A stretch of DNA of 44,850 nucleotides from Escherichia phage phi458. Within the stretch, counting starts at the first letter, position 1. Each line of letters opens with the position of its first letter. Where the stretch lies: sequence record OP434518. One strand, 5' to 3'. Both the position numbers and the translations under genes were made by a program. Shown here one piece after another: positions 1 through 44,850 of the stretch. Below the pieces are notes generated by a model that was not told where the DNA came from, searched no databases, and saw nothing but the letters and a program-made list of their open reading frames with translations.

Positions 1-46
1 ATTCGTAATGCGAAGGTCGTAGGTTCGACTCCTATTATCGGCACCA
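1..46 (+). tRNA. thrW: tRNA-Thr (anticodon CGT), 3' portion only; 5' half lies left of the window
   Basis: Anticodon loop TTCGTAA, T-arm GGTTCGACTCC, acceptor 3' strand and CCA ending at 46; recognised as the thrW-type sequence from memory. Confidence 0.7.
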
Positions 47-48
47 TT
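1..48 (+). repeat. attL core (48-bp direct repeat, copy 1)
   Basis: Positions 1-48 are identical to 44268-44315; the sequence is the 3' part of a tRNA from the anticodon loop to CCA. Confidence 0.9.
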
Positions 49-60
49 TAAATCAATAAG

Positions 61-1224
61 TTACACATCATTAGTACCTTCCTTATTTTTTGACTGGGAC
101 AAATTTGGGACCGATGGGTTCAGGATCGAGTCTATTTGCCGTGCGTGTTCGGTAAGGTGATTAGGTGCAAGGTGAGCATATCGACGAACCATTTCGATAG
201 ACTCCCAGCCTCCCATTTCCTGTAACACTGACAACGGGACTCCGGCTTGAACCAGCCAACTTGCCCAGGTGTGTCTCAAGTCGTGAAATCTGAAATCATC
301 AATACCAGCCCGTCTCAGCGCCGCTTTCCAGGCTGTGTTTGCGTCATACCGCATCTTCCTTACTGTTGGCGCTTTCGTTCCGTCTGGTTTGGTACAGCTT
401 TCCTTGTACACAAATACCCAACGGTGATGATTCCCGATTTGTTTTTTCAATACGCGACATGCAGTATCATTCAGCGCAACGCCAATTGCGCGGTTTGATT
501 TACTCTCTTCCGGGTTTATCCATGCCACCCGGCGCTGCATATCTATTTGTTGCCATTCAAGGTTGATGATGTTCGAGCGTCTTAAGCCTGTTGCCAGTGC
601 AAATTCAACAACAGACTTTAATGGCTCCGGACATTCATCAATCAGCCTTTGTGCTTCATGGGGCTCCAGCCAGCGGATCCGTTTATTCTTTGGTTGAGGC
701 ACTTTAATAATTGGTGCCTTATCCAGCATTTTCCATTCACGCTCTGCGGCTCTTAGTAGGGCCTTTATAAATGAAAGATGCGTAGCCTTCGTTGCAACGG
801 ACGCTGGTTTTGGCGTGTATTCTGGAACAGGTTTCCCTTTTTTTCTGCATGCTTCTGCTCTGAGTTTCCAGTTTTCCTCATGACGCCGGTTCGTCATTTT
901 CTGCATTGCTGAATAAATTTTTGATTCAGTAATGTCTCTTAGTTGCATCCCTGCGAAATGTTGAAGCCAGAATCCGATCCGGCTTTTGTCATCGTCCAGT
1001 GATTTTTTATGTGCTTTCTCTTCAAGCCACCTGACACACGCTTCCTCGAACGTCATATCAGGTATTTCACCAAGTTTGCTGACCCGCCATGCTTCAGCCT
1101 TTAGCTTGTCATGGAGCTCTGTCGCCTGCCTTTTGTCCTTTGTTCCAAGAGACTGTTTAAATCTTTTACCGTTCGGCAATGTGAAACTGGCGTACCATAT
1201 TTCACTTCTGCGGAAGAGTGACAT
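61..1224 (-). CDS. int: Tyrosine-recombinase integrase
   Basis: 387-aa ORF beside attL; C-terminal catalytic motifs HDLRHTWAS and RRYAHL typical of phage integrases. Confidence 0.9.
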
Positions 1225-1451
1225 TTTCTTTCCTCTGTTATGCCATCACCCGCGCTCACCTTGATAGTATGCAGCGGAGACTGAAGTGCCGCAATGCAGG
1301 CTTGTCGCGTTGTGAGGTAAGGAGATTTTGGTTTAGTGGGGTCTTTGCGTGTTGCCTGTAGGCGGCCTGTTCGTATCCAGTTGGTAGCGGTAGGTCTGGA
1401 TATCTTGAGAAACTGACAGGCCTCATCGAGTGTGAGGCTGTATGATTCCAT
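1101..1451 (-). CDS. xis: Excisionase-like HTH protein (overlaps int start)
   Basis: Internal ATG at 1451 with GAGGT RBS; N-terminus [26 protein letters not shown] is an AlpA/Xis-type HTH; sits just upstream of int. Start and length uncertain. Confidence 0.55.
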
Positions 1452-1701
1452 GGTTACCTCTGCTTTTTGAACGCATGTCACGTAACTTCTTAATGTGTTC
1501 TGCCGTTTCGATCTCTTCTGCTATCCGATCTGCATCAGCTTTATTCACAGGTTCAAAGTCATGATTAAAGCGGAACATGCTGGCGATACATGTTCTGCCT
1601 TTTCGGATGTAGTGAACTTTGTTGTGGGTAGAACGCAGGATTTTGCAGGGAGTGCCGTGGTGGTCGACGTACCAGGTGTTAGGCAAAATGATTCTGAACA
1701 T
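1423..1701 (-). CDS. Hypothetical small phage protein
   Basis: 92-aa ORF in the int-proximal accessory region, same strand as int/xis; no motif recognised. Confidence 0.4.
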   Translation of the reverse strand: MFRIILPNTWYVDHHGTPCKILRSTHNKVHYIRKGRTCIASMFRFNHDFEPVNKADADRIAEEIETAEHIKKLRDMRSKSRGNHGIIQPHTR

Positions 1702-1748
1702 TTTTACACCTCAGTTGGACGATGTTGAAATTTGCTGCTTTGAGGCCA

Positions 1749-1967
1749 TCACAGTCCCCATTGTTTGTTCTTAAGTTCGATCTCCTCCTGGCAACTTGCA
1801 CAAGTCCGACAACCCTGAACGGCCAGGCGTCTTCGTTCATCTATCGGATCGCCACACTCACAACAATGAGTGGCAGATATAGCCTGGTGGTTCAGACGAC
1901 GCATTTTTATTGCTGTATTGCGCTGTAATTCTTCGATTTCTGATGCTGAATCAATGATGTCTGCCAT
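1749..1967 (-). CDS. TraR/DksA-family C4 zinc-finger protein
   Basis: 72 aa with CCECGDPIDERRR...CRTCASC, a four-cysteine spacing typical of phage TraR-like proteins. Confidence 0.6.
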   Translation of the reverse strand: MADIIDSASEIEELQRNTAIKMRRLNHQAISATHCCECGDPIDERRRLAVQGCRTCASCQEEIELKNKQWGL

Positions 1968-2281
1968 CTTCCATTAATCTCTGAATTGTTGGTTAATACG
2001 CTTGAGGGTGAATGCGAATAATAAAAAAGGAGCCTGTAGCTCCCTGATGATTTTGCTTTTCATGTTCATCGCTCCTTAAAGATGCCGTTTAACATGCCGA
2101 TCGCCAGGCTTAAATGAGTCGGTGTGAATCCCTCAGCGTTACCGTTTCGCGGTGCTTCTTCAGTACGCTACGGCAAATGTTATTGATGCTCCTGTCTGGT
2201 GACAGCCTTCGGGCTTGTATTATGTATAAGTTCTGATAAAAGCCTCCGATATATTAAATTTAAATAACGAAATTCATCTTC

Positions 2282-2920
2282 TTGATAAGTTGTGATAGCA
2301 TCATTAAAAGTTTCAGTTCGTTGAGCAGGGATTACATGGTAAATCAGCAACAGCAACAGCAACAGATTAACGAAAATCTAAAAATTGAGGCAATCCGTTG
2401 GTATCAGAAGCTGCAGGAGATTACTTATCTTGAAGCAGGACAACACATGCGGGCTTTAAATCAGCTCATGTGGCAAATCCCTAGTTTCGTAATTGCTGTC
2501 AATGGTGGGTTGTGGTATGCAACAACACTGGCAAATGAAAGTTCCCTATGGATTATCTTTGCAGTGTTAGCATTGTTTGATTTCACAACAATGATTACAC
2601 TTTATCGCTTAAGGTCTTTAATTGGTTCGAAAATAGCACTACAAAAAAACATTGAAGACCCTTCAAAAAACTATATTTTAAATGAAATTACTAGAGACGC
2701 TGGATTTAAATTGCCCTCTAGCTATGATAATAAGGAAACTGGTTACATAGTAGTGTCGTGCTGGGCAATAATGCTTATTGTTTGCTTCTTTGTTAATATT
2801 GCTGGGGTATGTCATCCAAACTTGTTTTCAAAAGACATTTCACATAATACATACAAAGCAACAATTAAAAATATTGAGTCAGGATTATTTATCGAAGCAA
2901 AATCAGGATTATCAAAGTGA
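2282..2920 (+). CDS. Hypothetical integral membrane protein with poly-Gln tract (start may be ATG 2336)
   Basis: Three hydrophobic helices (IPSFVIAVNGGLWYATTL, LWIIFAVLALFDFTTMITL, YIVVSCWAIMLIVCFFVNIAGV); visibly AT-rich; stop overlaps the next gene's start. Confidence 0.6.
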   Translation: MISCDSIIKSFSSLSRDYMVNQQQQQQQINENLKIEAIRWYQKLQEITYLEAGQHMRALNQLMWQIPSFVIAVNGGLWYATTLANESSLWIIFAVLALFDFTTMITLYRLRSLIGSKIALQKNIEDPSKNYILNEITRDAGFKLPSSYDNKETGYIVVSCWAIMLIVCFFVNIAGVCHPNLFSKDISHNTYKATIKNIESGLFIEAKSGLSK

Positions 2921-3519
2921 CTTCGTGGAAGTTTTATGACAATAATGCTGATCGCTTATTTGCCGATTATATATCACTTGATTTTTACTCTATCTTTCAG
3001 GATGTTGAAGAGTTTATTTTACAATCTAAGGGTGTCTCTTTGGATGTCGGTTCAGGTTCCGGCCGTGATGCTGCTGCGTTAGATGAATTAGGTTATAAAG
3101 TAATAGCTGTTGAACCAAGTGAAAAGATGCGAAATTTGGCATCTTCATATTATAAATCTAACCATATTATATGGTTAGATGATTCATTGCCTTTTCTTCA
3201 TAGTGTTAAAGCAATGAATCTAAAGTTCGACCTTATTTTAGTCAGTGCTGTATGGATGCATCTTTCAAAAAAAGAGCAAAAAATCTCACTAGAGACGCTA
3301 ACTGATCTTTTAACATTGAATGGGAGAATGATAATTACATTGCGCTTGGGACCTCCCGAACCAGATAGAAACATTAACGTTGTTAATACTGAGGAACTTC
3401 TTGAGTTAGCGTCTCAGTTAGGTCTGAAAACATTGCGAGTTACGTCAATAAATAAAGATAGTTTTCAACGTAACCAGATAACTTGGCAGAAAGTTGTATT
3501 ATCAAAAAATAATGAGTAA
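2917..3519 (+). CDS. Class I SAM-dependent methyltransferase (GTG start, GTGA overlap with upstream ORF)
   Basis: Motif I LDVGSGSGRDA followed by an acidic residue after a beta-strand (VIAVEPS); 200 aa; AT-rich codon usage like the upstream membrane gene. Confidence 0.65.
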   Translation: MTSWKFYDNNADRLFADYISLDFYSIFQDVEEFILQSKGVSLDVGSGSGRDAAALDELGYKVIAVEPSEKMRNLASSYYKSNHIIWLDDSLPFLHSVKAMNLKFDLILVSAVWMHLSKKEQKISLETLTDLLTLNGRMIITLRLGPPEPDRNINVVNTEELLELASQLGLKTLRVTSINKDSFQRNQITWQKVVLSKNNE

Positions 3520-3530
3520 ATAACTTAGTA

Positions 3531-4775
3531 TTATTCGCACAGACCGTAGCGTGAAGAGCAAACCTCTATATCGAGACTTGCTTTTACAAGATCGTAGACC
3601 TTGCCACCGCGCCCTGTTTTTGCCCACTCTACGACTTCATAAACACCCGGAGAATTAAGATCTCCACGAGGACCATAAAATCCTGACCAGTCGATGTGTT
3701 GCACATCAGGTTTTAGCCCAAAAAGTTGAATATTTCGACCAAGTGGCAGATTGAACTGTTTCATCCAGCGTTGGCTTATCTCTCCTACGCTCATCCAGTG
3801 TACCCATCTACTAGCAAGGCGTACCTTCAACTCCCATTGTTTGTGCTTTTTGATGTGCTCTGGCCAGCGCGCAGCCGTCTCTGCAATTTCCTCTTTGTTG
3901 CATAGCACGCAATTCATGCAGCCAACACGAGACGCACCTTGCATATAAAGTGGATTTGGCTTAATTCCGAAATATTTGTGAACTGCGAATACGTCCTCAG
4001 CCGTCCATTTGTGGAGCGGCAGGAAGTTGTAGAGAAAATCGGCGTCGCGCATATCGCGGGAAAACCTCTCATATCCAGCGCGCTTAGAGGACTCATCCGC
4101 GCGAACACCAGACCATTGTACGATAACATCGCCAGCATCAAGGAGCGGCTTTATGGCTGCGTCGAAAGCTATCTGAATTTTCAGTTCGTCTGTACAGAAT
4201 CGGTCGCGCAGCATAGGGAACTTGCCATGCAGAAGGGAGCAATCCAAAAAGCTATTACCGGATGGGTGCATAACGGAAAGCGCAGCATCAAGAGCAGTTT
4301 CGAACTCAATTCCCCAGCGTTCTGCTGTGCGCTTCCAGGCTTGCCCGAATTTGGTGTCAGAACGTGCGAGGGAAGGCATGACTATGCCACGGTATGCTCC
4401 CATGCGGATCATCTGTCGTTTAGACCAGTTTTTTTGCAGATAAATTCGTCGTTTGGCAAAATCTTCTTCAGTGTAAATCCGCTTCACAACCTGCACAGGG
4501 CTACAACCGATCTGCTCATGAATGCTCCTGGCGAATTCGACAGTTAGATTATGCTCATTATCCGTGTCTGCCATAACAGCATGTACCTGTTTGCCGAATA
4601 ATGTGTGCGCCACTGCGAGTGTGGCAGTGCTGTCTTTTCCTGCTGAATAATTCACGATTATCTTATGATCATTAGGGATGCGAAATTCATTTATATATCT
4701 GTTGTAGGACTCTTCTATTTCGCGAATTTTCTTGCTGATGTCTGTTGGGACAATAATTATTGCTGCCTCGTTCAT
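3531..4775 (-). CDS. PAPS-reductase/DndC-family PP-loop ATP pyrophosphatase-like protein
   Basis: PP-loop-like NYSAGKDST near the N-terminus; Cys cluster CMNCVLC; 414 aa; in the pL operon where lambda carries orf61/ea8.5/ea22. Confidence 0.6.
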   Translation of the reverse strand: MNEAAIIIVPTDISKKIREIEESYNRYINEFRIPNDHKIIVNYSAGKDSTATLAVAHTLFGKQVHAVMADTDNEHNLTVEFARSIHEQIGCSPVQVVKRIYTEEDFAKRRIYLQKNWSKRQMIRMGAYRGIVMPSLARSDTKFGQAWKRTAERWGIEFETALDAALSVMHPSGNSFLDCSLLHGKFPMLRDRFCTDELKIQIAFDAAIKPLLDAGDVIVQWSGVRADESSKRAGYERFSRDMRDADFLYNFLPLHKWTAEDVFAVHKYFGIKPNPLYMQGASRVGCMNCVLCNKEEIAETAARWPEHIKKHKQWELKVRLASRWVHWMSVGEISQRWMKQFNLPLGRNIQLFGLKPDVQHIDWSGFYGPRGDLNSPGVYEVVEWAKTGRGGKVYDLVKASLDIEVCSSRYGLCE

Positions 4776-4936
4776 ACCGCCTCCCGTTTATTATTTATCT
4801 CCTCAGCCAGCCGCTGTGCTTTCAGGGGATTTCGGATAACAGAAAGGCCGGGAAATACCCAGCCTCGCTTTGTAACGGAGTAGACGAAAGTGATCGTGCC
4901 TACCCGGATATTATCGTGAGGATGCTTCATCGCCAT
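4772..4936 (-). CDS. Small early-left ORF (lambda orf60a-like), 54 aa
   Basis: Hand translation [13 protein letters not shown]...[11 protein letters not shown]; start overlaps the exo stop and stop overlaps the next start (ATGA); not in the ORF track because it is under 60 aa. Confidence 0.45.
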
Positions 4937-5607
4937 TGCTCCCCAAATGCAAAACCAATTTCAGCCAGTGCCTCGTCCATTTTTTCGATGAACTCCGGCA
5001 CCATCTCGTCAAAACTCGCCATGTAATTTTCATCCCGCTCAACCACGACATAATGCAGGCCTTCACGCTTCATTCGTGGGTCATAGTTGGCAAAGTACCA
5101 GGCATCTTTTCGCGTCACCCACATGCTGTACTGCACCTGGGCCATGTAAGCCGACTTTATGGCCTCGAAACCACCGAGCCGGAATTTCATGAAATCCCGG
5201 GAGGTAAACGGGCATTTCAGTTCAAGGCCGTTGCCGTCACTGCATAAACCATCGGGAGAGCAGGCGGTGCGCATACTTTCGTCGCGATAGATGATCGGGG
5301 ATTCAGTAACATTCACGCCGGAAGTGAACTCAAAGAGGGCTCTGGCGTCGTTCTCGTACTGTTTTCCCCAGGCCAGCGCCTTAGCGTTAACTTCCGGAGC
5401 CACACCGGTGCAAACCTCGGCAAGCAGGGTGTGGAAGTAGGACATTTTCATGTCAGGCCATTTCTTTCCGGAGCGGGGTTTTGCTATCACATTGTGAACT
5501 TCTGAAGCGGTGATGACGCCGAGCCGTAATTTGTGCCACGCATCATCCCCCTGTTCGACAGCTCTCACGTCGATCCCGGTACGCTGCAGGATAATGTCCG
5601 GTGTCAT
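4927..5607 (-). CDS. exo: Lambda exonuclease (Red-alpha)
   Basis: 226 aa, near-identical to lambda Exo as recalled ([26 protein letters not shown]...). Confidence 0.95.
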
Positions 5608-6389
5608 GCAGCCACCTTCTGTTCAGAGGCTTTCTGTTTCAGGAATCCAAGAGCTTTCACTGCTTCGGCCTGTGTCAGTTCTGACGATGCGCGAATGTCG
5701 CGGCGAAATATCTGGGAACAGAGCGGCAATAAGTCGTCATCCCATGTTTTATCCAGGGCGATCAGCAGAGTGTTAATCTCCTGCATGGTTTCATCGTTAA
5801 CCGGAGTGATGTCGCGTTCCGGCTGACGTTCTGCAGTGTATGCGGTATTTTCGACAATGCGCTCGGCTTCATCCTTGTCATAGATACCCGCAAATCCGAA
5901 GGCCAGACGGGCACACTGAATCATGGCTTTATGCCGTAACATCCGTTTGGGATGCGACTGCCACGGTCCGGTGATTTCTCTGCCTTCGCGGGTTTTGAAT
6001 GGTTCGCGGCGGCATTCATCCATCCACTCGGTAACGCAGATCGGATGATTACGGTCCTTGCGGTAAATCCGGCATGTACAGGATTCATTGTCCTGCTCAA
6101 AGTCCATGCCATCAAACTGCTGGTTTTCATTGATGATGCGGGACCAGCCATCAACGCCCACCACCGGAACGATGCCATTCTGCTTATCAGGAAAGGCGTA
6201 AATTTCTTTCGTCCACGGATTAAGGCCGTACTGGTTGGCAACGATCAGTAATGCGATGAACTGCGCATCGCTGGCATCACCTTTAAATGCCGTCTGGCGA
6301 AGAGTGGTGATCAGTTCCTGTGGGTCGACAGAATCCATGCCGACACGTTCAGCCAGCTTCCCAGCCAGCGTTGCGAGTGCTGTACTCAT
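5604..6389 (-). CDS. bet: Red-beta single-strand annealing protein
   Basis: 261 aa matching lambda Bet ([48 protein letters not shown]...). Confidence 0.95.
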
Positions 6390-6394
6390 CCGTT

Positions 6395-6811
6395 TTATAC
6401 CTCTGAATCAATATCAACCTGGTGGTGAGCAATGGTTTCAACCATGTACCGGATGTGTTCTGCCATGCGCTCCTGAAACTCAACATCGTCATCAAACGCA
6501 CGGGTAATGGCTTTTTTGCTGGCCCCGTGGCGTTGCAAATGATCGATGCATAGCGATTCAAACAGGTGCTGGGGCAGGCCTTTTTCCATGTCGTCTGCCA
6601 GTTCTGCCTCTTTCTCTTCACGGGCGATCTGCTGGTAGTGACGCGCCCAGCTCTGAGCCTCAAGACGATCCTGAATGTAATAAGCGTTCATGGCTGAACT
6701 CCTGAAATAGCTGTGAAAATATCGTCCGCGAAATGCCGGGCTGATTAGGAAAACAGGGAAGGGGGGTAGTGAATGCTTTTGCTTGATCTCAGTTTCAGTA
6801 TTAATATCCAT
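6395..6811 (-). CDS. gam: Gam, RecBCD inhibitor
   Basis: 138 aa matching lambda Gam ([15 protein letters not shown]...). Confidence 0.95.
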
Positions 6812-6909
6812 TTTTTATAAGCGTCGACGGCCTCACGAAACATCTTTTCATCGCCAATAAAAGTGGCGATAGTGAATTTAGTCTGGATAGCCATAAGTGT
6901 TTGATCCAT
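6745..6909 (-). CDS. kil: Kil host-killing protein
   Basis: Internal start [40 protein letters not shown] matches lambda Kil; overlaps the cIII end and gam start as in lambda. Confidence 0.8.
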
Positions 6910-7042
6910 TTTTTGGGACTCCTGGCTGATTAAGTATGTCGATAAGGCGTTTCCATCCGTCACGTAATTTACGGGTGATTCGTTCAAGTAAAGATTCGGA
7001 AGGGCAGCCAGCAACAGGCCACCCTGCAATGGCATATTGCAT
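6878..7042 (-). CDS. cIII: CIII, FtsH inhibitor
   Basis: Hand-translated 54-aa [57 protein letters not shown], recalled as lambda CIII. Confidence 0.85.
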   Translation of the reverse strand: MQYAIAGWPVAGCPSESLLERITRKLRDGWKRLIDILNQPGVPKNGSNTYGYPD

Positions 7043-7114
7043 GGTGTGCTCCTTATTTATACATAACGAAAAACGCCTCGAGTGAAGCGTTATTGGTATG
7101 CGGTAACGCCGCGC

Positions 7115-7483
7115 TCAGGCGGCTTTGATAGTCATATCATCTGGATCAAATATTCCTGATGTATCGATATCGGTAATTCTTATTCCTTCGCTACCATCCA
7201 TTGGAGGCCATCCTTCCTGACCATTTCCATCATTCCAGTCGAACTCACACACAACACCATATGCATTTAAGTCGCTTGAAATTGCTATAAGCAGAGCATG
7301 TTGCGCCAGCATGATTAATACAGCATTTAATACAGAGCCGTGTTTATTGAGTCGGTATTCAGAGTCTGACCAGAAATTATTAATCTGGTGAAGTTTTTCC
7401 TCTGTCATTACGTCATGGTCGATTTCAATTTCTATTGATGCTTTCCAGTCGTAATCAATGATGTATTTTTTGATGTTTGACAT
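7115..7483 (-). CDS. ea10: Ea10 early-left protein
   Basis: 122 aa matching lambda Ea10 (MSNIKKYIIDYDWKASIEIEIDHDVMTEEKLHQINNFW...). Confidence 0.85.
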   Translation of the reverse strand: MSNIKKYIIDYDWKASIEIEIDHDVMTEEKLHQINNFWSDSEYRLNKHGSVLNAVLIMLAQHALLIAISSDLNAYGVVCEFDWNDGNGQEGWPPMDGSEGIRITDIDTSGIFDPDDMTIKAA

Positions 7484-7686
7484 CTATTCATATCCTCATA
7501 GATAAAAAATCGCCCTCACACTGGAGGGCAAAGAAGATTTCCAATAATCAGAACAAGTCGGCTCCTGTTTAGTTACGAGCGACATTGCTCCGTGTATTCA
7601 CTCGTTGGAATGAATACACAGTGCAGTGTTTATTCTGTTATTTATGCCAAAAATAAAGGCCACTATCAGGCAGCTTTGTTGTTCTG

Positions 7687-7866
7687 TTAACCAAGTTCTC
7701 TGGCAATCATTGCCGTCGTTCGTATTGCCCATTTATCGACATATTTCCCATCTTCCATTACAGGAAACATTTCTTCAGGCTTAACCATGCATTCCGATTG
7801 CAGCTTGCATCCATTGCATCGCTTGAATTGTCCACACCATTGATTTTTATCAATAGTCGTAGTCAT
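7687..7866 (-). CDS. ral: Ral restriction-alleviation protein
   Basis: Hand-translated MTTTIDKNQWCGQFKRCNGCKLQSECMVKPEEMFPVMEDGKYVDKWAIRTTAMIARELG; under the ORF-track size cutoff. Confidence 0.8.
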   Translation of the reverse strand: MTTTIDKNQWCGQFKRCNGCKLQSECMVKPEEMFPVMEDGKYVDKWAIRTTAMIARELG

Positions 7867-8136
7867 ACGGATAGTCCTGGTATTGTTCCATCACATCCTG
7901 AGGATGCTCTTCGAACTCTTCAAATTCTTCTTCCATATATCACCTCAAATAAGTTGTTTGCTGCGAAAGTAAATACGCTTAAGTTACCTGTTATTTATCC
8001 CACCAAGTTCCGTATCTATCTATCCAGTTACACCAATCATCGACACTCCATTTTGTTGTGTCGCATTTTGGCAACTGGCATGAATATCTACCTTCTTTGT
8101 AAAGTCGGCGTTTGACTTTCTTGAGCATGGCTCACC

Positions 8137-8469
8137 TCAATCGTAATAACCTGGAATTGATTTTCCGCGTTGCTTCTGGCGGCCTGAGCAAGTCACACCC
8201 ATTTCACAGCGTGGCTTGCTGTACCATGTGCGCTGATTCTTGCGCTCAATACGTTGCAGGTTGCTTTCAATCTGTTCGTGGTATTCAGCCAGCACCGTAA
8301 GGTCTATCGGATTCAGTGCGCTTTCTACTCGTGATTTCGGTTTGCGATTCAGCGAGAGAATAGGGCGGTTAACTGGTTTTGCGCTTACCCCAACCAACAG
8401 GGGATTTGCTGCTTTCCATTGAGCCTGTTTCTCTGCGCGACGTTCGCGGCGGCGTGCTTGTGCATCCAT
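8137..8469 (-). CDS. N: N transcription antiterminator
   Basis: Internal start MDAQARRRERRAEKQAQWKAANPLLVGVSAKPVNRPILSL... matches lambda N with its arginine-rich motif; C-terminus diverges. Confidence 0.85.
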   Translation of the reverse strand: MDAQARRRERRAEKQAQWKAANPLLVGVSAKPVNRPILSLNRKPKSRVESALNPIDLTVLAEYHEQIESNLQRIERKNQRTWYSKPRCEMGVTCSGRQKQRGKSIPGYYD

Positions 8470-8579
8470 CTGGATTCTCCTGTCAGTTAGCTTTGAGTAA
8501 CGCGCCGTGATGCTTATCTCCACGGTTGCTGTCTTGCAGCTGCATTTCGCGCTACTCAAAGCCTTCTGCTTTGAATGCT

Positions 8580-8610
8580 GCCCTTCTTCAGGGCTAAATT
8601 TTTAAGAGCC
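8580..8610 (-). promoter_or_regulatory. nutL (boxA GGCTCTTAA, boxB GCCCTGAAGAAGGGC)
   Basis: On the minus strand boxA-like CTCTTAA precedes the lambda-type boxB hairpin, between pL and N. Confidence 0.8.
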
Positions 8611-8642
8611 TCACCTTCAATGGTGGTCAGTGCGTCCTGCTG

Positions 8643-8679
8643 ATGGCTAAATAGTACGATTTGTACTTTATCGAGTCAA
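8643..8679 (-). promoter_or_regulatory. pL-like promoter with overlapping operator palindrome
   Basis: Minus strand TTGACT-N17-TACTAT; palindrome AGTACgatttGTACT (8653-8667) overlaps the -10 and is unlike lambda OL. Confidence 0.6.
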
Positions 8680-8750
8680 TACAAAATGTTCTAAATATAA
8701 TTAGTTTTTTATAACGCTTTGTATTTAATGGGTTTATATTTTGGAAAAAG

Positions 8751-8775
8751 AAAACCCGGCGCTGAGGCCGGGTTT
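8751..8775 (-). terminator. Intrinsic terminator after the 348-aa immunity-region gene
   Basis: Hairpin CCCGGC-gctgag-GCCGGG flanked by an A-run on one side and T-run on the other. Confidence 0.6.
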
Positions 8776-8783
8776 GGAGTGCA

Positions 8784-9830
8784 TCACTCTGGTTCGCTGG
8801 GGAATATATTTATCAATTGCCCTGTTGAAATGTGCCCATTTTCTACAACCTCTAGGTATGAAATTTCAACAGTTGATTCTTTGGCTACAGCATTCAAAAA
8901 CTCAAGAAGCTCATCAGTAGATGTTATGTCGGCTGAGGTTTTTATGGTGAAAGATTCACCATTTGAAACCCTTATGACGTCAATATTTATGTCCTGATTT
9001 GTTTCTCCCGAGCGACGAACGCCCGTGACATAAAAGTTATCTCTTCTAGTTTCCTTTTTTCGATCAATTGATTGTCTTTGGTTTAAGGTATTTAACTGTT
9101 CTCTATTTACCACTCTCTGACCAATTGTTACCCTCTCAACTGACGAGTCTTGAGCAAGCTTTTTAAGCAACTTGCTTTTACCATCCTCGCCGTGAGCCAG
9201 AACCTCTCTGCTAATGTTTGTTTGACCGCTAATCAACAACTTGAGCACATTGTCTTGTGCTTCGTTTACCGCTTTGGTGCTTTTTTCCACCAATTGCACC
9301 TGAGAATCTTGGTCATGTCGCTGTGTTTCGTAGTACTCATTGATCCACTTATAGCCTACCGTGCTGGCAGCTAAGACGATAGCGGCGACGGCGCATAGTG
9401 CTTGCCTTCCTGTCATTTTGCCTATCGCTTGAGTAAACACTGTCACCACTCCGTTTACAATCGGATCTGAGTCACCATCCGCTTGGCTTGAGCCTTCGCT
9501 TATTCGGTAGACAATATCCAGCAAACCTTTCTCTGCATCTTTTAGCTTCTGCCGATTATGAGTGCTGTGACTGACTACCGTAAATGCTTTTTGTATTTCA
9601 TGCGTAAGCTCTGCCATACCAAAAAGCATTGACGCAGTCAATGAAGAATTATATCTATTTGGATCGCCTTTTACATTAATATTGATCTTTGGCCATCCAC
9701 TGAAAACTACGTTAGGGAATGTGAAGTCGCTTGAGTCGATATCCTTCCTTCCGAGCATTTCTGTTACAAAAGATACAAAGTCGTCTTCTGACTTGATAAC
9801 ATATTGCGCAGGTTGATCAATCGCTGACAT
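8784..9830 (-). CDS. Unrecognised 348-aa protein with central transmembrane segment, in the rexAB position
   Basis: Starts 25 bp after the cI stop on the same strand with an AAGGA RBS; hydrophobic segment ALCAVAAIVLAASTVGYKWI mid-protein; charged, coiled-coil-like C-terminal half; no family recognised. Confidence 0.75.
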   Translation of the reverse strand: MSAIDQPAQYVIKSEDDFVSFVTEMLGRKDIDSSDFTFPNVVFSGWPKININVKGDPNRYNSSLTASMLFGMAELTHEIQKAFTVVSHSTHNRQKLKDAEKGLLDIVYRISEGSSQADGDSDPIVNGVVTVFTQAIGKMTGRQALCAVAAIVLAASTVGYKWINEYYETQRHDQDSQVQLVEKSTKAVNEAQDNVLKLLISGQTNISREVLAHGEDGKSKLLKKLAQDSSVERVTIGQRVVNREQLNTLNQRQSIDRKKETRRDNFYVTGVRRSGETNQDINIDVIRVSNGESFTIKTSADITSTDELLEFLNAVAKESTVEISYLEVVENGHISTGQLINIFPSEPE

Positions 9831-9855
9831 TCTTAATCCTTAACATCCATTCCTA

Positions 9856-10515
9856 TCACCCAAACGTCTCTTCTGGCCACTGGCTGGCGATAACTTTCCC
9901 TACAACGGAACAGCTATCATTGCATGGGATCATTGGATATTGCGGGTTTAGTGGTTGTAGGAACACCTGACCGCTATCCCTGATCAGTTTCTTGAAGGTA
10001 AACTCGTCACCACCAAGTCTGGCTATGCAGAAATCACCTGGCTCAACAGCCTGCTCAGGGTCAACGAGAATTAACATCCCGTCAGGAAAGCTTGGCTTGG
10101 ATCCTGTTGGTGCGGTCATGGAATTACCTTCAACTTCAAGCCAAAACGCACAATCACTGGCTTTTTTGGTTGTGCTGACCCATCTCTCCGCATCACCTTT
10201 GGTAAAGGTTCTAAGCTCAGGCGAGAACATCCCGGCCTGAACATGAGAAAAAACAGGGTACTCATATTGTTTTTTAACGGGGGCAGATGAGTATTCGCCA
10301 ACAGGTGAAAATGTACCGTCGTGGTTGAATGAGACGTTATCAATACCAAGGTATTTAAACACCACACCAATCTCGTCAAGAGATGGATGACGAGATCCGC
10401 GCAACCAGTGACCAATTCCACCCTGCGTCATACCAAGCTCTTCAGCCAACTTCTCTTGAGTTATGCCGAGCTCTTTCATTCTGGATCTAGCCAGTTCATA
10501 CCATTTCATTTTCAT
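9856..10515 (-). CDS. cI: CI-type repressor (novel HTH N-domain, lambda-type LexA-like C-domain)
   Basis: C-terminal ~130 aa from [15 protein letters not shown] to the end match lambda CI as recalled; N-terminal [25 protein letters not shown] is different. Start chosen at MKMKWYEL; the ORF extends to 10590. Confidence 0.85.
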
Positions 10516-10626
10516 ATCCTTATTATTACGCTCTGTACTAAAACCATCCATGCACAAGATGTATTTTTTGTTTGCATTCCAAAAGTACATATCGTATTAT
10601 TGTCTCATGGTTACTATGGAGGGCAT
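10516..10626. promoter_or_regulatory. OR/pR/pRM divergent control region
   Basis: Between divergent cI and cro; candidate pR TTGCAT-N17-TATTAT; repeated AGTAC..GTA half-sites resemble the pL palindrome. Confidence 0.55.
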
Positions 10627-10842
10627 ATGAGCAACCTACGAAAATATCGAGAGTCACTGAATATCTCTCAAACAACACTTGCTAAGGCGGTTGGATGCAC
10701 ACAGGGAGCTATTGGGCATTGGGAATCTGGTCGTCGCTTCCCAGACCTTAAAACATGCCGCGCTCTTGTTGCATGCCTAAACAAGTTAGGCGCAAAAGTC
10801 AGTCTTGATGACGTGTTCCCTCCGGAACACAAAGCCGCTTAA
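10627..10842 (+). CDS. cro: Cro-like HTH repressor (non-lambda)
   Basis: 71 aa, MSNLRKYRESLNISQTTLAKAVGCTQGAIGHWESG; GGAGGG RBS; divergent from cI. Confidence 0.8.
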   Translation: MSNLRKYRESLNISQTTLAKAVGCTQGAIGHWESGRRFPDLKTCRALVACLNKLGAKVSLDDVFPPEHKAA

Positions 10843-10850
10843 GACATTCC

Positions 10851-10882
10851 CGCTCTTACACATTCCAGCCCTGAAAAAGGGC
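10851..10882 (+). promoter_or_regulatory. nutR (boxA CGCTCTTAC, boxB GCCCTGAAAAAGGGC)
   Basis: Lambda-type boxA and boxB hairpin between cro and cII. Confidence 0.85.
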
Positions 10883-10961
10883 ATCAAATTAAACCACACC
10901 TATGGTGTATGCATTTATTTGCATACATTCAATCAATTGTTATCTAAGGAAATACTTACAT

Positions 10962-11255
10962 ATGGTTCGTGCAAACAAACGCAACGAGGCTCTACGAATC
11001 GAGAGTGCGTTGCTTAACAAAATCGCAATGCTTGGAACTGAGAAGACAGCGGAAGCTGTGGGAGTTGATAAGTCGCAGATCAGCAGGTGGAAGAGGGACT
11101 GGATTCCAAAGTTCTCAATGCTGCTTGCTGTTCTTGAATGGGGGGTCGTTGACGACGACATGGCTCGATTGGCGCGACAAGTTGCTGCGATTCTCACCAA
11201 TAAAAAACGCCCGGCGGCAACCGAGCGTTCTGAACAAATCCAGATGGAGTTCTGA
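10962..11255 (+). CDS. cII: CII transcriptional activator
   Basis: MVRANKRNEALRIESALLNKIAMLGTEKTAEAVGVDKSQISRWKRDWIPKF... matches lambda CII; the ORF-track N-terminal extension is rejected. Confidence 0.95.
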   Translation: MVRANKRNEALRIESALLNKIAMLGTEKTAEAVGVDKSQISRWKRDWIPKFSMLLAVLEWGVVDDDMARLARQVAAILTNKKRPAATERSEQIQMEF

Positions 11256-11277
11256 GGTCATTACTGGATCTATCAAC
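11199..11277 (-). ncRNA. oop: oop antisense RNA
   Basis: Minus strand reads GTTGATAGATCCAGTAATGACC...GTTGCCGCCGGGCGTTTTTTATT, matching lambda oop with its terminator, antisense to the cII 3' end. Confidence 0.8.
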
Positions 11278-11287
11278 AGGAGTCATT

Positions 11288-12187
11288 ATGACAAATACAG
11301 CAAAAATACTCAACTTCGGCAGAGGTAACTTTGCCGGACAGGAGCGTAATGTGGCAGATCTCGATGATGGTTACGCCAGACTATCAAATATGCTGCTTGA
11401 GGCTTATTCGGGCGCAGATCTGACCAAGCGACAGTTTAAAGTGCTGCTTGCCATTCTGCGTAAAACCTATGGGTGGAATAAACCAATGGACAGAATCACC
11501 GATTCTCAACTTAGCGAGATTACAAAGTTACCTGTCAAACGGTGCAATGAAGCCAAGTTAGAACTCGTCAGAATGAATATTATCAAGCAGCAAGGCGGCA
11601 TGTTTGGACCAAACAAAAACATCTCAGAATGGTGTATCCCTCAAAACGAGGGAAAATCCCCTAAAACGAGGGATAAAACATCCCTCAAATTGGGGGATTG
11701 CTATCCCTCAAAACAGGGGGACACAAAAGACACTATTACAAAAGAAAAAAGAAAAGATTATTCGTCCGAGAATTCTGGCGAATCCTCTGACCAGCCAGAA
11801 AACGATCTTTCTGTGGTTAAACCGGATGCTGCAATTCAGAGCGGCAGCAAGTGGGGAACAGCAGAAGACCTGACCGCCGCAGAGTGGATGTTTGACATGG
11901 TGAAGACCATCGCGCCATCAGCCAGAAAACCGAATTTTGCTGGGTGGGCTAACGATATCCGCCTGATGCGTGAACGTGACGGACGTAACCACCGCGATAT
12001 GTGTGTGCTTTTCCGCTGGGCCTGCCAGGACAACTTCTGGTCCGGTAACGTGCTGAGTCCGGCCAAACTCCGCGACAAGTGGACCCAGCTCGAAATCAAC
12101 CGTAACAAGCAACAGGCAGGCGTGACAGCCAGCAAACCAAAACTCGACCTGACAAACACTGACTGGATTTACGGGGTGGATTTATGA
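11288..12187 (+). CDS. O: Replication initiator O
   Basis: 299 aa matching lambda O; contains the iteron array. Confidence 0.95.
   Translation: MTNTAKILNFGRGNFAGQERNVADLDDGYARLSNMLLEAYSGADLTKRQFKVLLAILRKTYGWNKPMDRITDSQLSEITKLPVKRCNEAKLELVRMNIIKQQGGMFGPNKNISEWCIPQNEGKSPKTRDKTSLKLGDCYPSKQGDTKDTITKEKRKDYSSENSGESSDQPENDLSVVKPDAAIQSGSKWGTAEDLTAAEWMFDMVKTIAPSARKPNFAGWANDIRLMRERDGRNHRDMCVLFRWACQDNFWSGNVLSPAKLRDKWTQLEINRNKQQAGVTASKPKLDLTNTDWIYGVDL
11636..11765 (+). other. Replication origin (four iterons plus AT-rich region) inside O
   Basis: Four tandem ~18-bp repeats of the TCCCTCAAAACGAGGGA type followed by an A-rich stretch. Confidence 0.85.
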
Positions 12188-12885
12188 AAAACATCGCCGC
12201 ACAGATGGTTAACTTTGACCGTGAGCAGATGCGTCGGATCGCCAACAACATGCCGGAACAGTACGACGAAAAGCCGCAGGTACAACAGGTAGCGCAGATC
12301 ATCAATGGTGTGTTCAGCCAGTTACTGGCAACTTTCCCGGCGAGCCTGGCTAACCGGGACCAGAACGAACTGAACGAAATCCGCCGCCAGTGGGTGCTGG
12401 CTTTCCGGGAAAACGGGATCACCACAATGGAACAGGTTAACGCAGGAATGCGCGTAGCCCGTCGGCAGAATCGACCATTTCTGCCATCACCCGGGCAGTT
12501 TGTTGCATGGTGCCGGGAAGAAGCATCCGTTATCGCCGGACTGCCAAACGTCAGCGAGCTGGTTGATATGGTTTACGAGTATTGCCGGAAGCGAGGCCTG
12601 TATCCGGATGCGGAGTCTTATCCGTGGAAATCAAACGCGCACTACTGGCTGGTTACCAACCTGTATCAGAACATGCGGGCCAATGCGCTTACTGATGCGG
12701 AATTACGCCGTAAGGCCGCAGATGAGCTTGTCCATATGACTGCGAGAATTAACCATGGTGAGGCGATCCCTGAACCAGTAAAACAACTTCCTGTCATGGG
12801 CGGTAGACCTCTAAATCGTGCACAGGCTCTGGCGAAGATCGCAGAAATCAAAGCTAAGTTCGGACTGAAAGGAGCAAGTGTATGA
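12184..12885 (+). CDS. P: Replication protein P (DnaB loader)
   Basis: 233 aa matching lambda P. Confidence 0.95.
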   Translation: MKNIAAQMVNFDREQMRRIANNMPEQYDEKPQVQQVAQIINGVFSQLLATFPASLANRDQNELNEIRRQWVLAFRENGITTMEQVNAGMRVARRQNRPFLPSPGQFVAWCREEASVIAGLPNVSELVDMVYEYCRKRGLYPDAESYPWKSNAHYWLVTNLYQNMRANALTDAELRRKAADELVHMTARINHGEAIPEPVKQLPVMGGRPLNRAQALAKIAEIKAKFGLKGASV

Positions 12886-13172
12886 CGGGCAAAGAGGCAA
12901 TTATTCATTACCTGGGGACGCATAATAGCTTCTGTGCGCCGGACGTTGCCGCGCTAACAGGCGCAACAGTAACCAGCATAAATCAGGCCGCGGCTAAAAT
13001 GGCACGGGCAGGTCTTCTGGTTATCGAAGGTAAGGTCTGGCGAACGGTGTATTACCGGTTTGCTACCAGGGAAGAACGGGAAGGAAAGATGAGCACGAAC
13101 CTGATTTTTAAGGAGTGTCGCCAGAGTGCCGCGATGAAACGGGTATTGGCGGTATATGGAGTTAAAAGATGA
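12882..13172 (+). CDS. ren: Ren
   Basis: 96 aa matching lambda Ren. Confidence 0.85.
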   Translation: MTGKEAIIHYLGTHNSFCAPDVAALTGATVTSINQAAAKMARAGLLVIEGKVWRTVYYRFATREEREGKMSTNLIFKECRQSAAMKRVLAVYGVKR

Positions 13173-13197
13173 CCATCTACATCACTGAGCTAATAAC

Positions 13198-13228
13198 AGG
13201 CCTGCTGGTAATCGCAGGCCTTTTTATT
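13198..13228 (+). terminator. tR2-like intrinsic terminator before the nin region
   Basis: Hairpin AGGCCTGC-tggtaatc-GCAGGCCT followed by a T-run. Confidence 0.6.
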
Positions 13229-13245
13229 TGGGGGAGAGGGAAGTC

Positions 13246-13686
13246 ATGAAAAAACTAACCTTTGAAATTCGATCTCCAGCACATCAGCAAAACGCTATTC
13301 ACGCGGTACAGCAAATTCTTCCAGACCCAACCAAACCAATCGTAGTAACCATTCAGGAACGCAACCGCAGCTTAGACCAGAATCGAAAGCTTTGGGCTTG
13401 CCTTGGTGACGTCTCTCGTCAGGTTGAATGGCATGGTCGCTGGCTGGATGCAGAAAGCTGGAAGTGTGTGTTTACCGCAGCATTAAAGCAGCAGGATGTT
13501 GTTCCTAACCTTGCCGGGAATGGCTTTGTGGTAATAGGCCAGTCAACCAGCAGGATGCGTGTAAGCGAATTTGCGGAGCTATTAGAGCTTATACAGGCAT
13601 TCGGTACAGAGCGTGGCGTTAAGTGGTCGGACGAAGCGCGACTGGCTCTCGAATGGAAAGCGCGATGGGGAGACAGGGCGGCATGA
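13246..13686 (+). CDS. ninB: NinB (Orf recombination mediator)
   Basis: [55 protein letters not shown]... matches lambda NinB; GGGAGAGGG RBS. Confidence 0.9.
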
Positions 13687-13865
13687 GACGACAGCGACGA
13701 AGTATCACCGACATCATCTGCGAAAACTGCAAATACCTTCCAACGAAACGCTCCAGAAATAAACGCAAGCCAATCCCAAAAGAATCTGACGTAAAAACCT
13801 TCAACTACACGGCTCACCTGTGGGATATCCGGTGGCTAAGACATCGTGCGAGGAATACAAGGTGA
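13683..13865 (+). CDS. ninE: NinE
   Basis: [52 protein letters not shown] matches lambda NinE; ATGA overlap with ninB. ninC and ninD are absent. Confidence 0.85.
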
Positions 13866-14032
13866 TTGACCCAAATCGAAGTTACGAACAAGAAAGCGTC
13901 GAGCGGGCTTTAACGTGCGCTAATTGCGGTCAGAAGCTGCATGTGCTGGAAGTTCACGTGTGTGAGTACTGCTGTGCAGAGCTGATGAGCGATTCGAATA
14001 GCTCGATGCACGAGGAAGAAGACGATGGCTAA
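13862..14032 (+). CDS. ninF: NinF (GTG start inferred)
   Basis: [44 protein letters not shown] matches lambda NinF; the track ORF starts at 13820. Confidence 0.75.
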
Positions 14033-14636
14033 ACCAGCGCGAAGACGATGTAAAAACGATGAATGTCGGGAATGGTTTCACCCTGCATTCGCCAATCAGT
14101 GGTGGTGCTCTCCAGAGTGTGGAACCAAGATAGCACTCGAACGACGAAGCAAAGAACGCGAAAAAGCGGAAAAGGCAGCAGAGAAGAAACGACGACGAGA
14201 GGAGCAGAAACAGAAAGATAAACTTAAGATTCGAAAACTCGCCTTAAAGCCCCGCAGTTACTGGATTAAACAAGCCCAACAAGCCGTAAATGCCTTCATC
14301 AGAGAAAGAGACCGCGACTTACCATGTATCTCGTGCGGAACGCTCACGTCTGCTCAGTGGGATGCCGGGCATTACCGGACAACTGCTGCGGCGCCTCAAC
14401 TCCGATTTGATGAACGCAATATTCACAAGCAATGCGTGGTGTGCAACCAGCACAAAAGCGGAAATCTCGTTCCGTATCGCGTCGAACTGATTAACCGCAT
14501 CGGGCAGGAAGCAGTAGACGAAATCGAATCAAACCATAACCGCCATCGCTGGACTGTCGAAGAGTGCAGGGCCATCAAGGCGGAGTATCAACAGAAACTT
14601 AAAAAACTGCGAAACAGCAGAAGTGAGGCTGCATGA
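14025..14636 (+). CDS. ninG: NinG (Rap-like recombination endonuclease)
   Basis: 203 aa matching lambda NinG. Confidence 0.9.
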
Positions 14637-15304
14637 ATATCTACGAAAGAATTGATGGCAGCAAATACCGAAATATTTGGGTAGTTGGCGATCTGCACGG
14701 ATGCTACACGAACCTGATGAACAAACTGGATACGATTGGATTCGACAACAAAAAAGACCTGCTTATCTCGGTGGGCGATTTGGTTGATCGTGGTGCAGAG
14801 AACGTTGAATGCCTGGAATTAATCACATTCCCCTGGTTCAGAGCTGTACGTGGAAACCATGAGCAAATGATGATTGATGGCTTATCAGAGCGTGGAAACG
14901 TTAATCACTGGCTGCTTAATGGCGGTGGCTGGTTCTTTAATCTCGATTACGACAAAGAAATTCTGGCTAAAGCTCTTGCCCATAAAGCAGAAGAACTTCC
15001 GTTAATCATCGAACTGGTGAGTAAAGGTAAAAAATATGTCATCTGCCACGCCGATTATCCTTGTGACGAATACAAATTTGGAAAGCCAGTTGATCATCAG
15101 CAGGTAATCTGGAACCGCGAACGAATCAGCAACTCACAAGACGGGATCGTTAAAGAAATTAAAGGCGCGGACACGTTTATCTTTGGTCATACGCCAGCAG
15201 TGAAACCACTCAAATTTGCCAACCAGATGTATATCGATACTGGGGCAGTGTTCTGCGGAAATCTCACATTGATTCAGGTACAGGGAGAAGGCGCGTGGGC
15301 ATAA
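14633..15304 (+). CDS. ninI: NinI Ser/Thr protein phosphatase
   Basis: Metallophosphatase motifs GDLHG, GDLVDRG, GNHE; matches lambda orf221. ninH is absent. Confidence 0.9.
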
Positions 15305-15783
15305 GAGAACTAAACCTCACCAAAGAACAGCATGAGTGGCTGAATGGCTGGCTTGAACTGTGGGGCGCATGGGTTTATTCAGGTCGTCTGGAAAAGCGCA
15401 TGAGCAGCGTAATAGCGAAGTTCATGGAGAGCGTAGAGCCGGGAAGAGTTATGACAAGGCCAATGTGTAATGATGATGATGGAATGTTGATTTCTCAGGT
15501 CGTCGATTCCGTCATGTACATTGACAAGAAAGCCTTTGGAATCCTCCTCAGCTACTACGCTCATGGCTCTTCCAAGCACGCCATTGCATCTTACTATCAT
15601 CGCGTCGCAAGACCTCGCAAGATGTTATGCCGTGGCGGCGGGCGCATTCAAAAACCATCGCTCGCAACCTGTCGACGGGAAGTTGACGAAATCCTTAATG
15701 CCTCGTTGTTTATGATTTACCCGGTTCTGGATAGTGCGTTTAAAAATCGGAAACGTGTAGAGAAAATTAAACATGTAGCATAG
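15295..15783 (+). CDS. Q: Late-gene antiterminator Q (non-lambda type)
   Basis: 162-aa ORF in the Q position after nin, followed by a promoter and terminator hairpin; sequence unlike lambda Q; lies next to a phage-21-type lysis cassette. Confidence 0.7.
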
Positions 15784-15789
15784 AACGTG

Positions 15790-15870
15790 TTGACATCATT
15801 GAGCAAATGAGCAACACTATTGGCATAAGCTGCCGTTAGTGACTCTTAAGTTGCAACGGTGGCTTTTTTT
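15790..15870 (+). promoter_or_regulatory. Candidate pR' promoter and tR' terminator
   Basis: TTGACA at 15790-15795; hairpin CCGTT...AACGG followed by TTTTTTT around 15830-15870. Confidence 0.5.
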
Positions 15871-15874
15871 ATTT

Positions 15875-15949
15875 GGGTCAGTCGCATAAAGGTCATTACG
15901 GAAGGCTGTTAACCTTCTTATCGTGGTTCGAGTCCACGCTGTCCCGCCA
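15875..15949 (+). tRNA. tRNA-like element with GTT (Asn-type) anticodon arm and degenerate D-arm; possible pseudo-tRNA
   Basis: Good anticodon stem GAAGG/CCTTC with loop CTGTTAA, T-arm CGTGG-TTCGAGT-CCACG, acceptor GGGTCAG/CTGTCCC with one mismatch, CCA end; D-stem pairs poorly. Confidence 0.4.
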
Positions 15950-15954
15950 AATAT

Positions 15955-16030
15955 GCTGGTTTAGCTCCAATGGTAGAGCAGTCGCCTTGTAAGCGAATGG
16001 GTAGCGGTTCAAGTCCGTTAACCAGCACCA
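15955..16030 (+). tRNA. Phage tRNA, anticodon TGT by hand folding (Thr-type)
   Basis: 76 nt; perfect 7-bp acceptor stem GCTGGTT/AACCAGC, D-stem GCTC/GAGC, anticodon loop CTTGTAA, T-loop TTCAAGT, CCA end. Confidence 0.7.
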
Positions 16031-16148
16031 TAACTGAGCCGTAGCCACTGGCTATCCTGAACTCATCAGTGATAGTTATGCCGCGGCCTTCTTTTTTCCC
16101 CTTCCCAATATAAGAACTACGCAATCCGTTACTTGCGGAGGCGTTGCT

Positions 16149-16364
16149 ATGAAATCAATGGACAAAATCTCTACTGGCATTGCCTACGGAACATCCGCTG
16201 GTAGTGCGGGATACTGGTTTTTACAGTGGTTGGATCAGGTCAGTCCGTCACAGTGGGCTGCAATTGGTGTGCTGGGAAGTCTAGTTCTGGGCTTTTTGAC
16301 TTATCTGACAAATCTGTACTTCAAAATCAGAGAAGACAGAAGAAAGGCTGCGAGAGGTGAATAA
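16149..16364 (+). CDS. S: Phage-21-type pinholin S (dual start MKSMDK)
   Basis: 71 aa [71 protein letters not shown], recalled as S21. Confidence 0.9.
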
Positions 16365-16861
16365 TGCCTCCGTCATTACGAAAAGCTGTTGCAGCTGCTA
16401 TTGGTGGCGGGGCTATTGCTATAGCATCAGTGTTAATCACTGGTCCAGGTGGTAACGATGGTCTGGAAGGTGTCAGCTACATACCATACAAAGATATCGT
16501 TGGCGTATGGACTGTATGTCACGGACACACCGGAAAAGACATCATGCTAGGTAAAACGTATACCGAAGCAGAATGCAAAGCCCTCCTGAATAAAGACCTT
16601 GCCACGGTCGCCAGACAAATTAACCCGTACATCAAAGTCGATATACCGGAAACAACGCGCGGCGCTCTTTACTCGTTCGTCTACAACGTGGGTGCTGGCA
16701 ATTTCAGAACATCGACGCTTCTTCGCAAAATCAACCAGGGCGATATCAAAGGCGCATGTGACCAGCTACGTCGCTGGACATACGCTGGCGGTAAGCAATG
16801 GAAAGGCCTGATGACTCGTCGTGAGATTGAGCGTGAAGTCTGTTTGTGGGGGCAACAATGA
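16364..16861 (+). CDS. R: SAR endolysin (lysozyme with N-terminal signal-anchor-release domain)
   Basis: 165 aa; N-terminal Gly/Ala-rich weakly hydrophobic segment [20 protein letters not shown]; lysozyme core; start overlaps the S stop. Confidence 0.9.
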
Positions 16862-17325
16862 GCAGAGTAACCGCGATTATCTCCGCTCTGGTTATCTGCA
16901 TCATCGTCTGCCTGTCGTGGGCGGTCAATCATTACCGTGATAACGCCATCGCCTACAAAGAACAGCGTGATAAAAAAGTCAGTGAGCTGAAGCAGGCGAC
17001 CGCCACCATCGCTGACATGCAGCAGCGTCAGCGTGATGTTGCTGCGATCGATGCAAAATACACGAAGGAGTTAGCCGATGCGAAAACTGAAAATGAAACT
17101 CTGCGCGCTGATGTTGCCGCTGGTCGTAAGCGCCTGCGGGTCAATGCCAGTTGCTCCGCAGCCGTGCGTGAAGCCACCGGACCCACCAGCATGGATAATG
17201 CAACCAGCCCCCGACTGGCAGACACCGCTGAACGGGATTATTTCACCCTCAGAGAACGGTTGATGACGATGCAGAAGCAACTGGAAGGGGCGCAGGAATA
17301 TATCCGCACCCAGCGCATTAAGTAG
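16858..17325 (+). CDS. Rz: Rz i-spanin
   Basis: [34 protein letters not shown]... with N-terminal TM and coiled coil; ATGA overlap with R. Confidence 0.85.
17078..17263 (+). CDS. Rz1: Rz1 o-spanin lipoprotein, embedded in Rz
   Basis: 61 aa, lipobox LVVSAC, proline-rich, wholly inside Rz in another frame. Confidence 0.85.
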
Positions 17326-17346
17326 CTGGAGAAAAAACACGAATCT

Positions 17347-17709
17347 GTGGTTTTTACTGAGCGCGGTGTACACGGTGGAACATATGGCGGGAAGTTTGTT
17401 GCTTATGATTATGCAGCATGGCTAAACCCCGGATTTAAATATGCAGCCTATAAAGTCCTGGATGACTACTTCACCGGAGAACTTCAGCATCGCAACAGCT
17501 TAAGTGCGCAGCTCAATATGAAGTGTCATGAGTTTGATCAGAAAAAAGATATGGCGAGCTTCTGTGGACAAGGGCTGGCGGCATGGCGCTATACGAAGCC
17601 AGTGTTGGTCGCTGAGATTAACTCCCTGGCTAACCAGCTGCAGATAACGATCCCCGGGCTGTCCGGTATTTGCCGGTATGAAATTACCGGAAGGCGCGGT
17701 CGTTACTGA
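17347..17709 (+). CDS. Hypothetical protein between lysis cassette and cos
   Basis: 120-aa ORF; function not determinable from sequence. Confidence 0.4.
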   Translation: MVFTERGVHGGTYGGKFVAYDYAAWLNPGFKYAAYKVLDDYFTGELQHRNSLSAQLNMKCHEFDQKKDMASFCGQGLAAWRYTKPVLVAEINSLANQLQITIPGLSGICRYEITGRRGRY

Positions 17710-17929
17710 GTAACAGCAGGCATTACAGCAGCCCTTCACTGAGGGGCTGCGATAATGTGAGGAATAAAAAACCGGCAGGGGAAATCCATTGAAGATTTGC
17801 CGGTGGCAAAAGATGGCCATGCTTTTAACCTTAGTAGCAGAGTTACGGAGTTCAACAACGACCGTCGCCGTTATCTTGCTGAAAGGCGTTTCAATGATTT
17901 TCATCAATTTATTCATCAGCAATGGTGAT

Positions 17930-18160
17930 AATCACTCTCATTTTGGCGGGTCCTTCCGGTGGGGTGGCCTGCCACGGGGCGGGAGCGTCGCGGAAAAAGG
18001 CTAGTTTTTGAAATTTCATTCGTCATCACCACCACTGTAATAGATTGATATTACAGTGGTTTTATTTTTATGGTGTCGATTTTGATTGTTTTTTGTTCAT
18101 CACTAACACCGTTTGCCTAAAGTTGTTCGCAAGATGCATGTTTAAAACATTCTGGAGCGG
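17930..18160 (+). other. Putative cos region upstream of small terminase
   Basis: GC-rich GGGGCGGGAGCGTCGCGG resembles the lambda cosN context GGGCGGCGACCTCGCGG; followed by AT-rich segments and TTCGTCAT like lambda cosB. Confidence 0.45.
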
Positions 18161-18162
18161 GT

Positions 18163-18657
18163 ATGGATCGAGAGTTAAAAAATCTGACGCTGAATATCAG
18201 TCAACTGGCGGCACTGTCAGGTGTACATCGCCAGACTGCTGCGGCAAGGCTGCAAAATCTACCCGTTGCAGGGGGGCATGAAAGCAACCTCAAGCTTTAT
18301 CGGGTGGTTGATATTGTGTCGGCATTTCTGGCATTGCCACCGCCGGTTGCAGAAGGCGAAATGGACGCGCATGAGCGCAAAGCCTGGTATCAGTCTGAAC
18401 GTGAGCGTCTTAAGTTCGAACAGGAAACGGCACAACTCATTCCGGCCAGTGATGTCAGACGGGAGTTTGCCATCTGGGCAAAAGCGGTCGTGCAGGTGCT
18501 GGAGACATTACCGGATATTCTGGAACGTGACTGCGGTCTGCAGCCTGCCGCTGTGAGCCGTGTTCAGTCCATTATTGATGATCTGCGCGATCAGATAGCC
18601 CTGCGGGTGACTGAAGCAGGTGCGGATGATGAGGAGGAATTACAGCAGGAGGAGTAA
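18163..18657 (+). CDS. Terminase small subunit (Nu1-like)
   Basis: 164 aa with N-terminal HTH LTLNISQLAALSGVHRQTAAARL; directly upstream of and overlapping the large terminase. Confidence 0.75.
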   Translation: MDRELKNLTLNISQLAALSGVHRQTAAARLQNLPVAGGHESNLKLYRVVDIVSAFLALPPPVAEGEMDAHERKAWYQSERERLKFEQETAQLIPASDVRREFAIWAKAVVQVLETLPDILERDCGLQPAAVSRVQSIIDDLRDQIALRVTEAGADDEEELQQEE

Positions 18658-20759
18658 TGCTGAATCAGGAAACCGCAAAGGCAGCACGAACCGATTCAGG
18701 TTATATCCTTCGCGCACCGAGACGAATGCGGGTTGCTGATGCCGTTGCTCAGTATATGCGGGTGCCCATGGGGGCAGGGAACTCAGTCCCGTGGGATCCG
18801 CTGGTGGCACCGTATGTTATTGAGCCGATGAACTGCCTGGCCTCGCGTGAATACGACGCAGTGATATTTGTTGGCCCGGCACGAACCGGCAAGACTATCG
18901 GCCTGATTGACGGCTGGGTGATTTACAACGTGATTTGCGATCCTGCTGATATGCTGATCATTCAGATGACGGAGGAAAAAGCCCGCGAACACTCCAAAAA
19001 ACGACTCGCCAGAACGTTTCGCGTCAGCCCGGAAGTGGTCAGTCGCCTGAGTCCGAACAAAAATGACAACAACGTTTATGACAGAACATTCCTTGCTGGT
19101 AACTACCTGAAAATCGGCTGGCCGTCAGTCAATATCATGTCCTCATCAGATTATAAATGCGTCGCGCTGACGGATTATGACCGTTTTCCGGAAGATATTG
19201 ATGGCGAGGGGGATGCTTTCTCTCTTGCCTCAAAACGTACCACCACATTTATGTCCAGCGGTATGACGCTGGTGGAGAGTTCCCCCGGCAGGGATGTGAA
19301 GGATGTGAAATGGCGACGGACTTCACCGCATGAGGCTCCACCAACCACGGGGATCCTGTCGCTCTATAACCGTGGTGATCGCCGTCGCTGGTACTGGCCC
19401 TGTCCACACTGTGGTGAGTATTTTCAGCCCTGCGGCGATGTGGTTGCTGGTTTCCGTGATATTGCCGATCCCGTGCTGGCAAGTGAGGCGGCTTATATTC
19501 AGTGTCCTTCCTGTTCAGGACGGATTATGCCTGAACAAAAACGTGAGCTGAACGGACGTGGGGTCTGGTTGCGGGATGGTGAATCCATCAATGCGGATGG
19601 CAGTCGTTATGGTGATCCCCGACGCTCACGTATTGCGTCATTCTGGATGGAGGGTCCGGCAGCTGCTTACCAGACACTCTCGCAACTCGTTTACAAACTG
19701 CTTACTGCAGAACAGGAATACGAGACAACCGGAAGTGAAGAAACACTCAAGACGGTTATCAATACCGACTGGGGATTACCTTATCTTCCCCGCGCCAGCA
19801 TGGAGCAACGAAAAAGTGAACTGCTTGAGCAGCGGGCAGAGCCAGTTCCTTCCCGCAGTGTGCCGGATGGCGTTAATTTCCTTGTGGCGACAGTGGATGT
19901 GCAGGCGGGACGTCATCGCCGTTTTGTGGTTCAGGTAACGGGCTATGGCAGCCGTGGCGAACGCTGGATTATTGATCGTTACAACATCACGCAGTCATTG
20001 CGCGGTGACAGCGACGGGGAGAGCCAGCGAATTGATCCGGCCAGCTATCCGGAAGACTGGGATGTCCTGCTGACGGATGTTTTTCATAAAAGCTGGCCGC
20101 TGGCCTCCGATCCTTCTCAACAAATGCGACTGATGGCAATGGCGGTGGACTCCGGCGGTGAAGACGGGGTCACTGATAATGCCTATAAATTCTGGCGTCG
20201 TTGCCGTCGTGATGGCCTTGGTAAACGTATTTACCTGTTTAAGGGCGACAGCATCCGGCGCGCAAAACTGATCACCCGTACATTCCCTGATAACACCGGA
20301 CGAACGGGCCGACGGGCGCAGGCCGCAGGTGATGTGCCGCTCTGGCTTCTTCAGACGGATGCACTGAAAGACCGGGTGAATAACGCGTTATGGCGTGACT
20401 CGCCAGGTCCCGGCTATGTGCATTTCCCTGACTGGCTGGGGAGCTGGTTTTACGACGAACTGACGTATGAAGAGCGGAGCAGTGACGGGAAATGGAGTAA
20501 GCCGGGTCGCGGTGCCAACGAAGCTTTTGACCTGATGGTGTATGCCGAGGCTCTGGTCATTCTGCATGGATACGAAAAGATCCGCTGGCCGGATGCACCG
20601 GAGTGGGCGAGCCGGGAAACCTGGCTGGAGTGTGTCCAGGACAGTACCGAACCGTCATCCTCACCGGAACCGGTATCCACGCCTGTTAAAAAACAAAAAC
20701 GGAAGAAAACAGTAACTGACGATGTTAACCCCTGGCTGACTTCCGGAGGATGGTTATGA
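18657..20759 (+). CDS. Terminase large subunit (gpA-like)
   Basis: 700 aa; Walker A VGPARTGKT; position and size as lambda A. Confidence 0.85.
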   Translation: MLNQETAKAARTDSGYILRAPRRMRVADAVAQYMRVPMGAGNSVPWDPLVAPYVIEPMNCLASREYDAVIFVGPARTGKTIGLIDGWVIYNVICDPADMLIIQMTEEKAREHSKKRLARTFRVSPEVVSRLSPNKNDNNVYDRTFLAGNYLKIGWPSVNIMSSSDYKCVALTDYDRFPEDIDGEGDAFSLASKRTTTFMSSGMTLVESSPGRDVKDVKWRRTSPHEAPPTTGILSLYNRGDRRRWYWPCPHCGEYFQPCGDVVAGFRDIADPVLASEAAYIQCPSCSGRIMPEQKRELNGRGVWLRDGESINADGSRYGDPRRSRIASFWMEGPAAAYQTLSQLVYKLLTAEQEYETTGSEETLKTVINTDWGLPYLPRASMEQRKSELLEQRAEPVPSRSVPDGVNFLVATVDVQAGRHRRFVVQVTGYGSRGERWIIDRYNITQSLRGDSDGESQRIDPASYPEDWDVLLTDVFHKSWPLASDPSQQMRLMAMAVDSGGEDGVTDNAYKFWRRCRRDGLGKRIYLFKGDSIRRAKLITRTFPDNTGRTGRRAQAAGDVPLWLLQTDALKDRVNNALWRDSPGPGYVHFPDWLGSWFYDELTYEERSSDGKWSKPGRGANEAFDLMVYAEALVILHGYEKIRWPDAPEWASRETWLECVQDSTEPSSSPEPVSTPVKKQKRKKTVTDDVNPWLTSGGWL

Positions 20760-20968
20760 ACCAGAATGATATCGAAGCCATGATTCAGCGTTATATGGAA
20801 GCTGAAATGGCGGTGCTGGACGGAAAATCCGTCACCTTTAATGGTCAGCAGATGACCATGGAAAACTTATCTGAGATCCGGCAGGGACGGCAGGAGTGGG
20901 AGCGCCGCCTTGCGGCTCTGATTACACGACGACGGGGGCATCCCGGGTACCGGCTGGCGAGGTTCTGA
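20756..20968 (+). CDS. gpW-like head-tail joining protein
   Basis: Small ORF with ATGA overlap to terminase; C-terminal RRRGHPGY resembles the lambda W C-terminus. Confidence 0.6.
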   Translation: MNQNDIEAMIQRYMEAEMAVLDGKSVTFNGQQMTMENLSEIRQGRQEWERRLAALITRRRGHPGYRLARF

Positions 20969-22476
20969 TGGCAATTCTTGATGATGTGATTGGCGTTTTT
21001 TCACCTGGATGGAAAGCGGCAAGGCTGCGTTCCCGTGCGGTGATCCAGGCTTATGAAGCCGTAAAAACGACGCGGACACACAAAGCCCGACGGGAGAACC
21101 GAACTGCCGACCAGCTAAGCCAGTACGGGGCCGTGTCGTTACGTGAGCAGGCCCGTTACCTTGATAACAACCACGATCTGGTTATTGGTGTATTTGACAA
21201 GCTGGAAGAACGGGTGGTGGGGAAAAACGGGATTATTGTCGAGCCACATCCGGTATTACGCAATGGGGCCATTGCCCGTGATCTGGCAGCGGAGATTCGC
21301 ACCCGATGGAGTGAATGGTCTGTCAGCCCGGAAGTCACCGGGCAGTTTACCCGTCCGATGCTGGAACGTCTGATGCTGCGTACCTGGCTGCGCGATGGTG
21401 AGGTGTTTGTCCAGATGGTTTCCGGGCGCATAAACAGCCTGACGCCTTCTGCCGGTGTTCATTTCTGGCTGGAGGCGCTCGAGCCAGACTTTATTCCCAT
21501 GACCAGTGATGAGAGCAACAGGCTGAATCAGGGCGTGTTTGTTGATGACTGGGGGCGTCCCGAAAAATATCTGGTGTATAAAAGCCGTCCCGTATCCGGA
21601 CGGCAGATGGAAACCAAAGAAGTGGATGCAGAGCGAATGCTGCATCTTAAATTTGTTCGCCGTCTGCACCAGATGCGCGGGACGTCTTTGTTGTCCGGTG
21701 TGCTGATCCGCCTCAGTGCCCTGAAAGATTATGAAGATTATGAGCTGACTGCAGCAAGGATCGCCGCTGCTCTGGGGATGTACATCCGCAAAGGCGACGG
21801 GCAGAGCTATGAACCGGATGGTAATGGCAGCAAGGATAAGGAACGCGAGCTTACCATTCAGCCAGGCATTATTTACGACGATCTGAAACCCGGCGAAGAA
21901 ATCGGAATGGTGAAGTCGGATCGCCCCAATCCTAACCTTGAAACTTTTCGTAATGGTCAGTTGCGTGCCGTGGCGGCGGGCAGTCGTCTGAGTTTTTCCA
22001 GTACAGCGCGCAACTATAACGGCACTTACAGCGCCCAGCGTCAGGAGCTGGTTGAATCTACTGATGGCTACCTGATCCTGCAGGACTGGTTTATTGGTGC
22101 CGTCACCCGCCCGATGTATCGTGCATGGCTGAAACAGGCTGTGGCATCCGGTGTTATCAGGCTACCCCGCGATCTTGACCGTTCTTCACTGTATACCGCG
22201 GTGTATTCCGGACCAGTGATGCCGTGGATTGACCCTGTTAAGGAGGCTGAGGCCTGGAAAATCCAGATTCGTGGTGGAGCGGCGACAGAATCAGACTGGG
22301 TACGTGCAGGTGGTCGTAATCCGGATGATGTCAAACGTCGGCGCAAGGCCGAAATTGATGAAAACCGCAAGCTGGATCTGGTATTTGATACCGATCCGGC
22401 CAGTGATAAAGGAGGCAGCAGTGCCGCAACGAAACGACAGGAGCCGCAGCACACCGACGACCAGTCCGAAGAATAA
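20968..22476 (+). CDS. Portal protein (start at ATG overlapping the W stop)
   Basis: About 500 aa between terminase and head protease; the ORF-track 5' extension from 20896 overlaps W and is rejected. Confidence 0.8.
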   Translation: MAILDDVIGVFSPGWKAARLRSRAVIQAYEAVKTTRTHKARRENRTADQLSQYGAVSLREQARYLDNNHDLVIGVFDKLEERVVGKNGIIVEPHPVLRNGAIARDLAAEIRTRWSEWSVSPEVTGQFTRPMLERLMLRTWLRDGEVFVQMVSGRINSLTPSAGVHFWLEALEPDFIPMTSDESNRLNQGVFVDDWGRPEKYLVYKSRPVSGRQMETKEVDAERMLHLKFVRRLHQMRGTSLLSGVLIRLSALKDYEDYELTAARIAAALGMYIRKGDGQSYEPDGNGSKDKERELTIQPGIIYDDLKPGEEIGMVKSDRPNPNLETFRNGQLRAVAAGSRLSFSSTARNYNGTYSAQRQELVESTDGYLILQDWFIGAVTRPMYRAWLKQAVASGVIRLPRDLDRSSLYTAVYSGPVMPWIDPVKEAEAWKIQIRGGAATESDWVRAGGRNPDDVKRRRKAEIDENRKLDLVFDTDPASDKGGSSAATKRQEPQHTDDQSEE

Positions 22477-24448
22477 TTCCTGGTTCAGGATGCAGGCTGG
22501 TCACCAGAGTGACGCGGATATTTATATTTATGACGAGATTGGTTTCTGGGGTGTTACAGCGAAGCAGTTTATCAGTGATCTGAATGCACTGGGCGATATC
22601 ACCCACATTAATCTCCATATTAATTCACCGGGTGGCGATGTCTTTGAAGGCATCGCCATTTTTAATGCGCTGAAAACACATGGTGCGTCCATTACCGTTT
22701 ATGTCGACGGTGTGGCGGCGTCAATGGCGTCGGTCATTGCGATGGTGGGAAACCCGGTCATTATGCCGGAAAACACCTTCATGATGATTCATAAACCATT
22801 TGGCTTTACGGGCGGTGATGCGGAGGACATGCGCACCTATGCCGACCTGCTCGATAAGGTTGAGGCGGTTCTGTTACCCGCTTATGCACAGAAAACCGGG
22901 AAAACCACCGATGAAATTGCTGCCATGCTGGCGGATGAGACCTGGATGTCCGGTGCCGAATGTCTGGCACAGGGATTTGCTGATCAGGTGACGCCAGCCG
23001 TTAAGGCAATGGCATGTATTCAGTCAAAACGTACAGAGGAATTTAAAAAGATGCCGGAATCCATTCGAAACATGATTACTCCGCCACGCAACAGTGCTCC
23101 ACGCGTACAGGATGATGAACCTGCAGCCTCCCGGACGCCAGTGCAGGCAGCAGCACCCGTGGTGGATGAAAACAGTATCCGTGCGCAGGTACTGGCAGAG
23201 CAAAAAGCGCGTGTAAACGGTATTAATGATCTGTTTGCCATGTTTGGCGGGCGTTATCAGACGCTGCAGGCTCAGTGTCTTGCCGATCCTGAATGTTCGC
23301 TGGAGCAGGCCCGCGAAAAGCTGTTGAACGAGATGGGGCGCGAGTCCACGCCATCCAATAAAAATACCCCGGCTCATATTTATGCCGGAAACGGTAATTT
23401 TGTGGGGGACGGGATCCGCCAGGCGCTGATGGCGCGTGCCGGATTTGAAAAAACCGAACGTGATAATGTCTACAACGGGATGACCCTGCGTGAATATGCC
23501 CGTATGTCACTGACTGAACGGGGTATTGGGGTTTCCAGTTATAACCCGATGCAGATGGTCGGTGCGGCGTTCACACACAGTACGTCTGACTTCGGTAATA
23601 TTCTGCTGGATGTTGCGAACAAAGCCATTCTGCAGGGCTGGGAAGATGCCCCTGAAACCTATGAACAGTGGACGCGGAAAGGTCAGTTGTCTGATTTTAA
23701 AATTGCCCATCGTGTGGGTATGGGGGGCTTCAGTGCTCTGCGTCAGGTGCGTGAAGGGGCGGAATATAAATACGTCACCACCGGAGATAAACAGGCCACT
23801 ATTGCACTGGCGACCTATGGCGAGCTGTTCAGTATCACCCGTCAGGCCATTATCAATGATGATCTGAATATGCTGACCGATGTCCCGATGAAACTGGGCC
23901 GTGCGGCGAAATCCACTATTGCCGATCTGGTTTATGCCATTCTGACGTCTAACCCGAAAATCTCCACAGATAATGTAAGTCTGTTCGATAAAGCGAAACA
24001 TGCAAACGTACTGGAGAGCGCTGCAATGGACGTGGCATCGCTGGATAAAGCCCGCCAGTTGATGCGCGTTCAGAAAGAGGGGGAGCGTCATCTGAATATT
24101 CGTCCTGCGTTCGTACTGGTACCGACGGCGATGGAGTCTGTTGCTAACCAGGTCATTCGCTCCTCAAGTGTCAAGGGGGCTGACATTAACGCCGGTATTA
24201 TTAACCCGGTGAAAGATTTTGCGACCGTTATTGCAGAGCCTCGTCTTGATGATAACAGCCAGACCACCTTCTACCTGGCTGCGTCAAAAGGCTCCGATAC
24301 GATTGAAGTGGCTTATCTCAACGGTGTGGATACGCCATATATTGATCAGATGGAGGGCTTCAGTGTGGATGGCGTGACAACGAAAGTGCGTATTGACGCC
24401 GGTGTCGCGCCAGTTGATCACCGCGGTCTGGTGAAATGTACGGCGTAA
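22421..24448 (+). CDS. Fused ClpP-family prohead protease / scaffold-like linker / HK97-fold major capsid protein
   Basis: Single uninterrupted frame; GTG at 22421 preceded by AAAGGAGG; N-terminal protease region (IYIYDEIGFWGV...INSPGGDVFEGIAIFNALK...MASVIAMVG); coiled linker; C-terminal ~330-aa capsid-like domain. Confidence 0.7.
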   Translation: MPQRNDRSRSTPTTSPKNNSWFRMQAGHQSDADIYIYDEIGFWGVTAKQFISDLNALGDITHINLHINSPGGDVFEGIAIFNALKTHGASITVYVDGVAASMASVIAMVGNPVIMPENTFMMIHKPFGFTGGDAEDMRTYADLLDKVEAVLLPAYAQKTGKTTDEIAAMLADETWMSGAECLAQGFADQVTPAVKAMACIQSKRTEEFKKMPESIRNMITPPRNSAPRVQDDEPAASRTPVQAAAPVVDENSIRAQVLAEQKARVNGINDLFAMFGGRYQTLQAQCLADPECSLEQAREKLLNEMGRESTPSNKNTPAHIYAGNGNFVGDGIRQALMARAGFEKTERDNVYNGMTLREYARMSLTERGIGVSSYNPMQMVGAAFTHSTSDFGNILLDVANKAILQGWEDAPETYEQWTRKGQLSDFKIAHRVGMGGFSALRQVREGAEYKYVTTGDKQATIALATYGELFSITRQAIINDDLNMLTDVPMKLGRAAKSTIADLVYAILTSNPKISTDNVSLFDKAKHANVLESAAMDVASLDKARQLMRVQKEGERHLNIRPAFVLVPTAMESVANQVIRSSSVKGADINAGIINPVKDFATVIAEPRLDDNSQTTFYLAASKGSDTIEVAYLNGVDTPYIDQMEGFSVDGVTTKVRIDAGVAPVDHRGLVKCTA

Positions 24449-24471
24449 ACGTCGCAGACAACAACTCTGAT

Positions 24472-24491
24472 GGCCCGTAAGGGCTTTTTTT
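24472..24491 (+). terminator. Intrinsic terminator after the capsid gene
   Basis: GCCC-gtaa-GGGC followed by TTTTTTT. Confidence 0.6.
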
Positions 24492-24534
24492 GTACCTGAA
24501 ATCAGCCCCTGAACGGGGCTGTGCGGAGACAGTT

Positions 24535-24858
24535 ATGGCAAAGAATTTTGTAGAAGAAGGAAAAACGGTGGCGATTGTTGCCAGTGCAGCCATCAGCAGC
24601 GGAGACCTGGTGCAGGTGGGTGATGTTTTTGCGGTGGCGCTGACCGATATTCCACAGGGTGAAACAGGCGACGGCCTGACCGAAGGTGTGTTTATGCTGC
24701 CTAAGCTGAAAACGGATGACATGAAAACGGGTAAGAAGGTTTATCTGAAGTCCGGAAAAGTTCAGCTGACTAACAGCGGCTCTGATCCGCTGGTCGGGGT
24801 TGTCTGGGCAGATGCCGGAACCAGTGCAGAAGAAGTGCCGGTAAAACTCAATGTCTGA
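24535..24858 (+). CDS. Small head-associated protein (possible decoration protein)
   Basis: 108 aa from ATG 24535 with GGAGA RBS; Gly/Val-rich; directly after the capsid gene. Confidence 0.55.
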   Translation: MAKNFVEEGKTVAIVASAAISSGDLVQVGDVFAVALTDIPQGETGDGLTEGVFMLPKLKTDDMKTGKKVYLKSGKVQLTNSGSDPLVGVVWADAGTSAEEVPVKLNV

Positions 24859-25126
24859 TCCCTTTTCCCGGCTGGCAGCGCGTATGGATGCTATCACGGT
24901 CAGAAAGATGGGAAAGACAGCCTCGATTAATGATGTCGATATGACTGTGATCCCGGGAGAAACACTGGCAGAGCTGAATGCTCTGTCCGGACCTGCGGTC
25001 TCTCTGGTGGTGTTTTCTTCGGGATACCGCCCACGGCGCGGTGATCGCGTTGTTTATGACGGACAACAATGGACGGTCACACGGCATGAACGCTTTAACG
25101 GTAAGCCAATGATCTTTATTGAGTAA
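24851..25126 (+). CDS. Head-tail connector/adaptor protein (putative)
   Basis: 91-aa ORF between head and tail modules; assignment by position. Confidence 0.5.
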   Translation: MSDPFSRLAARMDAITVRKMGKTASINDVDMTVIPGETLAELNALSGPAVSLVVFSSGYRPRRGDRVVYDGQQWTVTRHERFNGKPMIFIE

Positions 25127-25137
25127 AGAGGTGTGGG

Positions 25138-25716
25138 ATGAAGGGGCTTGAGAATGCCATCCGCAATCTGAACAGCCTTGATACCCGTATGGTGCCACAG
25201 GCCAGCGCATGGGCGATAAACCGTGTGGCACAGAAAGCGGTCTCGGTTGCCACCCGGCAGGTTGCCGGGAATACCGTTGCGGGAGATAACCAGGTGAAAG
25301 GGATCCCCCTGAAACTGGTACGTCAGCGTGTCCGGGTGTTTAAAGCCAGTCCGTCAGGAAAAATGACGGCCAGGATCCGCGTTAACCGGGGCAATCTGCC
25401 TGCCATTAAGCTGGGGACAGCCCGGGTCAGACTGGCCCGGCGTGGTGGAAAACTGCAGTACCGTGGCAGTGTGCTGAAGGTGGGTAAATATCTTTTCCGG
25501 GATGCGTTTATTCAGCAACTGGCGAATGGTCGCTGGCATGTGATGCGGCGTATTGATGGCAAAAATCGTTACCCCATTGATGTGGTGAAAATCCCGCTGT
25601 CCGGACCGCTGACACAGACATTTGAAGATGCCCGCGACCGCATCATTGCTGCGGAAATGCCGAAACAGCTGGGGTATGCACTGAAACAACAACTGAGGTT
25701 ATGGCTGACCCGATGA
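25138..25716 (+). CDS. Z: Tail completion protein Z
   Basis: 192 aa, same length and position as lambda Z, followed by U and V homologues. Confidence 0.7.
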   Translation: MKGLENAIRNLNSLDTRMVPQASAWAINRVAQKAVSVATRQVAGNTVAGDNQVKGIPLKLVRQRVRVFKASPSGKMTARIRVNRGNLPAIKLGTARVRLARRGGKLQYRGSVLKVGKYLFRDAFIQQLANGRWHVMRRIDGKNRYPIDVVKIPLSGPLTQTFEDARDRIIAAEMPKQLGYALKQQLRLWLTR

Positions 25717-26114
25717 ACCGACATACACAAATCCGCCAGGTCGTACTGGCACGCCTTCGGGAACAGTGTGGAGACAGCGCCACGTTTTTTGACGGGCTTC
25801 CGGCATTTGTTGATGCGCAGGAACTGCCTGCCGTGGCGGTGTGGCTGAGTGATGCTCAGTACACCGGAAAAATGACGGATGAAGATGACTGGCAGGCTGT
25901 TCTGCATATTGCTGTCTTCATCCGGGCACAGGCACCGGATTCAGAGCTGGATATGTGGATGGAGAGCACCATTTTCCCGGCCCTGAATGATGTACCAGCA
26001 CTTTCCGGACTCATCGACACCCTGATCCCACTCGGTTTTAACTATCAACGTGATAATGAGATGGCCACCTGGGCGATGGCGGAAATCACGTACCAGATCA
26101 CGTACACGAATTAA
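25701..26114 (+). CDS. U: Tail terminator protein U
   Basis: Similar to lambda U: ATFFDG...PAVAVWL...YTG, HI.VF..AQ.PDSELD.WMES. Confidence 0.8.
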   Translation: MADPMNRHTQIRQVVLARLREQCGDSATFFDGLPAFVDAQELPAVAVWLSDAQYTGKMTDEDDWQAVLHIAVFIRAQAPDSELDMWMESTIFPALNDVPALSGLIDTLIPLGFNYQRDNEMATWAMAEITYQITYTN

Positions 26115-26124
26115 GGAGGTGGTA

Positions 26125-26868
26125 ATGACCACACCAAATCCACTGGCAAAAACGAAAGGTGCGGGAACGACGTTCTGGATGTATACCGGCAAGGGCGATG
26201 CGTTTGCGAACCCTTTATCGGACACTGACTGGCTGCGTCTTGCGATGGTGAAGGATCTGCAACCTGGCGAAATGACCGCTGATGCAGAAGATGACACTTA
26301 TCTCGATGATGAAGATGCAGACTGGAAAACGACAACCCAGGGGCAGAAATCAGTCGGTGATACTTCGGCGACGCTGGCCTGGCGTCCGGGGGACAGCGGG
26401 CAGAAAAAACTGGTTCAGTTGTTCGACTCCGGTGAAGTCTGCGCTTTTCGTATCAAATATCCCAACGGTACTGTTGATGTTTTCCGTGGCTGGCTGAGTT
26501 CACTGGGTAAAACCATTGCCTCAAAAGACGTGATGACCCGCACAGTGAAAATCAGCGGTGTGGGGCGTCCGTATCTGGCAGAGGAAGGCACTGAAATCGT
26601 GGGCGTTACCGGGCTGACGGTGGCACCGGCATCTGCCAGTGTAAAAGTGGGAGCAACCACCACGCTGACCTTTACAGTAAAACCTGACGGAGCCAGTGAC
26701 AAAGCGATCAGTGTGCATTCGACAGATCCACAGACTGCCACGGTGACCCTGAACGGGCTTGTGGCCACGGTGAAAGGCGTGAAGCAGGGCAGTGTCAGCA
26801 TTGTGGGCATGACTTCTGACGGCGATTTTGTGGCAGTGGCTACGGTGGCTGTCAGCGCCGCAGGTTAA
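26125..26868 (+). CDS. V: Major tail protein V
   Basis: MTTPNPLAKTKGAGTTFWMYTG... closely resembles lambda V; strong AAGGAGGTGG RBS; terminator follows. Confidence 0.9.
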   Translation: MTTPNPLAKTKGAGTTFWMYTGKGDAFANPLSDTDWLRLAMVKDLQPGEMTADAEDDTYLDDEDADWKTTTQGQKSVGDTSATLAWRPGDSGQKKLVQLFDSGEVCAFRIKYPNGTVDVFRGWLSSLGKTIASKDVMTRTVKISGVGRPYLAEEGTEIVGVTGLTVAPASASVKVGATTTLTFTVKPDGASDKAISVHSTDPQTATVTLNGLVATVKGVKQGSVSIVGMTSDGDFVAVATVAVSAAG

Positions 26869-26889
26869 CAGGACGATACTCATCATTTG

Positions 26890-26913
26890 CCCCGGTTATC
26901 CGGGGCTTTTTTG
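26890..26913 (+). terminator. Intrinsic terminator after V
   Basis: CCCCGG-ttat-CCGGGG followed by CTTTTTT. Confidence 0.6.
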
Positions 26914-26925
26914 CAGGTGGAGAAC

Positions 26926-27315
26926 ATGATGTTTCTGAAACAGGGCACGTTTAATTATGAAAAGCAGTCCGTGGTGCTCAGTGAGCTGTCCGGGCTGCAG
27001 AGAATTGAATATCTGGCGTTTGTTCAGCAGCGAACGGCAAAGTTTGATGCCGAAGAGGGAGAACTGCCGGAGGCTGAACGACAGATTGCTTTTCTACGGA
27101 TGGGGATGGATATCAATGCCTGGCTGGTTTCCCGCTCACTGTGGAATGCGGAACAGTCTCAGGATGTTGAGACGCTTTGCGCATCCGTTATTACAACATG
27201 GTCGTATGATGCCCTGGGAGCGGGGGCGGAGATGGTTCTGTCGCTGAGCGGTATGGGAGCCATTGAGAATGCCGGGGATTTGGAGCATGAGGTGCTGACG
27301 CCGGAAAAGTCCTGA
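26926..27315 (+). CDS. G: Tail assembly chaperone G
   Basis: MMFLKQGTFNYEKQSVVLSELSGLQRIEYLAF... resembles lambda G; ATG start chosen over the track's TTG. Confidence 0.85.
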   Translation: MMFLKQGTFNYEKQSVVLSELSGLQRIEYLAFVQQRTAKFDAEEGELPEAERQIAFLRMGMDINAWLVSRSLWNAEQSQDVETLCASVITTWSYDALGAGAEMVLSLSGMGAIENAGDLEHEVLTPEKS

Positions 27316-27653
27316 CGCGGGAAATGCAGTTTGTCATGCGGCTTGCCCGGGAGTTCAGGCGGGCAGACTGGCGGCGGATGCTGTCGGAAATGTCGGCCAC
27401 TGAGCTTGGTGAGTGGGGCGATTATTTCCGGATGCAGAGCTTCAGTGATGTGTGGATGGATGCGCAGTTTGCCTCGCTGAAGGCATTGATCGTGAGAATG
27501 GTGTCCGGCAGCAGTGATGCTGCGGTGGCTGATTTCAGCCTTTTACCGGAAGAGAACGGGATACCGGAGCGAACGGACGAAGAACTGATGCATCTTGGGG
27601 AAGGTATTTCCGGAGGTGTGCGTTATGGACCAGATAGCCAACCTGGTCATTGA
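27303..27653 (+). CDS. T: T portion of the G-T tail assembly chaperone, reached by -1 programmed frameshift
   Basis: The -1 frame is open from the G 3' end; slip-prone GGAAAAG at 27303-27309 just before the G stop; product continues ...REMQFVMRLAREF. Confidence 0.7.
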   Translation, partial: GKVLTREMQFVMRLAREFRRADWRRMLSEMSATELGEWGDYFRMQSFSDVWMDAQFASLKALIVRMVSGSSDAAVADFSLLPEENGIPERTDEELMHLGEGISGGVRYGPDSQPGH

Positions 27654-30600
27654 TTTGGGGATTGATGCGGCAGAGTTTAAAAATGAAATTCCCCGTATCA
27701 AAAACCTTCTGAATGGTGCAGCCAGCGATGCAGAACGGTCTTCTGCCCGTATGCAGCGTTTTATGGAGCGTCAGACTCAGGCCGCCCGGCAGACAACGCA
27801 GGCGGCTTCTTCGGCTGCAACAGCCGCATCCGTCCATGCGCAGACGGTGGAGAAGAACGCACAGGCTCATGAACGCATGGCCCGCGAGGTGGAGAAAACC
27901 CGCCAGCGCATGGAGGCGCTGAGCCAGAAAATGCGCGAGGAACAGGCGCAGGCCATGGCTCTGGCGGAGGCTCAGGATAAAGCGGCTGCTGCGTTTTATC
28001 GTCAGATTGACAGTGTGAAACAGGCCAGTGCGGGGCTGCAGGAATTACAGCGTATTCAGCAGCAGATCCGACAGGCCAGAAACAGTGGCGGGATTGGTCA
28101 GCAGGATTATCTGGCGCTGATTTCTGAGGTTACTGCGAAAACCCGTGTTCTTACACAGGCTGAGGAAGAGGCTACCCGACAGAAAGTGGCGTTTATCCGT
28201 CAGCTTAAAGAGCAGGCAACCCGCCAGAATCTTTCATCTTCTGAGTTGCTTCGTGCCAAGGCAGCCCAGCTGGGGGTAAGCAGTGCTGCAGAAGTGTATA
28301 TCCGCAAAATGGAGCAGGCAGGAAAAGCCACGCATTCGCTGGGTCTGAAAAGTGCAGCAGCCCGCCAGGAGATAGGCGTTCTGATAGGTGAACTGGCCCG
28401 CGGCAATTTAGGGGCGCTGAGGGGATCCGGGATAACGCTGGCTAACCGTGCCGGATGGATAGACACACTGATGTCACCGAAAGGCATGATGCTTGGCGGG
28501 GTTATTGGCGGTATTGCCGCGGCCGTCTATGGTCTAGGTAAAGCCTGGTATGACGGTCAGAAGGAGGGGGAAGAATTTAACCGCCAGTTGTCGCTGACGG
28601 GGCATTATGCCGGAGTCACTGCCGGGCAGCTGTGGACGCTCAGTCGTGCTATTTCCGGGAATGGTATCACGCAACATGCTGCAGCCGGTGCGTTGGCGCA
28701 GGTGGTGGGGAGTGGTGCATTTCGTGGAAACGATATCGGTATGGTGGCGAGAGCTGCCGCACAGATGGAGCGATCGGTTGGCCAGTCGGTCAGCGATACC
28801 ATAAATCAGTTTAAGCGGCTGAAGGATGATCCTGTAAATGCCGCGAAGGCTCTGGACAATGAGCTGCATTTTCTTACTGCCACTCAGCTTGAGCAGATAC
28901 GTGTCCTTGGGGATCAGGGACGGTCCAGTGATGCTGCACGGATAGCCATGTCTGCACTGGCAGAGGAAACCGGTCGGCGTACTGCGGATATTGATAATAA
29001 CCTCAATGCGCTTGGCAGTACGCTGAAGTATCTGTCTGATTTGTGGAGTCGTTTCTGGGATGCGGCCATGAATATTGGTCGTGAAGACTCGCTGGATGAA
29101 CAGATTACCGCTTTACAGGAGAAAGTGTCGCGGGCGAAAAGACTCCCCTGGACGGCATCATCTTCTCAGGTTGAATACGATCAGCAGCGTCTTAACGATC
29201 TTCAGGAGAAAAAACGCCAGAAGGATTTGCAGGATGCAAAAGAGCAGGCAGAGCGGAATTATCAGGAGCAACAGAAACGACGTAATGCTGAAAATGCTGC
29301 ACTGAACCGGATGAATGAAACGGAAGCAGCACGACATCAGCGTGAAATTGCGCGTATTAATGCCATGCAGTACGCCGACCAGGCTGTCAGGGATGCGGCG
29401 ATACAACGTGAAAATGAACGTTACGAGAAAGCCCTGGCATCCGGTAAGAAAAAAACACGCGAAACCCGTAATGATGAGGCCACCCGGTTATTGCTGCAGT
29501 ACAGTCAGCAACAGGCACAGGTGGAAGGACAGATTGCTGCTGCAAGACAGTCAGCAGGCATTGCCACTGAAAAGATGACAGAAGCGCATAAACAGCTTCT
29601 GGCTCTGCAGCAGCGCATCAGCGATCTGGACGGGAAAAAACTGACGGCAGATGAAAAGAGTGTGCTGGCCCGTAAAGATGAACTGATTCAGGCACTGACG
29701 CTGCTGGATGTAAAACAGCAGGAGCTTCAGAAACAAACGGCACTCAACGATCTGAAGAAAAAAACAATTCAGCTGACCAGTCAACTGGCTGAAGAAGAGC
29801 GCGCTCAGCGTCAGCAACATGACCTGGATATCGCCACGGTGGGTATGGGTGATCAGCAGCGGCAGCGATATCAGGTACAACTGAGTCTTCGCCAGAAATA
29901 CCAGCAACAGCTGGAGCAGTTGAGGCGGGATAGTGAGCAGAAAGGGACATATAACACGGATGACTACAGAAAGGCCGAGCAGGCGCTGACGGAGAGCCTG
30001 AACCGACAACTGAATGAGAATCGCCGTTACTGGCAACAGCTTGAAGTTGTGCAGGGTAACTGGAAAAACGGTGCCATGCGTGCATTTCAGGATTTTACCG
30101 TGGATGCAGACAATACGGCAGGCACTGCTGAGCAGATGCTTACAGCGGCATTTAACAGTGCAGGTAATGCACTGGCAACCTTCTGTACCACCGGAAAACT
30201 GAACTTCAAATCTTTTACCGCCTCGCTCCTTTCTGATCTGGCAAAAATCATGGCCCAGATGTCCATGATGCAGGCAGTTAAGGGGATTGGTTCGGCGTTT
30301 GGCTGGGGGAGTGCAGCAACTGCCAGTGTGACGCCCAATGCTGATGGTGGTGTTTATCAGTCTGCTGATTTGAGTCGTTACAGTGGCACGGTGGTTAACC
30401 GTCCGACGTTTTTTGCTTTTGCAAAAGGTGCAGGTGTGATGGGGGAAGCTGGGCCTGAAGCCATTCTGCCTCTGCGTCGTGGTGCTGACGGTAAGCTGGG
30501 GGTTGTGGCGGATATTGGTGGTTCAGGTATGGCGATGTTTGCCCCGCAGTACAACATTGAGATCAATAACGATGGCACGAACGGGCAGATAGGTCCGGCT

Positions 30601-30699
30601 GCCCTGAAGGTGGTTTATGACCTCGGGAAAAAAGCAGCAGCGGACTTTATGCAACAGCAGTCCCGTGATGGTGGTCTGTTCTCCGGAGGTGGACGATGA
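27625..30699 (+). CDS. H: Tail tape measure protein H
   Basis: About 1000 aa, coiled-coil rich; N- and C-termini (INNDGTNGQIGPAALKVVYDL...DGGLFSGGGR) resemble lambda H. Confidence 0.9.
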   Translation: MDQIANLVIDLGIDAAEFKNEIPRIKNLLNGAASDAERSSARMQRFMERQTQAARQTTQAASSAATAASVHAQTVEKNAQAHERMAREVEKTRQRMEALSQKMREEQAQAMALAEAQDKAAAAFYRQIDSVKQASAGLQELQRIQQQIRQARNSGGIGQQDYLALISEVTAKTRVLTQAEEEATRQKVAFIRQLKEQATRQNLSSSELLRAKAAQLGVSSAAEVYIRKMEQAGKATHSLGLKSAAARQEIGVLIGELARGNLGALRGSGITLANRAGWIDTLMSPKGMMLGGVIGGIAAAVYGLGKAWYDGQKEGEEFNRQLSLTGHYAGVTAGQLWTLSRAISGNGITQHAAAGALAQVVGSGAFRGNDIGMVARAAAQMERSVGQSVSDTINQFKRLKDDPVNAAKALDNELHFLTATQLEQIRVLGDQGRSSDAARIAMSALAEETGRRTADIDNNLNALGSTLKYLSDLWSRFWDAAMNIGREDSLDEQITALQEKVSRAKRLPWTASSSQVEYDQQRLNDLQEKKRQKDLQDAKEQAERNYQEQQKRRNAENAALNRMNETEAARHQREIARINAMQYADQAVRDAAIQRENERYEKALASGKKKTRETRNDEATRLLLQYSQQQAQVEGQIAAARQSAGIATEKMTEAHKQLLALQQRISDLDGKKLTADEKSVLARKDELIQALTLLDVKQQELQKQTALNDLKKKTIQLTSQLAEEERAQRQQHDLDIATVGMGDQQRQRYQVQLSLRQKYQQQLEQLRRDSEQKGTYNTDDYRKAEQALTESLNRQLNENRRYWQQLEVVQGNWKNGAMRAFQDFTVDADNTAGTAEQMLTAAFNSAGNALATFCTTGKLNFKSFTASLLSDLAKIMAQMSMMQAVKGIGSAFGWGSAATASVTPNADGGVYQSADLSRYSGTVVNRPTFFAFAKGAGVMGEAGPEAILPLRRGADGKLGVVADIGGSGMAMFAPQYNIEINNDGTNGQIGPAALKVVYDLGKKAAADFMQQQSRDGGLFSGGGR

Positions 30700-31025
30700 A
30701 AACCTTCCGCTGGAAAGTGAAACCCGGTATGGATGTGGCTTCGGCCCCTTCCGTAAGAAAGGTGCGCTTTGGTGATGGCTATTCCCAGCGAGCGCCTGCC
30801 GGGCTGAATGCCGACCTGAAAACGTACAGCGTGACGCTTTCTGTTCCCCGTTGGGAGGCCACGGCGCTTGAGTCGTTTCTGGCTGAGCACGGGGGCTGGA
30901 AATCCTTTCTGTGGACGCCGCCTTATGAGTGGCGGCAGATAAAGGTGACCTGCGCAAAATGGTCGTCGCGTGTCAGTATGCTGCGTGTTGAGTTCAGCGC
31001 AGAGTTTGAACAGGTGGTGAACTGA
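30696..31025 (+). CDS. M: Tail tip protein M
   Basis: 109 aa, lambda M length and position. Confidence 0.85.
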   Translation: MKTFRWKVKPGMDVASAPSVRKVRFGDGYSQRAPAGLNADLKTYSVTLSVPRWEATALESFLAEHGGWKSFLWTPPYEWRQIKVTCAKWSSRVSMLRVEFSAEFEQVVN

Positions 31026-31723
31026 TGCAGGATATCCGGCAGGAAACACTGAATGAATGCACCCGTGCGGAGCAGTCGGCCAGCGTGGTGCTCTGGGAAA
31101 TCGACCTGACAGAGGTCGGTGGAGAACGTTATTTTTTCTGTAATGAGCTGAACGAAAAAGGTGAGCCGGTCACCTGGCAGGGGCGACAGTATCAGCCGTA
31201 TCCCATTCAGGGGAGTGGTTTTGAACTGAATGGCAAAGGCACCAGTACGCGCCCCACGCTGACGGTTTCTAACCTGTACGGTATGGTCACCGGGATGGCG
31301 GAAGATCTGCAGAGTCTGGTCGGCGGAACGGTGGTCCGGCGTAAGGTTTACGCCCGTTTTCTGGATGCGGTGAACTTCGTTAACGGAAACAGTGACGCCG
31401 ATCCGGAGCAGGAGGTGATCAGCCGCTGGCGCATCGAGCAGTGCAGCGAACTGAGCGCGGTGAGTGCCTCCTTTGTACTGTCCACGCCGACGGAAACAGA
31501 TGGCGCTGTTTTTCCGGGACGTATCATGCTGGCCAACACCTGCACCTGGACCTATCGCGGCGATGAGTGCGGTTATCACGGTCCGGCGGTCGCGGATGAA
31601 TATGACCAGACAACGTCCGATATCACGAAGGATAAATGCAGCAAATGCCTGAGTGGCTGTAAGTTCCGCAATAATGTCGGCAACTTTGGCGGCTTCCTTT
31701 CCATTAACAAACTTTCGCAGTAA
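31025..31723 (+). CDS. L: Tail tip protein L
   Basis: 232 aa, MQDIRQETLNECTRAEQSASVVLWEIDL... matches lambda L. Confidence 0.9.
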   Translation: MQDIRQETLNECTRAEQSASVVLWEIDLTEVGGERYFFCNELNEKGEPVTWQGRQYQPYPIQGSGFELNGKGTSTRPTLTVSNLYGMVTGMAEDLQSLVGGTVVRRKVYARFLDAVNFVNGNSDADPEQEVISRWRIEQCSELSAVSASFVLSTPTETDGAVFPGRIMLANTCTWTYRGDECGYHGPAVADEYDQTTSDITKDKCSKCLSGCKFRNNVGNFGGFLSINKLSQ

Positions 31724-31728
31724 ATCCC

Positions 31729-32472
31729 ATGACAGAGACAGAATCAGCGATTCTGGCGCACGCCCGGCGATGTGCGCCAGCGGAGTCGTGCGGCTTCGTG
31801 GTGAGAACGCCGGACGGGGAAAGATATTTTCCCTGCGTGAATATCTCCGGTGAGCCGGAGGCGTATTTCCGGATGTCGCCGGAGGACTGGCTGCGGGCAG
31901 AGATGCAGGGTGAGATTGTGGCGCTGGTCCACAGCCACCCAGGTGGTCTGCCCTGGCTGAGTGAGGCTGACCGGCGGCTGCAGGTGCAGAGTGATTTGCC
32001 GTGGTGGCTGGTCTGCCGGGGGACGATTCATAAGTTCCGCTGTGTGCCGCATCTCACCGGGCGGCGCTTTGAACACGGGGTGACGGACTGTTACACGCTA
32101 TTCCGGGATGCTTATCATCTGGCGGGGATTGAGATGCCGGATTTTCATCGCGAGGATGACTGGTGGCGTCACGGTCAGAATCTCTATCTGGATAATCTGG
32201 AGGCCACAGGGCTGTATCAGGTGCCGTTGTCATCAGCACAACCGGGCGATGTGCTGCTGTGCTGTTTTGGTTCATCGGTGCCGAATCATGCCGCCATTTA
32301 CTGTGGTGATGGCGAGCTGCTGCACCATATTCCTGAACAACTGAGCAAACGAGAGAGGTATACCGACAAATGGCAGCGACGCACACACTCCCTCTGGCGT
32401 CACCGGGCATGGCACGCATCTGCCTTTACGGGGATTTACAACGATTTGGCCGCCGCATCGACCTTCGTGTGA
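31729..32472 (+). CDS. K: Tail tip assembly protein K
   Basis: Conserved Cys/His pattern; position as lambda K. Confidence 0.8.
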   Translation: MTETESAILAHARRCAPAESCGFVVRTPDGERYFPCVNISGEPEAYFRMSPEDWLRAEMQGEIVALVHSHPGGLPWLSEADRRLQVQSDLPWWLVCRGTIHKFRCVPHLTGRRFEHGVTDCYTLFRDAYHLAGIEMPDFHREDDWWRHGQNLYLDNLEATGLYQVPLSSAQPGDVLLCCFGSSVPNHAAIYCGDGELLHHIPEQLSKRERYTDKWQRRTHSLWRHRAWHASAFTGIYNDLAAASTFV

Positions 32473-33041
32473 AAACGGGGGCTGAAGCCATCCGGGCGCT
32501 GGCCACACAGCTCCCGGCGTTTCGTCAGAAACTGAGCGACGGCTGGTATCAGGTACGGATTGCCGGGCAGGATGTCAGCACGTCCGGATTAACGGCGCAG
32601 TTACATGAGGCCCTGCCTGATGGCGCTGTGATTCATATTGTTCCCAGAGTCGCCGGGGCCAAGTCAGGTGGCGTATTCCAGATTGTTCTGGGGGCTGCCG
32701 CCATTGCCGGATCATTCTTTACTGCCGGAGCCACCCTTGCAGCATGGGGGGCAGCCATTGGGGCCGGTGGTATGACCGGCATCCTGTTTTCTCTCGGTGC
32801 CAGTATGGTGCTTGGCGGTGTGGCCCAGATGCTGGCCCCTAAACCCAGAACTCTCCGTACACAGACAACGGATAACGGTAAGCAGAACACGTATTTCTCG
32901 TCACTGGACAACATGGTTGCCCAGGGCAATGTTCTGCCTGTTCTGTACGGTGAAATGCGCGTGGGGTCACGTGTTGTCTCTCAGGAGATTAGCACGGCAG
33001 ACGAGGGGGACGGTGGTCAGGTTGTGGTGATTGGTCGTTGA
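32370..33041 (+). CDS. I: Tail tip assembly protein I
   Basis: 223 aa, overlaps the K 3' end as in lambda; Gly/Ala-rich hydrophobic C-terminus. Confidence 0.85.
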   Translation: MAATHTLPLASPGMARICLYGDLQRFGRRIDLRVKTGAEAIRALATQLPAFRQKLSDGWYQVRIAGQDVSTSGLTAQLHEALPDGAVIHIVPRVAGAKSGGVFQIVLGAAAIAGSFFTAGATLAAWGAAIGAGGMTGILFSLGASMVLGGVAQMLAPKPRTLRTQTTDNGKQNTYFSSLDNMVAQGNVLPVLYGEMRVGSRVVSQEISTADEGDGGQVVVIGR

Positions 33042-33058
33042 TGAAAAACGTTTTATGT

Positions 33059-33083
33059 GAAACCGCCTCAGGGCGGTTTTGTC
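33059..33083 (+). terminator. Hairpin and T-run between I and J
   Basis: AACCGCC-tcag-GGCGGTT followed by TTGTCGTTT. Confidence 0.45.
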
Positions 33084-33101
33084 GTTTCTGGAGCGAGAGG
33101 A

Positions 33102-36100
33102 ATGGGTAAAGGCAGCAGTAAGGGGCATACCCCGCGCGAAGCGAAGGACAACCTGAAATCATCCCAGATGCTGAGCGTGATAGACGCCATCAGCGAAGGG
33201 CCGGTTGAAGGTCCGGTGGATGGATTAAAAAGCGTGCTGCTGAACAGTACACCGGTGCTGGACAGTGAGGGGAATACCAACATCTCCGGTGTCACGGTGG
33301 TGTTCCGTGCCGGTGAGCAGGAGCAGACACCGCCGGAGGGGTTTGAATCCTCCGGCTCCGAGACGGTGCTGGGTACGGAAGTGAAATATGACACGCCGAT
33401 CACCCGCACCATTACGTCTGCAAACATCGACCGTCTGCGCTTTACCTTCGGTGTGCAGGCACTGGTGGAAACCACCTCAAAGGGGGACCGGAATCCATCG
33501 GAAGTCCGCCTGCTGGTTCAGATACAACGTAACGGTGGCTGGGTGACGGAAAAGGACATCACCATTAAGGGCAAAACCACCTCGCAGTATCTGGCCTCGG
33601 TGGTGGTGGATAACCTGCCGCCGCGCCCGTTCAGTATCCGGATGCGCAGAATGACGCCGGACAGCACCACAGACCAGTTGCAGAACAAAACGCTCTGGTC
33701 GTCATACACCGAAATTATCGATGTGAAACAGGGCTACCCGAACACGGCACTGGTCGGCGTACAGGTGGATTCGGAGCAGTTCGGCAGCCAGCAGGTGAGC
33801 CGTAATTATCATCTTCGCGGGCGCATTCTGCAGGTGCCGTCGAACTATAACCCGCAGACGCGACAATACAGCGGTATTTGGGACGGAACGTTAAAACCAG
33901 CATACAGCAACAACATGGCCTGGTGTCTGTGGGATATGCTGACCCACCCGCGCTACGGCATGGGGAAACGTCTTGGTGCGGCAGATGTGGATAAATGGGC
34001 GCTGTATGTCATCGGCCAGTACTGCGACCAGTCAGTGCCGGACGGTTTTGGCGGCACGGAGCCGCGCATCACCTGTAATGCGTACCTGACCACACAGCGC
34101 AAGGCGTGGGATGTGCTCAGTGATTTCTGCTCGGCGATGCGCTGTATGCCGGTATGGAACGGGCAGACGCTGACGTTCGTGCAGGACCGACCGTCGGATA
34201 AGGTGTGGACCTATAACCGCAGTAATGTGGTGATGCCGGATGATGGCGCGCCGTTCCGCTACAGCTTCAGCGCCCTGAAGGACCGCCATAATGCCGTTGA
34301 GGTGAACTGGATTGACCCGGATAACGGCTGGGAGACGGCGACAGAGCTTGTGGAGGACACGCAGGCCATTGCCCGTTACGGTCGTAACGTCACGAAGATG
34401 GATGCTTTTGGCTGTACCAGCCGGGGGCAGGCACACCGCGCCGGGCTGTGGCTGATTAAAACGGAGCTGCTGGAAACGCAGACCGTGGACTTCAGCGTGG
34501 GCACAGAAGGGCTTCGCCATGTACCGGGCGATGTCATTGAAATCTGCGATGATGACTATGCGGGCATCAGCACCGGTGGGCGCGTGCTGGCGGTGAACAG
34601 CCAGACGCGGACACTGACGCTCGACCGTGAAATCACGCTGCCAGCCTCCGGCACCACGCTGATAAGTCTGGTTGACGGGCAGGGGAGTCCGGTCAGCGTG
34701 GAGGTTCAGTCCGTCACCGACGGCGTGAAGGTAAAAGTGAGCCGGGTTCCTGACGGTGTTGCTGAATACAGCGTGTGGGGGCTGAAGCTGCCGACGCTGC
34801 GCCAGCGCCTGTTCCGCTGCGTGAGTATCCGTGAGAACGACGACGGCACGTATGCCATCACTGCCGTGCAGCATGTGCCGGAGAAAGAGGCCATCGTGGA
34901 TAACGGGGCGCACTTTGACGGTGACCAGAGCGGCACGGTGAATGGTGTCACGCCGCCAGCAGTGCAGCATCTGACCGCCGAAGTCACTGCAGACAGCGGG
35001 GAATATCAGGTGCTGGCGCGATGGGACACGCCGAAGGTGGTGAAGGGTGTGAGCTTTATGCTTCGCCTGACTGTGGCAGCAGACGACGGCAGTGAGCGGC
35101 TGGTCAGCACGGCCCGGACGACGGAAACCACATACCGCTTCACGCAACTGGCGCCAGGGAACTACAGGCTGACAGTCCGGGCGGTAAATGCGTGGGGGCA
35201 GCAGGGCGATCCGGCATCGGTATCGTTCCGGATTGCCGCACCGGCAGCACCGTCGCGGATTGAGCTGACGCCGGGCTATTTTCAGATAACCGCAACGCCG
35301 CATCTTGCCGTTTATGATCCGACGGTACAGTTTGAGTTCTGGTTCTCGGAAAAGCGGATTGCGGATATCAGGCAGGTTGAAACCACAGCCCGCTATCTTG
35401 GTACGGCGCTGTACTGGATAGCTGCCAGTATCAATATCAAACCGGGCCATGATTATTACTTTTATATCCGCAGTGTGAACACCGTTGGCAAATCGGCATT
35501 CGTGGAGGCTGTTGGTCAGCCGAGTGATGATGCATCCGGTTATCTGGATTTTTTCAAAGGCGAGATAGGGAAAACCCATCTGGCTCAGGAGCTGTGGACG
35601 CAGATTGATAACGGTCAGCTTGCGCCTGACCTGGCTGAAATCAGGACGTCCATTACGGATGTCAGCAATGAAATCACGCAGACCGTCAATAAGAAACTGG
35701 AAGACCAGAGTGCGGCAATTCAGCAGATACAGAAGGTTCAGGTTGATACAAATAATAACCTGAACAGCATGTGGGCTGTGAAGCTGCAGCAGATGCAGGA
35801 CGGACGCCTTTATATCGCGGGTATTGGTGCCGGTATTGAGAACACCCCTGACGGCATGCAGAGTCAGGTGCTGCTGGCGGCGGACAGGATTGCGATGGTT
35901 AATCCTGCGAATGGCAACACAAAACCGATGTTTGTTGGTCAGGGCGATCAGATATTCATGAACGACGTGTTCCTGAAACGCCTGACGGCCCCCACCATTA
36001 CCAGCGGTGGAAATCCACCGGCATTTTCCCTGACACCGGACGGAAAGCTGACCGCTAAAAATGCGGATATCAGTGGCAGTGTGAATGCGAACGCCGGGAC

Positions 36101-36599
36101 GCTCAACAATGTCACGGTAAATGAAAACTGTACGATTAAGGGCATGCTGGAGGCGACTCAGGTCAGAGGTGACTTCGTTAAAGCTGTATCCAAATCATTT
36201 CCGAAACAGGCTGGTACGTGGGGTAACACGGAAACACCAAACGGGACGGTTACAGTCACCATCAGCGATGATCATAACTTTGACCGTCAGATTATTATTC
36301 CGCCCATTATCTTTAACGGAATAGCGTATAGCGATCCGGGAAGTGGTAATAACCCGGGAGGTACAAGATACACGGGTTATGGTTTTGAAGTTCGCAAAAA
36401 CGGTGTATTAATCGCATCCAGAGAAACTAAAGGGGCCATTCCCGGTAGCTACAGTGCGGTTATTGATATGCCGAGTGGCAGGGGAAGCGTCACTCTGGAG
36501 TTTAAGGTTTTCCATAAAGGCAATCAGCGGGCAGGTAATATCACCGACTGTACGGTGATTGTGACCAAAAAAGCCGCTTCCGGCATCAGTATTCGTTGA
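33102..36599 (+). CDS. J: Central tail fibre / tip attachment protein J
   Basis: Starts [20 protein letters not shown] as lambda J; about 1165 aa; C-terminal ~150 aa not recognised as lambda. Confidence 0.9.
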
Positions 36600-36668
36600 A
36601 ATTGTTATAACCCATATAAGGGCACCAGAAATGGTGCCTTTTTTATTGCAGAAAAGCGAGAGGTAATT

Positions 36669-37268
36669 ATGCGTAAACTTTATGCCGCCATTTTTTCCGC
36701 AGCCATTTGTCTGGCCGTATCCGGTGCGCCTGCATGGGCATCTGAACATCAGTCCACGCTGAGCGCGGGGTATCTTCATGCCTCGACGAACGTTCCCGGC
36801 AGCGATGATCTGAACGGGATTAACGTGAAATACCGTTATGAGTTTACGGACACACTGGGGATGGTGACGTCATTCAGCTATGCAGGAGACAAGAATCGCC
36901 AGCTGACCCATTACAGCGATACCCGCTGGCATGAAGATTCCGTTCGTAACCGCTGGTTCAGCGTGATGGCGGGGCCGTCTGTGCGCGTGAATGAATGGTT
37001 CAGCGCGTATGCGATGGCGGGTGTGGCTTACAGCCGTGTGTCGACTTTCTCCGGGGATTATCTCCGCGTAACTGACAACAAGGGGAAAACGCACGACGTG
37101 CTGACCGGAAGTGATGACGGTCGCCACAGCAACACGTCTCTGGCGTGGGGAGCTGGCGTGCAGTTTAACCCGACCGAATCCGTGGCCATTGATATTGCTT
37201 ATGAAGGCTCCGGCAGTGGCGACTGGCGCACTGACGGTTTCATCATGGGTGTCGGTTATAAATTCTGA
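36669..37268 (+). CDS. lom: Lom outer-membrane protein (Ail/Lom family)
   Basis: Signal peptide MRKLYAAIFSAAICLAVSGAPAWA; beta-barrel pattern ending GVGYKF; position after J as in lambda. Confidence 0.85.
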   Translation: MRKLYAAIFSAAICLAVSGAPAWASEHQSTLSAGYLHASTNVPGSDDLNGINVKYRYEFTDTLGMVTSFSYAGDKNRQLTHYSDTRWHEDSVRNRWFSVMAGPSVRVNEWFSAYAMAGVAYSRVSTFSGDYLRVTDNKGKTHDVLTGSDDGRHSNTSLAWGAGVQFNPTESVAIDIAYEGSGSGDWRTDGFIMGVGYKF

Positions 37269-37326
37269 TTAGCCAGGTAACACAGTGTTATGACAGCCCG
37301 CCGGTTCAGGCGGGCTTTTTTGTGGG

Positions 37327-40194
37327 GTGAATATGGCAGTAAAGATTTCAGGTGTACTGAAAGACGGCACAGGAAAACCGGTACAGAACTGCACAATCCA
37401 GCTGAAAGCAAAACGTAACAGCACCACGGTGGTGGTGAACACGCTGGCCTCAGAAAATCCGGATGAAGCCGGGCGTTACAGCATGGACGTTGAGTACGGT
37501 CAGTACAGCGTTATTCTGTTGGTGGAAGGATTCCCGCCGTCACATGCCGGGACCATCACCGTGTATGAAGATTCCCGACCCGGTACGCTGAATGATTTTC
37601 TCGGTGCCATGACGGAGGATGATGCCCGTCCGGAGGCACTGCGCCGTTTTGAGCTGATGGTGGAAGAGGTGGCGCGTAACGCGTCCGCGGTGGCACAGAA
37701 CACGGCAGCCGCGAAGAAGTCAGCCAGTGATGCCAGCACATCAGCCCGTGAGGCGGCAACCCATGCGACTGATGCTGCAGGCTCAGCACGCGCAGCCAGC
37801 ACGTCAGCCGGACAGGCCGCGTCGTCGGCTCAGTCAGCGACTTCCAGCGCAGGAACGGCATCAACAAAGGCCACTGAAGCATCAAAAAGTGCTGCCGCTG
37901 CAGAGTCCTCAAAAAGCGCGGCAGCTACCAGTGCCAGTGCCGCGAAAACGTCAGAAACGAATGCTGCAGCGTCACAACAATCAGCAGCCACTTCTGCATC
38001 CACCGCGACTACGAAAGCGTCAGAAGCTGCCACCTCAGCCCGGGATGCGGCGGCTTCAAAAGAGGCGGCAAAATCATCAGAAACGAACGCCTCCACAAGC
38101 GCCAGCAGCGCAGCTTCCTCGGCAACGGCGACAGCAAATTCTGCGAAGGCGGCAAAAACGTCCGAGACGAACGCCAAGGCTTCTGAAACGGCAGCGGGAC
38201 AGAGTGCCTCAGCTGCGGCAGGCTCAAAAACAGCGGCTGCGTCGTCTGCCAGTGCCGCGTCAACAAGTGCCGGGCAGGCCTCAGCCAGTGCCACCGCCGC
38301 CGGAAAATCGGCAGAAAGTGCTGCGTCGTCCGCTTCAACAGCCACAACGAAGGCTGGCGAAGCCGCTGTACAGGCCAGCGCAGCAGCGAGGTCTGCTTCC
38401 GCAGCGAAGACATCCGAAACGAATGCGAAAGCGTCGGAAACCCGTGCAGAATCCTCAAAAACGGCAGCCGCATCGTCCGCCAGTTCGGCAGCGTCATCGG
38501 CATCATCTGCGTCTGCTTCAAAAGATGAGGCGACCAGACAGGCGTCAGCAGCGAAGGGCAGCGCCACGACGGCATCCACGAAAGCAACAGAGGCGGCAGG
38601 CAGTGCGACGGCAGCATCTCAGAGCAAAACTGCTGCTGAATCCGCTGCGACCCGTGCGGAAGCTGCTGCTGATCGTGCTGAAGAGATTGCCGGTGCAGTT
38701 GCGATGGAAGACGCAAGCCTTACAACTAAAGGTGTTGTGAAACTTAGCAGTGCTGTTGATAGCACCAGTGAATCGCTGGCCGCAACGCCAAAAGCAGTTA
38801 AAGCAGCCAATGACAATGCGAATAGCAGGGTGCCATCTAACCGAAAAGTTAACGGAAAAGCACTGACTGCGGATATAACATTAACGCCGAAAGATATTGG
38901 TACTTTAAATTCAGTAACGATGTCTTTCTCTGGCGGGGCTGGGTGGTTCAAACTGGCTACGGTTACCATGCCACAAGCGAGTTCCATCGTTTACATCGCA
39001 TTGATTGGTGGCGCTGGTTACAACGTCGGTTCCCCACATCAGGCAGGCATTTCAGAACTGGTTCTACGAGCAGGCAATGGAAACCCCAAAGGAATTACCG
39101 GGGCTTTGTGGAAGCGTACAGCCGTCGGATTAACGAATTTCGCCTGGATCAACACATCCGGCGATACATATGATATTTACGTTGAGATTGGCAATTATGC
39201 GACTCGTGTAAATATCCATTGGGATTGTACTGCAAATGCGACAGTTTCTATTTATACATCGCCAACATATTCAGCGAGTAAGCCTTCCAGCGTTACCGAT
39301 GGTGTTGTTTATACGATGTATAGCACACATCAGAAACCGACGCCGTTAGATATTGGAGCACTGCCAACAACCGGAGGAACAGTTTCAGGTCCGTTGTCTG
39401 TTACAGGTGGATTAACTGGTTCATTGAATGGTAATGCAAGTACAGCCACGAAATTGCAGACGGCAAGATCTATCGGTGGAGTTGTTTTCGACGGTTCTGC
39501 AAATATTAACCTTCCAGGTGTAAACACTACGGGTAATCAGAACACCACTGGTAATGCTGCAACTGCCACAAAACTACAGACTGCACGGAATATCAACGGC
39601 GTTCCGTTTGACGGCACGAAGGATATTACGCTTACGCCTAAAGATCTGGATGCCTACAGCAAAAGCGAAGTACAGAGCGCACTGGCGGGCAAACAACCGC
39701 TGGACAATACGCTGACTAATTTGAGTGGAAAGGATGTAGCTGGTCTTCTCGCATACCTTCAATTGGGAGAAGCGGCAAAACGTAATGTCGGAACCGGTAA
39801 TAATCAACTCCCGGACATGTCCGCATTTGGTATGTCGCGAAACGGACAAACTGCCTGGGATATTCTCCCAAATGGTATGATTCGACAGGTTGGTACTGTG
39901 ACACTGACGCCTGTTGGTAATTTCAACGCAATTACTCTTGGTGGAGTGCTGTACTACACCCATTACTACAGGGTTAATTTCCCCAGACAATTCCCAAATG
40001 CACAAATAGCAACGCTGGCAACACTAGCGAGTTACAGCTTTTCGACCCAGTCATCAATGGCTGGGAAATCACTGGCAACGCATCGCGATACTGATTCTGG
40101 CACTGACGTATCAAGAACGCGATTCACTGTGTCGTATACGACACCCAATCTCGGCGAAATTCCGACTTTGCATTTTGAAGCAATAGGATACTAA
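37327..40194 (+). CDS. stf: Side tail fibre protein with long Ala/Ser/Thr-rich repeat region
   Basis: N-terminus MAVKISGVLKDGTGKPVQNCTIQLKA... matches lambda Stf; about 340 residues of ASxSAxxA-type repeats; divergent C-terminal receptor-binding part. Confidence 0.85.
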   Translation: MNMAVKISGVLKDGTGKPVQNCTIQLKAKRNSTTVVVNTLASENPDEAGRYSMDVEYGQYSVILLVEGFPPSHAGTITVYEDSRPGTLNDFLGAMTEDDARPEALRRFELMVEEVARNASAVAQNTAAAKKSASDASTSAREAATHATDAAGSARAASTSAGQAASSAQSATSSAGTASTKATEASKSAAAAESSKSAAATSASAAKTSETNAAASQQSAATSASTATTKASEAATSARDAAASKEAAKSSETNASTSASSAASSATATANSAKAAKTSETNAKASETAAGQSASAAAGSKTAAASSASAASTSAGQASASATAAGKSAESAASSASTATTKAGEAAVQASAAARSASAAKTSETNAKASETRAESSKTAAASSASSAASSASSASASKDEATRQASAAKGSATTASTKATEAAGSATAASQSKTAAESAATRAEAAADRAEEIAGAVAMEDASLTTKGVVKLSSAVDSTSESLAATPKAVKAANDNANSRVPSNRKVNGKALTADITLTPKDIGTLNSVTMSFSGGAGWFKLATVTMPQASSIVYIALIGGAGYNVGSPHQAGISELVLRAGNGNPKGITGALWKRTAVGLTNFAWINTSGDTYDIYVEIGNYATRVNIHWDCTANATVSIYTSPTYSASKPSSVTDGVVYTMYSTHQKPTPLDIGALPTTGGTVSGPLSVTGGLTGSLNGNASTATKLQTARSIGGVVFDGSANINLPGVNTTGNQNTTGNAATATKLQTARNINGVPFDGTKDITLTPKDLDAYSKSEVQSALAGKQPLDNTLTNLSGKDVAGLLAYLQLGEAAKRNVGTGNNQLPDMSAFGMSRNGQTAWDILPNGMIRQVGTVTLTPVGNFNAITLGGVLYYTHYYRVNFPRQFPNAQIATLATLASYSFSTQSSMAGKSLATHRDTDSGTDVSRTRFTVSYTTPNLGEIPTLHFEAIGY

Positions 40195-40196
40195 AT

Positions 40197-40430
40197 ATGG
40201 AGAATATGTATTTCAGCCCAACGACCGTTGGTTTTTATGTTTCTGAACAAGAGCGACCTGATGATGCGGTTGAAGTCTCGCCAGAGGTGGAGGCATTTTT
40301 GAGGGAGTGTGTTATCTGGGGAGCGGATACATTTAACGTAGAGCGAGATGCAGCAACGGTGACATATCCAACAGAACTGCTTGAATATGTCACCACCTAC
40401 AACGCCCCCGTTAAATATCCTGCGGATTGA
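40197..40430 (+). CDS. Hypothetical 77-aa protein after stf (possible remnant of a tail-fibre chaperone)
   Basis: ORF starts 3 nt after the stf stop; its 3' end overlaps the convergent tfa. Confidence 0.35.
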   Translation: MENMYFSPTTVGFYVSEQERPDDAVEVSPEVEAFLRECVIWGADTFNVERDAATVTYPTELLEYVTTYNAPVKYPAD

Positions 40431-40821
40431 CAGGCCATACGGGTTTTGCTGTATCAACGCGCATCAGCAAGACCCGGTATTTTTTCCATTCAGATAACGC
40501 GGCGGTTTCTTCTGCCGTCGCGATTTCCGCATCAAAAGCATCCTGTCTCCAGGCTATTTCCTTATCAGCCATAGAACGCAATACCGTTCTTTTCTGTTCA
40601 GCCTGAATAATCTGTTGTTCAGCGGAGAGTGGCGGGATATCAATCCACGCAGGATTACCATTTTTATCAGCCCCCAGCGTTTTGCCTTGTGGCGCTACGC
40701 CTGTGTAAATTGCCATTGTTTCATCATCAACATCAACGCCATTTTCAGGCCATGAACCGGCGCTGATATATACCTCTTTTAGTGCTTTCGGATAGAAAGA
40801 GCCTTTATAAAATTTATTCAT
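40411..40821 (-). CDS. tfa: Tail fibre assembly protein, opposite orientation to stf
   Basis: C-terminal motif EIATAEETAALSEWKKYRVLLMRVDT matches the conserved Tfa C-terminus (lambda Tfa ...EAWKKYRVLLNRVDT); start at MNKFYKGSFYP. Confidence 0.8.
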   Translation of the reverse strand: MNKFYKGSFYPKALKEVYISAGSWPENGVDVDDETMAIYTGVAPQGKTLGADKNGNPAWIDIPPLSAEQQIIQAEQKRTVLRSMADKEIAWRQDAFDAEIATAEETAALSEWKKYRVLLMRVDTAKPVWPVNPQDI

Positions 40822-40872
40822 TCTTAATACCCCAGCGCGATAAAACAACAATCTTCGGTGCCCTCTCCGGAT

Positions 40873-40881
40873 GGCGACCAG
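40873..40881. repeat. 9-bp target-site duplication GGCGACCAG, left copy
   Basis: Identical 9-mer immediately flanks both outer IS1 ends (second copy 41731-41739). Confidence 0.75.
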
Positions 40882-40962
40882 GGTGATGCTGCCAACTTAC
40901 TGATTTAGTGTATGATGGTGTTTTTGAGGTGCTCCAGTGGCTTCTGTTTCTATCAGCTGTCC
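40882..40962 (+). mobile_element. 81-bp IS1 left-end fragment (canonical IRL), tandem to the full IS1
   Basis: GGTGATGCTGCCAACTTACTGATTTAGTGTATGATGGTG... ends at CAGCTGTCC and is immediately followed by a second IS1 left end. Confidence 0.8.
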
Positions 40963-41017
40963 GGTAATGCTGCCAACTTACTGATTTAGTGTATGATGGT
41001 GATTTTAAGGTGCTTGC

Positions 41018-41293
41018 GTGGCTTCCATTTCCATCAGATGTCCTTCCTGCTCCGCTACTGAAGGCGTGGTGCGTAACGGCAAAAGCACTGCCGGACATCA
41101 GCGCTATCTCTGCTCTCATTGCCGTAAAACATGGCAACTACAGTTCACTTACACCGCCTCTCAACCCGGTACGCACCAGAAAATCATTGATATGGCCATG
41201 AATGGCGTTGGATGTCGCGCCAGTGCACGCATTATGGGCGTTGGCCTCAACACGGTTTTACGTCACTTAAAAAACTCAGGCCGCAGTCGGTAA
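41018..41293 (+). CDS. insA: IS1 InsA
   Basis: 91 aa [43 protein letters not shown]... zinc-finger/HTH. Confidence 0.9.
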
Positions 41294-41715
41294 CCTCGCG
41301 CATACAACCGGGCAGTGATGTGATTGTCTGCGCGGAAATGGACGAACAGTGGGGCTACGTCGGTGCTAAATCACGTCAGCGCTGGCTGTTTTACGCGTAT
41401 GACAGGATACGGAGGACAGTTGTGGCGCACGTTTTCGGTGAACGCACTCTGGCCACACTGGCGCGTCTTCTGAGCCTGCTGTCGGCCTTTGAGGTCGTGG
41501 TATGGATGACGGATGGCTGGCCGCTGTATGAATCCCGCCTGAAGGGAAAGCTGCACGTTATCAGCAAGCGTTACACTCAGCGCATTGAGCGACATAATCT
41601 GAATCTGAGACAACATCTGGCAAGGCTGGGACGGAAGTTACTGTCGTTCTCAAAATCGGTGGAGCTGCATGACAAAGTCATCGGGCATTATCTGAACATA
41701 AAACACTATCAGTAA
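41212..41715 (+). CDS. insB: IS1 InsB frame (transposase made as InsAB' by -1 frameshift)
   Basis: 167-aa frame overlapping the insA 3' end; TTAAAAAAC slippery motif present. Confidence 0.85.
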
Positions 41716-42146
41716 GTTGGAGTCATTACCGGCGACCAGTTCTGAATACTGATATGCGTTCTGCTGGCAATACGCACATTCATCGCGGCATTGTAGCCAG
41801 ATGTTCCACGGTTTCCGGTCGCAAATAAGCCTGCATAGGGAAAAGCAAATGGTAAGGCATATCCAGCATCAGCTCCCTTTTGTGTTGCCACCGTTCCCCA
41901 CTGCAACATAAGTTTCACCGGGTTTCCTGTCGTCGCAATGCATGGAATGTAGATGTAGCCATTCCCTGACATCATTGACCTGAAGCTGTCTAAATCCAGT
42001 AACTTCGAGGCATTATCTGCTCCAACATCTCGTGTTGCGGCGGTCCCTAACTGGAGCGCATTTCGGAAGGCTGATACATCAGAAATATCAGCTCCATTAG
42101 CCGATTTCTGCATAGCTCCGGAGGCTTTATTTATCGTTTCTCCCAA
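41709..42146 (-). pseudogene. Inverted alternative tail-fibre C-terminal segment (stf'), 3' end disrupted by IS1
   Basis: Minus-strand Gly/Thr/Ala-rich fibre-tip-like ORF that runs 21 nt into the IS1 right end before stopping; sits between the inverted tfa and the invertase remnant. Confidence 0.5.
41731..41739. repeat. 9-bp target-site duplication GGCGACCAG, right copy
   Basis: Same 9-mer as 40873-40881, directly after the IS1 right end. Confidence 0.75.
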
Positions 42147-42222
42147 ACCAACCTTTCAAATATTTTTCTGAATCAGGTGATATTTCGCCTCTTCTCCTGT
42201 TTTTACAACAGGAGAAGCACTC

Positions 42223-42424
42223 ATGATTTACGGGTATGTTCGTGTATCAACAAATCATCAGGATACAGAGTTGCAACGTCTTGCACTTGAGTCAGCTGGC
42301 TGTGAGCGAATTTATGAAGAATATGCCAGTGGCAGAACAGCTAATCGCCCTGTGTTAAAGGAATTAATTACGGTGATGAAAAGTGGAGATGAGTTGATTG
42401 TCTGGAAACTGGACCGGCTGGGAT
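42223..42424 (+). pseudogene. pin: Truncated serine-recombinase DNA invertase (Pin/Gin/Hin family), N-terminal ~67 codons
   Basis: MIYGYVRVSTNHQDTELQRLALESAGCERIYEEYASGRTANRPVLKELITVMKSGDELIVWKLDRLG includes the catalytic-serine motif, then diverges and stops after 92 codons. Confidence 0.75.
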
Positions 42425-42734
42425 TATATAAAACCGCAGACACGTCGTATGCAAGAACTTGCTGCGGCTGGATGGTGGACTTTAGTGCGAGTATTGAATG
42501 ATTTCCATCTATTATAGATTTTACCGTATTTCGGCATGAATGAAACTGAATATCCTCCCACCGACCCTCCATGACTTTACACCACTGTCTCTGGGGCTGC
42601 TATGTGCCAGTAGAGGACGTTGCTAGTGTCAGCCTATGTTAATCAACAGGGAGCAGGTCACACTGTCGTCTCAGAATACCTAGCGCATAGGTCACACGAA
42701 CTTCCAACTGTATTGCTTGTTTTCGTGGCTAAGC

Positions 42735-43889
42735 CTATTTTTGTTGATGATACCAATGCAACATCATCCGGAGCTTCAATAGAGTTGTACTGTCATCATC
42801 CTCAGAACAAAAATTGTATCGCCCGCCTGAATATTCATTTAACTTGTCCAAGTAAAAGCCACCCATTGGGTCATATCTATCAGAGTGGAGCCAAGTAAAC
42901 ATTTTCTGAAGAACGTAATGCAGGGCATTTTTCGGAAGTGTTGAAATCAACACGCCATGCTTAGTTGCTAAATCCTCAATATTCATTTCCTGAAGATTAT
43001 ATCTAATCTCTACTGCAATTGGATGTAGTTTACTTAAAAATACGTCAGCTTCATCCTTGAGATGTGCCTCTTTAACATTCCCCTCGAACAACTTTATTAA
43101 CTCTTCCACTTCCATTCGGTAATAATCGTTATCACCTCGCACCGCAACTTCTGAAAGAAGCAACTTTAACTCAGCATGAATGTTATCAGTAGACGGTATA
43201 ATCTGTTTGGATAGGGTGCTGTAATGTTTTATACGGATTGCTATTACGGAACCCTTTAGGCTTGTTAGATATTTATACCTATCTTCAATATATGTAATTA
43301 GCTCATCGAATTTAATGCCGAAAATAACATCATCTTTCCCTGGCGTGTTGTTGTAAAGGCTTATAGTGAAATCATTTTCATTGAAAGCATGAAAATGAGG
43401 CCAGCTTGCAAACAGTCGCTCACCATCACTATTTTTAAGATTTGTAGGGTGAGCACCAAAGATAGCTCGAATACTCTTAAAGTATGCGTCATCATCCTCA
43501 TGTGAAAGATAGGGCGTTTTATTCTTAAAGACATTCGTTGATTTCTTGAAAGGCCACCTCGCTAACTTATCATCACTCTCAATGATGCGGTGAAGCTGCT
43601 GCAACGCCTCCACAGCAATATCAATAGATGATATAAGGGAGTAAACCTGCATGGCCTTGACATCAATATCTTCCGACAGCTCAGGGAAGTTCATCAGATT
43701 GCGAACAGAAACGCTTATCCAATCCATGCACGAACAGATAGGGCTGAACTGGTTTTTACCATTTCTGTTTATGAAGTAGCTGTAAGCAAACTCCCCTTCA
43801 TTAACCACATCTCGAAAATCAGTTATTAAAGTATCATCAATAGTTACACCAAAATCTGCCTTGGTCATCTTCATGGAAATCACTTTCAA
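42735..43889 (-). CDS. Unrecognised 384-aa cargo protein near attR
   Basis: Long clean ORF in a visibly AT-rich block between the invertase remnant and attR; no motif recognised. Confidence 0.7.
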   Translation of the reverse strand: MKVISMKMTKADFGVTIDDTLITDFRDVVNEGEFAYSYFINRNGKNQFSPICSCMDWISVSVRNLMNFPELSEDIDVKAMQVYSLISSIDIAVEALQQLHRIIESDDKLARWPFKKSTNVFKNKTPYLSHEDDDAYFKSIRAIFGAHPTNLKNSDGERLFASWPHFHAFNENDFTISLYNNTPGKDDVIFGIKFDELITYIEDRYKYLTSLKGSVIAIRIKHYSTLSKQIIPSTDNIHAELKLLLSEVAVRGDNDYYRMEVEELIKLFEGNVKEAHLKDEADVFLSKLHPIAVEIRYNLQEMNIEDLATKHGVLISTLPKNALHYVLQKMFTWLHSDRYDPMGGFYLDKLNEYSGGRYNFCSEDDDSTTLLKLRMMLHWYHQQK

Positions 43890-44267
43890 ATCAGCACACT
43901 TAGAGGTTGATTGTGACCGTTATCATAGGCAAAAACAATTCAGTAGGTTGACCAGCCCTCCCCATAACTCAAAATTGCTCGATTTAAGTATGCATTCCAA
44001 CTTCCGCTCCTCGCTCATAACAGACATTCACTACAGTTATGGTAGAAGGTATGCATGCTGGGTGGGGAAAGTATGAAGGAAAAGAAGGCTGCTGTGTCGT
44101 TTGACATCACTGCAATCTTCTTATTGGTTATGCGGGTCGTAGTGGGACAAAACTGAGACACATAAGGCCTAGCAATGGCTTGCAAGGCTTTACATGTTTT
44201 GATGTGGTGGGACTTGTGAGCGCAGTGTTGATGGGGTAATGCTTTGAATTAGAAGCGGATTCTTATA

Positions 44268-44315
44268 ATTCGTAATGCGAAGGTCGTAGGTTCGACTCCT
44301 ATTATCGGCACCATT
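44268..44315 (+). repeat. attR core (48-bp direct repeat, copy 2)
   Basis: Identical to 1-48; upstream sequence is not tRNA-like, so this is only the duplicated tRNA 3' segment. Confidence 0.9.
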
Positions 44316-44439
44316 AAAATCAAAGAGTTACCCCATATTTAAATACACCACGTTTCCTCCTGTGCCGTATTTGTGCCATTGTAACCTTGGCAATTCATCA
44401 AAATACTGTTCTGACATCAGGCAGTGCAGGTGCAGACAT

Positions 44440-44850
44440 TTAAGCCAATTGCTGCCGCCATTCTTTGACGTAGTCAATCAGGGCGCGGAGCTTTGGTGCA
44501 ATATTGCGACGCTGTGGGAAATACAGATAGAAGCCCGGAAATTGTGGAAGAAAGTCATCAAGCAGCGATACAAGCTTACCGCTTTCAATATATGGCCTGA
44601 AAGTTTCCTGAGTGGCAATTGTTATTCCTCCGCCGGCAAGAGCCAGCCTCAACATCAGACGCAGATCATTAGTCGTAATCTGCGGTTCAATCGCAAGGTC
44701 GAAAGTTCTCCCGTTTTCTTCAAATGGCCAGCGATAAGGCGCAACCTCCGGGGACTGACGCCAGCCGATACACTTATGGGTATTTCCCCCGGAGGCGAGA
44801 AAGCGCTCTCCACGCCCGGCCGCAAGGATCAGGACGACGGGGGCAGGCAT
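44440..44850 (-). CDS. Host LysR-type regulator, 3' portion; upstream part probably beyond the window
   Basis: C-terminal region ends ...PKLRALIDYVKEWRQQLA, typical of a LysR effector-binding domain; ORF runs to the window edge. Confidence 0.5.
   Translation of the reverse strand: MPAPVVLILAAGRGERFLASGGNTHKCIGWRQSPEVAPYRWPFEENGRTFDLAIEPQITTNDLRLMLRLALAGGGITIATQETFRPYIESGKLVSLLDDFLPQFPGFYLYFPQRRNIAPKLRALIDYVKEWRQQLA

What the first reader, a model, noticed from the sequence alone, without database searches (positions are those of the whole stretch)
27300..27330. G-T tail chaperone -1 frameshift with a non-canonical slippery site
The T frame is open in the -1 frame across the end of G, as in lambda, but the only slip-prone motif before the G stop is GGAAAAG (27303-27309), not the canonical GGGAAAG as I recall it. 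This would be a natural variant of the conserved frameshift site.
Basis: partly seen in the sequence, partly recalled or inferred. Interest (0 to 1): 0.4.

Follow-up and report, generated by a model that had tools for sequence, protein, structure and literature searches.

The report
Lambda-type G-T tail chaperone frameshift site
This is the usual ribosomal frameshift that makes a phage's G-T tail-assembly protein; its GGAAAAG slip site differs by one base from phage lambda's, but it is the commonest version in this gene family and is already marked as such in phage N15, so it is ordinary.

Summary
G (26926-27315) ends ACG CCG GAA AAG TCC TGA. The lambda-T-like frame is open in -1 only from 27291. 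G_GAA_AAG (27303-27309) is the only codon pair in that 25-nt overlap where the A-site tRNA can re-pair.

The interpretation also holds. The heptamer aligns without gaps to lambda's G_GGA_AAG.

It is neither rare nor new:
- Among 30 G-T clusters (80% aa identity or less) from Enterobacterales genomes and phages, 23 use G_GAA_AAG and 3 use lambda's site.
- All 85 members of the window's cluster carry it. That cluster includes the phages Ayreon, mEp460 and cdtI.
- The window's G-T DNA matches 1846 of 5426 complete E. coli genomes.
- The N15 GenBank record marks the same heptamer as the "slippery sequence for -1 translational frameshift".

The codon before GAA varies (Ala, Pro, Leu, Val) but always ends in G. 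This argues for two-tRNA slippage: tRNA-Glu GAA->GGA with a middle G:U pair, and tRNA-Lys AAG->AAA.

No supported 3' structure was found in this clade. An SD-like GAGGTG, whose GAGG core ends 10 nt upstream, is a possible stimulator.

RefSeq annotates T as a separate gene. That is an annotation gap, not biology.

Interest is low.

The parts
26926..27315 (+). Gene G, tail assembly chaperone. Two adjacent ATGs at 26926 and 26929; 129 or 128 aa; stop TGA at 27313-27315.
   Evidence: Translation. TIGR01674 phage_lambda_G 5.7e-56, 188 bits against a cut-off of 74. PF06894 7.8e-39. RefSeq annotates the 100%-identical copy as gpG.
27303..27309 (+). Slippery heptamer G_GAA_AAG (0-frame Glu-Lys; -1 frame GGA AAA).
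   Evidence: It is the positional homologue of lambda G_GGA_AAG. It is invariant in 85/85 members of the window's cluster and present in 23/30 family clusters. The same heptamer is annotated as the slippery sequence in N15.
27291..27315 (+). G/T overlap: the only stretch where a -1 shift can join G to T. The -1 frame is closed by TGA at 27288-27290.
   Evidence: frame translations; one search shows the same in relatives.
27309..27653 (+). T segment read in the -1 frame after the slip. First codon GTC at 27309-27311, stop TGA at 27651-27653. The predicted G-T fusion is join(26926..27309,27309..27653), 242 aa, with junction ...LTPEK|VLTREMQF...
   Evidence: TIGR01715 phage_lam_T 2.3e-39, 134 bits against a cut-off of 77. 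The 12-residue distance from the heptamer to the conserved LAREF motif is kept in 27 of the 30 cluster representatives; for the other 3 (L017, L019, L030) the script stopped at an earlier A-R-E, so the distance was not shown.
27289..27294 (+). SD-like GAGGTG, complementary to the 16S anti-SD CACCUC. The GAGG core ends 10 nt before the heptamer. Possible 5' stimulator (inferred).
   Evidence: SD-like 4-mers lie 9-12 nt upstream in the five stop+1 lineages checked: the window's cluster, Citrobacter L016, Gifsy-1 and Gifsy-2, and Fels-1 read by eye. Family-wide it is 10/30 clusters against 10.8% of background windows. Published spacing for -1 shifts is 9-14 nt (PMC5009743).
27313..27315 (+). G stop codon, one codon after the heptamer (AAG_TCC_TGA). 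Conserved as YCC_TGA in the mEp460/Gifsy/Fels/Citrobacter clade.
   Evidence: Elsewhere in the family the stop lies 0, 1 or 5 codons after the heptamer, so this proximity is not universal.
27324..27326 (+). The ATG that RefSeq and GenBank use as an independent start for T. It is not conserved in the family.
   Evidence: annotation. In one search, 18/30 clusters have no ATG between the heptamer and LAREF, and 16/30 have no ATG, GTG or TTG.
27625..30699 (+). Tape measure gene (lambda H-like). Its start overlaps the end of T.
   Evidence: PF06791, PF09718 and PF24622; annotation in relatives.
26122..26868 (+). Major tail tube gene (lambda V-like, with a C-terminal Big_2 domain), immediately upstream.
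   Evidence: PF16461 1.5e-66 and PF02368.

Best explanation
This is the programmed -1 ribosomal frameshift that makes the G-T tail assembly chaperone of a lambda-like tail. The phage is a mEp460/cdtI/Ayreon-type lambdoid prophage of E. coli.

Most ribosomes translate G to its stop at 27313-27315. A minority slip back one base on G_GAA_AAG (27303-27309). The slip occurs with tRNA-Glu on GAA in the P site and tRNA-Lys on AAG in the A site. tRNA-Lys re-pairs perfectly with AAA. tRNA-Glu (anticodon 3'-CUU*-5') re-pairs with GGA through G:C, a middle G:U wobble, and A:U. Translation then continues with GTC CTG ACG... to give a 242-aa fusion with junction ...TPEK-VLTRE...

By analogy with lambda, the G part binds the tape measure protein and the T part recruits the tail tube protein. 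The low shift frequency sets the G:GT ratio.

Shown here: the ORF geometry, the homology, the positional equivalence to lambda's site, and nucleotide-level selection on all three diagnostic bases of the heptamer.

Inferred: that slippage involves two tRNAs, that the upstream GAGGTG helps, and the efficiency, which has not been measured.
For: 1. Geometry. The -1 frame is open only from 27291, and the heptamer is the only site in the overlap that can re-pair.

2. Homology. TIGR01674 and TIGR01715 equivalog hits are above cut-off. Gene order is Z-U-V-G-T-H-M.

3. Junction. The junction aligns with lambda without gaps. The T-frame peptide (V/A)(L/F)xxE(L/M/R)xF..LAREF starts at the first -1 codon, at a fixed 12-residue distance in 27 of the 30 cluster representatives (not shown for the other 3). 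18/30 clusters have no ATG before LAREF.

4. Conservation. CCGGAAAAG(T/C)CCTGA is identical in Gifsy-1, Gifsy-2 and Fels-1 at 67-70% overall nucleotide identity. 23 of 30 clusters at 80% aa identity or less use G_GAA_AAG, and 85/85 members of the window's cluster do.

5. Codon choice. In those 23 clusters the preceding codon is GCG, CCG, CTG, GTG or TTG. The amino acid changes but the third base is always G (background G3 38%). Glu is always GAA (background 56%) and Lys is always AAG (background 37%).

6. Viable phages. Phages isolated and sequenced as phages carry it: Ayreon on K-12, mEp460 and cdtI. It is not decay in a dead prophage.

7. Prior annotation. The N15 record annotates GGAAAAG as 'slippery sequence for -1 translational frameshift'. 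The Gifsy records name T as made by translational frameshifting.

8. Literature. A_AAG is by far the best -1 tetramer in E. coli (PMC4066793). NNA_AAG hexamers and 'intermediate' G_GA-type heptamers are recognised (PMC5009743). The tRNA-Glu GAA->GGA re-pairing through G:U is invoked for the mycobacteriophage GGGGGAA sites (PMC10885494).
Against: - There is no direct protein or reporter evidence for this heptamer in anything I could read.
- Xu et al. 2004 and Licznar et al. 2003, the papers most likely to hold it, are not in the library.
- The heptamer fails the strict X_XXY_YYZ rule.
- Without a stimulator, the A_AAG tetramer alone is near background in E. coli, about 0.15%.
- No supported downstream structure exists in this clade: z = -1.28, and the covariation term is unfavourable.
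- The same in-phase heptamer occurs four more times in long ORFs of the window, so it is not strongly avoided and may be only weakly slippery by itself.
- The conservation p-values ignore shared ancestry.
Confidence: 0.88

Rival explanations
1. The same -1 frameshift, but by single-tRNA slippage. Only tRNA-Lys moves from AAG to AAA (the A_AAG tetramer or GAA_AAG hexamer mechanism). The P-site tRNA-Glu does not re-pair, and heptamer base 1 is irrelevant.
For: A_AAG is the most shift-prone tetramer in E. coli, and NNA_AAG hexamers are used naturally: B. subtilis cdd incidentally and IS1222 productively. GAA->GGA re-pairing needs a mid-codon G:U. Two family clusters use G_GCA_AAA, where the P-site tRNA cannot re-pair.
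Against: Heptamer base 1 is G in 23/23 clusters. It sits at a largely four-fold degenerate third position, and the encoded residue changes among Ala, Pro, Leu and Val. Nothing else explains that, because the -1 frame is not translated upstream of the slip. Every variant except A_AAA_AAG (G_GGA_AAG, G_GGA_AAA, G_GCA_AAA) also starts with G.
Confidence: 0.2
2. There is no frameshift. T is made on its own from ATG 27324, as annotated in RefSeq and in the mEp460 and cdtI records.
For: PGAP and GenBank annotate a separate 109-aa CDS from that ATG. A G-rich stretch (GGG, 27319-27321) precedes it.
Against: That ATG exists only in the window's cluster and one other. 18/30 clusters have no ATG, and 16/30 have no ATG, GTG or TTG, between the heptamer and the conserved LAREF motif. 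The T-frame peptide is nevertheless conserved from the first codon after the heptamer. The GGG is only 2 nt from the ATG, which is too close for a normal SD. In lambda, T is known only as the G-T fusion (Levin et al. 1993, as summarised in PMC5009743).
Confidence: 0.04
3. RNA polymerase slippage on the A4 run deletes or adds a base in a fraction of transcripts. The frame change is transcriptional, not ribosomal.
For: The site contains a homopolymer run. Transcriptional slippage is used by some phage and bacterial genes (PMC5009743).
Against: The run is only four A's, whereas (from my own knowledge) productive slippage needs much longer runs. The strict codon phasing and the selected flanking G and G fit tRNA re-pairing, not polymerase slippage.
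Confidence: 0.02
4. GGAAAAG is a decayed lambda-type GGGAAAG in a defective prophage, and no functional G-T is made.
For: It is one transition away from lambda's site. The window is 100% identical over the G-T segment to a chromosomal prophage copy.
Against: It is invariant in 85/85 close relatives. It is present in phages isolated as phages (Ayreon, mEp460, cdtI, phi80, N15) and in 23/30 divergent clusters.
Confidence: 0.01

Closest known systems
Phage lambda G / G-T tail assembly chaperone -1 frameshift (Levin, Hendrix & Casjens 1993; Xu, Hendrix & Duda 2004, 2013, 2014)
   Same: Homologous G and T (equivalog HMMs). Same gene order, V-G-T-H. Same -1 direction. Same position of the shift site in a gap-free alignment. 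Same A-site codon, AAG->AAA.
   Different: Heptamer base 3 is A instead of G, so the P-site codon is GAA (Glu) rather than GGA (Gly), and its -1 re-pairing has a middle G:U instead of being fully cognate. The G stop lies 1 codon after the site instead of 5. T is shorter (about 113 against about 139 aa after the G stop). The fusion is 35% identical to lambda's.
Phage N15 gene 14/15 (GenBank NC_001901; misc_feature 10027..10033 'slippery sequence for -1 translational frameshift')
   Same: Identical heptamer GGAAAAG at the homologous position of a homologous G-T pair. phi80, mEp213, Kp4865-4 and PSTCR8lys also share it.
   Different: 36% aa identity. The N15-type genes have their stop 5 codons downstream. 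They also have a long-range stem starting 8 nt after the heptamer, which the window's clade largely lacks.
NNA_AAG hexanucleotide and A_AAG tetranucleotide -1 shift sites of E. coli and IS elements (Licznar et al. 2003; Sharma et al. 2014)
   Same: The same A-site event: the single E. coli tRNA-Lys moves from AAG to AAA. The 5' codon ends in A.
   Different: Here the base before the hexamer is under selection (always G). This points to added P-site re-pairing, i.e. an 'intermediate' heptamer. The IS examples rely on strong pseudoknots or hairpins, and none is supported here.
G_GAN_NNN 'intermediate' heptamers of eukaryotic RNA viruses (insect-specific flaviviruses, dianthoviruses, umbraviruses such as PEMV G_GAU_UUU_UGG_UAG, mesoniviruses; PMC5009743 section 31)
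   Same: X_XX is G_GA rather than three identical bases. In PEMV a 0-frame stop one codon after the site matters, the same spacing as AAG_TCC_TGA here.
   Different: Eukaryotic ribosomes, a UUU A-site and strong 3' structures. No homology. A role for the stop codon here is untested, and the spacing is not universal in the family.
E. coli dnaX -1 frameshift (A_AAA_AAG with an SD-like element 10 nt upstream and a 3' stem-loop)
   Same: AAG A-site codon. An SD-like sequence at the spacing that stimulates -1 shifts (GAGG ends 10 nt upstream).
   Different: dnaX shifts about 50% of ribosomes and needs its 3' stem-loop. Here no 3' structure is supported, and a shift of a few percent is expected by analogy with lambda.

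Membership tests
Lambda-type G/G-T tail assembly chaperone pair with programmed -1 frameshift | Sequence homology of both parts to lambda G and lambda T | tested here: met
   TIGR01674 188 bits (cut-off 74) and TIGR01715 134 bits (cut-off 77), both equivalog models. PF06894 and PF06223.
Lambda-type G/G-T tail assembly chaperone pair with programmed -1 frameshift | Two overlapping ORFs lying between the major tail (tube) gene and the tape measure gene | tested here: met
   V-like 26122-26868, G 26926-27315, T frame to 27653, H-like 27625-30699.
Lambda-type G/G-T tail assembly chaperone pair with programmed -1 frameshift | The downstream ORF is in the -1 frame, overlaps the end of G, and lacks a conserved start of its own | tested here: met
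   The -1 frame is open from 27291. 18/30 family clusters have no ATG before the conserved LAREF motif.
Lambda-type G/G-T tail assembly chaperone pair with programmed -1 frameshift | A conserved slippery sequence inside the overlap | tested here: met
   G_GAA_AAG at 27303-27309. Invariant in the cluster (85/85), present in 23/30 clusters, with synonymous-site selection.
Lambda-type G/G-T tail assembly chaperone pair with programmed -1 frameshift | A G-T fusion protein is made at a low fixed ratio to G and is needed for tail assembly | not testable with these tools
   Needs a western blot, mass spectrometry or a reporter assay, plus phage genetics.
Canonical X_XXY_YYZ simultaneous-slippage heptamer | Bases 1-3 identical and bases 4-6 identical, so that both tRNAs keep their non-wobble pairs in the -1 frame | tested here: not met
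   Bases 1-3 are G, G, A. tRNA-Glu would need a middle-position G:U on GGA. It works like this class but belongs to the recognised 'intermediate' heptamers (PMC5009743).
NNA_AAG hexanucleotide / A_AAG tetranucleotide -1 sites | A 0-frame AAG preceded by A, decoded by the single mnm5s2U tRNA-Lys of E. coli | tested here: met
   GAA_AAG in phase. The host is E. coli. The tRNA repertoire is established knowledge and was not tested here.
NNA_AAG hexanucleotide / A_AAG tetranucleotide -1 sites | Bases 5' of the hexamer are not needed for re-pairing | tested here: not met
   The base before GAA is G in 23/23 clusters despite amino-acid changes in that codon.
SD-stimulated bacterial -1 frameshift signals (dnaX / IS911 type) | An SD-like sequence 9-14 nt 5' of the shift site | tested here: inconclusive
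   GAGGTG is present at 27289-27294. SD-like 4-mers are enriched family-wide (10/30 against 10.8%, naive p about 8e-4) and are present in the five lineages of the window's stop+1 clade that were checked. The region is rich in Glu and Asp codons, and function is untested.
SD-stimulated bacterial -1 frameshift signals (dnaX / IS911 type) | A stable 3' stem-loop or pseudoknot 5-9 nt after the site | tested here: not met
   Window fold z = -1.28. The clade consensus fold is -18.5 kcal/mol with a covariation term of +1.5. No Rfam hit.

The most novel reading that the evidence does not exclude
G_GAA_AAG, not lambda's textbook G_GGA_AAG, is the majority and perhaps ancestral shift site of the lambda G-T family in Enterobacterales. 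It works by two-tRNA slippage in which tRNA-Glu tolerates a mid-codon G:U. Its efficiency has never been reported in the open literature I could search. Lineages such as this one, which lack the 3' stem found in the N15/phi80/lambda subgroup, may compensate with an SD-like element 10 nt upstream and a 0-frame stop one codon downstream. If so, this clade would be a compact natural test bed for how P-site mismatch, SD pairing and an adjacent stop codon together set a frameshift ratio of a few percent.
Probability: 0.25. Interest if true: 0.3.

Novelty: already known. Interest (0 to 1): 0.15.

Why it matters
The biological stakes are small. The G-T frameshift and this heptamer are already recognised, as the N15 annotation shows.

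The practical point is annotation. RefSeq/PGAP and several phage records split T off as an independent gene from a non-conserved ATG. The RefSeq record inspected does so, the other listed hits carry the same separate gene labels, and the window's G-T DNA matches 1846 of 5426 complete E. coli genomes. Frameshift predictors built on strict XXXYYYZ logic will miss the majority site of this family.

The comparative result that heptamer base 1 is under selection is a tidy in-silico argument for two-tRNA slippage with a G:U-mismatched P-site tRNA. It is incremental.

Tried and rejected
1. Literature. Searches for 'GGAAAAG' or 'GAA AAG' with frameshift and phage found nothing relevant. So did a search for N15 gene 14. 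Xu et al. 2004 and Licznar et al. 2003 are not held. I therefore could not check whether they list or measure this heptamer, and in particular where GAA falls among the NNA_AAG classes.

2. 3' stimulator in the window. RNAfold of 27310-27400 gives z = -1.28. RNAalifold over the mEp460, Citrobacter, Gifsy and Fels clade gives no covariation support. Rfam at E<=1 gives only a spurious lncRNA hit. Rejected.

3. The homologue of the N15/lambda long-range stem. In the window only about 4 of 7 pairs can form, counted by hand from the alignment. Not conserved here.

4. Alternative shift sites in the 25-nt overlap. None has A-site re-pairing.

5. Avoidance of the heptamer elsewhere as a sign of strong slipperiness. 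Not seen: in-phase copies lie at 14168, 15390, 33548 and 35348 in long ORFs.

6. The idea that the site is a recent mutation of GGGAAAG. Rejected by conservation.

7. The adjacent stop codon as a family-wide feature. Rejected: the stop lies 0, 1 or 5 codons after the site in different clusters.

Full report
**Observation.**
- G runs from ATG 26926 or 26929 to TGA 27313-27315 and ends ...GAG GTG CTG ACG CCG GAA AAG TCC TGA.
- The -1 frame has a stop at 27288-27290. It is then open to 27651-27653.
- A -1 shift can therefore join the two frames only within 27291-27315.
- In that 25-nt overlap, the only 0-frame codon whose tRNA can re-pair one base back is AAG (27307-27309, to AAA).
- The codon before it, GAA, can re-pair to GGA only through a middle G:U.
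- GGAAAAG at 27303-27309, phased G_GAA_AAG, is therefore the only candidate.
- Lambda's own site reads G_GGA_AAG.
- The bare heptamer is common in the window: 15 copies against 6.6 expected. Its in-phase presence in the one short overlap has a chance probability of about 1e-3 by my estimate, and the comparative data below make chance irrelevant.

**What the genes are.**
- The predicted fusion hits the NCBIfam equivalog models for lambda G (TIGR01674, 5.7e-56) and lambda T (TIGR01715, 2.3e-39), both well above cut-off. It also hits Pfam PF06894 and PF06223.
- The flanking genes are lambda-like Z, U and V (tube protein with a Big_2 domain) upstream, and tape measure and M downstream.
- The G-T segment (26880-27660) is 97-99.5% identical to phages Ayreon, mEp460 and cdtI and 100% identical to a chromosomal copy in E. 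coli AR435.
- The same G-T DNA matches 1846 of 5426 complete E. coli genomes, nearly all at 95% identity or more.

**Positional homology with lambda.** The G-T fusions of the window, Gifsy-1, Fels-1, Gifsy-2 and lambda align without gaps across the junction: lambda ...SAGK|VFDGELSF against window ...TPEK|VLTREMQF. The heptamers occupy the same columns and differ only at base 3 (G in lambda, A here).

**Conservation.**
- Gifsy-1, Gifsy-2 and Fels-1 are only 67-70% identical to the window at the nucleotide level. All three keep CCGGAAAAG(T/C)CCTGA exactly while the flanks diverge.
- I surveyed one genome per species, IMG/VR contigs and GenBank phages. This gave 145 G-T loci, which fall into 30 clusters at 80% aa identity or less.
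- Shift sites by cluster: 23 G_GAA_AAG, 3 G_GGA_AAG (the lambda type), 1 G_GGA_AAA, 2 G_GCA_AAA and 1 A_AAA_AAG.
- All 85 members of the window's own cluster have GGAAAAG.
- The 'non-canonical' site is therefore the majority form of this family in Enterobacterales. It occurs in Citrobacter, Kluyvera, Kosakonia, Enterobacter, Phytobacter, Pluralibacter, Providencia, Sodalis and others.

**Prior knowledge.**
- The GenBank record of phage N15 carries a misc_feature at 10027..10033 labelled 'slippery sequence for -1 translational frameshift'. That sequence is GGAAAAG, at the homologous position of gene 14/15.
- phi80, mEp213, Klebsiella phage Kp4865-4 and Providencia phage PSTCR8lys share the heptamer.
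- The Gifsy-1 and Gifsy-2 records describe T as made by translational frameshifting.
- RefSeq/PGAP and the mEp460 and cdtI records annotate T as a separate CDS from ATG 27324; the Ayreon record also gives it a separate CDS, from a later start. That ATG exists only in this cluster and one other.
- 18 of 30 clusters have no ATG, and 16 have no ATG, GTG or TTG, between the heptamer and the conserved LAREF motif. The T-frame peptide is nevertheless conserved from the very first -1 codon, at a fixed 12-residue distance in 27 of the 30 cluster representatives; for L017, L019 and L030 the script stopped at an earlier A-R-E, so the distance was not shown.
- Independent initiation of T is therefore not credible.

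**Mechanism.**
- In the 23 G_GAA_AAG clusters, the codon before GAA is GCG (9), CCG (8), CTG (4), GTG (1) or TTG (1). The amino acid varies but the third base is always G.
- The background frequency of G at such sites in these genes is 38%. Glu is always GAA (background 56%) and Lys is always AAG (background 37%).
- The naive probabilities (3e-10, 2e-6 and 1e-10) overstate significance because the lineages are related. The repeated amino-acid replacement with G retained is still hard to explain otherwise, since the -1 frame is not translated upstream of the slip.
- A selected G at heptamer base 1 is what P-site tRNA-Glu needs to re-pair on GGA (G:C, G:U, A:U).
- I therefore favour two-tRNA slippage over a pure A_AAG or hexanucleotide mechanism.
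- This agrees with published rules. A_AAG is the best -1 tetramer in E. coli, but alone it is near background (PMC4066793). NNA_AAG hexamers and 'intermediate' heptamers with X_XX = G_GA are recognised (PMC5009743). The same GAA->GGA re-pairing through G:U is proposed for the abundant mycobacteriophage GGGGGAA sites, and by its name the 'twofour' motif class used by PRFect would cover GGAAAA (PMC10885494).

**Stimulators.**
- I found no supported 3' structure in the window's clade. The fold z-score is -1.28. The consensus fold of six clade members has a positive, that is unfavourable, covariation term. There is no Rfam match.
- Upstream, GAGGTG (27289-27294) is a perfect 6-nt complement of the anti-SD. 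Its GAGG core ends 10 nt before the heptamer, and the published window for -1 stimulation is 9-14 nt (PMC5009743).
- SD-like 4-mers lie 9-12 nt upstream in the five lineages of the mEp460/Citrobacter/Gifsy/Fels clade that I checked, across changing amino acids. Family-wide they are present in 10 of 30 clusters against 10.8% of control windows (naive p about 8e-4).
- This is suggestive only, because the region is rich in Glu and Asp codons.
- The G stop lies one codon after the heptamer in this clade. That recalls the PEMV G_GAU_UUU_UGG_UAG case. Elsewhere in the family the stop is 0 or 5 codons away, so it is not a general requirement.
- In-phase G_GAA_AAG also occurs at 14168, 15390, 33548 and 35348 inside long ORFs. 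The bare heptamer is therefore probably only weakly slippery, consistent with a shift of a few percent like lambda's.

**Verdict.** The finding is ordinary: a known recoding event, at a heptamer already annotated in N15, which is the commonest site in its family. What remains unmeasured is its efficiency, and whether the SD-like element and the adjacent stop contribute.

Noticed in passing
window 26889-26912 (+): A strong intrinsic-terminator-like hairpin, GCCCCGGTTATCCGGGGC followed by TTTTTT, lies between the tail tube gene V and G. It is annotated as a terminator in the Ayreon and mEp460 records, and N15 has one at the same place. It would lower transcription of G, T and H relative to V, adding a transcriptional layer to the V:G:GT stoichiometry.
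   Followed up: partly
L158 (N15) 599-703 and 16 other loci; alignment A3 columns 15-22 paired with 78-85: In the N15/phi80/lambda subgroup, a long-range stem (CCAGYGAGC ... GCTKGCTGG) starts 8 nt after the heptamer and encloses about 55 nt. It is 93% paired across 17 clusters. One pair covaries between A-U and G-C in 6 sequences (2/500 shuffles reach this), and single-sequence folds give z of about -2 to -4 in most of them. It may be a 3' stimulator. Part of it is forced by conserved E-L and M-L codons. The window's clade largely lacks it.
   Followed up: partly
window 27324-27653; RefSeq copy L008 845-1174: RefSeq/PGAP annotates T as a free-standing 109-aa CDS from a non-conserved ATG, with no ribosomal-slippage join. 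The one RefSeq record inspected shows this, and the other listed hits carry the same separate G and T labels. The window's G-T DNA matches 1846 of 5426 complete E. coli genomes. GenBank records for mEp460, cdtI and Ayreon also give T a separate CDS.
   Followed up: yes
window 14168, 15390, 33548, 35348 (+): Four more in-phase G_GAA_AAG heptamers lie inside long open frames, two of them in the 1184-aa tail fibre/J-like ORF. The motif is not avoided in coding sequence. I did not check whether any gives a meaningful -1 product.
   Followed up: no
window 22328-24448 (+): A single ORF fuses a ClpP-type prohead protease domain (PF00574, 4.4e-36) to a major capsid domain (PF25209, 1.2e-54). A cement/decoration-type protein follows (PF09956).
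   Followed up: partly
L049-L055, L057-L061, L068-L072 (genome-contig hits): Short contigs, several with coverage near 1 in their names, carry G-T sequence at lambda's level of identity to the query (38%), with the lambda overlap sequence wherever it could be read. They sit in assemblies of unrelated organisms: Kitasatospora, Pseudomonas, Shewanella, Neobacillus, Chromatium, Enterococcus, Leeuwenhoekiella and others. This is almost certainly lambda DNA contamination of those assemblies.
   Followed up: no
L017 and L019 (Kluyvera, Ewingella) about 996-1002; L047 (Providencia rustigianii) 975-981: Minor family variants have the 0-frame stop immediately after the site: CTG_GCA_AAA_TAG (G_GCA_AAA, where the P-site tRNA-Ala cannot re-pair) and ATG_GGA_AAA_TAG (G_GGA_AAA). 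A_AAA is a weak tetramer in E. coli, so these may depend on the adjacent stop codon.
   Followed up: no

Follow-up and report, generated by a model that had tools for sequence, protein, structure and literature searches.

The window (the whole 44.85-kb stretch of DNA analysed here) carries a tail-fibre cassette at the 3' end of stf, a 955-codon ORF made up of a constant part of 811 codons and a variable part of 144 codons. In the cassette, tip A is followed by a 77-aa ORF, then by a Tfa gene in convergent orientation, by tip B, which is silent, and lastly by a stump of the invertase gene pin. In the current orientation of the window, tip A is joined to the Stf constant part. The individual features are as follows.

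37327..39759, + strand: stf constant part (Sc), 811 codons to the crossover point; Pfam phage_tail_N, E 1.2e-71, residues 3-136
39746..39771, no strand: left crossover site (pix-like), TTCTCGCATACC TT CAATTGGGAGAA, inside stf; core 39758-39759
39760..40194, + strand: tip A (Sv), the expressed variable C-terminal 144 Stf codons and stop; PHROG tail-fibre families; reversed in relatives L005/L006
40197..40430, + strand: 77-aa ORF, a small conserved protein always 3' of tip A; homologues, phrog_188 partial match
40411..40821, - strand: tfa, intact but silent in the present orientation; the 136-aa product is the tail fibre assembly protein that belongs with tip B; Pfam Caudo_TAP, E 2.4e-31; phrog_188, E 3.8e-42
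40824..40881, - strand: tip B 3' piece, last 15 codons and stop; collinear with the uninterrupted tip B of L001-L003 and L007-L009 up to 40881
40882..41730, + strand: IS1-family unit, 849 bp, insA/insB; InsA and DDE_Tnp_IS1 domains, direct repeat D5, inverted repeats I1/I3
41731..42149, - strand: tip B 5' piece (Sv'), 139 codons, silent; Gp53-like_C, E 5.3e-6
42138..42163, no strand: right crossover site, TTCTCCCAAACC AA CCTTTCAAATAT; core 42150-42151
42164..42222, + strand: pin leader; a hairpin with a stem of 11 bp (42190-42217) lies over the Shine-Dalgarno sequence; RNA fold -24.8 kcal/mol, z -4.1
42223..42422, + strand: pin stump, the 67 N-terminal codons of a serine DNA invertase gene; match to Resolvase profile positions 1-76 (of 145), E 1.3e-18
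42423..42530, + strand: sequence normally at or just 3' of the pin stop, the right edge of a ~340-bp internal deletion; alignment to L003

The host element is a lambda-like E. coli prophage, and the cassette lies near the prophage end, 3' of lom. A first-pass annotation of the window had let the cassette start at 40197, which is the start of the 77-aa ORF; the true left boundary is inside stf, and the invertible segment extends from 39759/39760 to 42150/42151, taking in the last 144 stf codons as well as the 77-aa ORF. The same annotation had placed a tfa gene and an alternative fibre tip on the opposite strand, and both the Caudo_TAP gene and the Gp53-like_C tip are indeed encoded on the (-) strand. 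The tfa product matches PF02413 Caudo_TAP with 109 bits (cut-off 22.1) over profile positions 5-131 of 131, and it is 100% identical in L001, L002 and L005-L008. It had also been described as the only intact Tfa-type gene, in agreement with a tblastn search that detects no other Tfa-type ORF in the window.

Tip A shows 88-100% identity to the tips of the e14-like cassettes L003 and L009 and of relatives. For its neighbour, the 77-aa ORF, no Pfam (including Caudo_TAP) or NCBIfam match is found. Its likeness to Tfa is limited to residues 1-31, which match phrog_188 'tail fiber assembly protein' (E 8e-5), BLASTP against the neighbouring Tfa gives only E 0.2, and the ORF overlaps the convergent tfa by 20 bp. 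The missing Caudo_TAP match, the short region of likeness and the overlap would suit the stump of a former full-length tfa, in which case tip A would lack a working chaperone and even the present orientation would give a non-functional fibre. However, the 34 homologues (E. coli, Citrobacter, Enterobacter, Phytobacter) are nearly all 77-80 aa long and keep this length down to 59% identity across the four genera. The ORF also travels with tip A, both in the intact-invertase cassettes L003 and L009 and, as an identical protein, in the fibre gene of a P1-like plasmid, and its AF2 model is a compact fold with a mean pLDDT of 92. These observations leave the stump interpretation with very little credence. 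No fold match to the model is found among solved PDB structures. Judged by its sequence relatives, the 77-aa ORF belongs natively with tip A as a conserved partner and is not a remnant, and its product is probably an accessory or chaperone of this tip. Because of this conserved partnership, the active fibre is probably not without a helper, and we infer that tip A and the 77-aa protein would form a working fibre.

Crossover sites and inversion in relatives

Inverted repeats were sought near the stf C-terminal junction and before pin, and two 26-bp sites in inverted orientation were mapped there. The motif TTCTCCCAAWYBAA has exactly two matches in the window, likewise inverted, where 0.19 would be expected. 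For the e14 P segment, which carries gp53-like tips, inversion has been reported at TTGGTTTGGGAGAAGG / CCTTCTCCCAAACCAA (PMC12529663). The left site of the window resembles the first of these published repeats (TTGGTTTGGGAGAAGG), and the right site holds the published e14 repeat core TTCTCCCAAACCAA and is identical to the site adjoining the intact pin in L009.

Inversion at these sites is expected to produce a predictable flipped junction. When built in silico from the mapped sites, this junction is contiguous in 41 complete E. coli genomes (100% coverage, 99.5-99.7% identity), and the native junction is present in 47. In the flipped relatives L005 and L006, homology to the window runs forward only up to 39774, and from 39755 to 42151 their inner segment aligns in the opposite direction. 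The sites of these two relatives are exact hybrids, TTCGCCCAAACC-AA-GGTATGCGAGAA and TTCTCCCAATTG-AA-CGTTTATGAAAA, of the sites of the native relative L001, and the half-sites switch exactly at the central AA, which places the exchange at the central dinucleotide. Tip B is the expressed tip in flipped genomes, as in the 1008-aa Stf of L006, and inversion joins it to Sc in frame (...LAYL / GLGETINKAS...). Inversion between these sites with exchange at the 2-bp core is shown, by comparison of sequences, for relatives rather than for the source strain.

Intact versions of the cassette were available for comparison in two e14-like elements. L009, the e14 of strain TUM9812, carries the same four genes and the same pin allele as the window, intact, and L003 carries the same four genes in an e14-like element with a pinE-type allele. 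The e14/Mu-G-type invertible layout first proposed for the locus is well founded in that the four-gene module (tip A, 77-aa ORF, Tfa, tip B) adjoins an intact pin in both, and natural isomers with exact hybrid sites exist. In the intact state, Pin from the adjacent pin would pair the two inverted 26-bp sites, one in stf and one just 5' of pin, exchange strands at the central AA/TT and flip about 1.55 kb. The 811-codon Stf constant part would then continue in frame into one of the two tips: tip A, with the 77-aa accessory gene behind it, or tip B, with the Tfa chaperone gene behind it.

Loss of the invertase and of the spare tip

The serine invertase had been estimated at about 67 codons, and the pin stump is cut at exactly codon 67. 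All of its residues agree with the first 67 of the intact 184-aa Pin of L009 (67/67 aa). Homology to pin breaks off at 42422 and is picked up again in the region of the pin stop, with ~340 bp deleted; counted from the site, window positions 288-330 align with positions 629-673 of L003, where the pin stop is at 635. The deletion removes pin codons 68 to ~183. With 67 of 184 codons left, the stump has no DNA-binding domain, and since most of the catalytic domain is gone as well, it cannot act. No intact invertase is present elsewhere in the 44.85-kb window. An identical deletion junction is found in L007, L008 and L010, and the pin leader is identical in L008, L009 and L010. Neither Rfam searches of 37000-44850 nor a search for a tRNA at the right edge of the deletion gave anything relevant.

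Upstream of the deletion, nt 1-200 of pin remain in the stump. By its annotation, the P1 cin enhancer spans cin nt 19-90, which corresponds to 42241-42312 in the stump, and this stretch is identical to the intact allele. A crude Fis-motif scan of the stump gave no convincing pair of Fis-like sites.

Tip B is split 15 codons ahead of its stop. The report that IS1 interrupts this inverted fibre segment is substantiated by the InsA/InsB domains and by a 9-bp target duplication, GGCGACCAG, on both sides of the insertion (40873-40881 and 41731-41739), although the element is an 849-bp unit (40882-41730) and not a plain 768-bp IS1. The unit consists of an 81-bp IS1A-type left-end copy (40882-40962) and a complete 768-bp IS1 variant (40963-41730) with 64 mismatches to IS1A, spread over its whole length. 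Besides the duplication, the terminal inverted repeats I1/I3 and the A6C frameshift motif at 41269 are present as IS1 hallmarks. At its present site the insertion is absent from 5,426 complete E. coli genomes. The unit recurs in melB of strain B2 (848/849 identical) with its own 9-bp duplication, and it is therefore mobile elsewhere. The extra left-end copy of 81 bp, which is carried along when the element moves, is atypical for IS1. Its origin by insertion of a second IS1 into a first, followed by recombination, is ruled out by the spread of the IS1A mismatches over the 768 bp and by the intact unit in melB. An apparent loss of ~33 bp of tip B at the insertion is likewise ruled out: the annotated ORF had been given a spurious start too far upstream, and the event is a simple insertion with a 9-bp duplication. 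The insertion cuts the last 15 codons off tip B and breaks its connection to tfa.

Because pin is deleted and tip B is broken by the IS, the prophage has one functional tip. The earlier statement that it is fixed in one host-range state is correct in this functional sense, since a single working tip is left. The companion claim that the cassette is locked holds only in cis, as the sequences of both sites and of the enhancer-equivalent DNA are intact. In the absence of a related invertase acting in trans, inversion would not be expected to occur. Inversion of the e14 P segment by PinQ, PinR and PinE, acting in trans from other loci, has been reported (PMC12529663). With the sites and the enhancer-equivalent region intact and such action in trans on record, a co-resident Din-family invertase (e14 PinE, PinQ/PinR or P1 Cin) could still flip the segment.

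The locus is very probably an e14-type (Pin/pix, Din-family) tail-fibre inversion cassette, set on the 3' end of a lambdoid stf, whose switch function has been lost. It is a decayed copy of a known kind of switch: the invertase was lost to a deletion and the spare tip to an IS, and the recombination sites remain intact.

Alternative histories and readings

The switch need not have decayed where it is now found. It may never have worked in the present lineage if the right module (site, pin stump and downstream DNA) was acquired dead by recombination, so that only the IS1 insertion took place in situ. L008, a lambdoid prophage at prfC, shares the deletion junction of the window, as do L010, a different phage at pao/LysR, and the closest relative, L007. 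As this shared junction spans elements with divergence up to ~4%, the pin allele of the window appears to be old and mobile, and with the same dead allele in L008 and L010 the cassette may have arrived dead and not decayed in situ. In the lambdoid elements L001, L002, L005 and L006, moreover, similarity to the window breaks at the crossover site, and a pinE-type allele stands in place of that of the window. However, inversion has clearly happened on the same lambdoid stf backbone, since the hybrid site has the stf-specific outer half GGTATGCGAGAA. We consider acquisition of a dead module a tentative possibility; it is compatible with decay of an e14-type switch, from which it differs in history alone.

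Decay of the switch does not by itself determine whether the segment still moves. An invertase elsewhere in the cell might continue to flip the cassette measurably, alternating functional tip A with the defective, IS1-truncated tip B. Besides the intact pair of sites, of which the right one is identical to that beside an intact pin, the retained enhancer-equivalent stretch and the published action of PinQ, PinR and PinE on the e14 P segment, this would be helped by the frequency of pinE-like sequence, positions 201-573 of the query (including the pinE-type 5' part) matching in many of 2,167 matched genomes. Both orientations also occur among lambdoid relatives with a truncated pin. However, the truncation points differ, at codon ~49 in flipped and at ~79 and ~97 in native relatives examined, so the orientations may have frozen independently. 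The allele of the window is found in native orientation in about ten of 5,426 complete E. coli genomes, but in none of them in the flipped state. As no genome covers at least 80% of the flipped right junction with this allele, there is no sign that a cassette carrying it has flipped. The crude scan for a Fis-like site pair, too, speaks against flipping in trans. The closest relative strain has a P1-like plasmid that might donate Cin, but no cin is annotated in the stretch examined around its fibre cassette. On balance, continued flipping of the window cassette seems rather unlikely.

A broader version of the same idea would treat Pin-less cassettes as satellite invertible segments, with both sites and an enhancer-bearing stump, that are flipped in trans by the invertases of other prophages. 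None of four independent pin truncations (at codons ~49, 67, 79 and 97) reaches into the enhancer-equivalent DNA, and relatives with truncated pins show both orientations. Such sparing is, however, not statistically unusual, with a chance of ~0.5 if breakpoints are uniform, and no isomer pair with one truncation on the same backbone was found. When L005-type and L001-type truncations were sought in both orientations, the truncated-pin modules proved to adjoin different cassettes in different elements. We regard this generalization as doubtful; if true, lambdoid host range, or a tip-derived anti-phage function, would be controlled by a different mobile element.

An anti-phage role could also be imagined for the remnants themselves, the silent tip fragment and the pin stump being kept since tip fragments block phage receptors. 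StfE2, a gp53-like tip chimera that arises by inversion of the e14 P segment, has been reported to block T2 adsorption (PMC12529663), and in relatives the DNA beside pin is filled with defence genes (RnlAB, DUF262, R-M and McrA). However, the precedent is one report on a different tip pair, tip B of the window is broken by the IS and has no start of its own, and PADLOC finds nothing in the 77-aa ORF, the pin stump or a 384-aa ORF. Retention as a receptor blocker is therefore highly improbable. The preferred reading remains that of an e14-type cassette that has lost its switch function.

Significance and comparison with known systems

The locus is a clean, well-delimited case of decay of a prophage host-range switch, with little import beyond annotation. 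The last 144 stf codons and the 77-aa ORF are common to e14-like elements and P1-like plasmids, and fibre-based host-range prediction should for this reason treat tip A and the 77-aa ORF as a module. Conserved but unannotated, the 77-aa family is a candidate for assisting gp53-like fibre tips. Truncated pin genes appear to mark a hot spot for cargo, as judged by the defence genes found there in relatives.

Among known systems, the e14 P segment (Pin, pix, stfP-tfaP / stfE-tfaE) shares with the window the module order, the gp53-like tips, the right core TTCTCCCAAACCAA and the exchange at the central AA. In contrast to e14, where the cassette is fused to a short fibre after ymfQ, that of the window is fused to an 811-codon lambdoid Stf (phage_tail_N). 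It further differs in its 67-codon pin, in the 849-bp IS1-family insertion in tip B and in that one of its two helper genes encodes a 77-aa protein and not a Pfam Tfa. The Mu G (Gin/gix) and P1/P7 C (Cin/cix) segments follow the same logic, with a constant part, two opposed tips with assembly genes and a serine invertase. P1 Cin is 76% identical to intact Pin, and the P1 enhancer is annotated inside the cin 5' end. Unlike pin in the window, however, P1 cin is on the other side, with cixL overlapping its 3' end according to the annotation. The tips and constant parts of Mu, P1 and P7 also differ from those of the window, and the systems of these phages are intact.

Hin/hix flagellar phase variation of Salmonella relies on 26-bp sites that have a 2-bp core, together with a 65-bp enhancer that is bound by Fis and lies ~100 bp from one of the sites (PMC3798978). 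The enzyme family and mechanism are the same, but Hin flips a promoter and not a fibre gene fusion, and the crude scan recognised no pair of Fis sites in the pin stump. Separate decay of pin-family genes and fibre cassettes in cryptic prophages is seen in Rac and Qin (PMC12529663). With the orphan invertases PinR (Rac) and PinQ (Qin), these E. coli K-12 elements are likewise lambdoid prophage ends that hold stf, tfa and a pin-family gene. Rac and Qin of K-12 have kept the invertase and lost the local invertible segment, whereas the window has kept the segment with both of its sites and lost the invertase.

Cassette layout and prophage setting

The first-pass annotation had proposed a tail-fibre inversion cassette downstream of stf, and all of the elements it named were found in the window. 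The minus-strand ORF at 40411-40821 encodes a genuine Tfa (Pfam Caudo_TAP, E 2.4e-31), and no second Tfa accompanies it in the window, as claimed. The minus-strand ORF from 42146, taken for an alternative tip, is a gp53-like fibre tip running into IS1, and the ORF at 42223, described as a cut invertase, matches the Resolvase catalytic domain in its first half only. A tblastn search with two intact Pin proteins revealed nothing else in the window. The left boundary had been placed at 40197, too far right; tip A consists of the last 144 stf codons.

Features of the prophage and cassette
61-1224, minus strand: integrase, left end of the prophage
39746-39771: left crossover site, 26 bp, TTCTCGCATACC-TT-CAATTGGGAGAA
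40882-41730: IS1-family unit, 849 bp, within tip B
42138-42163: right crossover site, 26 bp, TTCTCCCAAACC-AA-CCTTTCAAATAT

The same order was observed in intact cassettes. In the e14-like L003 (strain Res13-Lact-EB12-05) it runs ymfQ, a 242-aa gp53-like fibre, the 77-aa ORF, tfa (minus), a gp53-like tip (minus) and pinE, which is full length (184 aa); gene order is identical in L009, the e14 of strain TUM9812, beside mcrA. All four cassette proteins of these two loci are 88-100% identical to their window counterparts, and the comparison defines the cassette as tip A, 77-aa ORF, tfa and tip B. It belongs to the Pin/Gin/Cin family of fibre-switching cassettes as an ordinary and decayed member; the first-pass annotation rightly recognised it as such, and its novelty is low.

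The cassette lies in a near-complete lambdoid prophage, in which the integrase is followed by a CI-like repressor, a replication O gene, large terminase, portal and a ClpP-capsid fusion, then tape measure, J, lom and stf. A LysR-gene fragment adjoins the right end, and in related E. coli genomes this fragment adjoins paoD. No complete E. coli genome of the collection covered at least 80% of window 38000-44850. The closest relatives (L007, pig isolates from Quebec) match stf, the cassette and the pin stump at 99.6-100%; they lack the IS1 insertion and instead carry ISEc43 between the right crossover site and pin.

Several other features of the prophage were recorded. Genes for tRNA-Asn (GTT) and tRNA-Thr (TGT) lie in the late-regulatory region (15875-16030), and the early region encodes a 414-aa protein with a PAPS-reductase domain (3531-4775, minus). 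The centre of stf (37700-38600) is Ala/Ser-rich, with imperfect repeats of 21-nt periodicity and several direct-repeat families, and its length varies among relatives. A 384-aa ORF (42735-43889, minus) separates the pin stump from the LysR fragment; it has no match in Pfam, NCBIfam, PHROG or PADLOC, and its DNA is 99.7% conserved at the same locus in L001, L003 and L004. A stretch resembling a tRNA 3' end (TGGTGGAGCTGGCGGGAGTTGAACCCGCAG; L003 ~9590-9618, L001 ~9040-9068) aligns to window 42431, and in both loci lies before the counterpart of the window DNA downstream of the pin stump. It may be an attachment-site remnant at the prophage end; ARAGORN found no whole tRNA there in L003 or L001.

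The 77-aa partner of tip A

In all cassettes examined, tip A is followed by the 77-aa ORF; these include the ones with intact invertases and one on a P1-like plasmid. Pfam and NCBIfam returned no match, and 34 homologues, nearly all of 77-80 aa and down to 59% identity, were found in E. coli, Citrobacter, Enterobacter and Phytobacter. Residues 1-31 align with the beginning of the PHROG Tfa family (E 8e-5), to which the neighbouring Tfa also has a match, and AlphaFold predicts a compact alpha/beta fold (pLDDT 92). The ORF is a real, conserved gene and the native partner of tip A, and its product is a candidate small conserved helper.

The P1-like plasmid is carried by the closest relative strain (L016 3797-7256, NZ_CP062896.1). 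Its fibre gene ends in tip A followed by an identical 77-aa protein, its tfa has an internal stop, and no cin is annotated in the stretch fetched. The cell seems to contain a second cassette that decayed independently.

Crossover sites and damage to tip B and pin

Site candidates were obtained by comparing junctions between L003 and the window. As the first-pass annotation had anticipated, inverted repeats are present: two 26-bp candidates in inverted orientation, one in stf and one before pin. Their common motif occurs twice in the window, inverted, against 0.19 expected. The e14 P-segment repeats have been published as TTGGTTTGGGAGAAGG and CCTTCTCCCAAACCAA (PMC12529663), and the core of the second is contained in the window's right site.

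Inversion was assessed with a flipped-junction query joining stf 39460-39759 to the reverse complement of 41850-42149. This junction is contiguous in 41 complete genomes (100% coverage, 99.5-99.7% identity), and the native junction is found in 47. In the flipped lambdoid relatives L005 and L006, the order is stf-constant plus tip B, tfa (+), 77-aa ORF (-), tip A (-) and pin stump, and alignment to the window is reversed exactly within 39755-42151. Their sites are exact hybrids of the pair in L001, a relative in native orientation, so that the exchange is narrowed to the central AA. Since the outer half GGTATGCGAGAA is specific to lambdoid stf, inversion happened on this backbone and not in e14 alone. 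The reading frame is kept (...LAYL|GLGETINKAS...), and in L006 the 1008-aa Stf is intact, with tip B at its end.

The window's tip B is interrupted by IS1, as first described, 15 codons ahead of its stop. The unit has a tandemly duplicated left end: its first 81 bp match the IS1A left end at 100% identity, and the remaining 768 bp form a complete IS1 variant with insA, insB and the A6C frameshift site, 8% diverged from IS1A (64 differences, spread along its length). A 9-bp duplication (GGCGACCAG) flanks the whole unit. An 848/849-identical unit lies in melB of E. coli strain B2 (L011 1507-2355) with a different 9-bp duplication, indicating that the two-left-end unit transposes as one piece and is itself mobile. 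No complete genome has this insertion at the tip B site, so it is recent. The predicted flipped Stf would end in ten residues (not shown) rather than ...NWSPSGEGTEDCCFIALGY, and 849 bp would part Stf from tfa after inversion.

The pin stump is identical to the N-terminus of the intact L009 Pin (67/67 aa). Its DNA homology stops at 42422, and because the following bases align with the last codons and downstream flank of L003 pinE, the lesion is an internal deletion of ~340 bp, which takes out the remaining catalytic domain and the DNA-binding domain. The junction also occurs in L007, in L008 (a lambdoid prophage at prfC) and in L010, where the pao/LysR locus holds a different phage; the truncated pin allele is old and has passed from one element to another. 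Other lambdoid relatives have different truncations: ~codon 49 of a pinE-type allele in L005/L006, where a DUF262 gene or IS903B comes next, ~codon 79 in L002, and ~codon 97 in L001, followed by rnlAB. Pin loss is thus recurrent and accompanied by downstream cargo turnover, with the truncations (~codons 49, 67, 79 and 97) going with differing cargo or deletions.

Downstream of pin lies a hot spot for cargo (L001, L003, L004, L005, L009, L014, L015), which holds rnlAB, a DUF262 gene, mcrA, or a cytosine methyltransferase together with a type II endonuclease and a GIY-YIG gene. Pin alleles are mosaic: the intact proteins of L009 (6374-6928) and L003 (4114-4668) share 59.7% identity over the first ~60 residues and are near-identical from VWKLDRLG onward, and the window's deletion begins ~22 nt past this boundary (42400-42422). 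A perfect hairpin with an 11-bp stem (42190-42217) lies directly 5' of the pin ATG and masks the AGGAG ribosome-binding site; RNA folding of 42164-42240 gives -24.8 kcal/mol (z -4.1). L008-L010 have the identical hairpin next to their pin gene or stump. It may regulate translation of pin or act as a terminator of read-through from the minus strand.

Locking in cis and possible operation in trans

The cassette had been described as locked. This holds in cis, since the stump cannot be active, and in function, since tip A is the sole intact tip, but the cassette is not necessarily locked physically. Neither crossover site is damaged; the right one has exactly the sequence of the site beside the intact L009 pin. 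A search for a flipped copy carrying the window's pin allele found none. Inversion in trans is possible, and the potential operation of pin-less cassettes in this way is, with the small helper candidate, the loose end of most interest. The stump retains a stretch equivalent to the annotated P1 cin enhancer (cin nt 19-90), with no difference from the intact allele; the Hin enhancer, too, is located ~100 bp from one hix site (PMC3798978). For the e14 P segment, inversion from other loci has been reported for PinQ, PinR and PinE (PMC12529663).

Follow-up and report, generated by a model that had tools for sequence, protein, structure and literature searches.

The stretch of DNA analysed here (44,850 nt of Escherichia phage phi458, sequence record OP434518; hereafter the window) is a lambdoid prophage in which an IS1-type element interrupts the gene for a Gp53-like_C tail-fibre tip cassette. 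The features of the element and of the gene that it interrupts are collected in Table 1. The intact target gene encodes 143 aa and was found at a locus with an empty site (L015). In the window, the target gene has the opposite orientation to the stf N-terminal gene, a 955-aa tail-fibre gene at 37327-40194, and adjoins a Caudo_TAP assembly gene and a truncated resolvase/invertase gene. The latter (42223-42501, + strand) has been cut to 92 aa and comprises the N-terminal Resolvase domain only, at residues 2-67, and a 77-aa ORF (40197-40430, + strand) follows the 955-aa tail-fibre gene. Because of the truncated invertase and the 77-aa ORF, the tail-fibre invertible segment looks frozen, with the IS lying in a cassette that is not expressed. 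The insertion removes approximately the last 19 codons of this apparently silent cassette and is probably neutral. Immediately past the truncated invertase lies a 384-aa ORF (42735-43889, - strand), for which Pfam and PADLOC scans returned no match; at the empty site in L015, the invertase remnant is followed by a DinI-like gene and prfC, and the 384-aa ORF may be variable cargo at the prophage end.

Table 1. Features of the 849-bp composite element and of the interrupted gene in the window
Feature	Position	Strand	Basis
Interrupted gene, 3' remnant (about the last 19 codons)	40824..40881	-	mapped from the intact gene in L015
Target-site duplication, left copy, GGCGACCAG	40873..40881	.	repeat search; single copy in the empty site
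Outer left-end unit, 81 nt, IS1A-type (IS1A positions 1-81)	40882..40962	+	81/81 versus K-12 IS1A
Outer IRL, GGTGATGCTGCCAACTTACTGAT	40882..40904	+	inverted-repeat pairing and pattern count
Outer promoter-like site CTGCCA-16-TATGAT (PIS1 position)	40889..40916	+	predicted
15-codon ORF, MASVSISCPVMLPTY then stop; truncated IS1A insA start, stopping within the inner IRL	40937..40984	+	translation only
Complete IS1F-type element, 768 bp	40963..41730	+	756/768 versus K-12 IS1F
Inner IRL, GGTAATGCTGCCAACTTACTGAT, now internal	40963..40985	+	pairing; plain copies L024 and L026 start here with their own duplications
Inner promoter-like site CTGCCA-16-TATGAT (inner PIS1)	40970..40997	+	predicted
insA, 91 codons, intact	41018..41293	+	translation
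insAB' transposase, 232 aa after -1 frameshift, intact	41018..41715	+	translation, without stop
Synonymous SNP private to the window copy: G, against A in all other copies examined (GTG/GTA, Val, insA)	41068	+	copy comparison
A6C (AAAAAAC) programmed -1 frameshift motif, IS position 307	41269..41275	+	sequence; RefSeq 'programmed frameshift' on the same gene
IRR	41708..41730	+	pairs with both left ends
Target-site duplication, right copy, GGCGACCAG	41731..41739	.	repeat search
Interrupted target gene, 5' part, Gp53-like_C tail-fibre tip cassette	41731..42113	-	Pfam PF21882

The element is 849 bp long and begins with an 81-nt direct repeat (40882-40962 and 40963-41043), the two units of which lie head-to-tail without a spacer and are 88% identical, differing at 10 positions. 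The right end of the element pairs as an inverted repeat with the inner IRL (88%) and also with the outer IRL (83%), and the window contains two matches to the 23-nt IRL pattern, where shuffled controls gave an expectation of zero. The initial annotation had described a canonical 81-bp IS1 left end followed by a complete 768-bp IS1 of a divergent isoform, two left inverted repeats in direct orientation and a 9-bp repeat bracketing the outer limits of the whole composite, and our analysis confirmed all of these at the positions given in Table 1. The PIS1 promoter, InsA and the 8- or 9-bp target duplications of IS1 have been described previously (PMC12428005). The window element has the terminal inverted repeats of ∼23 bp (GGTRATG...) that characterize the IS1 family, target duplications of family length (9 bp in the window and at seven other sites; 8 bp in a further copy, L008) and insA and insB' joined at the A6C motif into an InsAB' of ∼232 aa. 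The family length of 768 bp with two ends is a property of the 768-bp core alone, as the 849-bp unit has three IS1 ends. Among the properties tested, only the length of the unit and its number of ends set the 849-bp composite apart from other IS1 elements.

To assign the isoforms, the annotated IS1A and IS1F elements of K-12 MG1655 (the IS1F copy at 4518472-4519239) were used as references. The outer unit was identical to IS1A positions 1-81, whereas the inner 768 bp were far closer to IS1F (98.4% identity) than to IS1A (703/768). The first 81 nt of the inner element matched IS1F at 81/81 positions, and the 10 differences between the two units are exactly the states that distinguish IS1A from IS1F. 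At the sites that discriminate the two isoforms, the inner element is mostly F-type, with nine scattered A-like states, three private states and no A-type block; it remains F-type through position 750, and no A/F crossover is visible. Thus, the inner 768 bp show the high whole-length identity without mosaicism that is expected of the IS1F isoform, and the two isoforms proposed from the sequence can be named as IS1A (outer) and IS1F (inner).

Both reading frames of the inner element are intact, and the sole difference between the insAB' of the window and the element annotated with WP_099550739.1 (RefSeq, at other sites) is the synonymous change at 41068. The two predicted promoter-like sites occupy IS positions 8-35 in each 81-nt unit, consistent with the partial overlap of PIS1 and IRL in IS1 (PMC12428005), and no terminator-like site was predicted between them. 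An IHF-like motif is present in the sequence of both 81-nt units, and the outer unit holds the first 8.7 insA codons.

We then determined how widely the composite is distributed. A search with the region and its flanks revealed that many complete E. coli genomes match the whole 849-bp composite in one piece, at 99.4-99.9% identity in all but one among the matches listed and with varying neighbour genes, and returned no record matching the composite together with the flanks of the window. A 100-nt junction probe was discarded because its halves joined onto ordinary IS1 left ends (two pieces, ∼97% identity), and it was replaced with a 44-nt probe, 22 nt on either side of the junction, which cannot seed on a single end. 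The initial annotation had suggested looking for the same junction in related genomes, and this probe located it at 143 places (129 chromosomal and 14 plasmid) in 87 of 5,426 complete E. coli genomes, with one to five places in each, and on 16 plasmids in PLSDB, among them a Salmonella IncC plasmid and an E. fergusonii plasmid. As F-type IS1 left ends were found at 11,332 places in 4,189 genomes, the composite accounts for ∼1.3% of them. A junction scan of the GTDB species-representative genomes gave no match, and the composite was not found in phage records. Scans of metagenomes and of IMG/VR each gave one contig, with the inner copy diverging after position 56 in the former (L016) and the contig ending 41 nt into the inner copy in the latter. 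The metagenome contig is one of three decayed composites that were observed. In the second, on the Salmonella IncC plasmid CP082646.1 (L007), the match stops at approximately inner position 252, with an IS66-family element just downstream; in the third, from strain ET210 (L023), the sequence is out of register from approximately position 312, and the annotation gives a pseudogene that has an internal stop. RefSeq gives copies of the composite no label beyond 'IS1 family transposase', and no annotated feature covers the junction or the additional 81 nt. We found no 849-bp IS1, duplicated left inverted repeat, tandem left end or nested IS1 in the searchable literature.

Copies at independent sites were retrieved, and the element boundaries and flanking duplications were extracted. 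Seven copies of 849 bp were each bracketed by a perfect 9-bp duplication of their own: in melB (L002, GATGACCTG), between cbl and nac (L003, CGCAACCTC), in pgaA (L004, GGTTGAGAG), in mcbR (L005, GCGATTTAT), in an LprI-family gene (L006, CGACCATGA), between ycgX and ymgK (L018, TTAACGCAC) and between cbpA and yccE (L021, GTAATATAC). Of two further composites, one (L008) has an 8-bp duplication and the other (L019) has flanks that agree at 8 of 9 positions. The seven copies, whose source strains come from several continents, differ from the window copy by one or two bases and among themselves by at most one (a single base, in L005). Further, other E. coli genomes contain the reconstructed empty target site, with one GGCGACCAG, at 100% identity along 1,010 nt. 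Including the window, the long unit has therefore moved by its outer end at eight independent sites, and these results show that the 849-bp unit moves as a whole, that its ends are the outer IS1A-type IRL and the IRR, and that it generates the usual 9-bp duplication. Because the same unit lies at seven other sites with their own duplications, and because the site in the window is found empty elsewhere, the composite reached the window ready-made, in one transposition. The proposal in the initial annotation that the outer duplication implies a secondary event at this locus is consequently not sustained. We consider it highly probable that the window contains a copy of an autonomous IS1 variant of 849 bp that was already formed before it arrived and that consists of an IS1A-type left end and a coding-intact IS1F-type element.

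The composite coexists with plain 768-bp relatives. A probe spanning three sublineage-specific sites matched 287 records at ≥99% identity, compared with 95 records with the junction, and P276M and ETEC H10407 carry composite and plain 768-bp copies alike. The plain copies open with the inner-type end GGTAATG, match the interior of the usual composite at 768/768 positions and have 9-bp duplications of their own (GACCCAGGG in L024 and CAAGGCACG in L026, from H10407). We infer that the element behaves as a three-ended transposon, in which use of the inner IRL with the IRR would yield a 768-bp unit and use of the outer IRL with the IRR yields the 849-bp unit. The plain copies may equally be progenitors rather than products of the composite, as identical sequences give no direction of descent. 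Across the sublineage, GACC occurs in 4 of 10 9-bp duplications (GGCGACCAG, GATGACCTG, CGACCATGA and GACCCAGGG, in the window, L002, L006 and L024, respectively), which are too few to indicate a preference.

The number of 81-nt units is itself variable. At one site, shared by several genomes and plasmids, where the left flank adjoins a gene for a 166-aa hypothetical protein, two-unit copies (L001, L008 and L022) were found together with a three-unit form of 930 bp on plasmid NZ_CP062909.1 (L009, 2442-3371), the middle unit of which has the F-type state at position 4 and A-type states from position 40 onwards, and a one-unit form in strain YJ6 (L025, 1054-1821), which has a hybrid IRL with G at position 4 and is F-type from position 40. 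The three-unit and one-unit forms look like reciprocal gain and loss products of unequal crossing-over between 81-nt units. A-type gene-conversion patches are also present inside the inner copies of L008 and L009.

The 166-aa protein (WP_000148192.1) has an apparent N-terminal hydrophobic stretch and gave no match in a Pfam scan. Its gene adjoins the composite on plasmids (L008 and L009) and, in the ETEC H10407 chromosome, lies on a 702-bp segment that forms part of a 2,319-bp compound element between ybhI and ybhJ (L001, 972-3290; also in L022 and L025). This compound element consists of an inverted IS1, the 702-bp segment and the composite, and is bracketed by a perfect 9-bp duplication, ACCCTCGGC. 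In strain RM14721, a composite without a duplication (L020) has the right flank of the H10407 compound element, upstream of ybhJ, and a different left flank, on the ybhD side; comparison with L001 and L026 suggests that neighbouring IS1 copies recombined, or that IS1 mediated a deletion, in the ybhD-ybhJ region.

As to how the composite was founded, the favoured scheme begins with the insertion of an F-type IS1 into an IS1A, between positions 81 and 82 and in the same orientation. Transposase, supplied either by the element itself or in trans by IS1A, would then have paired the IRL of the resident IS1A with the IRR of the incoming element and mobilised the 81+768 bp lying between them, an alternative-end route that would require neither deletion nor recombination. 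The right junction predicted for such a nest (an IS1 right end, CAGCTGTCC and IS1A from position 82) is present in three records. In one of these (L014, 1679-3223), the order is IS1A 1-81, a complete IS1 and IS1A 73-768, with CAGCTGTCC as the 9-bp duplication; therefore, position 81/82 of an IS1 does receive a second IS1 in the same orientation, with a 9-bp duplication. No pure F-in-A nest came from the right-junction search, in which each nested example was either A-in-A or a patchy mosaic of A and F; the founding event is thus a reconstruction rather than an observation.

Nests at 81/82 with CAGCTGTCC, or their derivatives, were observed at at least three genomic sites with differing A/F mosaics (L014, L012, L013 at 1760-3223, and L017), which would be explained by a hot spot for self-insertion just within the left end or by the spread of one founding nest. 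Among them, L012 (1760-3223) consists of a full IS1 followed by IS1A 73-768 with the duplication TGATCATAA. It could be read as evidence of a mobile mirror-image pairing of ends, but L017 (4761-4882) has the same flank as L012 and then retains the 81-nt unit, and loss of this unit at the shared site fits better.

The same mobile unit could have been founded in another way, by recombination across the 696-bp direct repeats of the nest or by an adjacent deletion from a downstream F-type IRL into IS1A at 81/82. Recombination between IS1 segments is frequent, IS1 promotes adjacent deletions, and the duplication is absent from the copies at the site by the 166-aa gene (the 'hyp' site) in L001, L009 and L022. 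However, recombination with an A-type resident would leave an A-type right part in the inner copy unless the crossover fell within the last 18 bp, and the endpoint of an adjacent deletion would have to coincide by chance with the 81/82 position used by nested insertions. We therefore regard these routes as possible but doubtful, and because the inner copy is F-type through position 750, where recombination predicts an A-type right part, alternative-end use is favoured. Of the origin suggested in the initial annotation (an IS-into-IS insertion with deletion, or recombination between isoforms), the insertion of one IS1 isoform into another is upheld by the junction at inner base 1 and by the nest in L014. 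Deletion is not required to form the composite, and the F-to-A mosaic that recombination between isoforms predicts was not seen.

Three explanations that do without a mobile 849-bp unit founded by nesting fare much worse. In the first, an IS1A inserted into the tail-fibre cassette with GGCGACCAG, an F-type IS1 then entered it, and the remainder of the IS1A was deleted or recombined out locally. Such an event would place the duplication at the outer limits, as observed, and would draw on processes documented here, namely the nesting of IS1 in IS1 at 81/82 (L014) and the recombination between isoforms that is common among these structures. Nonetheless, it is very improbable: nearly the same 849 bp occurs at seven other duplicated sites and its junction at 143 places overall, for which repetition of a multi-step accident is not credible; the inner copy lacks the A-type right portion expected from recombination with a resident IS1A; and no genome was found with an IS1A at the window site, where only empty sites were seen. 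Equally hard to credit is replication slippage that doubled the first 81 bp of one IS1 in tandem, after which one of the two copies diverged or underwent gene conversion. The units do lie head-to-tail without a spacer, and 81-nt repeats do grow and shrink by recombination (L009 and L025), but their 10 differences are exactly those between IS1A (outer, 81/81) and IS1F (inner, 81/81), and the boundary of the repeat falls both at the end of an IS and at the 81/82 position where nested insertions with CAGCTGTCC are seen, which indicates transposition, not slippage. Finally, IS1 is present in many copies, and repeats are indeed sometimes mis-joined in short-read assembly. The assembly artefact that the initial annotation had asked to exclude, here a false tandem left end formed when IS1A and IS1F reads were mis-joined or collapsed, is nevertheless effectively excluded, as an artefact would be confined to one assembly without the hallmarks of transposition, whereas the identical junction, joining position 81 to position 1 always at the same base and within clean, proper target duplications, is found in 87 independent complete genome assemblies from many laboratories and on 16 plasmids.

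The composite can thus be set beside the elements that it most resembles. It shares with K-12 IS1F, over its inner 768 bp, the same ends, the insA/insB' layout and the A6C motif at 307. However, the transposase frame of K-12 IS1F stops at residue 162, and its InsA has two substitutions; the 232-aa frame of the window copy is intact. K-12 IS1F is reportedly almost immobile (PMC12428005), and the window sublineage, in contrast to K-12 IS1F, has near-identical copies at many sites, fresh duplications and a mobile unit of 849 bp rather than 768 bp. With IS1A, the composite has in common the outer IRL, PIS1-like site, IHF-like motif and insA start; only these first 81 nt of IS1A have been kept, and they encode nothing beyond the 15-codon ORF. 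Tn1721/Tn1722, of the Tn3 family, has a directly repeated terminal end, so that two nested units share one end, and has a large duplicated segment and cargo genes. The composite shares with it a duplicated end and long and short forms (849 and 768 bp) that are both flanked by duplications, which is an analogy and not membership; in contrast to Tn1721/Tn1722, it is a minimal IS without cargo, and its 81-nt spare end comes from another isoform. With regard to Tn9-like IS1 compound transposons, the composite of H10407 forms one arm of such an element (ACCCTCGGC), whereas the window copy is solitary.

The default reading is that the spare left end is a tolerated passenger. Judging from its sequence, it would nevertheless supply a second PIS1-like promoter, a binding site for InsA and transposase, an IHF-like site and a 15-codon upstream ORF. 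Alternatively, the spare end could be active, such that the outer IRL, serving synapsis and cleavage, would be split from the inner IRL, which would retain the promoter and InsA operator. IS1 self-repression would then be changed, and the F-type element would be more active or differently regulated. In the same scenario, position 81/82, which adjoins the IHF-bound left end on its inner side, would be favoured by IS1 as a self-target, and three-ended forms would arise repeatedly. We consider this alternative unlikely.

The 849-bp element shows that 81 nt of an IS1A end suffice to serve as a functional terminus when the rest of the element belongs to a different isoform, and how, once an IS has landed in another, a single additional step can generate a longer mobile unit. 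The composite is also a natural construct, with tandem promoters and operators and a choice between inner and outer ends, suited to studying the coupling of InsA repression with end recognition. For genome annotation, an error of 81 bp would enter IS boundaries, target duplications and interrupted-gene calls in ∼1.6% of complete E. coli genomes because current annotation leaves the 81 nt unlabelled. Overall, the results indicate that a two-left-end form of IS1, which is among the most studied and most mutagenic of enterobacterial insertion sequences, circulates naturally.

What the first reader, a model, noticed from the sequence alone, without database searches (positions are those of the whole stretch)
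42735..43889. AT-rich 384-aa orphan gene between the tail-fibre module and attR
The stretch between the last tail-fibre gene and attR is a classic site for cargo genes. This ORF is long and uninterrupted, visibly more AT-rich than the structural genes, read opposite to the tail operon, and lies beside a truncated invertase, which suggests rearrangement at acquisition. I could not assign any family.
Basis: partly seen in the sequence, partly recalled or inferred. Interest (0 to 1): 0.75.

Follow-up and report, generated by a model that had tools for sequence, protein, structure and literature searches.

The report
Unannotated prophage cargo gene, probable phage defence
The last gene before the right end of this E. 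coli-type prophage is a real, well-conserved gene of a widespread but undescribed protein family that sits in a slot where other strains carry proven anti-phage systems, so it is most likely an untested single-gene phage-defence protein.

Summary
The ORF is real: 42735..43874 on the minus strand, 379 aa from ATG (384 aa from the TTG at 43889). GC is 38.6% against 50.3% for the prophage. dN/dS is 0.13 against a 71%-identical E. fergusonii homologue.

It is not an orphan. About 670 50%-identity clusters exist in Gammaproteobacteria, Campylobacterota and Leptospiraceae, on prophages, conjugative plasmids and islands. None hits Pfam, NCBIfam, PHROGs or PADLOC. A confident AlphaFold model (pLDDT 92) has no significant PDB or viral-structure match.

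The gene is the only occupant of a ~1.5-kb variable slot between a conserved 95-bp boundary element and the conserved attR arm of a thrW-integrated lambdoid prophage. Only 42 of 5,426 complete E. coli genomes carry it. In other strains the slot holds retron Ec48, validated system DS-15, a type II R-M, or DUF262 and DUF4145 proteins.

The exact protein (WP_000784327.1) is listed in DefensePredictor (Science 2026) as a "predicted novel defense gene" and was not tested.

An invariant R136-x5-H142 motif and the helix topology resemble HEPN RNases. Every sequence, profile and fold test for HEPN membership was negative or inconclusive.

The truncated invertase is real but is not tied to this gene's acquisition.

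The parts
42735..43874 (-). Coding sequence of the 379-aa protein (identical to RefSeq WP_000784327.1). An alternative upstream TTG at 43889 would give 384 aa.
   Evidence: ORF list. RefSeq annotation of the same gene in L001-L003. N-termini of homologues align to the ATG. dN/dS 0.13. AF2 pLDDT 92.
43449..43469 (-). Codons R136-A-I-F-G-A-H142, the family signature [IL]R[AS]xFGAH[PS]xN. This is an Rx5H motif at the C-terminal end of helix 128-141.
   Evidence: R136 is conserved in 99% and H142 in 100% of 219 full-length members. Helix boundaries come from the AF2 model. HEPN criteria are taken from PMC3710099.
43875..44000 (-). Upstream region specific to the cargo module, the presumed 5' UTR and promoter. 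No convincing sigma-70 promoter or strong Shine-Dalgarno sequence was found.
   Evidence: Similarity to other thrW prophages starts only at about 43999-44011. The promoter scan found nothing on the minus strand here above chance.
44001..44267 (.). Conserved attR-proximal arm (the phage attP arm), shared by thrW-integrating elements whatever their cargo.
   Evidence: Present in 2,835 of 5,426 complete E. coli genomes, including Sakai Sp1, whereas the gene is in only 42.
44268..44313 (+). attR core: a direct repeat of the 3' end of tRNA-Thr (thrW), identical to attL at window 1-46.
   Evidence: Exact 25-mer found twice against 0 expected. Alignment of the two ends.
42431..42524 (.). Conserved ~95-bp module-boundary element. 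It contains a hairpin (CCGCAGAC...TGCTGCGG) followed by a U-run on the minus strand, which is a possible terminator for the gene. This is the left junction of the cargo module.
   Evidence: Shared by the window, the prfC-site prophage L024 and the R-M-carrying thrW prophages. In the latter a related copy also lies on the other side of the GIY-YIG/MTase/REase block. RNA fold -14.2 kcal/mol, z -1.2, not significant on its own.
42525..42734 (-). 3' untranslated part of the cargo module, between the stop codon and the boundary element.
   Evidence: Identical to L001 and unrelated to L024.
42223..42430 (+). Truncated pin-type serine invertase. The N-terminal ~69 aa are intact up to 'KLDRLG'. It belongs to the tail-fibre inversion module, not to the cargo module.
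   Evidence: Pfam Resolvase positions 1-76 of 145, E 1.3e-18. 100% identical, with the same truncation, in strain 19451123 and others.

Best explanation
The gene is mobile cargo of a thrW-integrated lambdoid prophage and the only gene in a ~1.5-kb exchangeable slot just inside attR. It encodes a soluble, mostly alpha-helical 379-aa protein of a widespread, undescribed family that acts alone, with no conserved partner gene.

The most likely function is single-gene anti-phage defence of the abortive-infection type. The proposed mechanism is as follows. The N-terminal half (about residues 15-225) carries the active centre, built around the invariant R136-x5-H142 at the end of helix 128-141. Other near-invariant residues are D51/W52, D85/E89, D128 and S157/W158. 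The C-terminal helical domain (about 232-377, with R246, Q295, Y320 and K324) acts as the sensing or regulatory part. On infection the protein would degrade nucleic acid, most plausibly RNA in a metal-independent, HEPN-like manner, halting phage production.

What is shown:
- The gene is real and under purifying selection.
- The family exists and has no annotation.
- It is cargo, it is polymorphic, and it sits in a slot that holds known defence systems in other strains.
- It is predicted as defensive by an independent machine-learning model.
- The residues listed above are conserved.

What is inferred:
- Defence function, about 0.55.
- Nuclease activity, about 0.35.
- HEPN-like RNase chemistry, about 0.25.
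- The split into sensor and effector domains.
For: Real, constrained gene:
-, and (dN/dS 0.13).

Cargo status:
- GC 0.386 against 0.503 for the prophage.
- Present in 42 of 5,426 genomes, against 2,835 for the flanking att arm.
- Bounded by a conserved boundary element and the att arm.

Occupants of the same slot in other strains:
- Retron Ec48 plus a DUF4145 protein.
- WP_000957441, WP_060581740 and WP_001619161, which are DS-15, experimentally validated.
- GIY-YIG, 5mC MTase and type II REase.
- DUF262 proteins.

Contexts of distant homologues:
- Next to Dsr1 in Vibrio (PADLOC E=0).
- Near PDC-S06 and Mrr in Klebsiella.
- Beside an Alw26I-type R-M in Aliarcobacter.
- Beside type I HsdM.
- In a P2-like prophage between ogr and gpD.
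- On many conjugative plasmids.
- No recurrent partner gene.

Independent prediction:
- DefensePredictor lists the exact protein at log-odds 8.17 and the plasmid homologue at 12.36, both as 'Predicted novel defense gene'.
- Tested units with similar scores validated at 21/39 and 12/16.

Active-site-like conservation:
- D128 and H142 100%; R136 99%; D85, S157, W158 and R246 98%.

HEPN-like features, judged against PMC3710099:
- The motif lies at the end of a helix and the start of the following loop.
- A long insert precedes that helix.
- Conserved acidic residues lie in the preceding helix.
- The family is linked to R-M systems.
Against: - No experiment exists. The protein was not among the 94 units tested in PMC13092281, and about half of similarly scored predictions failed.
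- There is no hit to any PADLOC, Pfam, NCBIfam or PHROG model.
- HEPN membership is unsupported by sequence. hhalign probabilities were below 1% against three HEPN proteins and a DUF4145 profile.
- The residue after R136 is A or S, not the usual polar N, D or H.
- No promoter or strong ribosome-binding site was recognised.
- Guilt by association cannot separate defence from counter-defence or addiction functions.
Confidence: 0.5

Rival explanations
1. It is a defence or conflict protein, but with a new fold and chemistry unrelated to HEPN. For example, it could be a new nucleotide- or nucleic-acid-modifying enzyme, or a sensor that blocks a phage process. The Rx5H resemblance would then be coincidental.
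For: - No significant structural neighbour in the PDB or BFVD despite pLDDT 92.
- All profile tests against HEPN were negative.
- Many more invariant polar and aromatic residues than a typical HEPN family.
- DefensePredictor found no HHblits or Foldseek hit either.
Against: - The motif position and helix topology do fit the published HEPN description.
- HEPN families are notoriously undetectable from one another by sequence.
Confidence: 0.28
2. It serves the mobile element rather than the host. It could be an anti-defence (for example anti-restriction) factor, or an addiction or stabilisation toxin that favours retention of the prophage, plasmid or island.
For: - Found only on mobile elements.
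- On IncI-type plasmids it lies near partition and stability genes and a PIN-domain protein.
- It often sits beside R-M systems.
- DefensePredictor false positives include toxins and immunity proteins.
Against: - No adjacent small antitoxin-like gene, and no conserved partner.
- Not in a plasmid leading region, where anti-defence genes cluster (the clustering is my own knowledge).
- A 379-aa protein with an enzyme-like conserved core is atypical for known anti-restriction proteins.
- In the prophage it lies at the end distal from the early operons.
Confidence: 0.15
3. It is an accessory component (regulator, specificity or repair factor) of the neighbouring 5mC-MTase / type II REase system seen in other E. 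coli strains. In this window it would be a leftover after the R-M genes were lost.
For: - In L001-L003 it lies upstream of the REase and is co-oriented with it.
Against: - A 560-bp gap separates it from the REase.
- The R-M occurs without the gene (L026).
- The gene occurs without any R-M in this window, in the P2-like prophage, and in the Vibrio, Proteus and Edwardsiella loci.
- It remains intact under purifying selection when alone.
Confidence: 0.05
4. It is ordinary non-defence cargo (a metabolic, virulence or lysogenic-conversion function), or a phage structural or tail-fibre-related protein.
For: - It is located next to the tail-fibre genes.
- Many morons are not defence genes.
Against: - No PHROG or Pfam structural hit.
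- No full-length homologue in 50,697 phage genome records.
- No signal peptide or transmembrane features are evident in a hydrophilic, acidic sequence.
- It occurs on plasmids and in non-phage islands.
Confidence: 0.05

Closest known systems
Single-protein HEPN abortive-infection systems (AbiD/AbiF 'Abi_2', AbiJ, AbiU2, AbiV, ApeA, DUF4145 proteins)
   Same: - A stand-alone gene on prophages, plasmids and islands.
- Frequently beside R-M systems.
- A mostly helical protein.
- A conserved Arg-x5-His at the end of a helix followed by a loop, a long insert before that helix, and conserved acidic residues in the preceding helix.
   Different: - No detectable sequence or profile similarity.
- Structural similarity is not above background.
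- A small (A/S) rather than polar residue follows the Arg.
- There are many additional invariant residues, and a three-stranded sheet follows the motif.
DefensePredictor 'predicted novel defense genes' and the validated DS systems (DeWeirdt, Mahoney & Laub, Science 2026, PMC13092281)
   Same: - The exact protein (WP_000784327.1) and its plasmid homologue (WP_001459672.1) are in that paper's prediction tables.
- The validated DS-15 occupies the same prophage slot in another strain.
   Different: - This protein was not cloned or tested, has no DS name, and its motifs are absent from the validated protein sequences.
- No mechanism or family description exists.
Defence-gene hotspots of temperate phages: P2/P4 hotspots, and the lambda b-region between tail fibres and att (my own knowledge of Rousset et al. 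2022 and lambda genetics)
   Same: - A positionally fixed, highly variable slot flanked by conserved phage sequence.
- Different strains carry different defence systems there.
- A 71%-identical homologue sits in a P2-like prophage.
   Different: - This slot belongs to thrW-integrating lambdoid and pin-bearing prophages.
- It is delimited by a 95-bp hairpin-containing boundary element and the attP arm.
- It has not, to my knowledge, been described as a hotspot.

Membership tests
HEPN superfamily (RNases) | Conserved Rx4-6H motif | tested here: met
   R136-x5-H142. R is conserved in 99% and H in 100% of 219 full-length members, and the motif is kept in the most divergent members.
HEPN superfamily (RNases) | Motif at the end of core helix 3 and the start of the next loop; an insert between helices 2 and 3; a conserved acidic residue in helix 2 (PMC3710099) | tested here: met
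   In the AF2 model, helix 128-141 ends at H142, loop 99-127 precedes it, and D85 (98%) and E89 (92%) lie in helix 70-98. This rests on the model only, because no coordinates were available to check spatial proximity.
HEPN superfamily (RNases) | Polar residue (N/D/H) immediately after the Arg | tested here: not met
   Position 137 is Ala in 88% and Ser in 10% of members.
HEPN superfamily (RNases) | Significant sequence or profile similarity to a recognised HEPN family | tested here: not met
   No Pfam, PADLOC or NCBIfam hit for the protein or for any of 78 members. hhalign probabilities were 0.1-0.3% against three HEPN-annotated proteins and a DUF4145 profile.
HEPN superfamily (RNases) | Significant structural similarity to HEPN domains | tested here: inconclusive
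   [not shown]
HEPN superfamily (RNases) | Metal-independent RNA cleavage leaving 2',3'-cyclic phosphate | not testable with these tools
   This needs biochemistry.
Catalogued anti-phage defence systems (PADLOC-DB v2) | Match to a model of a known or candidate defence protein | tested here: not met
   0 families at E<=1 for the protein and for the 623-aa fusions.
Experimentally validated defence systems of PMC13092281 (DS-1 to DS-45) | Listed among tested units with a protective phenotype | tested here: not met
   The accession is absent from Table S6 and the family motifs are absent from the Table S8 sequences. It appears only in prediction Table S5, with the homologue in Table S10.
Prophage cargo ('moron') in a variable hotspot | Lies between conserved phage flanks, has deviant composition, is present or absent among related prophages, and alternative cargo occupies the same position | tested here: met
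   for the flanks and composition. for the alternative occupants.
   No PHROG or Pfam structural hit. No full-length homologue in the phage genome collection.
Type II toxin-antitoxin toxin | Adjacent, co-transcribed small antitoxin gene that is conserved across loci | tested here: not met
   No conserved neighbour in 10 independent contexts. The upstream sequence is the conserved att arm.

The most novel reading that the evidence does not exclude
The family is a new single-protein anti-phage immune effector. Its fold and catalytic centre (invariant D128, R136, H142 and S157/W158, plus D51/W52 and D85) are unrelated to HEPN or to any solved structure. It would be a new enzymatic mechanism of immunity, spread on prophages, plasmids and islands from Enterobacterales to Campylobacterota and Leptospira.
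Probability: 0.25. Interest if true: 0.7.

Novelty: new variant of a known kind. Interest (0 to 1): 0.5.

Why it matters
If the gene protects against phage, it adds a broadly distributed single-gene immune family with no annotated domain and no solved structural relative. That would make it a candidate for new nuclease chemistry or a very divergent HEPN branch.

It would also define a practical hunting ground. The slot between a 95-bp boundary element and the thrW attP arm holds retron Ec48, DS-15, R-M systems, and DUF262 and DUF4145 proteins in different strains, so other unknown occupants of that slot are good defence candidates.

The gene is short, self-contained and from E. coli-type DNA, so the decisive experiment is easy.

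The interest is tempered in two ways. It is one of hundreds of similar computational predictions, and it has already been flagged, though not tested, in a 2026 supplementary table.

Tried and rejected
- **HMM searches.** The protein, 78 family members and 10 divergent members were searched against Pfam. The protein was also searched against PADLOC, PHROGs and NCBIfam. Only noise was found.
- **PDB sequence-profile search.** Only spurious haemagglutinin matches.
- **HEPN membership by hhalign.** Three HEPN-annotated proteins and a DUF4145 profile gave no signal.
- **A conserved partner gene.** I first suspected a recombinase, because Klebsiella has a resolvase upstream and the window has a pin fragment. 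This was rejected: the upstream genes elsewhere are DUF6037, Endonuclease I, an integrase fragment or DUF6765.
- **Rosetta-stone inference from the 623-aa fusions.** The N-terminal domain is a large unannotated alpha/beta family. My PD..ExK (REase) guess from 'FLDPDNGLEVK' was not confirmed by the predicted secondary structure. A C-terminal DUF6577 fusion is also uninformative.
- **Promoter and terminator scans.** Nothing above chance. The hairpin fold was not significant on its own.
- **Literature searches by accession.** No hits in main texts. A hotspot literature search found nothing specific.
- **Pin truncation as a scar of acquisition.** Rejected.

Full report
**1.

The six-frame ORF list shows an uninterrupted minus-strand ORF at 42735..43889 (384 aa from TTG). 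RefSeq annotates the same gene in other E. coli strains from the ATG at window 43874 (379 aa, WP_000784327.1, 'hypothetical protein'). The N-termini of homologues align to that ATG.

The gene has 38.6% GC. The whole prophage has 50.3% and the structural genes 54.1%. Only 2.3% of equally long windows are as AT-rich.

It is a real gene:
- It has hundreds of homologues.
- dN/dS against a 71%-identical E. fergusonii homologue is 0.13.
- AlphaFold2 models it at pLDDT 92 and pTM 0.83.

**2. The setting is a complete prophage at thrW**

- The window starts inside tRNA-Thr (thrW). The 46-bp 3' end of thrW (window 1-46) is repeated exactly at 44268-44313.
- A tyrosine integrase lies at 61-1224.
- A CI-like repressor lies at 9856-10590.
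- The tail fibre (phage_tail_N) lies at 37327-40194.
- This is followed by a Caudo_TAP assembly gene, an IS1, an inverted gp53-like tail-fibre segment, and a serine invertase truncated after about 69 residues (Resolvase positions 1-76 of 145).
- To the right of attR are the yagP-like LysR fragment and paoD.

**3. It is not an orphan**

- A word-indexed search found 146 relatives at 35-98% identity, nearly all 360-385 aa.
- An exhaustive profile search of 1.84 billion cluster representatives found 670 at E<=1e-3, of which 471 were at E<=1e-10.
- Hosts include Escherichia, Atlantibacter, Leclercia, Citrobacter, Klebsiella, Pantoea, Proteus, Edwardsiella, Vibrio, Photobacterium, Marinomonas, Methylophaga, Aliarcobacter and Leptospiraceae.
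- tblastn also finds 41%-identical copies on many conjugative plasmids of E. coli, Salmonella, Shigella and Klebsiella.
- There is no full-length copy in 50,697 phage genome records.
- Every source calls the protein 'hypothetical'.
- No member hits Pfam, and the window protein hits nothing in PADLOC, PHROGs or NCBIfam.

**4. Anatomy of the cargo slot**

DNA comparison with complete E. coli genomes shows three layers.

- *The att arm.* The ~260 bp next to attR (about 44000-44267) occurs in 2,835 of 5,426 genomes. It is the conserved attP arm of thrW-integrating elements.
- *The gene and its flanks.* The region from 42525 to about 44000 occurs in only 42 genomes.
- *The left boundary.* At 42431-42524 there is a ~95-bp element with a hairpin. 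It is shared with a lambdoid prophage integrated at prfC (strain 19451123) and with thrW prophages that carry a restriction-modification block. In the latter, a related copy also lies on the far side of that block.

The prfC prophage has the identical truncated pin and hairpin but carries DinI instead of this gene. Truncated pin copies also adjoin other cargo. The pin truncation is therefore a feature of the tail module. It is not a scar of this gene's arrival. The exchange point is the boundary element.

**5. What other strains carry in the same slot**

| Strains | Occupants of the slot |
|---|---|
| ETEC4073, ECE313, A0 34/86 | GIY-YIG protein, 5mC methyltransferase, type II restriction endonuclease, then this gene |
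| 2017-03-3CC | The same R-M without this gene |
| EC6563 | DUF4145 protein and retron Ec48 |
| KMi012 | 630-aa DUF262 protein |
| Ec-2977 | DUF262 protein plus WP_000957441, WP_060581740 and WP_001619161 |
| Sakai Sp1, 2 HS-C | Regulators, a helicase and IS elements |

The three Ec-2977 proteins are exactly those of DS-15, a system validated experimentally in PMC13092281 (Table S6 row AAA1). The slot is a defence-gene hotspot, and this gene is one of its alternative occupants.

**6. Contexts of distant homologues point the same way, with no constant partner**

- Klebsiella aerogenes: a small island with two resolvase genes, a PDC-S06 candidate ATPase and an Mrr nuclease.
- Vibrio harveyi: directly upstream of Dsr1.
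- Aliarcobacter: an island with an Eco57I/TaqI-type methylase, a 5mC methylase and an Alw26I-type endonuclease.
- A metagenomic fusion protein: next to AlpA genes and type I HsdM.
- E. fergusonii: in a P2-like prophage between ogr and gpD.
- Proteus: 4 nt downstream of a DUF6037 gene. Edwardsiella: after an Endonuclease I gene, beside TraN.
- No neighbour recurs across these loci, so the protein works on its own.
- Rare variants are fused to an unannotated ~240-aa alpha/beta domain (N-terminal) or to DUF6577 (C-terminal).

**7. Independent prediction in the literature**

DefensePredictor (DeWeirdt, Mahoney & Laub, Science 2026, PMC13092281) lists WP_000784327.1 in Table S5. Its mean log-odds is 8.17, its category is 'Predicted novel defense gene', and it has no HHblits or Foldseek hit. 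The plasmid homologue WP_001459672.1 appears in Table S10 with log-odds 12.36.

Neither protein is among the 94 units tested, and the family motifs are absent from the validated sequences.

From Table S6 I counted the outcomes of tested units with similar scores:
- Within +/-2 log-odds of 8.17: 21 validated and 18 not (54%).
- Within +/-2 log-odds of 12.36: 12 validated and 4 not (75%).

This gives an empirical prior of roughly one half to three quarters. The positional evidence above is partly independent of it.

**8. The protein itself**

The model has the following elements:
- Three long N-terminal helices (15-34, 43-61, 70-98).
- A long conserved loop (99-127).
- Helix 128-141.
- A three-stranded sheet (153-187).
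- A long helix (189-223).
- A C-terminal helical domain (232-377).

Conservation across 219 full-length members:

| Residues | Conservation |
|---|---|
| D128, H142 | 100% |
| W52, F116 | about 100% |
| R136, F139 | 99% |
| D85, S157, W158, R246 | 98% |
| D51 | 97% |

This pattern of polar and aromatic invariants suggests an enzyme or ligand site acting on a nucleotide or nucleic acid. It does not look like a structural protein.

No solved or viral predicted structure resembles the whole protein:
- Foldseek against the PDB gave a best E of 0.18.
- Foldseek against BFVD gave a best E of 0.06.

**9. The HEPN lead**

The signature [IL]R[AS]xFGAH[PS]xN contains R136-x5-H142. The HEPN survey (PMC3710099) describes the following features:
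- The Rx4-6H motif sits at the end of core helix 3 and the start of the next loop.
- Inserts between helices 2 and 3 are frequent.
- Helix 2 carries a conserved acidic residue.
- In Csx1, a beta-hairpin follows the motif.
- HEPN genes are frequently linked or fused to R-M components.

Against this:
- The residue after the Arg is Ala or Ser rather than polar.
- hhalign against three HEPN-annotated proteins and a DUF4145 profile gives probabilities below 1%.

I therefore do not file the protein as a HEPN member. I keep 'works like a HEPN abortive-infection RNase' as the single most likely mechanism, at about 0.25.

**10. Verdict**

The best explanation is an untested, stand-alone anti-phage defence gene of a new family, sitting in a prophage defence hotspot (about 0.5-0.55). 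A nuclease, possibly HEPN-like, is the inferred mechanism. The rivals are:
- a new non-HEPN chemistry within a defence role;
- an anti-defence or addiction role for the mobile element;
- an R-M accessory role, largely refuted by the gene's independent distribution;
- non-defence cargo.

It is a solid candidate and easy to test. It is not unique among the many current predictions, and it has already been flagged computationally.

Noticed in passing
window 42431-42524; also L001 ~7825-7866 and ~11998-12090; L024 ~7420-7520: A conserved ~95-bp boundary element with a hairpin (AAACCGCAGACACGTCGTATGCAAGAACTTGCTGCGG) recurs at the junctions between tail-module genes and different cargo blocks, in prophages at two different att sites (thrW and prfC). 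Weaker (~78%) copies lie near ykgJ/yagU in L001-L003. It looks like a module-exchange linker and possibly a bidirectional terminator.
   Followed up: partly
L028 (E. coli Ec-2977) 3615-5516; L017 (EC6563) 1970-6464: The slot just inside the thrW attR arm carries the experimentally validated DS-15 genes in one strain, and retron Ec48 plus a DUF4145 (HEPN-family) protein in another. DUF262 proteins next to truncated pin genes occur in L025 and L028. To my knowledge this hotspot has not been described as such.
   Followed up: partly
window ~40960-41730: An IS1 copy (insA 41018-41293, insB' 41212-41715) is inserted in the invertible tail-fibre segment, between the minus-strand tail-fibre assembly gene (40411-40851) and the gp53-like C-terminal segment (41709-42146). 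Otherwise identical prophages lack it. With pin truncated, the tail-fibre switch is presumably frozen.
   Followed up: partly
window 2282-4775: A second low-GC block (37-40% GC) lies next to the integrase at the attL end. It has a 212-aa protein with no Pfam hit, a SAM-dependent methyltransferase (2917-3519) and a 414-aa PAPS-reductase-like protein (3531-4775, minus strand). This may be another cargo or DNA-modification module.
   Followed up: no
window 15875-16030: Two phage-borne tRNA genes, tRNA-Asn(GTT) and tRNA-Thr(TGT), lie 5 nt apart inside the prophage.
   Followed up: no
[not shown]
   Followed up: partly
L015 (IncI-gamma/K1 plasmid pHNAHS65I-1) 1-8080: The 41%-identical plasmid homologue (WP_001459672.1) lies divergent from a 393-aa PIN-domain protein. 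It is next to three large hypothetical proteins with no PADLOC hit. This may be an unrecognised plasmid defence cluster.
   Followed up: no
window 37327-40194: The tail-fibre gene has a long Ala/Ser/Thr-rich repetitive central region. This region generates several long spurious overlapping ORFs in other frames (for example 37727-38740 plus strand, and 37830-38579 and 38009-38716 minus strand).
   Followed up: no
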